From Eledone cirrhosa (Eukaryota), in contig OZ024762.1 in the NCBI GenBank assembly GCA_964016885.1, positions 29,202,001-29,266,000 of the forward strand: DNA of 64,000 nt, given 5' to 3'. The notes below the pieces were generated by a model. It was given only the letters and a program-made list of their open reading frames with translations. It did no database searches and was not told the DNA's origin. The translations under genes and the position numbers were made by a program. This document shows, piece after piece, positions 1 to 64,000 of the stretch; position 1 is the stretch's first letter, and each line of letters opens with the position of its first letter.

Positions 1-3000
1 ACTTATCCCTCTTATACCCAGTTTCTCTCTCAACACATCACATGTCCATACCACCTCAGTCATCTCTCCCACACACCACAACTTATCCCTCTTATACACA
101 GTTTCTCTCTCAACTCATCACATGTCCATACCACCTCAGTCTCCTCTCCCGTACACTACATTCTATCCTTCTCAGATACAGTTTCTCTCTCAACACATTA
201 CATGTCCATACCACCTCAGTCTCCTCTGCCGTACACTACATTCTATCCCTCTCAGACACAGTTTCTCTCTCTACACATCACATGTCCATACCACCTCAGT
301 CTCCTGTCCCGTACACTACATTCTATCCCTCTCAGACACAGTTTCTCTCTCAACACATCACATGTCCATACCACCTCAGTCTCCTCTCCCGTACACTACA
401 TTCTATCCCTCTCAGACACAGTTTCTCTCTCAACACATCACATGTCCATACCACCTCAGTCTCCTGTCCCGTACACTACATTCTATCCTTCTCAGACACA
501 GTTTCTCTCTCAACACATCACATGTCCATACCACCTCAGTCTCCTCTCCCGTACACTACATTCTATCCCTCTCAGACACAGTTTCTCTCTCAACACATCA
601 CATGTCCATACCACCTCAGTCTCCTCTCCCGTACACTACATTCTATCCTTCTCAGATACAGTTTCTCTCTCAACACATTACATGTCCATACCACCTCAGT
701 CTCCTCTGCCGTACACTACATTCTATCCCTCTCAGACACAGTTTCTATCACAACACATCACATGTCCATACCACCTCAGTCTCCTCTCCCGTACACTACA
801 TTCTATCCCTCTCAGACACAGTTTCTCTCTCAACACATCACATGTCCATACCATCGCAGCCTTCTCTCCCACACACCACAACTTATCCCTGTTATACACA
901 GTTTCACACTCATCACATCACATGTCCATTCCATCTCAGTCTTCTCTCCCACACACCACAACTTATCCCTCTTATACACAGTTTCTCTCTCAACTCATCA
1001 CATGTCCATACCACCTCAGTCATCTCTCCCACACACCACAACTTATCCCTCTTATACACAGTTTCTCTCTCAACACATCACATGTACATACCATCTCAAT
1101 CTTCTCTCCCACACACCACAACTTATCCCTCTTATACACAGTTAATCTCTCAACACATCACATGACCATACCACCTCAGTCATCTCTCTCACACACCACA
1201 ACTTATCCCTCTTATACACAGTTTCTCTCTCAACACATCACATGTCCATACCACCTCAGTCTTCTCTCCCACACACCACAACTTATCCCTCTTATACACA
1301 GTTTCTCTCTCAACACATTACATGTCCATACCACCTCAGTCTCCTCTCCCGTACACTACATTCTATCCCTCTCAGATACAGTTTCTCTCTCAACACATCA
1401 CATGTCCATACCACCTCAGTCTCCTCGCCCGTACACTACATTCTATCCCTCTCAGATACAGTTTCTCTCTCAACACATTACATGTCCATACCACCTCAGT
1501 CTCCTCTCCCGTACACTACATTCTATCCCTCTCAGATACAGTTTCTCTCTCAACACATTACATGTCCATACCACCTCAGTCTCCTCTCCCGTACACTACA
1601 TTCTATCCCTCTCAGATACAGTTTCTCTCTCAACACATCACATGTCCATACCACCTCAGTCTCCTCTCCCGTACACTACATTCTATCCCTCTCAGATACA
1701 GTTTCTCTCTCAACACATCACATGTCCATACCACCTCAGTCTCCTCTCCCGTACACTACATTCTATCCTTCTCAGACACAGTTTCTCTCTCAACACATCA
1801 CATGTCCATACCACCTCAGTCTATTCTCCCGTACACTACATTCTATCCCTCTCAGACACAGTTTCTCTCTCAACACATCACATGTCCATACCACCTCAGT
1901 ATCCTCTCCCGTACACTACATTCTATCCTTCTCAGAGACAGTTTCTCTCTCAACACATTACATGTCCATACCACCTCAGTCTCCTCTCCCGTACACTACA
2001 TTCTATCCCTCTCAGACACAGTTTCTCTCTCAACACATCACATGTACATACCACCTCAGTCTCCTCTCCCGTACACTACATTATATCCTTCTCAGACACA
2101 GTTTCTCTCTCAACACGTCACATGTCCATACCACCTCAGTCTCCTCTCCCACACACCACAACTTATCCCTCTTATACACAGTTTCTCTCTCAACACATCA
2201 CATGTTCATACCATCTCAGTCTCCTCTCCCACACACCACAACTTATCCCTCTTATACACAGTTTCTCTGTCAACACATCACATGTCCATACCATCTCAGT
2301 CATCTCTCCCACACACCACAACTTATCCCTCTTATACCCAGTTTCTATCTCACACTCATCACATGCCTATTCCATCTCAGTCTTCTCTCCCACACACCAC
2401 AACTTATCCCTCTTATACACAGTTTCTCTCTCAACTCATCACATGTCCATACCATCTCAGTCTTCTCTCCCACACACTACAACTTATCCCTCTTATACAC
2501 AGTTTCTCTCTCAACTCATCACATGTCCATTCCATCTCAGTCTTCTCTCCCACACACCACAACTTATCCCTCTTATACACAGTTTCTCTCTCAACACATC
2601 ACATGTCCAAACCATCTCAGTCTTCTCCCCCACACACTACAACTTATCCCTCTTATACACAGTTTCTCTATCAACACATCACATGTCCATACCACCTCAG
2701 TCTTCTCTCCTGTACACTACAACTTATCCCTCTTATACACAGTTTCTCTCTCAACACATCACATGTCCATACCATCTCAGTCTTCTCTCCCACACACTAT
2801 AACTTATCCCTCTGATACACAGTTTCTCTCTCAACACATCACATGTCCATACCATCTCAGTCTTCTCTCCCACACACTACAACTTATGCCTCTTATACAC
2901 AGTTTCTCTCTCAACACATCACATGTCCATACCACCTCAGTCATCTCTCCCATACACCACAACTTATCCCTCTTATACCTAGTTTCTCTCTCAACTCATC

Positions 3001-6000
3001 ACATGTCCATTCCATCTCAGTCTTCTCTCCCACACACCACAACTTATCCCTCTGATACACAGTTTCTCTCTCAACTCATCACACGTCCATACCACCTCAG
3101 TCTTCTCTCCCACACACCACAACTTATCCCTCTTATACGCAGTTTCTCTCTCAACTCATCACATGTCCATACCGTCTCAGTCTTCTCTCCCACACACCAC
3201 AACTTATCCCTCTTATACCCAGTTTCTCTCTCAACTCATCACATGTCCATACCATCTCAGTCTTCTCTCCCACACACTACAACTTATCCCACTTATACAC
3301 AGTTTCTCTCTCAACACATCACATGTCCATACCACCTCAGTCATCTCTCACACACACCACAACTTATCCCTCTTATACCCAGTTTCTTTCTCAACACATC
3401 ACATGTCCATACCACCTCAGTCATCTCTCCCACACACCACAACTTATCCCTCTTATACCCAGTTTCTCTCTCAACTCATCACATGTCCATACCATCTCAG
3501 TCTTCTCTCCCACACACTACAACTTATCCCTCTTATACACAGTTTCTCTCTCAACGCATCACATGTCCATACCAGCTCAGTGATCTCTCCCACACACCAC
3601 AACTTATCCCTCTTATACACAGTTTCTCTCTCAACACATCACATATCCATACCACCTCAGTCTTCTCTCCCACACACCACAACTTATCCCCCTTATACAC
3701 AGTTTCTCTCTCAACACAAAATGTCCATACCATCTCAGTCATCTCTCTCACACACTACGACTTATCCCTCTTATACACAGTTTCTCTCTCAACTCATCAC
3801 ATGTCCATTCCATCTCAGTCTTCTCTCCCACACACCACAACTTATCCCTCTTATACCCAGTTTCTCTCTCAACACATCACATGTCCATACCACCTCAGTC
3901 ATCTCTCCCACACACCACAACTTATCCCTCTTATACACAGTTTCTCTCTCAACACATCACATGTCCATACCATCTCAATCTTCTCTCCCACACACCACAA
4001 CTTATCCCTCTTATACACAGTTAATCTCTCAACACATCACATGACCATACCACCTCAGTCATCTCTCTCACACACCACAACATATCCCTCTTATACACAG
4101 TTTCTCTCTCAACACATCACATGTCCATACCACCTCAGTCTTCTCTCCCACACACCACAACTTATCCCTCTTATACACAGTTTCTCTCTGAAGACATCAC
4201 ATGTCCATACCACCTCAGTCATCTCTCCCACACACCACAACTTATCCCTCTTATACACAGTTTCTCTCTCAACACATCACATGTCCATACCATCTCAATC
4301 TTCTCTCCCACACACCACAACTTATCCCTCTTATACACAGTTAATCTCTCAACACATCACATGACCATACCACCTCAGTCATCTCTCTCACACACCACAA
4401 CTTATCCCTCTTATACCCAGTTTCTCTCTCAACACATCACATGTCCATACCACCTCAGTCTTCTCTCCCACACACCACAACTTATCCCTCTTATACACAG
4501 TTTCTCTCTCAACACATCACATGTCCATACCACCTCAGTCATCTCTCCCACACACCACAACTTATCCCTCTTATACACAGTTTCTCTCTCAACACATCAC
4601 ATGTCCATTCCATCTCAGTCTTCTCTCCCACACACTACAACTTATCCCTCTGATACCCAGTTTCTCTCTCAACACATCACATGTCCATACCATCTCAGTC
4701 TTCTCTCCCACACACCACAACTTATCCCTCTTATACAGAGTTTCTCTCTCAACACGTCACATGTCCATACCATCTCAGTCTTCTCCTCCGCTCACTACAA
4801 CTTATCCTTCTGATACACAGTTTCTCTCCCACACACCACAACTTATCTCTCTTATACACAGTTTCTCTCTCAACACATCACATGTACATACCATCTTAGT
4901 CTTCTCTCGCACAAACCACAATTTATCCCTCTTATACCCAGTTTCTCTCTCAACTCATCACATGTCCATACCATCTCAGTCTTCTCTCCCACACATTACA
5001 ACTTATGCCTCTTATACACAGTTTCACACTCAACACATCACATGTCCATACCATCGCAGCCTTCTCTCCCACACACCACAACTTATCCCTCTTATACCCA
5101 GTTTCTCTCTCAATACATCACATGTTCATACCATCGCAGCCTTCTCTCCCACACACCACAACTTATCCCTCTTATACCCAGTTTCTCTCTCAACATATCA
5201 CATGTCCATACCATCTCAGTCTTCTCTCCCACACACTACAACTTATCAATCTGATACCCAGTTTCTCTCTCAACACATCACATGTCCATACCATCTCAGT
5301 CTTCTCTCCCACACACTACAACTTATCCCTCTTATACACAGTTTCTCTCTCAACACATCATATGTCCATACCATCTCAGTCTTCTCTCCCACACACCACA
5401 ACTTATCCCTCTTATACACAGTTTCTCCCTCAACACATCACATGTCCATACCATCTCAGTCTTCTCTCCCACACACTACAACTTATCCCTCTTATACACA
5501 GTTTCTCTCTCAACGCATCACCTGTCCATTCCATCTCAGTCTTCTCTCCCACACACCACAACTTATCCCTCTTATACACAATTTCTCTCTCAACTCATCA
5601 CATGTTCATACCATCTCAGTCTTCTCTCCCACACACCACAACTTATCCCTCTTATACACAGTTTCTCTCTCAACACATCACATGTCCATAGCATCTCAGT
5701 CATCTCTCTCACACACTACGACTTATCCCTCTTATACACAGTTTCTCTCTCAACACATCACATGTCCATTCCATCTCAGTCTTCTCTCCCACACACCACA
5801 ACTTATCCCTCTTATACCCAGTTTCTTTCTCAACACATCACATGTCCATACCACCTCAGTCATCTCTCCCACACACCACAACTTATCCCTCTTATACACA
5901 GTTTCTCTCTCAACTCATCACATGTCCATACCACCTCAGTCTCCTGTCCCGTACACTACATTCTATCCTTCTCAGACACAGTTTCTCTCTCAACACATCA

Positions 6001-9000
6001 CATGTCCATACCACCTCAATCTCCTCTCCCGTACACTACGTTCTATCCCTCTCAGACACAGTTTCTCTCTCTACACATCACATGTCCATACCACCTCAGT
6101 CTCCTCTCCCGTACACTACATTCTATCCCTCTCAGACACAGTTTCTCTCTCAACACATCACATGTCCATACCACCTCAGTCTCCTGTCCCGTACACTACA
6201 TTCTATCCTTCTCAGACACAGTTTCTCTCTCAACACATTACATGTCCATACCACCTCAGTCTCCTCTCCCGTACACTACATTCTATCCCTCTCAGACACA
6301 GTTTCTCTCTCAACACATCACATGTCCATACCACCTCAGTCTCCTCTCCCGTACACTACATTCTATCCCTCTCAGACACAGTTTCTCTCTCAACACATTA
6401 CATGTCCATACCACCTCAGTCTCCTGTCCCGTACACTACATTCTATCCTTCTCAGACACAGTTTCTCTCTCAACACATCACATGTCCATACCACCTCAGT
6501 CTCCTCTCCCGTACACTACATTCTATCCTTCTCAGATACAGTTTCTCTCTCAACACATTACATGTCCATACCACCTCAGTCTCCTCTGCCGTACACTACA
6601 TTCTATCAATCTCAGACACAGTTTCTCTCTCAACACATCACATGTCCATACCACCTCAGTCTCCTCTCCCGTATACTACATTCTATCCCTCTCAGACACA
6701 GTTTCTCTCTCAACACATCACATGTCCATACCACCTCAGTCTTCTCTCCCACACACCACAACTTATCCCTGTTATACACAGTTTCACACTCATCACATCA
6801 CATGTCCATACCACCTCAGTCATCTCTCCCACACACCACAACTTATCCCTCTTATACACAGTTTCTCTCTCAACTCATCACATGTCCATACCACCTCAGT
6901 CTCCTGTCCCGTACACTACATTCTATCCTTCTCAGACACAGTTTCTCTCTCAACACATCACATGTCCATACCACCTCAATGTCCTCTCCCGTACACTACG
7001 TTCTATCCCTCTCAGACACAGTTTCTCTCTCTACACATCACATGTCCATACCACCTCAGTCTCCTGTCCCGTACACTACATTCTATCCCTCTCAGACACA
7101 GTTTCTCTCTCAACACATCACATGTCCATACCACCTCAGTCTCCTCTCCCGTACACTACATTCTATCCCTCTCAGACACAGTTTCTCTCTCAACACATCA
7201 CATGTCCATACCACCTCAGTCTCCTGTCCCGTACACTACATTCTATCCTTCTCAGACACAGTTTCTCTCTCAACACATCACATGTCCATACCACCTCAGT
7301 CTCCTCTCCCGTACACTACATTCTATCCCTCTCAGACACAGTTTCTCTCTCAACACATCACATGTCCATACCACCTCAGTCTCCTCTCCCGTACACTACA
7401 TTCTATCCTTCTCAGATACAGTTTCTCTCTCAACACATTACATGTCCATACCACCTCAGTCTCCTCTGCCGTACACTACATTCTATCCCTCTCAGACACA
7501 GTTTCTATCACAACACATCACATGTCCATACCACCTCAGTCTCCTCTCCCGTACACTACATTCTATCCCTCTCAGACACAGTTTCTCTCTCAACACATCA
7601 CATGTCCATACCATCGCAGCCTTCTCTCCCACACACCACAACTTATCCCTGTTATACACAGTTTCACACTCATCACATCACATGTCCATTCCATCTCAGT
7701 CTTCTCTCCCACACACCACAACTTATCCCTCTTATACACAGTTTCTCTCTCAACTCATCACATGTCCATACCACCTCAGTCTCCTGTCCCGTACACTACA
7801 TTCTATCCTTCTCAGACACAGTTTCTCTCTCAACACATCACATGTCCATACCACCTCAATCTCCTCTCCCGTACACTACGTTCTATCCCTCTCAGACACA
7901 GTTTCTCTCTCTACACATCACATGTCCATACCACCTCAGTCTCCTCTCCCGTACACTACATTCTATCCCTCTCAGACACAGTTTCTCTCTCAACACATCA
8001 CATGTCCATACCACCTCAGTCTCCTGTCCCGTACACTACATTCTATCCTTCTCAGACACAGTTTCTCTCTCAACACATTACATGTCCATACCACCTCAGT
8101 CTCCTCTCCCGTACACTACATTCTATCCCTCTCAGACACAGTTTCTCTCTCAACACATCACATGTCCATACCACCTCAGTCTCCTCTCCCGTACACTACA
8201 TTCTATCCCTCTCGGACACAGTTTCTCTCTCAACACATCACATGTCCATACCACCTCAGTCTCCTGTCCCGTACACTACATTCTATCCTTCTCAGACACA
8301 GTTTCTCTCTCAACACATCACATGTCCATACCACCTCAGTCTCCTCTCCCGTACACTACATTCTATCCCTCTCAGACACAGTTTCTCTCTCAACACATCA
8401 CATGTCCATACCACCTCAGTCTCCTCTCCCGTACACTACATTCTATCCTTCTCAGATACAGTTTCTCTCTCAACACATTACATGTCCATACCACCTCAGT
8501 CTCCTCTGCCGTACACTACATTCTATCCCTCTCAGACACAGTTTCTCTCTCAACACATCACATGTCGATACCACCTCAGTCTCCTCTCCCGTACACTACA
8601 TTCTATCCCTCTCAGACACAGTTTCTCTCTCAACACATCACATGTCCATAACATCGCAGCCTTCTCTCCCACACACCACAACTTATCCCTGTTATACACA
8701 GTTTCACACTCATCACATCACATGTCCATACCATCGCAGCCTTCTCTCCCACACAGCACAACTTATCCCTCTTATACCCAGTTTCTCTCTCAACATATCA
8801 CATGTCCATACCATCTCAGTCTTCTCTCCCACACACTACAACTTATCAATCTGATACCCAGTTTCTCTCTCAACACATCACATGTCCATACCATCTCAGT
8901 CTTCTCTCCCACACACTACAACTTATCCCTCTTATACACAGTTTCTCCCTCAACACATCACATGTCCATACCATCTCAGTCTTCTCTCCCACACACTACA

Positions 9001-10279
9001 ACTTATCCCTCTTATACACAGTTTCTCTCTCAACGCATCACCTGTCCATTCCATCTCAGTCTTCTCTCCCACACATTACAACTTATGCCTCTTATACACA
9101 GTTTCACACTCTACACATCACATGTCCATACCATCGCAGCCTTCTCTCCCACACACCACAACTTATCCCTCTTATACCCAGTTTCTCTCTCAATACATCA
9201 CATGTTCATACCATCGCAGCCTTCTCTCCCACACACCACAACTTATCCCTCTTATACCCAGTTTCTCTCTCAACATATCACATGTCCATACCATCTCAGT
9301 CTTCTCTCCCACACACTACAACTTATCAATCTGATACCCAGTTTCTCTCTCAACACATCACATGTCCATACCATCTCAGTCTTCTCTCCCACACACTACA
9401 ACTTATCCCTCTTATACACAGTTTCTCTCTCAACACATCATATGTCCATACCATCTCAGTCTTCTCTCCCACACACCACAACTTATCCCTCTTATACACA
9501 GTTTCTCCCTCAACACATCACATGTCCATACCATCTCAGTCTTCTCTCCCACACACTACAACTTATCCCTCTTATACACAGTTTCTCTCTCAACGCATCA
9601 CCTGTCCATTCCATCTCAGTCTTCTCTCCCACACACCACAACTTATCCCTCTTATACACAATTTCTCTCTCAACTCATCACATGTTCATACCATCTCAGT
9701 CTTCTCTCCCACACACCACAACTTATCCCTCTTATACACAGTTTCTCTCTCAACACATCACATGTCCATAGCATCTCAGTCATCTCTCTCACACACTACG
9801 ACTTATCCCTCTTATACACAGTTTCTCTCTCAACACATCACATGTCCATTCCATCTCAGTCTTCTCTCCCACACACCACAACTTATCCCTCTTATACCCA
9901 GTTTCTCTCTCAACACATCACATGTCCATACCACCTCAGTCATCTCTCCCACACACCACAACTTATCCCTCTTATACACAGTTTCTCTCTCAACTCATCA
10001 CATGTCCATACCACCTCAGTCTCCTGTCCCGTACACTACATTCTATCCTTCTCAGACACAGTTTCTCTCTCAACACATCACATGTCCATACCACCTCAAT
10101 CTCCTCTCCCGTACACTACGTTCTATCCCTCTCAGACACAGTTTCTCTCTCTACACATCACATGTCCATACCACCTCAGTCTCCTCTCCCGTACACTACA
10201 TTCTATCCCTCTCAGACACAGTTTCTCTCTCAACACATCACATGTCCATACCACCTCAGTCTCCTGTCCCGTACACTAC
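1..10279 (+). repeat. 80-bp satellite tandem array, left arm (continues beyond window start)
   Basis: CATGTCCATACCA(C/T)CTCAGT recurs every 80 bp (41, 121, 201, ...). Type B monomer: CATGTCCATACCATCTCAGTCTTCTCTCCCACACACCACAACTTATCCCTCTTATACACAGTTTCTCTCTCAACACATCA. Type A monomer: CATGTCCATACCACCTCAGTCTCCTCTCCCGTACACTACATTCTATCCCTCTCAGACACAGTTTCTCTCTCAACACATCA. All copies are in one orientation. Confidence 0.99.
10276..10279 (+). other. Target-site duplication CTAC, left copy (right copy 12376-12379)
   Basis: Intact monomer reads GTACA-CTAC-ATTCTATCC. Left junction is GTACACTAC|TGTAGCG and right junction is CGCTATA|CTACATTCTATCC. A 5-bp ACTAC reading is formally possible if the LTR is 1 bp shorter, but the terminal inverted repeat favours 4 bp. 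Confidence 0.88.
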
Positions 10280-10644
10280 TGTAGCGGTTGTCTCCCTTGT
10301 TTTGATTAGGATCTAGACGGGAAGTGGAACCCTTTCTGCAACTTCCGGTCAGAGCCCTATAAAACTAACAACTTTAAGCTTCCTTTCTCTCTTTGCCTTT
10401 TCGGCACCAGGTCAAGAGCCTCTCATTTGGCTCTGCCATTAATTTGGCCAACAGGCGCCTGGCCTTAGCCAGGCGCCCTCTGCCAGCCGCGTTTGCCTGG
10501 CAATCAAAACGGTAACTACTAACTTTGTTTCATTCTAACATCTATCTTTGACATGTCAAGTATTCTATCTACCGTTAATTAAATATTATATACACAAACA
10601 TTGTCTCGTTTTGTTACATTCATACACCCAGTAATCTCGCTATA
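10280..10644 (+). repeat. 5' LTR (365 bp)
   Basis: Starts TGTAGCG and ends CGCTATA (6/7 terminal inverted repeat). Matches 12011-12375 at offset 1731 with no difference seen by eye. Confidence 0.97.
10358..10364 (+). promoter_or_regulatory. LTR TATA box (TATAAAA); copy at 12089-12095
   Basis: CCCTATAAAA lies ~80 bp into the LTR. It is preceded by two opposed ETS-like cores (CGGGAAGT 10318-10325, ACTTCCGG 10341-10348) and followed ~25 bp later by a pyrimidine-rich stretch. Orientation agrees with the PBS and PPT. Confidence 0.65.
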
Positions 10645-10645
10645 T

Positions 10646-10677
10646 TGGTAACCCTGACGTGATACGAACACGCAGCC
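10646..10677 (+). other. Primer-binding site complementary to tRNA-Trp 3' end (18-nt core 10646-10663, extended to 10677)
   Basis: TGGTAACCCTGACGTGAT begins 1 nt after the LTR. It matches 16/18 to the known tRNA-Trp PBS TGGTGACCCCGACGTGAT (as in avian retroviruses). The reverse complement of 10646-10677, GGCTGCGTGTTCGTATCACGTCAGGGTTACCA, has a T-arm (GCGTG-TTCGTAT-CACGT), acceptor 3' strand and CCA. Confidence 0.88.
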
Positions 10678-10860
10678 GTTCATCGCTATAAGTGGTCACC
10701 CCCCAAAAAAGAAAAAAATAGCACATCTGGTTTTGTGAGTAACATTACGAATACACAGCAAATTTAGCGACAAACTATGAAAATACTCAAGGACACGCAC
10801 ACACGCACATGTGGAATTCGCACAGACATACTTTTTCTCTCACGCATCAATTAACTGTCG

Positions 10861-10997
10861 CATTTCACCAATATATATATATATGTTTCTCGTTTCTTAC
10901 AACGAACACTTTCAAAACAAAAAAAACATTTCACGATATATATATATGTTTCTCGTTTCTTACAACGAACTCTTTCAAAACACAAAAAAAAAAAAAA
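10861..10997 (+). repeat. Two-copy ~66-bp tandem duplication inside the element
   Basis: CATTTCAC..(AT)n GTTTCTCGTTTCTTACAACGAAC(A/T)CTTTCAAAACA(A)n starts at 10861 and again at 10927. Confidence 0.9.
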
Positions 10998-11557
10998 GAA
11001 ATTTGATATTCTTGAAAAAACATTTCAACAGGAACATTTATTTTCGATGAACTATTGCCTTTTGTTCTTCGTTTTCTTCATCGTTCAAGTTTTTTGTTTT
11101 TTTCCAAAGTTCACACCTATAATTATGCTGATTGAAGCCTTTCTTTTTCATCATTGTCACTTTCAAAATTGCACTATCATTTTCTCGCGCGTTAGAAATA
11201 TTTTTTTTTCAACCTTGTATTGGCACGTGTAGGCAGCATAAATTCTCGATTCACTGAGATGTCTCTACTCACAGACAGCCGCACGCCATTTATCACCAGG
11301 GATTCTTCAGCCTTAAGCTATATTCTTCTATTTGCCGGTTTATAAATTTACAATGTAAATTTACCGTTGATAACCGCGCATTTATTAAGAATGCTTATTT
11401 CTCTGGTCGCTGGCCTCTTGACCCTTCCAGGTCAACGCATTCTCAACATCGACCATCAACTTCGGCTGCTATTTCTAGCACTTTGCGCAACTCATTTTTT
11501 TCTAGAAAGAAATTTTTTTTACTGTGAATTTAAACACCGAATACGCTCACTCAGCGA

Positions 11558-11610
11558 GACAACAGCAGCAGCAACAGCAATATAACAGCAACAGCAATAC
11601 ATCAACACAG
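11558..11610 (+). repeat. Degenerate (CAG/CAA)n microsatellite
   Basis: ACAACAGCAGCAGCAACAGCAATATAACAGCAACAGCAATACATCAACACAG. Confidence 0.7.
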
Positions 11611-11998
11611 CTTCACCAAAGCCAGAGAATTTATTTTTGCAGCACTCTTCCTGTGAGAAAATCCATTCGGAGGTTGGAAATTTCACGATATACCACAGAA
11701 CAGAAACCACCTGCATTCATTCTCTGGAACACACTTTCTTTCCAGCTGTCATGTGATTGCACACCTGTGAACTATATTTTGAACTTTGAGCTCTTCTATT
11801 ACTTTTACTTTATTACATTGTATCTTTGGGTGATGGATAGATGGATGTCCAGTCGTTCTCTGGCCAAGAGCGGTTGGCTACCTTGATATCTATCATTGAT
11901 TTTTCCAGACATTCTTTTGTCGTAATTTTCATGCCTGTTACAACATTCTCGCCAACTTGCTACATATTTTCATTTCGATTTTTATACACTAAAATTCT

Positions 11999-12007
11999 GG
12001 CGGGAGG
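11999..12007 (+). other. Short polypurine tract (PPT)
   Basis: GGCGGGAGG lies 3 nt upstream of the 3' LTR within an otherwise T-rich region. It is short and interrupted by one C. Confidence 0.6.
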
Positions 12008-12010
12008 TTA

Positions 12011-12375
12011 TGTAGCGGTTGTCTCCCTTGTTTTGATTAGGATCTAGACGGGAAGTGGAACCCTTTCTGCAACTTCCGGTCAGAGCCCTATAAAACTAAC
12101 AACTTTAAGCTTCCTTTCTCTCTTTGCCTTTTCGGCACCAGGTCAAGAGCCTCTCATTTGGCTCTGCCATTAATTTGGCCAACAGGCGCCTGGCCTTAGC
12201 CAGGCGCCCTCTGCCAGCCGCGTTTGCCTGGCAATCAAAACGGTAACTACTAACTTTGTTTCATTCTAACATCTATCTTTGACATGTCAAGTATTCTATC
12301 TACCGTTAATTAAATATTATATACACAAACATTGTCTCGTTTTGTTACATTCATACACCCAGTAATCTCGCTATA
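12011..12375 (+). repeat. 3' LTR (365 bp)
   Basis: Copy of 10280-10644. Preceded by GGCGGGAGGTTA and followed by the TSD CTAC and satellite. Confidence 0.97.
12309..12314 (+). terminator. LTR polyadenylation signal ATTAAA (5' LTR copy 10578-10583)
   Basis: ATTAAA is followed by CA dinucleotides and a GT-rich tract (TTGTCTCGTTTTGTT), in the expected position near the R/U5 boundary. Confidence 0.6.
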
Positions 12376-15300
12376 CTACATTCTATCCTTCTCAGACACA
12401 GTTTCTCTCTCAACACATTACATGTCCATACCACCTCAGTCTCCTCTCCCGTACACTACATTCTATCCCTCTCAGACACAGTTTCTCTCTCAACACATCA
12501 CATGTCCATACCACCTCAGTCTCCTCTCCCGTACACTACATTCTATCCCTCTCAGACACAGTTTCTCTCTCAACACATTACATGTCCATACCACCTCAGT
12601 CTCCTGTCCCGTACACTACATTCTATCCTTCTCAGACACAGTTTCTCTCTCAACACATCACATGTCCATACCACCTCAGTCTCCTCTCCCGTACACTACA
12701 TTCTATCCTTCTCAGATACAGTTTCTCTCTCAACACATTACATGTCCATACCACCTCAGTCTCCTCTGCCGTACACTACATTCTATCAATCTCAGACACA
12801 GTTTCTCTCTCAACACATCACATGTCCATACCACCTCAGTCTCCTCTCCCGTACACTACATTCTATCCCTCTCAGACACAGTTTCTCTCTCAACACATCA
12901 CATGTCCATACCACCTCAGTCTTCTCTCCCACACACCACAACTTATCCCTGTTATACACAGTTTCACACTCATCACATCACATGTCCATTCCATCTCAGT
13001 CTTCTCTCCCACACACCACAACTTATCCCTCTTATACCCAGTTTCTCTCTCAACACATCACATGTCCATACCACCTCAGTCATCTCTCCCACACACCACA
13101 ACTTATCCCTCTTATACACAGTTTCTCTCTCAACTCATCACATGTCCATACCACCTCAGTCTCCTGTCCCGTACACTACATTCTATCCTTCTCAGACACA
13201 GTTTCTCTCTCAACACATCACATGTCCATACCACCTCAATGTCCTCTCCCGTACACTACGTTCTATCCCTCTCAGACACAGTTTCTCTCTCTACACATCA
13301 CATGTCCATACCACCTCAGTCTCCTGTCCCGTACACTACATTCTATCCCTCTCAGACACAGTTTCTCTCTCAACACATCACATGTCCATACCACCTCAGT
13401 CTCCTCTCCCGTACACTACATTCTATCCCTCTCAGACACAGTTTCTCTCTCAACACATCACATGTCCATACCACCTCAGTCTCCTGTCCCGTACACTACA
13501 TTCTATCCTTCTCAGACACAGTTTCTCTCTCAACACATCACATGTCCATACCACCTCAGTCTCCTCTCCCGTACACTACATTCTATCCCTCTCAGACACA
13601 GTTTCTCTCTCAACACATCACATGTCCATACCACCTCAGTCTCCTCTCCCGTACACTACATTCTATCCTTCTCAGATACAGTTTCTCTCTCAACACATTA
13701 CATGTCCATACCACCTCAGTCTCCTCTGCCGTACACTACATTCTATCCCTCTCAGACACAGTTTCTATCACAACACATCACATGTCCATACCACCTCAGT
13801 CTCCTCTCCCGTACACTACATTCTATCCCTCTCAGACACAGTTTCTCTCTCAACACATCACATGTCCATACCATCGCAGCCTTCTCTCCCACACACCACA
13901 ACTTATCCCTGTTATACACAGTTTCACACTCATCACATCACATGTCCATTCCATCTCAGTCTTCTCTCCCACACACCACAACTTATCCCTCTTATACACA
14001 GTTTCTCTCTCAACTCATCACATGTCCATACCACCTCAGTCTCCTGTCCCGTACACTACATTCTATCCTTCTCAGACACAGTTTCTCTCTCAACACATCA
14101 CATGTCCATACCACCTCAATCTCCTCTCCCGTACACTACGTTCTATCCCTCTCAGACACAGTTTCTCTCTCTACACATCACATGTCCATACCACCTCAGT
14201 CTCCTCTCCCGTACACTACATTCTATCCCTCTCAGACACAGTTTCTCTCTCAACACATCACATGTCCATACCACCTCAGTCTCCTGTCCCGTACACTACA
14301 TTCTATCCTTCTCAGACACAGTTTCTCTCTCAACACATTACATGTCCATACCACCTCAGTCTCCTCTCCCGTACACTACATTCTATCCCTCTCAGACACA
14401 GTTTCTCTCTCAACACATCACATGTCCATACCACCTCAGTCTCCTCTCCCGTACACTACATTCTATCCCTCTCGGACACAGTTTCTCTCTCAACACATCA
14501 CATGTCCATACCACCTCAGTCTCCTGTCCCGTACACTACATTCTATCCTTCTCAGACACAGTTTCTCTCTCAACACATCACATGTCCATACCACCTCAGT
14601 CTCCTCTCCCGTACACTACATTCTATCCCTCTCAGACACAGTTTCTCTCTCAACACATCACATGTCCATACCACCTCAGTCTCCTCTCCCGTACACTACA
14701 TTCTATCCTTCTCAGATACAGTTTCTCTCTCAACACATTACATGTCCATACCACCTCAGTCTCCTCTGCCGTACACTACATTCTATCCCTCTCAGACACA
14801 GTTTCTCTCTCAACACATCACATGTCGATACCACCTCAGTCTCCTCTCCCGTACACTACATTCTATCCCTCTCAGACACAGTTTCTCTCTCAACACATCA
14901 CATGTCCATAACATCGCAGCCTTCTCTCCCACACACCACAACTTATCCCTGTTATACACAGTTTCACACTCATCACATCACATGTCCATACCATCGCAGC
15001 CTTCTCTCCCACACAGCACAACTTATCCCTCTTATACCCAGTTTCTCTCTCAACATATCACATGTCCATACCATCTCAGTCTTCTCTCCCACACACTACA
15101 ACTTATCAATCTGATACCCAGTTTCTCTCTCAACACATCACATGTCCATACCATCTCAGTCTTCTCTCCCACACACTACAACTTATCCCTCTTATACACA
15201 GTTTCTCCCTCAACACATCACATGTCCATACCATCTCAGTCTTCTCTCCCACACACTACAACTTATCCCTCTTATACACAGTTTCTCTCTCAACGCATCA

Positions 15301-18300
15301 CCTGTCCATTCCATCTCAGTCTTCTCTCCCACACACCACAACTTATCCCTCTTATACACAATTTCTCTCTCAACTCATCACATGTCCATACCATCTCAGT
15401 CTTCTCTCCCACACACCACAACTTATCCCTCTTATACACAGTTTCTCTCTCAACACATCACATGTCCGTAGCATCTCAGTCATCTCTCTCACACACTACG
15501 ACTTATCCCTCTTATACACAGTTTCTCTCTCAACACATCACATGTCCATTCCATCTCAGTCTTCTCTCCCACACACCACAACTTATCCCTCTTATACCCA
15601 GTTTCTCTCTCAACACATCACATGTCGATACCACCTCAGTCATCTCTCCCACACACCACAACTTATCCCTCTTATACACAGTTTCTCTCTCAACTCATCA
15701 CATGTCCATACCACCTCAGTCTCCTGTCCCGTACACTACATTCTATCCTTCTCAGACACAGTTTCTCTCTCAACACATCACATGTCCATACCACCTCAAT
15801 CTCCTCTCCCGTACACTACATTCTATCCCTCTCAGACACAGTTTCTCTCTCTACACATCACATGTCCATACCACCTCAGTCTCCTCTCCCGTACACTACA
15901 TTCTATCCCTCTCAGACACAGTTTCTCTCTCAACACATCACATGTCCATACCACCTCAGTCTCCTGTCCCGTACACTACATTCTATCCTTCTCAGACACA
16001 GTTTCTCTCTCAACACATTACATGTCCATACCACCTCAGTCTCCTCTCCCGTACACTACATTCTATCGCTCTCAGACACAGTTTCTCTCTCAACACATCA
16101 CATGTCCATACCACCTCAGTCTCCTCTCCCGTACACTACATTCTATCCCTCTCAGACACAGTTTCTCTCTCAACACATCACATGTCCATACCACCTCAGT
16201 CTCCTGTCCCGTACACTACATTCTATCCTTCTCAGACACAGTTTCTCTCTCAACATATCACATGTCCATACCACCTCAGTCTCCTCTCCCGTACACTACA
16301 TTCTATCCCTCTCAGACACAGTTTCTCTCTCAACACATCACATGTCCATACCACCTCAGTCTCCTCTCCCGTACACTACATTCTATCCTTCTCAGATACA
16401 GTTTCTCTCTCAACACATTGCATGTCCATACCACCTCAGTCTCCTCTGCCGTACACTACATTCTATCCCTCTCAGACACAGTTTCTCTCTCAACACATCA
16501 CATGTCCATACCACCTCAGTCTCCTCTCCCGTACACTACATTCTATCCCTCTCAGACACAGTTTCTCTCTCAACACATCACATGTCCATACCACCTCAGT
16601 CTTCTCTCCCGTACACTACATTCTATCTCTCTCAGATACAGTTTCTCTCTCAACACATCACATGTCCATACCACCTCAGTCTCCTGTCCCGTACACTACA
16701 TTCTATCCTTCTCAGACACAGTTTCTCTCTCAACACATTACATGTCCATACCACCTCAGTCTCCTCTCCCGTACACTACATTCTATCCCTCTCAGACACA
16801 GTTTCTCTCTCAACACATCACATGTCCATACCACCTCAGTCTCCTCTCCCGTACACTACATTCTATCCCTCTCGGACACAGTTTCTCTCTCAACACATCA
16901 CATGTCCATACCACCTCAGTCTCCTGTCCCGTACACTACATTCTATCCTTCTCAGACACAGTTTCTCTCTCAACACATCACATGTCCATACCACCTCAGT
17001 CTCCTCTCCCGTACACTACATTCTATCCCTCTCAGACACAGTTTCTCTCTCAACACATCACATGTCCATACCACCTCAGTCTCCTCTCCCGTACACTACA
17101 TTCTATCCTTCTCAGATACAGTTTCTCTCTCAACACATTACATGTCCATACCACCTCAGTCTCCTCTGCCGTACACTACATTCTATCCCTCTCAGACACA
17201 GTTTCTCTCTCAACACATCACATGTCGATACCACCTCAGTCTCCTCTCCCGTACACTACATTCTATCCCTCTCAGACACAGTTTCTCTCTCAACACATCA
17301 CATGTCCATAACATCGCAGCCTTCTCTCCCACACACCACAACTTATCCCTGTTATACACAGTTTCACACTCATCACATCACATGTCCATACCATCGCAGC
17401 CTTCTCTCCCACACAGCACAACTTATCCCTCTTATACCCAGTTTCTCTCTCAACATATCACATGTCCATACCATCTCAGTCTTCTCTCCCACACACTACA
17501 ACTTATCAATCTGATACCCAGTTTCTCTCTCAACACATCACATGTCCATACCATCTCAGTCTTCTCTCCCACACACTACAACTTATCCCTCTTATACACA
17601 GTTTCTCCCTCAACACATCACATGTCCATACCATCTCAGTCTTCTCTCCCACACACTACAACTTATCCCTCTTATACACAGTTTCTCTCTCAACGCATCA
17701 CCTGTCCATTCCATCTCAGTCTTCTCTCCCACACACCACAACTTATCCCTCTTATACACAATTTCTCTCTCAACTCATCACATGTCCATACCATCTCAGT
17801 CTTCTCTCCCACACACCACAACTTATCCCTCTTATACACAGTTTCTCTCTCAACACATCACATGTCCGTAGCATCTCAGTCATCTCTCTCACACACTACG
17901 ACTTATCCCTCTTATACACAGTTTCTCTCTCAACACATCACATGTCCATTCCATCTCAGTCTTCTTTCCCACACACCACAACTTATCCCTCTTATACCCA
18001 GTTTCTCTCTCAACACATCACATGTCGATACCACCTCAGTCATCTCTCCCACACACCACAACTTATCCCTCTTATACACAGTTTCTCTCTCAACTCATCA
18101 CATGTCCATACCACCTCAGTCTCCTGTCCCGTACACTACATTCTATCCTTCTCAGACACAGTTTCTCTCTCAACACATCACATGTCCATACCACCTCAAT
18201 CTCCTCTCCCGTACACTACATTCTATCCCTCTCAGACACAGTTTCTCTCTCTACACATCACATGTCCATACCACCTCAGTCTCCTCTCCCGTACACTACA

Positions 18301-21300
18301 TTCTATCCCTCTCAGACACAGTTTCTCTCTCAACACATCACATGTCCATACCACCTCAGTCTCCTGTCCCGTACACTACATTCTATCCTTCTCAGACACA
18401 GTTTCTCTCTCAACACATTACATGTCCATACCACCTCAGTCTCCTCTCCCGTACACTACATTCTATCGCTCTCAGACACAGTTTCTCTCTCAACACATCA
18501 CATGTCCATACCACCTCAGTCTCCTCTCCCGTACACTACATTCTATCCCTCTCAGACACAGTTTCTCTCTCAACACATCACATGTCCATACCACCTCAGT
18601 CTCCTGTCCCGTACACTACATTCTATCCTTCTCAGACACAGTTTCTCTCTCAACATATCACATGTCCATACCACCTCAGTCTCCTCTCCCGTACACTACA
18701 TTCTATCCCTCTCAGACACAGTTTCTCTCTCAACACATCACATGTCCATACCACCTCAGTCTCCTCTCCCGTACACTACATTCTATCCTTCTCAGATACA
18801 GTTTCTCTCTCAACACATTGCATGTCCATACCACCTCAGTCTCCTCTGCCGTACACTACATTCTATCCCTCTCAGACACAGTTTCTCTCTCAACACATCA
18901 CATGTCCATACCACCTCAGTCTCCTCTCCCGTACACTACATTCTATCCCTCTCAGACACAGTTTCTCTCTCAACACATCACATGTCCATACCACCTCAGT
19001 CTTCTCTCCCGTACACTACATTCTATCTCTCTCAGATACAGTTTCTCTCTCAACACATCACATGTCCATACCACCTCAGTCTCCTCTCCCGTACACTACA
19101 TTCTATCCTTCTCAGACACAGTTTCTCTCTCAACACATCACATGTCCATACCACCTCAGTCTATTCTCCCGTACACTACATTCTATCCCTCTCAGACACA
19201 GTTTCTCTCTCAACACATCACATGTCCATACCACCTCAGTCTCCTCTCCCGTACACTACATTCTATCCCTCTCAGACACAGTTTCTCTCTCAACACATCA
19301 CATGTCCATACCACCTCAGTCTCCTGTCCCGTACACTACATTCTATCCTTCTCAGACACAGTTTCTCTCTCAACACATCACATGTCCATACCACCTCAGT
19401 CTCCTCTCCCGTACACTACATTCTATCCTTCTCAGATACAGTTTCTCTCTCAACACATTACATGTCCATACCACCTCAGTCTCCTCTGCCGTACACTACA
19501 TTCTATCCATCTCAGACACAGTTTCTCTCTCAACACATCACATGTCCATACCACCTCAGTCTCCTCTCCCGTACACTACATTCTATCCCACTCAGACACA
19601 GTTTCTCTCTCAACACATCACATGTCCATACCACCTCAGTCTTCTCTCCCACACACCACAACTTATCCCTGTTATACACAGTTTCACACTCATCACATCA
19701 CATGTCCATTCCATCTCAGTCTTCTCTCCCACACACCACAACTTATCCCTCTTATACCCAGTTTCTCTCTCAACACATCACATGTCCATACCACCTCAGT
19801 CATCTCTCCCACACACCACAACTTATCCCTCTTATACACAGTTTCTCTCTCAACTCATCACATGTCCATACCACCTCAGTCTCCTGTCCCGTACACTACA
19901 TTCTATCCTTCTCAGACACAGTTTCTCTCTCAACACATCACATGTCCATACCACCTCAATGTCCTCTCCCGTACACTACGTTCTATCCCTCTCAGACACA
20001 GTTTCTCTCTCTACACATCACATGTCCATACCACCTCAGTCTCCTGTCCCGTACACTACATTCTATCCCTCTCAGACACAGTTTCTCTCTCAACACATCA
20101 CATGTCCATACCACCTCAGTCTCCTCTCCCGTACACTACATTCTATCCCTCTCAGACACAGTTTCTCTCTCAACACATCACATGTCCATACCACCTCAGT
20201 CTCCTGTCCCGTACACTACATTCTATCCTTCTCAGACACAGTTTCTCTCTCAACACATCACATGTCCATACCACCTCAGTCTCCTCTCCCGTACACTACA
20301 TTCTATCCTTCTCAGACACAGTTTCTCTCTCAACACATTACATGTCCATACCACCTCAGTCTCCTCTCCCGTACACTACATTCTATCCCTCTCAGACACA
20401 GTTTCTCTCTCAACACATCACATGTCCATACCACCTCAGTCTCCTCTCCCGTACACTACATTCTATCCCTCTCGGACACAGTTTCTCTCTCAACACATCA
20501 CATGTCCATACCACCTCAGTCTCCTGTCCCGTACACTACATTCTATCCTTCTCAGACACAGTTTCTCTCTCAACACATCACATGTCCATACCACCTCAGT
20601 CTCCTCTCCCGTACACTACATTCTATCCCTCTCAGACACAGTTTCTCTCTCAACACATCACATGTCCATACCACCTCAGTCTCCTCTCCCGTACACTACA
20701 TTCTATCCTTCTCAGATACAGTTTCTCTCTCAACACATTACATGTCCATACCACCTCAGTCTCCTCTGCCGTACACTACATTCTATCCCTCTCAGACACA
20801 GTTTCTCTCTCAACACATCACATGTCGATACCACCTCAGTCTCCTCTCCCGTACACTACATTCTATCCCTCTCAGACACAGTTTCTCTCTCAACACATCA
20901 CATGTCCATAACATCGCAGCCTTCTCTCCCACACACCACAACTTATCCCTGTTATACACAGTTTCACACTCATCACATCACATGTCCATACCAGCGCAGC
21001 CTTCTCTCCCACACAGCACAACTTATCCCTCTTATACCCAGTTTCTCTCTCAACATATCACATGTCCATACCATCTCAGTCTTCTCTCCCACACACTACA
21101 ACTTATCAATCTGATACCCAGTTTCTCTCTCAACACATCACATGTCCATACCATCTCAGTCTTCTCTCCCACACACTACAACTTATCCCTCTTATACACA
21201 GTTTCTCCCTCAACACATCACATGTCCATACCATCTCAGTCTTCTCTCCCACACACTACAACTTATCCCTCTTATACACAGTTTCTCTCTCAACGCATCA

Positions 21301-24300
21301 CCTGTCCATTCCATCTCAGTCTTCTCTCCCACACACCACAACTTATCCCTCTTATACACAATTTCTCTCTCAACTCATCACATGTCCATACCATCTCAGT
21401 CTTCTCTCCCACACACCACAACTTATCCCTCTTATACACAGTTTCTCTCTCAACACATCACATGTCCGTAGCATCTCAGTCATCTCTCTCACACACTACG
21501 ACTTATCCCTCTTATACACAGTTTCTCTCTCAACACATCACATGTCCATTCCATCTCAGTCTTCTCTCCCACACACCACAACTTATCCCTCTTATACCCA
21601 GTTTCTCTCTCAACACATCACATGTCGATACCACCTCAGTCATCTCTCCCACACACCACAACTTATCCCTCTTATACACAGTTTCTCTCTCAACTCATCA
21701 CATGTCCATACCACCTCAGTCTCCTGTCCCGTACACTACATTCTATCCTTCTCAGACACAGTTTCTCTCTCAACACATCACATGTCCATACCACCTCAAT
21801 CTCCTCTCCCGTACACTACATTCTATCCCTCTCAGACACAGTTTCTCTCTCTACACATCACATGTCCATACCACCTCAGTCTCCTCTCCCGTACACTACA
21901 TTCTATCCCTCTCAGACACAGTTTCTCTCTCAACACATCACATGTCCATACCACCTCAGTCTCCTGTCCCGTACACTACATTCTATCCTTCTCAGACACA
22001 GTTTCTCTCTCAACACATTACATGTCCATACCACCTCAGTCTCCTCTCCCGTACACTACATTCTATCGCTCTCAGACACAGTTTCTCTCTCAACACATCA
22101 CATGTCCATACCACCTCAGTCTCCTCTCCCGTACACTACATTCTATCCCTCTCAGACACAGTTTCTTTCTCAACACATCACATGTCCATACCACCTCAGT
22201 CTCCTGTCCCGTACACTACATTCTATCCTTCTCAGACACAGTTTCTCTCTCAACACATCACATGTCCATACCACCTCAGTCTCCTCTCCCGTACACTACA
22301 TTCTATCCCTCTCAGACACAGTTTCTCTCTCAACACATCACATGTCCATACCACCTCAGTCTCCTCTCCCGTACACTACATTCTATCCTTCTCAGATACA
22401 GTTTCTCTCTCAACACATTGCATGTCCATACCACCTCAGTCTCCTCTGCCGTACACTACATTCTATCCCTCTCAGACACAGTTTCTCTCTCAACACATCA
22501 CATGTCCATACCACCTCAGTCTCCTCTCCCGTACACTACATTCTATCCCTCTCAGACACAGTTTCTCTCTCAACACATCACATGTCCATACCACCTCAGT
22601 CTTCTCTCCCGTACACTACATTCTATCTCTCTCAGATACAGTTTCTCTCTCAACACATCACATGTCCATACCACCTCAGTCTCCTCTCCCGTACACTACA
22701 TTCTATCCTTCTCAGACACAGTTTCTCTCTCAACACATCACATGTCCATACCACCTCAGTCTATTCTCCCGTACACTACATTCTATCCCTCTCAGACACA
22801 GTTTCTCTCTCAACACATCACATTTCCATACCACCTCAGTCTCCTCTCCCGTACACTACATTCTATCCCTCTCAGACACAGTTTCTCTCTCAACACATCA
22901 CATGTCCATACCACCTCAGTCTCCTGTCCCGTACACTACATTCTATCCTTCTCAGACACAGTTTCTCTCTCAACACATCACATGTCCATACCACCTCAGT
23001 CTCCTCTCCCGTACACTACATTCTATCCTTCTCAGATACAGTTTCTCTCTCAACACATTACATGTCCATACCACCTCAGTCTCCTCTGCCGTACACTACA
23101 TTCTATCCATCTCAGACACAGTTTCTCTCTCAACACATCACATGTCCATACCACCTCAGTCTTCTCTCCCACACACCACAACTTATCCCTGTTATACACA
23201 GTTTCACACTCATCACATCACATGTCCATTCCATCTCAGTCTTCTCTCCCACACACCACAACTTATCCCTCTTATACCCAGTTTCTCTCTCAACACATCA
23301 CATGTCCATACCACCTCAGTCATCTCTCCCACACACCACAACTTATCCCTCTTATACACAGTTTCTCTCTCAACTCATCACATGTCCATACCACCTCAGT
23401 CTCCTGTCCCGTACACTACATTCTATCCTTCTCAGACACAGTTTCTCTCTCAACACATCACATGTCCATACCACCTCAATGTCCTCTCCCGTACACTACG
23501 TTCTATCCCTCTCAGACACAGTTTCTCTCTCTACACATCACATGTCCATACCACCTCAGTCTCCTGTCCCGTACACTACATTCTATCCCTCTCAGACACA
23601 GTTTCTCTCTCAACACATCACATGTCCATACCACCTCAGTCTCCTCTCCCGTACACTACATTCTATCCCTCTCAGACACAGTTTCTCTCTCAACACATCA
23701 CATGTCCATACCACCTCAGTCTCCTGTCCCGTAAACTACATTCTATCCTTCTCAGACACAGTTTCTCTCTCAACACATCACATGTCCATACCACCTCAGT
23801 CTCCTCTCCCGTACACTACATTCTATCCCTCTCAGACACAGTTTCTCTCTCAACACATCACATGTCCATACCACCTCAGTCTCCTCTCCCGTACACTACA
23901 TTCTATCCTTCTCAGATACAGTTTCTCTCTCAACACATTACATGTCCATACCACCTCAGTCTCCTCTGCCGTACACTACATTCTATCCCTCTCAGACACA
24001 GTTTCTATCACAACACATCACATGTCCATACCACCTCAGTCTCCTCTCCCGTACACTACATTCTATCCCTCTCAGACACAGTTTCTCTCTCAACACATCA
24101 CATGTCCATACCATCGCAGCCTTCTCTCCCACACACCACAACTTATCCCTGTTATACACAGTTTCACACTCATCACATCACATGTCCATTCCATCTCAGT
24201 CTTCTCTCCCACACACCACAACTTATCCCTCTTATACACAGTTTCTCTCTCAACTCATCACATGTCCATACCACCTCAGTCTCCTGTCCCGTACACTACA

Positions 24301-27300
24301 TTCTATCCTTCTCAGACACAGTTTCTCTCTCAACACATCACATGTCCATACCACCTCAATCTCCTCTCCCGTACACTACGTTCTATCCCTCTCAGACACA
24401 GTTTCTCTCTCTACACATCACATGTCCATACCACCTCAGTCTCCTCTCCCGTACACTACATTCTATCCCTCTCAGACACAGTTTCTCTCTCAACACATCA
24501 CATGTCCATACCACCTCAGTCTCCTGTCCCGTACACTACATTCTATCCTTCTCAGACACAGTTTCTCTCTCAACACATTACATGTCCATACCACCTCAGT
24601 CTCCTCTCCCGTACACTACATTCTATCCCTCTCAGACACAGTTTCTCTCTCAACACATCACATGTCCATACCACCTCAGTCTCCTCTCCCGTACACTACA
24701 TTCTATCCCTCTCGGACACAGTTTCTCTCTCAACACATCACATGTCCATACCACCTCAGTCTCCTGTCCCGTACACTACATTCTATCCTTCTCAGACACA
24801 GTTTCTCTCTCAACACATCACATGTCCATACCACCTCAGTCTCCTCTCCCGTACACTACATTCTATCCCTCTCAGACACAGTTTCTCTCTCAACACATCA
24901 CATGTCCATACCACCTCAGTCTCCTCTCCCGTACACTACATTCTATCCTTCTCAGATACAGTTTCTCTCTCAACACATTACATGTCCATACCACCTCAGT
25001 CTCCTCTGCCGTACACTACATTCTATCCCTCTCAGACACAGTTTCTCTCTCAACACATCACATGTCGATACCACCTCAGTCTCCTCTCCCGTACACTACA
25101 TTCTATCCCTCTCAGACACAGTTTCTCTCTCAACACATCACATGTCCATAACATCGCAGCCTTCTCTCCCACACACCACAACTTATCCCTGTTATACACA
25201 GTTTCACACTCATCACATCACATGTCCATACCATCGCAGCCTTCTCTCCCACACAGCACAACTTATCCCTCTTATACCCAGTTTCTCTCTCAACATATCA
25301 CATGTCCATACCATCTCAGTCTTCTCTCCCACACACTACAACTTATCAATCTGATACCCAGTTTCTCTCTCAACACATCACATGTCCATACCATCTCAGT
25401 CTTCTCTCCCACACACTACAACTTATCCCTCTTATACACAGTTTCTCCCTCAACACATCACATGTCCATACCATCTCAGTCTTCTCTCCCACACACTACA
25501 ACTTATCCCTCTTATACACAGTTTCTCTCTCAACGCATCACCTGTCCATTCCATCTCTGTCTTCTCTCCCACACACCACAACTTATCCCTCTTATACACA
25601 ATTTCTCTCTCAACTCATCACATGTCCATACCATCTCAGTCTTCTCTCCCACACACCACAACTTATCCCTCTTATACACAGTTTCTCTCTCAACACATCA
25701 CATGTCCATAGCATCTCAGTCATCTCTCTCACACACTACGACTTATCCCTCTTATACACAGTTTCTCTCTCAACACATCACATGTCCATTCCATCTCAGT
25801 CTTCTCTCCCACACACCACAACTTATCCCTCTTATACCCAGTTTCTCTCTCAACACATCACATGTCGATACCACCTCAGTCATCTCTCCCACACACCACA
25901 ACTTATCCCTCTTATACACAGTTTCTCTCTCAACTCATCACATGTCCATACCACCTCAGTCTCCTGTCCCGTACACTACATTCTATCCTTCTCAGACACA
26001 GTTTCTCTCTCAACACATCACATGTCCATACCACCTCAATCTCCTCTCCCGTACACTACATTCTATCCCTCTCAGACACAGTTTCTCTCTCTACACATCA
26101 CATGTCCATACCACCTCAGTCTCCTCTCCCGTACACTACATTCTATCCCTCTCAGACACAGTTTCTCTCTCAACACATCACATGTCCATACCACCTCAGT
26201 CTCCTGTCCCGTACACTACATTCTATCCTTCTCAGACACAGTTTCTCTCTCAACACATCACATGTCCATACCACCTCAGTCTCCTCTCCCGTACACTACA
26301 TTCTATCCTTCTCAGACACAGTTTCTCTCTCAACACATCACATGTCCATACCACCTCAATCTCCTCTCCCGTACACTACATTCTATCCCTCTCAGACACA
26401 GTTTCTCTCTCTACACATCACATGTCCATACCACCTCAGTCTCCTCTCCCGTACACTACATTCTATCCCTCTCAGACACAGTTTCTCTCTCAACACATCA
26501 CATGTCCATACCACCTCAGTCTCCTGTCCCGTACACTACATTCTATCCTTCTCAGACACAGTTTCTCTCTCAACACATCACATGTCCATACCACCTCAGT
26601 CTCCTCTCCCGTACACTACATTCTATCCCTCTCAGACACAGTTTCTCTCTCAACACATCACATGTCCATACCACCTCAGTCTCCTCTCCCGTACACTACA
26701 TTCTATCCTTCTCAGATACAGTTTCTCTCTCAACACATTGCATGTCCATACCACCTCAGTCTCCTCTGCCGTACACTACATTCTATCCCTCTCAGACACA
26801 GTTTCTCTCTCAACACATCACATGTCCATACCACCTCAGTCTCCTCTCCCGTACACTACATTCTATCCCTCTCAGACACAGTTTCTCTCTCAACACATCA
26901 CATGTCCATACCACCTCAGTCTTCTCTCCCGTACACTACATTCTATCTCTCTCAGATACAGTTTCTCTCTCAACACATCACATGTCCATACCACCTCAGT
27001 CTCCTCTCCCGTACACTACATTCTATCCTTCTCAGACACAGTTTCTCTCTCAACACATCACATGTCCATACCACCTCAGTCTATTCTCCCGTACACTACA
27101 TTCTATCCCTCTCAGACACAGTTTCTCTCTCAACACATCACATGTCCATACCACCTCAGTCTCCTCTCCCGTACACTACATTCTATCCCTCTCAGACACA
27201 GTTTCTCTCTCAACACATCACATGTCCATACCACCTCAGTCTCCTGTCCCGTACACTACATTCTATCCTTCTCAGACACAGTTTCTCTCTCAACACATCA

Positions 27301-30300
27301 CATGTCCATACCACCTCAGTCTCCTCTCCCGTACACTACATTCTATCCTTCTCAGATACAGTTTCTCTCTCAACACATTACATGTCCATACCACCTCAGT
27401 CTCCTCTGCCGTACACTACATTCTATCCATCTCAGACACAGTTTCTCTCTCAACACATCACATGTCCATACCACCTCAGTCTCCTCTCCCGTACACTACA
27501 TTCTATCCCACTCAGACACAGTTTCTCTCTCAACACATCACATGTCCATACCACCTCAGTCTTCTCTCCCACACACCACAACTTATCCCTGTTATACACA
27601 GTTTCACACTCATCACATCACATGTCCATTCCATCTCAGTCTTCTCTCCCACACACCACAACTTATCCCTCTTATACCCAGTTTCTCTCTCAACACATCA
27701 CATGTCCATACCACCTCAGTCATCTCTCCCACACACCACAACTTATCCCTCTTATACACAGTTTCTCTCTCAACTCATCACATGTCCATACCACCTCAGT
27801 CTCCTGTCCCGTACACTACATTCTATCCTTCTCAGACACAGTTTCTCTCTCAACACATCACATGTCCATACCACCTCAATGTCCTCTCCCGTACACTACG
27901 TTCTATCCCTCTCAGACACAGTTTCTCTCTCAACACATCACATGTCCATACCACCTCAGTCTCCTGTCCCGTAAACTACATTCTATCCTTCTCAGACACA
28001 GTTTCTCTCTCAACACATCACATGTCCATACCACCTCAGTCTCCTCTCCCGTACACTACATTCTATCCCTCTCAGACACAGTTTTTCTCTCAACACATCA
28101 CATGTCCATACCACCTCAGTCTCCTCTCCCGTACACTACATTCTATCCTTCTCAGATACAGTTTCTCTCTCAACACATTACATGTCCATACCACCTCAGT
28201 CTCCTCTGCCGTACACTACATTCTATCCCTCTCAGACACAGTTTCTATCACAACACATCACATGTCCATACCACCTCAGTCTCCTCTCCCGTACACTACA
28301 TTCTATCCCTCTCAGACACAGTTTCTCTCTCAACACATCACATGTCCATACCATCGCAGCCTTCTCTCCCACACACCACAACTTATCCCTGTTATACACA
28401 GTTTCACACTCATCACATCACATGTCCATTCCATCTCAGTCTTCTCTCCCACACACCACAACTTATCCCTCTTATACACAGTTTCTCTCTCAACTCATCA
28501 CATGTCCATACCACCTCAGTCTCCTGTCCCGTACACTACATTCTATCCTTCTCAGACACAGTTTCTCTCTCAACACATCACATGTCCATACCACCTCAAT
28601 CTCCTCTCCCGTACACTACGTTCTATCCCTCTCAGACACAGTTTCTCTCTCTACACATCACATGTCCATACCACCTCAGTCTCCTCTCCCGTACACTACA
28701 TTCTATCCCTCTCAGACACAGTTTCTCTCTCAACACATCACATGTCCATACCACCTCAGTCTCCTGTCCCGTACACTACATTCTATCCTTCTCAGACACA
28801 GTTTCTCTCTCAACACATTACATGTCCATACCACCTCAGTCTCCTCTCCCGTACACTACATTCTATCCCTCTCAGACACAGTTTCTCTCTCAACACATCA
28901 CATGTCCATACCACCTCAGTCTCCTCTCCCGTACACTACATTCTATCCCTCTCGGACACAGTTTCTCTCTCAACACATCACATGTCCATACCACCTCAGT
29001 CTCCTGTCCCGTACACTACATTCTATCCTTCTCAGACACAGTTTCTCTCTCAACACATCACATGTCCATACCACCTCAGTCTCCTCTCCCGTACACTACA
29101 TTCTATCCCTCTCAGACACAGTTTCTCTCTCAACACATCACATGTCCATACCACCTCAGTCTCCTCTCCCGTACACTACATTCTATCCTTCTCAGATACA
29201 GTTTCTCTCTCAACACATTACATGTCCATACCACCTCAGTCTCCTCTGCCGTACACTACATTCTATCCCTCTCAGACACAGTTTCTCTCTCAACACATCA
29301 CATGTCGATACCATCTCAGTCTCCTCTCCCGTACACTACATTCTATCCCTCTCAGACACAGTTTCTCTCTCAACACATCACATGTCCATAACATCGCAGC
29401 CTTCTCTCCCACACACCACAACTTATCCCTGTTATACACAGTTTCACACTCATCACATCACATGTCCATACCATCGCAGCCTTCTCTCCCACACAGCACA
29501 ACTTATCCCTCTTATACCCAGTTTCTCTCTCAACATATCACATGTCCATACCATCTCAGTCTTCTCTCCCACACACTACAACTTATCAATCTGATACCCA
29601 GTTTCTCTCTCAACACATCACATGTCCATACCATCTCAGTCATCTCTCCCACACACCACAACTTATCCCTCTTATACCCAGTTTCTATCTCAACTCATCA
29701 CATGCCTATTCCATCTCAGTCTTCTCTCCCACACACCACAACTTATCCCTCTTATACACAGTTTCTCTCTCAACTCATCACATGTCCATACCATCTCAGT
29801 CTTCTCTCCCACACACTACAACTTATCCCTCTTATACCCAGTTTCTCTCTCAACTCATCACATGTCCATTCCATCTCAGTCTTCTCTCCCACACACCACA
29901 ACTTATCCCTCTTATACACAGTTTCTCTCTCAACACATCACATGTCCAAACCATCTCAGTCTTCTCCCCCACACACTACAACTTATCCCTCTTATACACA
30001 GTTTCTCTATCAACACATCACATGTCCATACCACCTCAGTCTTCTCTCCTGTACACTACAACTTATCCCTCTTATACACAGTTTCTCTCTCAACACATCA
30101 CATGTCCATACCATCTCAGTCTTCTCTCCCACACACTATAACTTATCCCTCTGATACACAGTTTCTCTCTCAACACATCACATGTCCATACCATCTCAGT
30201 CTTCTCTCCCACACACTACAACTTATCCCTCTTATACACAATTTCTCTCTCAACTCATCACATGTCCATACCATCTCAGTCTTCTCTCCCACACACCACA

Positions 30301-31757
30301 ACTTATCCCTCTTATACACAGTTTCTCTCTCAACACATCACATGTCCATAGCATCTCAGTCATCTCTCTCACACACTACGACTTATCCCTCTTATACACA
30401 GTTTCTCTCTCAACACATCACATGTCCATTCCATCTCAGTCTTCTCTCCCACACACCACAACTTATCCCTCTTATACCCAGTTTCTCTCTCAACACATCA
30501 CATGTCGATACCACCTCAGTCATCTCTCCCACACACCACAACTTATCCCTCTTATACACAGTTTCTCTCTCAACTCATCACATGTCCATACCACCTCAGT
30601 CTCCTGTCCCGTACACTACATTCTATCCTTCTCAGACACAGTTTCTCTCTCAACACATCACATGTCCATACCACCTCAATCTCCTCTCCCGTACACTACA
30701 TTCTATCCCTCTCAGACACAGTTTCTCTCTCTACACATCACATGTCCATACCACCTCAGTCTCCTCTCCCGTACACTACATTCTATCCCTCTCAGACACA
30801 GTTTCTCTCTCAACACATCACATGTCCATACCACCTCAGTCTCCTGTCCCGTACACTACATTCTATCCTTCTCAGACACAGTTTCTCTCTCAACACATTA
30901 CATGTCCATACCACCTCAGTCTCCTCTCCCGTACACTACATTCTATCGCTCTCAGACACAGTTTCTCTCTCAACACATCACATGTCCATACCACCTCAGT
31001 CTCCTCTCCCGTACACTACATTCTATCCCTCTCAGACACAGTTTCTCTCTCAACACATCACATGTCCATACCACCTCAGTCTCCTGTCCCGTACACTACA
31101 TTCTATCCTTCTCAGACACAGTTTCTCTCTCAACACATCACATGTCCATACCACCTCAGTCTCCTCTCCCGTACACTACATTCTATCCCTCTCAGACACA
31201 GTTTCTCTCTCAACACATCACATGTCCATACCACCTCAGTCTCCTCTCCCGTACACTACATTCTATCCTTCTCAGATACAGTTTCTCTCTCAACACATTG
31301 CATGTCCATACCACCTCAGTCTCCTCTGCCGTACACTACATTCTATCCCTCTCAGACACAGTTTCTCTCTCAACACATCACATGTCCATATCACCTCAGT
31401 CTCCTCTCCCGTACACTACATTCTATCCCTCTCAGACACAGTTTCTCTCTCAACACATCACATGTCCATACCACCTCAGTCTTCTCTCCCGTACACTACA
31501 TTCTATCTCTCTCAGATACAGTTTCTCTCTCAACACATCACATGTCCATACCACCTCAGTCTCCTCTCCCGTACACTACATTCTATCCTTCTCAGACACA
31601 GTTTCTCTCTCAACACATCACATGTCCATACCACCTCAGTCTATTCTCCCGTACACTACATTCTATCCCTCTCAGACACAGTTTCTCTCTCAACACATCA
31701 CATGTCCATACCACCTCAGTCTCCTCTCCCGTACACTACATTCTATCCCTCTCAGAC
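12376..31757 (+). repeat. 80-bp satellite, type-A-rich homogeneous domain
   Basis: Exact 80-bp phase from 12421 to 31701 (241 monomers, no net indel). Long type A runs alternate with short type B runs. Confidence 0.97.
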
Positions 31758-34700
31758 AGTTTCTCTCTCAACACGTCACATGTCCATACCACCTCAGTCT
31801 CCTCTCCCACACACCACAACTTATCCCTCTTATACACAGTTTCTCTCTCAACACATCACATGTTCATACCATCTCAGTCTCCTCTCCCACACACTACAAC
31901 TTATCCCTCTTATACCCAGTTTCTCTCTCAACTCATCACATGCCTATTCCATCTCAGTCTTCTCTCCCACACACCACAACTTATCCCTCTTATACCCAGT
32001 TTCTATCTCAACTCATCACATGCCTATTCCATCTCAGTCTTCTCTCCCACACACCACAACTTATCCCTCTTATACACAGTTTCTCTCTCAACTCATCACA
32101 TGTCCATACCATCTCAGTCTTCTCTCCCACACACTACAACTTATCCCTCTTATACCCAGTTTCTCTCTCAACTCATCACATGTCCATTCTATCTCAGTCT
32201 TCTCTCCCACACACCACAACTTATCCCTCTTATACACAGTTTCTCTCTCAACACATCACATGTCCAAACCATCTCAGTCTTCTCCCCCACACACTACAAC
32301 TTATCCCTCTTATACACAGTTTCTCTATCAACACATCACATGTCCATACCACCTCAGTCTTCTCTCCTGTACACTACAACTTATCCCTCTTATACACAGT
32401 TTCTCTCTCAACACATCACATGTCCATACCATCTCAGTCTTCTCTCCCACACACTATAACTTATCCCTCTCAGACACAGTTTCTCTCTCAACACATCACA
32501 TGTCCATACCACCTCAGTCTCCTCTCCCGTACACTACATTCTATCCCTCTCAGACAGTTTCTCTCTCAACACGTCACATGTCCATACCACCTCAGTCTCC
32601 TCTCCCACACACCACAACTTATCCCTCTTATACACAGTTTCTCTCTCAACACATCACATGTTCATACCATCTCAGTCTTCTCTCCCACACACTACAACTT
32701 ATCCCTCTTATACACAGTTTCTCTCTCAACACATCACATGTCCATACCACCTCAGTCATCTCTCCCATACACCACAACTTATCCCTCTTATACCTAGTTT
32801 CTCTCTCAACTCATCACATGTCCATTCCATCTCAGTCTTCTCTCCCACACACCATAACTTATCTCTCTGATACACAGTTTCTCTCTCAACTCATCACATG
32901 TCCATACCACCTCAGTCTTCTCTCCCACACACCACAACTTATCCCTCTTATACCCAGTTTCTCTCTCAACTCATCACATGTCCATACCATCTCAGTCTTC
33001 TCTTCCACACACCACAACTTATCCCTCTTATACCCAGTTTCTCTCTCAACTCATCACATGTCCATACCATCTCAGTCTTCTCTCCCACACACTACAACTT
33101 ATCCCTCTTATACACAGTTTCTCTCTCAACACATCACATGTCCATACCACCTCAGTCATCTCTCACACACACCACAACTTATCCCTCTTATACCCAGTTT
33201 CTTTCTCAACACATCACATGTCCATACCACCTCAGTCATCTCTCCCACACACCACAACTTATCCCTCTTATACCCAGTTTCTCTCTCAACTCATCACATG
33301 TCCATACCATCTCAGTCTTCTCTCCCACACACTACAACTTATCCCTCTTATACAGTTTCTCTCTCAACGCATCACATGTCCATACCATCTCAGTGATCTC
33401 TCCCACACACCACAACTTATCCCTCTTATACACAGTTTCTCTCTCAACACATCACATATCCATACCACCTCAGTCTTCTCTCCCACACACCACAACTTAT
33501 CCCTCTTATACACAGTTTCTCTCTCAACACAAAATGTCCATACCATCTCAGTCATCTCTCTCACACACTACGACTTATCCCTCTTATACACAGTTTCTCT
33601 CTCAACTCATCACATGTCCATTCCATCTCAGTCTTCTCTCCCACACACCACAACTTATCCCTCTTATACCCAGTTTCTCTCTCAAAACATCACATGTCCA
33701 TACCACCTCAGTCATCTCTCCCACACACCACAACTTATCCCTCTTATACACAGTTTCTCTCTCAACACAAAATGTCCATACCATCTCAGTCTTCTCTCCC
33801 ACACACCACAACTTATCCCTCTTATACACAGTTTCTCTCTCAACTCATCTCATGTCCATACCATCTCAGTCTTCTCTCCCACACACTACAACTTATCCCT
33901 CTTATACCCAGTTTCTCTCTCAACTCATCACATGTCCATTCCATCTCAGTCTTCTCTCCCACACACCACAACTTATCCCTCTTATACACAGTTTCTCTCT
34001 GAACACATCACATGTCCAAACCATCTCAGTCTTCTCCCCCACACACTACAACTTATCCCTCTTATACACAGTTTCTCTATCAACACATCACATGTCCATA
34101 CCACCTCAGTCTTCTCTCCTGTACACTACAACTTATCCCTCTTATACACAGTTTCTCTCTCAACACATCACATGTCCATTCCATCTCAGTCTTCTCTTCC
34201 ACACACCACAACTTATCCCTCTGATACACAGTTTCTCTCTCAACTCATCACATGTCCATACCACCTCAGTCTTCTCTCCCACACACCACAACTTATCCCT
34301 CTTATACCCAGTTTCTCTCTCAACTCATCACATGTCCATACCATCTCAGTCTTCTCTCCCACACACCACAACTTATCCCTCTTATACCCAGTTTCTCTCT
34401 CAACTCATCACATGTCCATACCATCTCAGTCTTCTCTCCCACACACTACAACTTATCCCTCTTATACACAGTTTCTCTCTCAACACATCACATGTCCATA
34501 CCACCTCAGTCATCTCTCACACACACCACAACTTATCCCTCTTATACCCAGTTTATTTCTCAACATATCACATGTCCATACCACCTCAGTCATCTCTCCC
34601 ACACACCACAACTTATCCCTCTTATACCCAGTTTCTCTCTCAACTCATCACATGTCCATACCATCTCAGTCTTCTCTCCCACACACTACAACTTATCCCT

Positions 34701-37700
34701 CTTATACACAGTTTCTCTCTCAACGCATCACATGTCCATACCAGCTCAGTGATCTCTCCCACACACCACAACTTATCCCTCTTATACACAGTTTCTCTCT
34801 CAACACATCACATATCCATACCACCTCAGTCTTCTCTCCCACACACCACAACTTATCCCTCTTATACACAGTTTCTCTCTCAACACAAAATGTCCATACC
34901 ATCTCAGTCATCTCTCTCACACACTACGACTTATCCCTCTTATACACAGTTTCTCTCTCAACTCATCACATGTCCATTCCATCTCAGTCTTCTCTCCCAC
35001 ACACCACAACTTATCTCTCTTATACCCAGTTTCTCTCTCAACACATCACATGTCCATACCACCTCAGTCATCTCTCCCACACACCACAACTTATCCCTCT
35101 TATACACAGTTTCTCTCTCAACACAAAATGTCCATACCATCTCAGTCATCTCTCTCACACACTACGACTTATCCCTCTTATACACAGTTTCTCTCTCAAC
35201 TCATCACATGTCCATTCCATCTCAGTCTTCTCTCCCACACACCACAACTTATCCCTCTTATACCCAGTTTCTCTCTCAACACATCACATGTGCATACCAT
35301 CTCAATCTTCTCTCCCACACACCACAACTTATCCCTCTTATACACAGTTAATCTCTCAACACATCACATGACCATACCATCTCAATCTTCTCTCCCACAC
35401 ACCACAACTTATCCCTCTTATACACAGTTAATCTCTCAACACATCACATGACCATACCACCTCAGTCATCTCTCTCACACACCACAACTTATCCCTCTTA
35501 TCCCCAGTTTCTCTCTCAACACATCACATGTCCATACCACCTCAGTCTTCTCTCCCACACACCACAACTTATCCCTCTTATACACAGTTTCTCTCTCAAC
35601 ACATCACATGTCCAATCCATCTCAGTCTTCTCTCCCACACACTACAACTTATCCCTCTGATACCCAGTTTCTCTCTCAACACATCACATGTCCATACCAT
35701 CTCAGTCTTCTCTCCCACACACCACAACTTATCCCTCTTATACAGAGTTTCTCTCTCAACACGTCACATGTCCATACCATCTCAGTCTTCTCTCCCACAC
35801 ACCACAACTTATCCCTCTTATACACAGTTTCTCTCTCAACACATCACATGTACATACCATCTTATTCTTCTCTCGCACAAACCACAATTTATCCCTGTTA
35901 TACCCAGTTTCTCTCTCAACTCATCACATGTCCATACCATCGCAGCCTTCTCTCCCACACACCACAACTTATCCCTCTTATACCCAGTTTCTCTCTCAAT
36001 ACATCACATGTCCATACCATCGCAGCCTTCTCTCCCACACACCACAACTTATCCCTGTTACACACAGTTTCACACTCATCACATCACATGTCCATACCAT
36101 CGCAGCTTTCTCTCCCACACACCACAACTTATCCCTCTTATACCCAGTTTCTCTCTCAACATATCACATGTCCATACCATCTCAGTCTTCTCTCCCACAC
36201 ACTACAACTTATCAATCTGATACCCAGTTTCTCTCTCAACACATCACATGTCCATACCATCTCAGTCTTCTCTCCCACACACTACAACTTATCCCTCTTA
36301 TACACAGTTTCTCTCTCAACTCATCACATGTCCATACCACCTCAGTCTCCTGTCCCGTACACTACATTCTATCCTTCTCAGACACAGTTTCTCTCTCAAC
36401 ACATCACATGTCCATACCACCTCAATCTCCTCTCCCGTACACTACATTCTATCCCTCTCAGACACAGTTTCTCTCTCTACACATCACATGTCCATACCAC
36501 CTCAGTCTCCTCTCCCGTACACTACATTCTATCCCTCTCAGACACAGTTTCTCTCTCAACACATCACATGTCCATACCACCTCAGTCTCCTGTCCCGTAC
36601 ACTACATTCTATCCTTCTCAGACACAGTTTCTCTCTCAACTCATCACATGTCCATACCACCTCACTCTCCTGTCCCGTACACTACATTCTATCCCTCTCA
36701 GACACAGTTTCTCTCTCAACACATCACATGTCCATACCACCTCAGTCTCCTCTCCCGTACACTACATTCTATCCCTCTCAGACACAGTTTCTCTCTCAAC
36801 ACATCACATGTCCATACCACCTCAGTCTCCTGTCCCGTACACTACATTCTATCCTTCTCAGACACAGTTTCTCTCTCAACACATCACATGTCCATACCAC
36901 CTCAGTCTCCTCTCCCGTACACTACATTCTATCCCTCTCAGACACAGTTTCTCTCTCAACACATCACATGTCCATACCACCTCAGTCTCCTCTCCCGTAC
37001 ACTACATTCTATCCTTCTCAGATACAGTTTCTCTCTCAACACATTACATGTCCATACCACCTCAGTCTCCTCTGCCGTACACTACATTCTATCCCTCTCA
37101 GACACAGTTTCTCTCTCAACACATCACATGTCCATACCACCTCAGTCTCCTCTCCCGTACACTACATTCTATCCCTCTCAGACACAGTTTCTCTCTCAAC
37201 ACATCACATGTCCATACCACCTCAGTCTTCTCTCCCGTACACTACATTCTATCTCTCTCAGATACAGTTTCTCTCTCAACACATCACATGTCCATACCAC
37301 CTCAGTCTCCTCTCCCGTACACTACATTCTATCCTTCTCAGACACAGTTTCTCTCTCAACACATCACATGTCCATACCACCTCAGTCTATTCTCCCGTAC
37401 ACTACATTCTATCCCTCTCAGACACAGTTTCTCTCTCAACACATCACATGTCCATACCACCTCAGTCTCCTCTCCCGTACACTACATTCTATCCCTCTCA
37501 GACACAGTTTCTCTCTCAACACATCACATGTACATACCACCTCAGTCTCCTCTCCCGTACACTACATTATATCCTTCTCAGACACAGTTTCTCTCTCAAC
37601 ACGTCACATGTCCATACCACCTCAGTCTCCTCTCCCACACACCACAACTTATCCCTCTTATACACAGTTTCTCTCTCAACACATCACATGTTCATACCAT

Positions 37701-40700
37701 CTCAGTCTCCTCTCCCACACACCACAACTTATCCCTCGTATACACAGTTTCTCTCTCAACACGTCACATGTCCATACCATCTCAGTCTTCTCTCCCACAC
37801 ACCACAACTTATCCCTCTTATACACAGTTTCTCTGTCAACACATCACATGTCCATACCATCTCATTCATCTCTCCCACACACCACAACTTATCCCTCTTA
37901 TACCCAGTTTCTATCTCAACTCATCACATGCCTATTCCATCTCAGTCTTCTCTCCCACACACCACAACTTATCCCTCTTATACACAGTTTCTCTCTCAAC
38001 TCATCACATGTCCATATCATCTCAGTCTTCTCTCCCACACACTACAACTTATCCCTCTTATACCCAGTTTCTCTCTCAACTCATCACATGTCCATTCCAT
38101 CTCAGTCTTCTCTCCCACACACCACAACTTATCCCTCTTATACACAGTTTCTCTCTCAACACATCACATGTCCAAACCATCTCAGTCTTCTCCCCCACAC
38201 ACTACAACTTATCCCTCTTATACACAGTTTCTCTATCAACACATCACATGTCCATACCACCTCAGTCTTCTCTCCTGTACACTACAACTTATCCCTCTTA
38301 TACACAGTTTCTCTCTCAACACATCACATGTCCATACCATCTCAGTCTTCTCTCCCACACACTATAACTTATCCCTCTGATACACTGTTTCTCTCTCAAC
38401 ACATCACATGTCCATACCATCTCAGTCTTCTCTCCCACACACTACAACTTATCCCTCTTATACACAGTTTCTCTCTCAACACATCACATGTCCATACCAC
38501 CTCAGTCATCTCTCCCACACACCACAACTTATCCCTCTTATACCTAGTTTCTCTCTCAACTCATCACATGTCCATTCCATCTCAGTCTTCTCTCCCACAC
38601 ACCATAACTTATGCCTCTGATACACAGTTTCTCTCTCAACTCATCACATGTCCATACCACCTCAGTCTTCTCTCCCACACACCACAACTTATCCCTCTTA
38701 TACCCAGTTTCTCTCTCAACTCATCACATGTCCATACCATCTCAGTCTTCTCTCCCACACACTACAACTTATCCCTCTTATACACAGTTTCTCTCTCAAC
38801 GCATCACATGTCCATACCAGCTCAGTGATCTCTCCCACACACCACAACTTATCCCTCTTATACACAGTTTCTCTCTCAACACATCACATATCCATACCAC
38901 CTCAGTCTTCTCTCCCACACACCACAACTTATCCCTCTTATACACAGTTTCTCTCTCAACACAAAATGTCCATACCATCTCAGTCATCTCTCTCACACAC
39001 TACGACTTATCCCTCTTATACACAGTTTCTCTCTCAACTCATCACATGTCCATTCCATCTCAGTCTTCTCTCCCACACACCACAACTTATCCCTCTTATA
39101 CCCAGTTTCTCTCTCAACACATCACATGTCCATACCACCTCAGTCATCTCTCCCACACACCACAACTTATCCCTCTTATACACAGTTTCTCTCTCAACAC
39201 AAAATGTCCATACCATCTCAGTCTTCTCTCCCACACACCACAACTTATCCCTCTGATACACAGTTTCTCTCTCAACTCATCACATGTCCATACCACCTCA
39301 GTCTTCTCTCCCACACACCACAACTTATCCCTCTTATACCCAGTTTCTCTCTCAACTCATCACATGTCCATACCATCTCAGTCTTCTCTCCCACACACCA
39401 CAACTTATCCCTCTTATACCCAGTTTCTCTCTCAACTCATCACATGTCCATACCATCTCAGTCTTCTCTCCCACACACTACAACTTATCCCTCTTATACA
39501 CAGTTTCTCTCTCAACACATCACATGTCCATACCACCTCAGTCATCTCTCACACACACCACAACTTATCCCTCTTATACCCAGTTTATTTCTCAACACAT
39601 CACACGTCCATACCACCTCAGTCATCTCTCCCACACACCACAACTTATCCCTCTTATACCCAGTTTCTCTCTCAACTCATCACATGTCCATACCATCTCA
39701 GTCTTCTCTCCCACACACTACAACTTATCCCTCTTATACACAGTTTCTCTCTCAACGCATCACATGTCCATACCAGCTCAGTGATCTCTCCCACACACCA
39801 CAACTTATCCCTCTTATACACAGTTTCTCTCTCAACACATCACATATCCATACCACCTCAGTCTTCTCTCCCACACACCACAACTTATCCCTCTTATACA
39901 CAGTTTCTCTCTCAACACAAAATGTCCATACCATCTCAGTCATCTCTCTCACACACTACGACTTATCCCTCTTATACACAGTTTCTCTCTCAACTCATCA
40001 CATGTCCATTCCATCTCAGTCTTCTCTCCCACACACCACAACTTATCTCTCTTATACCCAGTTTCTCTCTCAACACATCACATGTCCATACCACCTCAGT
40101 CATCTCTCCCACACACCACAACTTATCCCTCTTATACACAGTTTCTCTCTCAACACAAAATGTCCATACCATCTCAGTCATCTCTCTCACACACTACGAC
40201 TTATCCCTCTTATACACAGTTTCTCTCTCAACTCATCACATGTCCATTCCATCTCAGTCTTCTCTCCCACACACCACAACTTATCCCTCTTATACCCAGT
40301 TTCTCTCTCAACACATCACATGTGCATACCATCTCAATCTTCTCTCCCACACACCACAACTTATCCCTCTTATACACAGTTAATCTCTCAACACATCACA
40401 TGACCATACCATCTCAATCTTCTCTCCCACACACCACAACTTATCCCTCTTATACACAGTTAATCTCTCAACACATCACATGACCATACCACCTCAGTCA
40501 TCTCTCTCACACACCACAACTTATCCCTCTTATCCCCAGTTTCTCTCTCAACACATCACATGTCCATACCACCTCAGTCTTCTCTCCCACACACCACAAC
40601 TTATCCCTCTTATACACAGTTTCTCTCTCAACACATCACATGTCCATTCCATCTCAGTCTTCTCTCCCACACACTACAACTTATCCCTCTGATACCCAGT

Positions 40701-43700
40701 TTCTCTCTCAACACATCACATGTCCATACCATCTCAGTCTTCTCTCCCACACACCACAACTTATCCCTCTTATACAGAGTTTCTCTCTCAACACGTCACA
40801 TGTCCATACCATCTCAGTCTTCTCTCCCACACACCACAACTTATCCCTCTTATACCCAGTTTCTCCCTCAACACATCACATGTCCATACCATCCCAGTCT
40901 TCTCCTCCGCTCACTACAACTTATCCTTCTGATACACAGTTTCTCTCCCACACACCACAACTTATCCCTCTTATACACAGTTTCTCTCTCAACACATCAC
41001 ATGTACATACTATCTTAGTCTTCTCTCGCACAAACCACAATTTATCCCTGTTATACCCAGTTTCTCTCTCAACTCATCACATGTCCATACCATCTCAGTC
41101 TTCTCTCCCACACATTACAACTTATGCCTCTTATACGCAGTTTCACACTCAACACATCACATGTCCATACCATCGCAGCCTTCTCTCCCACACACCACAA
41201 CTTATCCCTCTTATACCCAGTTTCTCTCTCAATACATCACATGTCCATACCATCAGAGCCTTCTCTCCCACACACCACAACTTATCTCTGTTACACACAG
41301 TTTCACACTCATCACATCACATGTCCATACCATCGCAGCCTTCTCTCCCACACACCACAACTTATCCCTCTTATACCCAGTTTCTCTCTCAACATATCAC
41401 ATGTCCATACCATCTCAGTCTTCTCTCCCACACACTACAACTTATCAATCTGATACCCAGTTTCTCTCTCAACACATCACATGTCCATACCATCTCAGTC
41501 TTCTCTCCCACACACTACAACTTATCCCTCTTATACACAGTTTCTCTCTCAACACATCATATGTCCATACCATCTCAGTCTTCTCTCCCACACACCACAA
41601 CTTATCCCTCTTATACACAGTTTCTCCCTCAACACGTCACATGTCCATACCATCTCAGTCTTCTCTCCCACACACCACAACTTACCCCTCTTATACCCAG
41701 TTTCTCCCTGAACACATCACATGTCCATACCATCTCAGTCTTCTCTCCCACACACTACAACTTATCCCTCTTATACACAGTTTCTCTCTCAACGCATCAC
41801 CTGTCCATTCCATCTCAGTCTTCTCTCCCACACACCACAACTTATCCCTCTTATACACAATTTCTCTCTCAACTCATCACATGTCCATACCATCTCAGTC
41901 TTCTCTCCCACACACCACGACTTATCCCTCTTATACACAGTTTCTCTCTCAACACATCACATGTCCATAGCATCTCAGTCATCTCTCTCACACACTACGA
42001 CTTATCCCTCTTATACACAGTTTCTCTCTCAACACATCACATGTCCATTCCATCTCAGTCTTCTCTCCCACACACCACAACTTATCCCTCTTATACCCAG
42101 TTTCTCTCTCAACACATCACATGTCCATACCACCTCAGTCGTCTCTCCCACACACCACAACTTATCCCTCTTATACACAGTTTCTCTCTCAACTCATCAC
42201 ATGTCCATACCACCTCAGTCATCTCTCCCACACACCACAACTTATCCCTCTCATACACAGTTTCTCTCTCAACACATCACATGTCCATACCATCTCAATC
42301 TTCTCTCCCACACACCACAACTTATCCCTCTTATACACAGTTTCTCTCTCAACACATCACATGTCCATACCACCTCAGTCTTCTCTCCCACACACCACAA
42401 CTTATCCCTCTTATACACAGTTTCTCTCTGAACACATCACATGTCCATACCACCTCAGTCATCTCTCCCACACACCACAACTTATCCCTCTTATACACAG
42501 TTTCTCTCTCAACACATCACATGTCCATACCATCTCAATCTTCTCTCCCACACACCACAACTTATCCCTCTTATACACAGTTAATCTCTCAACACATCAC
42601 ATGACCATACCACCTCAGTCATCTCTCTCACACACCACAACTTATCCCTCTTATACCCAGTTTCTCTCTTAACACATCACATGTCCATACCATCTCAATC
42701 TTCTCTCCCACACACCACAACTTATCCCTCTTATACACAGTTTCTCTCTCAACACATCACATGTCCATTCCATCTCAGTCTTCTCTCCCACACACTACAA
42801 CTTATCCCTCTGATACCCAGTTTCTCTCTCAACACATCACATGTCCATACCATCTCAGTCTTCTCTCCCACACACTACAACTTATCCCTCTTATACACAG
42901 TTTCTCTCTCAACACATCACATGTCCATACCATCTCAGTCTTCTCTCCCACACACCACAACTTATCCCTCTGATACAGAGTTTCTCTCTCAACACGTCAC
43001 ATGTCCATACCATCTCAGTCTTCTCTCCCACACACCACAACTTATCCCTCTTATACCCAGTTTCTCCCTCAACACATCACATGTCCATACCATCCCAGTC
43101 TTCTCCTCCGCTCACTACAACTTATCCTTCTGATACACAGTTTCTCTCCCACACACCACAACTTATCCCTCTTATACACAGTTTCTCTCTCAACACATCA
43201 CATGTACATACCATCTTAGTCTTCTCTCGCACAAACCACAATTTATCCCTGTTATACCCAGTTTCTCTCTCAACTCATCACATGTCCATACCATCTCAGT
43301 CTTCTCTCCCACACATTACAACTTATGCCTCTTATACGCAGTTTCACACTCAACACATCACATGTCCATACCATCGCAGCCTTCTCTCCCACACACCACA
43401 ACTTATCCCTCTTATACCCAGTTTCTCTCTCAATACATCACATGTCCATACCATCGCAGCCTTCTCTCCCACACACCACAACTTATCCCTGTTACACACA
43501 GTTTCAGACTCATCACATCACATGTCCATACCATCGCAGCCTTCTCTCCCACACACCACAACTTATCCCTCTTATACCCAGTTTCTCTCTCAACATATCA
43601 CATGTCCATACCATCTCAGTCTTCTCTCCCACACACTACAACTTATCAATCTGATACCCAGTTTCTCTCTCAACACATCACATGTCCATACCATCTCAGT

Positions 43701-46700
43701 CTTCTCTCCCACACACTACAACTTATCCCTCTTATACACAGTTTCTCTCTCAACACATCAAATGTCCATACCATCTCAGTCTTCTCTCCCACACACCACA
43801 ACTTATCCCTCTTATACACAGTTTCTCCCTCAACACGTCACATGTCCATACCATCTCAGTCTTCTCTCCCACACACCACAACTTATCCCTCTTATACACA
43901 ATTTCTCTCTCAACTCATCACATGTCCATACCATCTCAGTCTTCTCTCCCACACACCACGACTTATCCCTCTTATACACAGTTTCTCTCTCAACACATCA
44001 CATGTCTATACCATCTCAATCTTCTCTCCCACACACCACAACTTATCCCTCTTATACACAGTTAATCTCTCAACACATCACATGACCATACCACCTCAGT
44101 CATCTCTCTCACACACCACAACTTATCCCTCTTATACCCAGTTTCTCTCTTAACACATCACATGTCCATACCACCTCAGTCTTCTCTCCCACACACCACA
44201 ACTTATCCCTCTTATACACAGTTTCTCTCTCAACACATCACATGTCCATACCACCTCAGTCATCTCTCCCACACACCACAACTTATCCCTCTTATACACA
44301 GTTTCTCTCTCAACACATCACATGTCCATTCCATCTCAGTCTTCTCTCCCACACACTACAACTTATCCCTCTGATACCCAGTTTCTCTCTCAACACATCA
44401 CATGTCCATACCATCTCAGTCTTCTCTCCCACACACTACAACTTATCCCTCTTATACACAGTTTCTCTCTCAACACATCACATGTCCATACCATCTCAGT
44501 CTTCTCTCCCACACACCACAACTTATCCCTCTGATACAGAGTTTCTCTCTCAACACGTCACATGTCCATACCATCTCAGTCTTCTCTCCCACACACCACA
44601 ACTTATCCCTCTTATACCCAGTTTCTCTCTCAACACATCACATGTACATACCATCCCAGTCTTCTCCTCCGCTCACTACAACTTATCATTCTGATACACA
44701 GTTTCTCTCCCACACACCACAACTTATCCCTCTTATACACAGTTTCTCTCTCAACACATCACATGTACATACCATCTTAGTCTTCTCTCGCACAAACCAC
44801 AATTTATCCCTCTTATACCCAGTTTCTCTCTCAACACATCACATGTCCATACCATCTCAGTCTTCTCTCCCACACATTACAACTTATGCCTCTTATACGC
44901 AGTTTCACACTCAACACATCACATGTCCATACCATCGCACCCTTCTCTCCCACACACCACAACTTATCCCTCTTATACCAACTTTCTCTCTCAATACATC
45001 ACATGTCCATACCATCGCAGCCTTCTCTCCCACACACCACAACTTATCCCTGTTATACACAGTTTCACACTCATCACATCACATGTCCATACCACCTCAG
45101 TCATCTCTCCCACACACCACAACTTATCCCTCTTATACCTAGTTACTCTCTCAACTCATCACATGTCCATACCATCGCAGCCTTCTCTCCCACACACCAC
45201 AACTTATCCCTCTTATACCTAGTTTCTCTCTCAACTCATCACATATCCATTCCATCTCAGTCTTCTCTCCCACACACCATAACTTATCCCTCTGATACAC
45301 AGTTTCTCTCTCAACTCATCACATGTCCATACCACCTCAGTCTTCTCTCCCACACACCACAACTTATCCCTCTTATACCCAGTTTCTCTCTCAACTCATC
45401 ACATGTCCATACCATCTCAGTCTTCTCTCCCACACACCACAACTTATCCCTCTTATACCCAGTTTCTCTCTCAACTCATCACATGTCCATACCATCTCAG
45501 TCTTCTCTCCCACACACTACAACTTATCCCTCTTATACACAGTTTCTCTCTCAACACATCACATGTCCATACCACCTCAGTCATCTCTCACACACACCAC
45601 AACTTATCCCTCTTATACCCAGTTTCTTTCTCAACACATCACATGTCCATACCACCTCAGTCATCTCTCCCACACACCACAACTTATCCCTCTTATACCC
45701 AGTTTCTCTCTCAACTCATCACATGTCCATACCATCTCAGTCTTCTCTCCCACACACTACAACTTATCCCTCTTATACACAGTTTCTCTCTCAACGCATT
45801 ACATGTCCATACCAGCTCAGTGATCTCTCCCACACACCACAACTTATCCCTCTTATACACAGTTTCTCTCTCAACACATCACATATCCATACCACCTCAG
45901 TCTTCTCTCCCACACACCACAACTTATCCCTCTTATACACAGTTTCTCTCTCAACACAAAATGTCCATACCATCTCAGTCATCTCTCTCACACACCACAA
46001 CTTATCCCTCTTATACCCAGTTTCTCTCTCAACATATCACATGTCCATACCATCTCAGTCTTCTCTCCCACACACTACAACTTATCAATCTGATACCCAG
46101 TTTCTCTCTCAACACATCACATGTCCATACCATCTCAGTCTTCTCTCCCACACACTACAACTTATCCCTCTTATACACAGTTTCTCTCTCAACTCATCAC
46201 ATGTCCATACCACCTCAGTCTCCTGTCCCGTACACTACATTCTATCCTTCTCAGACACAGTTTCTCTCTCAACACATCACATGTCCATACCACCTCAATC
46301 TCCTCTCCCGTACACTACATTCTATCCCTCTCAGACACAGTTTCTCTCTCTACACATCACATGTCCATACCACCTCAGTCTCCTCTCCCGTACACTACAT
46401 TCTATCCCTCTCAGACACAGTTTCTCTCTCAACACATCACATGTCCATACCACCTCAGTCTCCTGTCCCGTACACTACATTCTATCCTTCTCAGACACAG
46501 TTTCTCTCTCAACACATTACATGTCCATACCACCTCAGTCTCCTCTCCCGTACACTACATTCTATCCCTCTCAGACACAGTTTCTCTCTCAACACATCAC
46601 ATGTCCATACCACCTCAGTCTCCTCTCCCGTACACTACATTCTATCCCTCTCAGACACAGTTTCTCTCTCAACACATCACATGTCCATACCACCTCAGTC

Positions 46701-49700
46701 TCCTGTCCCGTACACTACATTCTATCCTTCTCAGACACAGTTTCTCTCTCAACACATCACATGTCCATACCACCTCAGTCTCCTCTCCCTTACACTACAT
46801 TCTATCCCTCTCAGACACAGTTTCTCTCTCAACACATCACATGTCCATACCACCTCAGTCTCCTCTCCCGTACACTACATTCTATCCTTCTCAGATACAG
46901 TTTCTATCTCAACACATTACATGTCCATACCACCTCAGTCTCCTCTGCCGTACACTACATTCTATCCCTCTCAGACACAGTTTCTCTCTCAACACATCAC
47001 ATGTCCATACCACCTCAGTCTCCTCTCCCGTACACTACATTCTATCCCTCTCAGACACAGTTTCTCTCTCAACACATCACGTGTCCATACCACCTCAGTC
47101 TTCTCTCCCGTACACTACATTCTATCTCTCTCAGATACAGTTTCTCTCTCAACACATCACATGTCCATACCACCTCAGTCTCCTCTCCCGTACACTACAT
47201 TCTATCCTTCTCAGACACAGTTTCTCTCTCAACACATCACATGTCCATACCACCTCAGTCTATTCTCCCGTACACTACATTCTATCCCTCTCAGACACAG
47301 TTTCTCTCTCAACACATCACATGTCCATACCACCTCAGTCTCCTCTCCCGTACACTACATTCTATCCCTCTCAGACACAGTTTCTCTCTCAACACATCAC
47401 ATGTACATACCACCTCAGTCTCCTCTCCCGTACACTACATTATATCCTTCTCAGACACAGTTTCTCTCTCAACACGTCACATGTCCATACCACCTCAGTC
47501 TCCTCTCCCACACACCACAACTTATCCCTCTTATACACAGTTTCTCTCTCAACACATCACATGTTCATACCATCTCAGTCTCCTCTCCCACACACCACAA
47601 CTTATCCCTCGTATACACAGTTTCTCTCTCAACACGTCACATGTCCATACCATCTCAGTCTTCTCTCCCACACACCACAACTTATCCCTCTTATACACAG
47701 TTTCTCTGTCAACACATCACATGTCCATACCATCTCAGTCATCTCTCCTACACAACACAACTTATCCCTCTTATACCCAGTTTCTATCTCAACTCATCAC
47801 ATGCCTATTCCATCTCAGTCTTCTCTCCCACACACCACAACTTATCCCTCTTATACACAGTTTCTCTCTCAACTCATCACATGTCCATATCATCTCAGTC
47901 TTCTCTCCCACACACTACAACTTATCCCTCTTATACCCAGTTTCTCTCTCAACTCATCACATGTCCATTCCATCTCAGTCTTCTCTCCCACACACCACAA
48001 CTTATCCCTCTTATACACAGTTTCTCTCTCAACACATCACATGTCCAAACCATCTCAGTCTTCTCCCCCACACACTACAACTTATCCCTCTTATACACAG
48101 TTTCTCTATCAACACATCACATGTCCATACCACCTCAGTCTTCTCTCCTGTACACTACAACTTATCCCTCTTATACACAGTTTCTCTCTCAACACATCAC
48201 ATGTCCATACCATCTCAGTCTTCTCTCCCACACACTATAACTTATCCCTCTGATACACTGTTTCTCTCTCAACACATCACATGTCCATACCATCTCAGTC
48301 TTCTCTCCCACACACTACAACTTATCCCTCTTATACACAGTTTCTCTCTCAACACATCACATGTCCATACCACCTCAGTCATCTCTCCCACACACCACAA
48401 CTTATCCCTCTTATACCTAGTTTCTCTCTCAACTCATCACATGTCCATTCCATCTCAGTCTTCTCTCACACACACCACAACTTATCCCTCTTATACCCAG
48501 TTTATTTCTCAACACATCACACGTCCATACCACCTCAGTCATCTCTCCCACACACCACAACTTATCCCTCTTATACCCAGTTTCTCTCTCAACTCATCAC
48601 ATGTCCATACCATCTCAGTCTTCTCTCCCACACACTACAACTTATCCCTCTTATACACAGTTTCTCTCTCAACACATCACATGTCCATACCACCTCAGTC
48701 ATCTCTCACACACACCACAACTTATCCCTCTTATACCCAGTTTCTTTCTCAACACATCACATGTCCATACCACCTCAGTCATCTCTCCCACACACCACAA
48801 CTTATCCCTCTTATACCCAGTTTCTCTCTCAACTCATCACATGTCCATACCATCTCAGTCTTCTCTCCCACACACTACAACTTATCCCTCTTATACACAG
48901 TTTCTCTCTCAACGCATCACATGTCCATACCAGCTCAGTGATCTCTCCCACACACCACAACTTATCCCTCTTATACACAGTTTCTCTCTCAACACATCAC
49001 ATATCCATACCACCTCAGTCTTCTCTCCCACACACCACAACTTATCCCTCTTATACACAGTTTCTCTCTCAACACAAAATGTCCATACCATCTCAGTCAT
49101 CTCTCTCACACACTACGACTTATCCCTCTTATACACAGTTTCTCTCTCAACTCATCACATGTCCATTCCATCTCAGTCTTCTCTCCCACACACCACAACT
49201 TATCCCTCTTATACCCAGTTTCTCTCTCAACACATCACATGTCCATACCACCTCAGTCATCTCTCCCACACACCACAACTTATCCCTCTTATACACAGTT
49301 TCTCTCTCAACACAAAATGTCCATACCATCTCAGTCTTCTCTCCCACACACCACAACTTATCCCTCTTATACACAGTTTCTCTCTCAACTCATCACATGT
49401 CCATACCATCTCAGTCTTCTCTCCCACACACCACAACTTATCCCTCTTATACACAGTTTCTCTCTCAACTCATCACATGTCCATATCATCTCAGTCTTCT
49501 CTCCCACACACTACAACTTATCCCTCTTATACCCAGTTTCTCTCTCAACTCATCACATGTCCATTCCATCTCAGTCTTCTCTCCCACACACCACAACTTA
49601 TCCCTCTTATACACAGTTTCTCTCTCAACACATCACATGTCCAAACCATCTCAGTCTTCTCCCCCACACACTACAACTTATCCCTCTTATACACAGTTTC

Positions 49701-52700
49701 TCTATCAACACATCACATGTCCATACCACCTCAGTCTTCTCTCCTGTACACTACAACTTATCCCTCTTATACACAGTTTCTCTCTCAACACATCACATGT
49801 CCATACCATCTCAGTCTTCTCTCCCACACACTATAACTTATCCCTCTGATACACTGTTTCTCTCTCAACACATCACATGTCCATACCATCTCAGTCTTCT
49901 CTCCCACACACTACAACTTATCCCTCTTATACACAGTTTCTCTCTCAACACATCACATGTCCATACCACCTCAGTCATCTCTCCCACACACCACAACTTA
50001 TCCCTCTTATACCTAGTTTCTCTCTCAACTCATCACATGTCCATTCCATCTCAGTCTTCTCTCACACACACCACAACTTATCCCTCTTATACCCAGTTTA
50101 TTTCTCAACACATCACACGTCCATACCACCTCAGTCATCTCTCCCACACACCACAACTTATCCCTCTTATACCCAGTTTCTCTCTCAACTCATCACATGT
50201 CCATACCATCTCAGTCTTCTCTCCCACACACTACAACTTATCCCTCTTATACACAGTTTCTCTCTCAACACATCACATGTCCATACCACCTCAGTCATCT
50301 CTCACACACACCACAACTTATCCCTCTTATACCCAGTTTCTTTCTCAACACATCACATGTCCATACCACCTCAGTCATCTCTCCCACACACCACAACTTA
50401 TCCCTCTTATACCCAGTTTCTCTCTCAACTCATCACATGTCCATACCATCTCAGTCTTCTCTCCCACACACTACAACTTATCCCTCTTATACACAGTTTC
50501 TCTCTCAACGCATCACATGTCCATACCAGCTCAGTGATCTCTCCCACACACCACAACTTATCCCTCTTATACACAGTTTCTCTCTCAACACATCACATAT
50601 CCATACCACCTCAGTCTTCTCTCCCACACACCACAACTTATCCCTCTTATACACAGTTTCTCTCTCAACACAAAATGTCCATACCATCTCAGTCATCTCT
50701 CTCACACACTACGACTTATCCCTCTTATACACAGTTTCTCTCTCAACTCATCACATGTCCATTCCATCTCAGTCTTCTCTCCCACACACCACAACTTATC
50801 CCTCTTATACCCAGTTTCTCTCTCAACACATCACATGTCCATACCACCTCAGTCATCTCTCCCACACACCACAACTTATCCCTCTTATACACAGTTTCTC
50901 TCTCAACACAAAATGTCCATACCATCTCAGTCTTCTCTCCCACACACCACAACTTATCCCTCTTATACACAGTTTCTCTCTCAACTCATCACATGTCCAT
51001 ACCATCTCAGTCTTCTCTCCCACACACTACAACTTATCCCTCTTATACCCAGTTTCTCTCTCAACTCATCACATGTCCATTCCATCTCAGTCTTCTCTCC
51101 CACACACCACAACTTATCCCTCTTATACACAGTTTCTCTCTCAACACATCACATGTCCAAACCATCTCAGTCTTCTCCCCCACACACTACAACTTATCCC
51201 TCTTATACACAGTTTCTCTATCAACACATCACATGTCCATACCACCTCAGTCTTCTCTCCTGTACACTACAACTTATCCCTCTTATACACAGTTTCTCTC
51301 TCAACACATCACATGTCCATTCCATCTCAGTCTTCTCTTCCACACACCACAACTTATCCCTCTGATACACAGTTTCTCTCTCAACTCATCACATGTCCAT
51401 ACCACCTCAGTCTTCTCTCCCACACACCACAACTTATCCCTCTTATACCCAGTTTCTCTCTCAACTCATCACATGTCCATACCATCTCAGTCTTCTCTCC
51501 CACACACCACAACTTATCCCTCTTATACCCAGTTTCTCTCTCAACACATCACATGTCCATACCACCTCAGTCGTCTCTCCCACACACCACAACTTATCCC
51601 TCTTATACACAGTTTCTCTCTCAACTCATCACATGTCCATACCACCTCAGTCATCTCTCCCACACACCACAACTTATCCCTCTCATACACAGTTTCTCTC
51701 TCAACACATCACATGTCCATACCATCTCAATCTTCTCTCCCACACACCACAACTTATCCCTCTTATACACAGTTTCTCTCTCAACACATCACATGTCCAT
51801 ACCACCTCAGTCTTCTCTCCCACACACCACAACTTATCCCTCTTATACACAGTTTCTCTCTGAACACATCACATGTCCATACCACCTCAGTCATCTCTCC
51901 CACACACCACAACTTATCCCTCTTATACACAGTTTCTCTCTCAACACATCACATGTCCATACCATCTCAATCTTCTCTCCCACACACCACAACTTATCCC
52001 TCTTATACACAGTTAATCTCTCAACACATCACATGACCATACCACCTCAGTCATCTCTCTCACACACCACAACTTATCCCTCTTATACCCAGTTTCTCTC
52101 TTAACACATCACATGTCCATACCATCTCAATCTTCTCTCCCACACACCACAACTTATCCCTCTTATACACAGTTTCTCTCTCAACACATCACATGTCCAT
52201 TCCATCTCAGTCTTCTCTCCCACACACTACAACTTATCCCTCTGATACCCAGTTTCTCTCTCAACACATCACATGTCCATACCATCTCAGTCTTCTCTCC
52301 CACACACTACAACTTATCCCTCTTATACACAGTTTCTCTCTCAACACATCACATGTCCATACCATCTCAGTCTTCTCTCCCACACACCACAACTTATCCC
52401 TCTGATACAGAGTTTCTCTCTCAACACGTCACATGTCCATACCATCTCAGTCTTCTCTCCCACACACCACAACTTATCCCTCTTATACCCAGTTTCTCCC
52501 TCAACACATCACATGTCCATACCATCCCAGTCTTCTCCTCCGCTCACTACAACTTATCCTTCTGATACACAGTTTCTCTCCCACACACCACAACTTATCC
52601 CTCTTATACACAGTTTCTCTCTCAACACATCACATGTACATACCATCTTAGTCTTCTCTCGCACAAACCACAATTTATCCCTGTTATACCCAGTTTCTCT

Positions 52701-55700
52701 CTCAACTCATCACATGTCCATACCATCTCAGTCTTCTCTCCCACACATTACAACTTATGCCTCTTATACGCAGTTTCACACTCAACACATCACATGTCCA
52801 TACCATCGCAGCCTTCTCTCCCACACACCACAACTTATCCCTCTTATACCCAGTTTCTCTCTCAATACATCACATGTCCATACCATCGCAGCCTTCTCTC
52901 CCACACACCACAACTTATCCCTGTTACACACAGTTTCACACTCATCACATCACATGTCCATACCATCGCAGCCTTCTCTCCCACACACCACAACTTATCC
53001 CTCTTATACCCAGTTTCTCTCTCAACATATCACATGTCCATACCATCTCAGTCTTCTCTCCCACACACTACAACTTATCAATCTGATACCCAGTTTCTCT
53101 CTCAACACATCACATGTCCATACCATCTCAGTCTTCTCTCCCACACACTACAACTTATCCCTCTTATACACAGTTGCTCTCTCAACACATCAAATGTCCA
53201 TACCATCTCAGTCTTCTCTCCCACACACCACAACTTATCCCTCTTATACACAGTTTCTCCCTCAACACGTCACATGTCCATACCATCTCAGTCTTCTCTC
53301 CCACACACCACAACTTATCCCTCTTATACACAATTTCTCTCTCAACTCATCACATGTCCATACCATCTCAGTCTTCTCTCCCACACACCACGACTTATCC
53401 CTCTTATACACAGTTTCTCTCTCAACACATCACATGTCTATACCATCTCAATCTTCTCTCCCACACACCACAACTTATCCCTCTTATACACAGTTAATCT
53501 CTCAACACATCACATGACCATACCACCTCAGTCATCTCTCTCACATACCACAACTTATCCCTCTTATACCCAGTTTCTCTCTTAACACATCACATGTCCA
53601 TACCACCTCAGTCTTCTCTCCCACACACCACAACTTATCCCTCTTATACACAGTTTCTCTCTCAACACATCACATGTCCATACCACCTCAGTCATCTCTC
53701 CCACACACCACAACTTATCCCTCTTATACACAGTTTCTCTCTCAACACATCACATGTCCATTCCATCTCAGTCTTCTCTCCCACACACTACAACTTATCC
53801 CTCTGATACCCAGTTTCTCTCTCAACACATCACATGTCCATACCATCTCAGTCTTCTCTCCCACACACTACAACTTATCCCTCTTATACACAGTTTCTCT
53901 CTCAACACATCACATGTCCATACCATCTCAGTCTTCTCTCCCACACACCACAACTTATCCCTCTGATACAGAGTTTCTCTCTCAACACGTCACATGTCCA
54001 TACCATCTCAGTCTTCTCTCCCACACACCACAACTTATCCCTCTTATACCCAGTTTCTCTCTCAACACATCACATGTACATACCATCCCAGTCTTCTCCT
54101 CCGCTCACTACAACTTATCATTCTGATACACAGTTTCTCTCCCACACACCACAACTTATCCCTCTTATACACAGTTTCTCTCTCAACACATCACATGTAC
54201 ATACCATCTTAGTCTTCTCTCGCACAAACCACAATTTATCCCTCTTATACCCAGTTTCTCTCTCAACACATCACATGTCCATACCATCTCAGTCTTCTCT
54301 CCCACACATTACAACTTATGCCTCTTATACGCAGTTTCACACTCAACACATCACATGTCCATACCATCGCACCCTTCTCTCCCACACACCACAACTTATC
54401 CCTCTTATACCAAGTTTTTCTCTCAATACATCACATGTCCATACCATCGCAGCCTTCTCTCCCACACACCACAACTTATCCCTGTTATACACAGTTTCAC
54501 ACTCATCACATCACATGTCCATACCACCTCAGTCATCTCTCCCACACACCACAACTTATCCCTCTTATACCTAGTTACTCTCTCAACTCATCACATGTCC
54601 ATACCATCGCAGCCTTCTCTCCCACACACCACAACTTATCCCTCTTATACCTAGTTTCTCTCTCAACTCATCACATATCCATTCCATCTCAGTCTTCTCT
54701 CCCACACACCATAACTTATCCCTCTGATACACAGTTTCTCTCTCAACTCATCACATGTCCATACCACCTCAGTCTTCTCTCCCACACACCACAACTTATC
54801 CCTCTTATACCCAGTTTCTCTCTCAACTCATCACATGTCCATACCATCTCAGTCTTCTCTCCCACACACCACAACTTATCCCTCTTATACCCAGTTTCTC
54901 TCTCAACTCATCACATGTCCATACCATCTCAGTCTTCTCTCCCACACACTACAACTTATCCTTCTTATACACAGTTTCTCTCTCAACACATCACATGTCC
55001 ATACCACCTCAGTCATCTCTCACACACACCACAACTTATCCCTCTTATACCCAGTTTCTTTCTCAACACATCACATGTCCATACCACCTCAGTCATCTCT
55101 CCCACACACCACAACTTATCCCTCTTATACCCAGTTTCTCTCTCAACTCATCACATGTCCATACCATCTCAGTCTTCTCTCCCACACACTACAACTTATC
55201 CCTCTTATACACAGTTTCTCTCTCAACGCATCACATGTCCATACCACCTCAGTCATCTCTCACACACACCACAACTTATCCCTCTTATACCCAGTTTCTT
55301 TCTCAACACATCACATGTCCATACCACCTCAGTCATCTCTCCCACACACCACAACTTATCCCTCTTATACCCAGTTTCTCTCTCAACTCATCACATGTCC
55401 ATACCATCTCAGTCTTCTCTCCCACACACTACAACTTATCCCTCTTATACACAGTTTCTCTCTCAACGCATCACATGTCCATACCAGCTCAGTGATCTCT
55501 CCCACACACCACAACTTATCCCTCTTATACACAGTTTCTCTCTCAACACATCACATATCCATACCACCTCAGTCTTCTCTCCCACACACCACAGCTTATC
55601 CCTCTTATACACAGTTTCTCTCTCAACACAAAATGTCCATACCATCTCAGTCATCTCTCTCACACACTACGACTTATCCCTCTTATACACAGTTTCTCTC

Positions 55701-58700
55701 TCAACTCATCACATGTCCATTCCATCTCAGTCTTCTCTCCCACACACCACAACTTATCCCTCTTATACCCAGTTTCTCTCTCAACACATCACATGTCCAT
55801 ACCACCTCAGTCATCTCTCCCACACACCACAACTTATCCCTCTTATACACAGTTTCTCTCTCAACACAAAATGTCCATACCATCTCAGTCTTCTCTCCCA
55901 CACACCACAACTTATCCCTCTTATACACAGTTTCTCTCTCAACTCATCACATGTCCATACCATCTCAGTCTTCTCTCCCACACACTACAACTTATCCCTC
56001 TTATACCCAGTTTCTCTCTCAACTCATGACATGTCCATTCCATCTCAGTCTTCTCTCCCACACACCACAACTTATCCCTCTTATACACAGTTTCTCTCTC
56101 AACACATCACATGTCCAAACCATCTCAGTCTTCTCCCCCACACACTACAACTTATCCCTCTTATACACAGTTTCTCTATCAACACATCACATGTCCATAC
56201 CACCTCAGTCTTCTCTCCTGTACACTACAACTTATCCCTCTTATACACAGTTTCTCTCTCAACACATCACATGTCCATTCCATCTCAGTCTTCTCTTCCA
56301 CACACCACAACTTATCCCTCTGATACACAGTTTCTCTCTCAACTCATCACATGTCCATACCACCTCAGTCTTCTCTCCCACACACCACAACTTATCCCTC
56401 TTATACCCAGTTTCTCTCTCAACTCATCACATGTCCATACCATCTCAGTCTTCTCTCCCACACACTACAACTTATCCCTCTTATACACAGTTTCTCTCTC
56501 AACGCATCACATGTCCATACCAGCTCAGTGATCTCTCCCACACACCACAACTTATCCCTCTTATACACAGTTTCTCTCTCAACACATCACATATCCATAC
56601 CACCTCAGTCTTCTCTCCCACACACCACAACTTATCCCTCTTATACACAGTTTCTCTCTCAACACAAAATGTCCATACCATCTCAGTCATCTCTCTCACA
56701 CACTACGACTTATCCCTCTTATACACAGTTTCTCTCTCAACTCATCACATGTCAATTCCATCTCAGTCTTCTCTCCCACACACCACAACTTATCCCTCTT
56801 ATACCCAGTTTCTCTCTCAACACATCACATGTCCATACCACCTCAGTCATCTCTCCCACACACCACAACTTATCCCTCTTATACACAGTTTCTCTCTCAA
56901 CACAAAATGTCCATACCATCTCAGTCTTCTCTCCCACACACCACAACTTATCCCTCTTATACACAGTTTCTCTCTCAACTCATCACATGTCCATACCATC
57001 TCAGTCTTCTCTCCCACACACCACAACTTATCCCTCTTATACACAGTTTCTCTCTCAACTCATCACATGTCCATATCATCTCAGTCTTCTCTCCCACACA
57101 CTACAACTTATCCCTCTTATACCCAGTTTCTCTCTCAACTCATCACATGTCCATTCCATCTCAGTCTTCTCTCCCACACACCACAACTTATCCCTCTTAT
57201 ACACAGTTTCTCTCTCAACACATCACATGTCCAAACCATCTCAGTCTTCTCCCCCACACGCTACAACTTATCCCTGTTATACACAGTTTCTCTATCAACA
57301 CATCACATGTCCATACCACCTCAGTCTTCTCTCCTGTACACTACAACTTATCCCTCTTATACACAGTTTCTCTCTCAACACATCACATGTCCATACCATC
57401 TCAGTCTTCTCTCCCACACACTATAACTTATCCCTCTGATACACTGTTTCTCTCTCAACACATCACATGTCCATACCATCTCAGTCTTCTCTCCCACACA
57501 CTACAACTTATCCCTCTTATACACAGTTTCTCTCTCAACACATCACATGTCCATACCACCTCAGTCATCTCTCCCACACACCACAACTTATCCCTCTTAT
57601 ACCTAGTTTCTCTCTCAACTCATCACATGTCCATTCCATCTCAGTCTTCTCTCACACACACCACAACTTATCCCTCTTATACCCAGTTTATTTCTCAACA
57701 CATCACACGTCCATACCACCTCAGTCATCTCTCCCACACACCACAACTTATCCCTCTTATACCCAGTTTCTCTCTCAACTCATCACATGTCCATACCATC
57801 TCAGTCTTCTCTCCCACACACTACAACTTATCCCTCTTATACACAGTTTCTCTCTCAACACATCACATGTCCATACCACCTCAGTCATCTCTCACACACA
57901 CCACAACTTATCCCTCTTATACCCAGTTTCTTTCTCAACACATCACATGTCCATACCACCTCAGTCATCTCTCCCACACACCACAACTTATCCCTCTTAT
58001 ACCCAGTTTCTCTCTCAACTCATCACATGTCCATACCATCTCAGTCTTCTCTCCCACACACTACAACTTATCCCTCTTATACACAGTATCTCTCTCAACG
58101 CATCACATGTCCATACCAGCTCAGTGATCTCTCCCACACACCACAACTTATCCCTCTTATACACAGTTTCTCTCTCAACACATCACATATCCATACCACC
58201 TCAGTCTTCTCTCCCACACACCACAACTTATCCCTCTTATACACAGTTTCTCTCTCAACACAAAATGTCCATACCATCTCAGTCATCTCTCTCACACACT
58301 ACGACTTATCCCTCTTATACACAGTTTCTCTCTCAACTCATCACATGTCCATTCCATCTCAGTCTTCTCTCCCACACACCACAACTTATCCCTCTTATAC
58401 CCAGTTTCTCTCTCAACACATCACATGTCCATACCACCTCAGTCATCTCTCCCACACACCACAACTTATCCCTCTTATACACAGTTTCTCTCTCAACACA
58501 AAATGTCCATACCATCTCAGTCTTCTCTCCCACACACCACAACTTATCCCTCTTATACACAGTTTCTCTCTCAACTCATCACATGTCCATACCATCTCAG
58601 TCTTCTCTCCCACACACTACAACTTATCCCTCTTATACCCAGTTTCTCTCTCAACTCATCACATGTCCATTCCATCTCAGTCTTCTCTCCCACACACCAC

Positions 58701-61700
58701 AACTTATCCCTCTTATACACAGTTTCTCTCTCAACACATCACATGTCCAAACCATCTCAGTCTTCTCCCCCACACACTACAACTTATCCCTCTTATACAC
58801 AGTTTCTCTATCAACACATCACATGTCCATACCACCTCAGTCTTCTCTCCTGTACACTACAACTTATCCCTCTTATACACAGTTTCTCTCTCAACACATC
58901 ACATGTCCATTCCATCTCAGTCTTCTCTTCCACACACCACAACTTATCCCTCTGATACACAGTTTCTCTCTCAACTCATCACATGTCCATACCACCTCAG
59001 TCTTCTCTCCCACACACCACAACTTATCCCTCTTATACCCAGTTTCTCTCTCAACTCATCACATGTCCATACCATCTCAGTCTTCTCTCCCACACACCAC
59101 AACTTATCCCTCTTATACCCAGTTTCTCTCTCAACACATCACATGTCCATACCACCTCAGTCGTCTCTCCCACACACCACAACTTATCCCTCTTATACAC
59201 AGTTTCTCTCTCAACTCATCACATGTCCATACCACCTCAGTCATCTCTCCCACACACCACAACTTATCCCTCTCATACACAGTTTCTCTCTCAACACATC
59301 ACATGTCCATACCATCTCAATCTTCTCTCCCACACACCACAACTTATCCCTCTTATACACAGTTTCTCTCTCAACACATCACATGTCCATACCACCTCAG
59401 TCTTCTCTCCCACACACCACAACTTATCCCTCTTATACACAGTTTCTCTCTGAACACATCACATGTCCATACCACCTCAGTCATCTCTCCCACACACCAC
59501 AACTTATCCCTCTTATACACAGTTTCTCTCTCAACACATCACATGTCCATACCATCTCAATCTTCTCTCCCACACACCACAACTTATCCCTCTTATACAC
59601 AGTTAATCTCTCAACACATCACATGACCATACCACCTCAGTCATCTCTCTCACACACCACAACTTATCCCTCTTATACCCAGTTTCTCTCTTAACACATC
59701 ACATGTCCATACCATCTCAATCTTCTCTCCCACACACCACAACTTATCCCTCTTATACACAGTTTCTCTCTCAACACATCACATGTCCATTCCATCTCAG
59801 TCTTCTCTCCCACACACTACAACTTATCCCTCTGATACCCAGTTTCTCTCTCAACACATCACATGTCCATACCATCTCAGTCTTCTCTCCCACACACTAC
59901 AACTTATCCCTCTTATACACAGTTTCTCTCTCAACACATCACATGTCCATACCATCTCAGTCTTCTCTCCCACACACCACAACTTATCCCTCTGATACAG
60001 AGTTTCTCTCTCAACACGTCACATGTCCATACCATCTCAGTCTTCTCTCCCACACACCACAACTTATCCCTCTTATACCCAGTTTCTCCCTCAACACATC
60101 ACATGTCCATACCATCCCAGTCTTCTCCTCCGCTCACTACAACTTATCCTTCTGATACACAGTTTCTCTCCCACACACCACAACTTATCCCTCTTATACA
60201 CAGTTTCTCTCTCAACACATCACATGTACATACCATCTTAGTCTTCTCTCGCACAAACCACAATTTATCCCTGTTATACCCAGTTTCTCTCTCAACTCAT
60301 CACATGTCCATACCATCTCAGTCTTCTCTCCCACACATTACAACTTATGCCTCTTATACGCAGTTTCACACTCAACACATCACATGTCCATACCATCGCA
60401 GCCTTCTCTCCCACACACCACAACTTATCCCTCTTATACCCAGTTTCTCTCTCAATACATCACATGTCCATACCATCGCAGCCTTCTCTCCCACACACCA
60501 CAACTTATCCCTGTTACACACAGTTTCACACTCATCACATCACATGTCCATACCATCGCAGCCTTCTCTCCCACACACCACAACTTATCCCTCTTATACC
60601 CAGTTTCTCTCTCAACATATCACATGTCCATACCATCTCAGTCTTCTCTCCCACACACTACAACTTATCAATCTGATACCCAGTTTCTCTCTCAACACAT
60701 CACATGTCCATACCATCTCAGTCTTCTCTCCCACACACTACAACTTATCCCTCTTATACACAGTTGCTCTCTCAACACATCAAATGTCCATACCATCTCA
60801 GTCTTCTCTCCCACACACCACAACTTATCCCTCTTATACACAGTTTCTCCCTCAACACGTCACATGTCCATACCATCTCAGTCTTCTCTCCCACACACCA
60901 CAACTTATCCCTCTTATACACAATTTCTCTCTCAACTCATCACATGTCCATACCATCTCAGTCTTCTCTCCCACACACCACGACTTATCCCTCTTATACA
61001 CAGTTTCTCTCTCAACACATCACATGTCTATACCATCTCAATCTTCTCTCCCACACACCACAACTTATCCCTCTTATACACAGTTAATCTCTCAACACAT
61101 CACATGACCATACCACCTCAGTCATCTCTCTCACATACCACAACTTATCCCTCTTATACCCAGTTTCTCTCTTAACACATCACATGTCCATACCACCTCA
61201 GTCTTCTCTCCCACACACCACAACTTATCCTTCTTATACACAGTTTCTCTCTCAACACATCACATGTCCATACCACCTCAGTCATCTCTCCCACACACCA
61301 CAACTTATCCCTCTTATACACAGTTTCTCTCTCAACACATCACATGTCCATTCCATCTCAGTCTTCTCTCCCACACACTACAACTTATCCCTCTGATACC
61401 CAGTTTCTCTCTCAACACATCACATGTCCATACCATCTCAGTCTTCTCTCCCACACACTACAACTTATCCCTCTTATACACAGTTTCTCTCTCAACACAT
61501 CACATGTCCATACCATCTCAGTCTTCTCTCCCACACACCACAACTTATCCCTCTGATACAGAGTTTCTCTCTCAACACGTCACATGTCCATACCATCTCA
61601 GTCTTCTCTCCCACACACCACAACTTATCCCTCTTATACCCAGTTTCTCTCTCAACACATCACATGTACATACCATCCCAGTCTTCTCCTCCGCTCACTA

Positions 61701-64000
61701 CAACTTATCATTCTGATACACAGTTTCTCTCCCACACACCACAACTTATCCCTCTTATACACAGTTTCTCTCTCAACACATCACATGTACATACCATCTT
61801 AGTCTTCTCTCGCACAAACCACAATTTATCCCTCTTATACCCAGTTTCTCTCTCAACACATCACATGTCCATACCATCTCAGTCTTCTCTCCCACACATT
61901 ACAACTTATGCCTCTTATACGCAGTTTCACACTCAACACATCACATGTCCATACCATCGCACCCTTCTCTCCCACACACCACAACTTATTCCTCTTATAC
62001 CAAGTTTCTCTCTCAATACATCACATGTCCATACCATCGCAGCCTTCTCTCCCACACACCACAACTTATCCCTGTTATACACAGTTTCACACTCATCACA
62101 TCACATGTCCATACCACCTCAGTCATCTCTCCCACACACCACAACTTATCCCTCTTATACCTAGTTACTCTCTCAACTCATCACATGTCCATACCATCGC
62201 AGCCTTCTCTCCCACACACCACAACTTATCCCTCTTATACCTAGTTTCTCTCTCAACTCATCACATATCCATTCCATCTCAGTCTTCTCTCCCACACACC
62301 ATAACTTATCCCTCTGATACACAGTTTCTCTCTCAACTCATCACATGTCCATACCACCTCAGTCTTCTCTCCCACACACCACAACTTATCCCTCTTATAC
62401 CCAGTTTCTCTCTCAACTCATCACATGTCCATACCATCTCAGTCTTCTCTCCCACACACCACAACTTATCCCTCTTATACCCAGTTTCTCTCTCAACTCA
62501 TCACATGTCCATACCATCTCAGTCTTCTCTCCCACACACTACAACTTATCCTTCTTATACACAGTTTCTCTCTCAACACATCACATGTCCATACCACCTC
62601 AGTCATCTCTCACACACACCACAACTTATCCCTCTTATACCCAGTTTCTTTCTCAACACATCACATGTCCATACCACCTCAGTCATCTCTCCCACACACC
62701 ACAACTTATCCCTCTTATACCCAGTTTCTCTCTCAACTCATCACATGTCCATACCATCTCAGTCTTCTCTCCCACACACTACAACTTATCCCTCTTATAC
62801 ACAGTTTCTCTCTCAACGCATCACATGTCCATACCACCTCAGTCTTCTCTCCCACACACCACAACTTATCCCTCTTATACACAGTTTCTCTCTCAACACA
62901 AAATGTCCATACCATCTCAGTCATCTCTCTCACACACTACGACTTATCCCTCTTATACACAGTTTCTCTCTCAACTCATCACATGTCCATTCCATCTCAG
63001 TCTTCTCTCCCACACACCACAACTTATCCCTCTTATACCCAGTTTCTCTCTCAACACATCACATGTCCATACCACCTCAGTCATCTCTCCCACACACCAC
63101 AACTTATCCCTCTTATACACAGTTTCTCTCTCAACACAAAATGTCCATACCATCTCAGTCTTCTCTCCCACACACCACAACTTATCCCTCTTATACACAG
63201 TTTCTCTCACAACTCATCACATGTCCATACCATCTCAGTCTTCTCTCCCACACACTACAACTTATCCCTCTTATACCCAGTTTCTCTCTCAACTCATCAC
63301 ATGTCCATTCCATCTCAGTCTTCTCTCCCACACACCACAACTTATCCCTCTTATACACAGTTTCTCTCTCAACACATCACATGTCCAAACCATCTCAGTC
63401 TTCTCCCCCACACACTACAACTTATCCCTCTTATACACAGTTTCTCTATCAACACATCACATGTCCATACCACCTCAGTCTTCTCTCCTGTACACTACAA
63501 CTTATCCCTCTTATACACAGTTTCTCTCTCAACACATCACATGTCCATTCCATCTCAGTCTTCTCTTCCACACACCACAACTTATCCCTCTGATACACAG
63601 TTTCTCTCTCAACTCATCACATGTCCATACCACCTCAGTCTTCTCTCCCACACACCACAACTTATCCCTCTTATACCCAGTTTCTCTCTCAACTCATCAC
63701 ATGTCCATACCATCTCAGTCTTCTCTCCCACACACCACAACTTATCCCTCTTATACCCAGTTTCTCTCTCAACTCATCACATGTCCATACCATCTCAGTC
63801 TTCTCTCCCACACACTACAACTTATCCCTCTTATACACAGTTTCTCTCTCAACACATCACATGTCCATACCACCTCAGTCATCTCTCACACACACCACAA
63901 CTTATCCCTCTTATACCCAGTTTATTTCTCAACACATCACACGTCCATACCACCTCAGTCATCTCTCCCACACACCACAACTTATCCCTCTTATACCCAG
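31758..64000 (+). repeat. 80-bp satellite, type-B-rich, more heterogeneous domain (continues beyond window end)
   Basis: Mostly type B monomers with many 78-bp variants (CAACACAAAATGTCC) and half-monomer deletions. Type A occurs essentially only at ~32470-32570, ~36330-37600 and ~46200-47480. Confidence 0.97.

Follow-up and report, generated by a model that had tools for sequence, protein, structure and literature searches.

A non-coding LTR retrotransposon of Eledone cirrhosa carrying a 32-nt copy of its tRNA-Trp primer, most likely derived from read-through past m1A58

The window, that is the whole 64,000-nt stretch of DNA analysed here, is an 80-bp tandem satellite array whose sole interruption is an LTR element at 10280–12375. 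The satellite (1–10279 and 12376–64000) shows a strong C-over-G strand skew. The element is a young, non-coding LTR retrotransposon of 2,096 bp; its two 365-bp LTRs are identical (0 differences) and the longest stop-to-stop frame within it comprises 126 aa. All of its features are given on the forward strand. The 5′ LTR (10280–10644, termini TGT...ATA) and the 3′ LTR (12011–12375) are bounded by 4-bp TSDs at 10276–10279, inside the 80-bp satellite, and at 12376–12379. Eight other copies likewise have 4-bp TSDs and, as in the window copy, LTR termini of the form TGT...ATA/AAA. One base past the end of the 5′ LTR sits a first PBS, PBS1 (10646–10663), the complement of tRNA-Trp positions 76–59 including the CCA. 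It is followed by an A at 10664, opposite tRNA position 58 and in a place where T is expected, and by a 13-nt over-extension (10665–10677) that is the complement of tRNA-Trp positions 57–45 (T-loop, T-stem and variable loop). Beyond this lie a duplicated U5/LTR end with spacer (10678–10692), which equals the LTR end of an old subfamily, and PBS2 (10693–10703), the ancestral 11-nt PBS, now degenerate. The non-coding internal region (10704–11998) and a polypurine tract (11999–12010), immediately 5′ of the 3′ LTR, complete the element. The 5–7 nt that precede the LTR terminal motif (10631–10637 in the window, and equivalents elsewhere), near the start of minus-strand synthesis, are unusually variable among near-identical copies.

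The 32 nt from 10646 to 10677 are complementary to the 3′ end of mature tRNA-Trp (positions 76–45), antisense and outside the LTR. A preliminary description had reported this match against a metazoan tRNA-Trp sequence. We took the host tRNA-Trp genes as reference instead and searched the genome with position 58 left free. The search returned 14 long matches, comprising 12 genes or pseudogenes and two LTR-adjacent copies. All 12 tRNA-Trp-like genes have A58, as do 13 of the 14 matches overall, the exception being a read-through copy with another base. For the nine of these 12 genes that were counted against the segment, 26 or 27 of the 29 gene-encoded positions agree. None of nine tRNA-Trp genes checked encodes CCA, which the element has. 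Reversed-pattern controls gave no match across the 3.0-Gb genome, and the resemblance to tRNA-Trp is therefore not due to chance. ARAGORN called no tRNA in the window, and an Rfam scan of it returned a chance hit alone (E 0.99) and nothing credible. No alternative base at 10664 was listed for two sequencing runs, which possibly come from the source sample and are not independent. No RNA data set was listed as containing the sequence, a result with no bearing on expression.

Much of the preliminary description survives this comparison. The continuation of the tRNA-Trp complement through 10665–10677 is confirmed against the host genes, and the predicted pattern was recovered, with A58 in all 12 host genes, T in the element (read as reverse complement) and CCA in the element but in none of the nine genes checked. 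Neither a T58-bearing tRNA-Trp gene nor a longer tRNA-derived copy with T58, either of which would have offered a simpler source, is among the 14 matches, and agreement with the host tRNA extends far past 18 nt. Two points need amendment. An 18-nt PBS does lie just past the 5′ LTR, but the ancestral PBS of the family is 11 nt long. The mismatch at A10664 is genuine but is not the only one, since PBS1 itself differs from the main tRNA-Trp gene at two positions and from a minor isodecoder (L077) at one. At tRNA position 47 several read-through copies (L082, L101, L119, L320) imply a U, which only one of the 12 genes found, a damaged one, possesses; missing genes or a modification are possible reasons.

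The window family has at least 385 exact junctions in the genome, and a wider search gave 1,128 candidates. A search with the old form of the second junction only (the second PBS) gave 123 hits, 30 of which were fetched. In 24 of these 30 old-subfamily loci the 11-nt PBS abuts the LTR and the tRNA extension is missing; the other six have the insert. Because these older relatives without it exist, the insert is derived. The segment is thus part of a derived 47-nt insert in which 32 nt of tRNA copy are joined to 15 nt of U5 end; the old PBS survives on its downstream side. In a tree of 90 internal regions (midpoint rooting, one misanchored row left out) the copies that lack the unit form a basal grade, and the youngest clade of 53 rows (100/100 support) carries it throughout. 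Near the transition the two types interleave; five changes are needed, at least two of which are forced by well-supported branches, and the bootstrap values had yet to stabilise. One gain of the unit with some losses is compatible with the tree but not proven by it. The duplicated LTR end is usable for integration, as in one copy (L120) the TSD comes right after the unit. In five copies (L114, L115, L120, L121, L192) the 46–47-nt unit is itself duplicated, giving three PBSs.

The usual end point of plus-strand synthesis lies before m1A58, and strands that run further are described in the reports cited as failing to complete transfer (PMC8599865, PMC13191261). We consider it likely that the 32 nt arose when reverse transcriptase (RT) read through the tRNA-Trp primer past m1A58. 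RT would have copied the mature primer 14 nt beyond the usual stop, most likely once, and probably inserted dA opposite base 58, presumably methylated in this host; the A at 10664 would be that misincorporation, now fixed. The over-run strand then likely slipped back onto minus-strand U5 and annealed again some 15 nt upstream of the PBS, 10678–10692 being the putative landing site. From there synthesis would have run on via the old 11-nt PBS into the element body. An over-extended strand, normally a dead end, could in this way have yielded an intact element with two PBSs. The segment is now carried as ordinary element sequence, with PBS1 the main priming site and plus-strand copying still mostly stopping at 58. 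Such an origin, already proposed in the preliminary description, is supported by the pre-insertion allele, by what lies directly downstream of the copy (a duplicate U5 end, then the old PBS) and by many independent events enriched in errors at 58. To that description we add the return of the strand to U5, a second PBS, the occurrence of like events elsewhere in the genome and the MusD precedent of 22 nt already in print. The same U5 jump back is seen in two independent single copies of other LTR families (L134 and L099), and in L134 an exact 4-bp TSD comes after the LTR end that was regenerated. These two are the only clear cases of a return to the element's own LTR end among 26 one-off events, examined as 3-kb loci in which most LTR boundaries could not be fixed.

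Similar products recur in this genome. About 30 further, apparently independent over-extensions of 24–52 nt were found, and the tabulated set comprises 33 events here together with two in metagenome contigs. There are 470 perfect 18-nt Trp PBS sites, and 194 of them (36 + 158) also match the tRNA at the four bases beyond position 58, which was left free; most of these 194 belong to amplified families. All sites in the complete subset of 36 were examined. Thirteen are the window family, and the other 23 reduce to 20 events once one segmental duplicate and two extra family-3 copies are removed. Position 58 is wrong in four of the 20 events (G, G, A, A; all transversions) compared with four of 280 other extension sites (Fisher p=0.0009). 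Two of the four errors are G, and a study with a laboratory RT reports a low level of this class where m1A is followed by A (PMC4787781); both A errors belong to a single family, itself A-rich at this place. The correct base is present in the other 16 events, so most read-throughs were faithful or were made on unmethylated tRNA. A variant of the account above, in which read-through in the founder was faithful and a single T-to-A mutation followed, is a possibility.

The end points of these events are also uneven. Ten of 20 one-off events end at tRNA positions 35–40 (p=0.003 against a simple uniform null over 25–53) and three at 25–29; this set consists of 14 one-offs from the complete 36 and six among the 100 listed of the 158 matches, where beyond the first 30 only T-type rows and one A-type pair were taken, and A-type one-offs are accordingly under-sampled. 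Of the six events extending beyond position 37, two have a wrong base at that position. In eukaryotic tRNA-Trp we take positions 37 and 26 to be methylated guanosines. Judged from the genomic copies, errors and end points tend to fall near the expected modified bases of the tRNA. Among L093, L285, L105 and L069, the longest read-throughs end at tRNA positions 28, 25 and 29. Errors are present in L093 at 58 and also at 37, and in L285 at 38 and 37; in L069, by eye, 5 nt appear to be skipped across position 37 at a short repeat. A different family (L201, L213) has two PBSs about 40 nt apart with A at 58 and three further matching bases, and bears no other similarity to the window element. Two JGI metagenome contigs (L320:227–263 and L321:701–728), which share one LTR unlike that of the window, hold read-throughs to positions 40 and 47, and the phenomenon is probably not limited to this genome. 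The viral contigs searched gave no match.

At least two other amplified families carry long tRNA-Trp matches. Family 2 is a gag-pol Gypsy with a split site in 28 of 30 loci (L141–L168), in which an 11-nt PBS is accompanied by a box matching tRNA-Trp positions ~56–37; this second box has been kept while the middle decayed. In five family-2 copies of different subfamily backgrounds (L140, L169, L100, L117, L271) the whole stretch is replaced by a 39–40-nt tRNA copy, with T, T, T, A and A at 58. In these copies the second box seems to have rescued over-run strands on repeated occasions. In family 3 (L290–L319, L092) a 32-nt tRNA copy bearing T58 is fixed, being present in all 30 of the 30 loci selected on their downstream sequence; we had considered this a split-site family like family 2, a reading which these 30 loci reject. 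The copy drifts, with substitutions common to subgroups. It is joined into the end of gag, and no DUF7041 hit was obtained in L092, suggesting that the same event may have deleted the start of gag.

We next consider whether the insert, having arisen by read-through, was afterwards kept for a function. The 32-nt site might bind tRNA-Trp far more tightly than the 11-nt ancestral one, or might catch over-extended plus strands in the manner of a long primer over-extension sequence; either is possible but doubtful, and the same applies to the proposal that the non-coding family thereby outcompeted its relatives. The binding energy predicted for the window copy is about −34 kcal/mol, and that for a relative lacking the unit about −8 kcal/mol, in a rough calculation that used unmodified tRNA not folded as a cloverleaf. 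The extended primer-template duplex offered as an alternative in the preliminary description would accordingly be favourable in energy. The presence of the unit throughout the youngest clade, the long matches in other amplified families and the retained second box of family 2 point the same way. The 13 nt of the extension differ by 0.03–0.05 per site between old and young copies and the internal region by 0.12, but 21–29% of internal windows of 13 nt match the extension in conservation, and the comparison of old with young copies thus gives no sign of extra conservation. The drift of the family-3 copy also speaks against retention for function, as does the good amplification of the 11-nt copies without the unit, which make up 24 of the 30 loci sampled from 123 hits.

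PBS1 differences are repeatedly restored to the tRNA sequence among near-identical copies scattered over the young clade, and the primer is therefore still copied. At position 58 only eight junctions of the window family genome-wide are not A; all eight are G and none is T, and four of them keep an unrestored PBS, a pattern that ordinary transitions would produce. The extension is thus passed on by inheritance. Its routine re-copying from tRNA in most replication rounds, by habitual read-through on a standing extended PBS, is rejected on these counts and seems to us most improbable. A nested copy (L324), which joins a restored PBS to a different base at 58 and an alternative base at 47, would fit such re-copying, as would the repeated conversion of family 2 to a full tRNA copy. 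However, no copy of the window family has T58, the base that prevails in the independent read-throughs, and all 21 of the A-type loci with a restored PBS that were examined belong to the family and retain A. An origin at the DNA level, by recombination or insertion from a tRNA gene, pseudogene or SINE with base 58 an ordinary mutation, is barely credible: tRNA-Trp pseudogenes do occur in the genome, but the match includes CCA exactly at the LTR end, stops at position 45, comes with no tRNA 5′ part (A and B boxes), gene flank, tail or TSD of its own, and has the same structure behind many unrelated LTR ends and in the two metagenome contigs.

Read-through followed by inheritance is the reading we prefer. 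The tRNA-Trp PBS, 4-bp TSD and TGT...ATA LTR termini are CsRn1-like Ty3/Gypsy signals, the same three features being given for the CsRn1 clade (PMC2582038, PMC3630058). By these cis signals alone, the window element matches a non-autonomous CsRn1-clade dependant, presumably mobilised by a CsRn1-type helper. It encodes nothing itself; the CHCC Gag knuckle and the PR-RT-RH-IN order are found in the coding families 2 and 3. The Mag clade was considered and dropped, as Mag elements are reported to have Leu/Ser primers and mostly 5-bp TSDs (PMC3286476); the CHCC knuckle, Trp primer and 4-bp TSD fit CsRn1. Three loci, L288 (G000:C1:204420000–204429900), L232 and L289, are chimeras of the window family with a coding Gypsy. 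Among them are a captured inverted fragment of the coding Gypsy (RT-RNase H, LTR and 18-nt PBS) within one TSD-bounded insertion, and a copy whose 5′ LTR derives from that same Gypsy. The captured RT fragment in L288 is 55–56% identical to the RT of families 2 and 3. L288 and L289 link the window family to a related coding Gypsy, and the captured fragments hint at co-packaging with a helper. A full-length helper element for the window family was not located.

In the accepted account, copying past m1A58 (or past 55/54) produces plus strands unable to finish transfer. Here, products of 24–52 nt were integrated some 30 times and at least two founded amplified families, and the window family preserves the states before and after the event as well as the junction. 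This gives an in vivo, germline read-out of the leakiness of the strong stop, of the rescue of over-run strands and of change in primer-site length. It also suggests that tRNA modification sites could be inferred from genome sequence alone, by a survey of PBS-flanking DNA in any animal genome. A wider proposal is speculative, and taken as a whole we think it unlikely: that in CsRn1-type Gypsy elements the germline m1A58 stop is leaky and over-extended strands are often rescued, that genomes record past tRNA-Trp modification, through errors at 58 and 37 and through ends near 37 and 26, and that selection keeps the new, stronger or split primer sites to which such events repeatedly give rise. 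If it were true, the second box of family 2 would be a long over-extension sequence adjusted to a stop at position 37, and the 32-nt site of the window family a captured super-PBS.

The closest published parallel is MusD/ETn, reported to have a 22-nt PBS with a conserved mismatch at m1A58 that the authors ascribe to misincorporation at m1A (bioRxiv 10.1101/2025.05.12.650695). Both systems have complementarity past 18 nt and a fixed mismatch opposite 58. MusD/ETn is an ERV with four extra nucleotides, whereas the Gypsy element described here has 14, with up to 34 in other copies, and its pre-insertion allele, junction and many independent events are in hand. In lentiviruses and spumaviruses the primer over-extension sequence is described as conserved, functional and ending at 55/54; read-through products are said to stop at later modified bases including position 37, and those reaching 37 to be unable to transfer (PMC13191261, PMC8599865). 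The window element resembles these in having PBS-adjacent, contiguous complementarity beyond A58, which reaches position 45. It differs in that long products were integrated and some founded families, and any function is putative. As regards selection, 21–29% of internal windows match the window extension in conservation, and the extension is absent from older relatives. As for the rescue of over-extended strands, the window family has no T58 conversions; family 2 has five conversions, indirect support that applies to family 2 only.

The CsRn1 reports cited above make no mention, in the text available, of an over-long or double PBS, and the window element is unlike the elements they describe in being non-coding. 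Ty1 and Ty3 are reported to have split (bipartite) primer sites (PMC5371799). Family 2, with a short PBS and a second box matching the T-arm and anticodon arm, is similar; the window family, by contrast, has an uninterrupted match. For yeast, inheritance of the primer sequence is reported not to occur (PMC5371799, PMC7472051), unlike the repeated restoration of PBS1 to the tRNA sequence here. Reverse-transcribed tRNA inserts in retroviral DNA are, as described, single laboratory clones and often come from non-primer tRNAs (PMC12220202, citing Colicelli and Goff); they too join tRNA cDNA to retroelement DNA but are not germline families. Helenus, Ajax and Cassandra TRIMp3 elements are described as non-autonomous LTR elements with small-RNA sequence inside the LTR as a likely promoter (PMC10886601). 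The window element is likewise non-autonomous with tRNA-derived sequence, yet here that sequence is outside the LTR, antisense and the primer itself. Membership of the Helenus/TRIMp3 group was rejected on the position and orientation of the segment and the lack of a tRNA call or credible Rfam hit. Our literature search, in which coverage of subscription and older papers was thin, found no report of 30–50-nt primer copies fixed in retrotransposon families. The core idea of an over-long PBS with misincorporation at m1A58, and that of an over-extension sequence, is already known from MusD/ETn and lentiviruses. What is new here is the length of the copy, the survival of both the earlier and the later state together with a junction that can be read, the double PBS and a genome-wide set of independent events in which errors and ends agree with modified bases.
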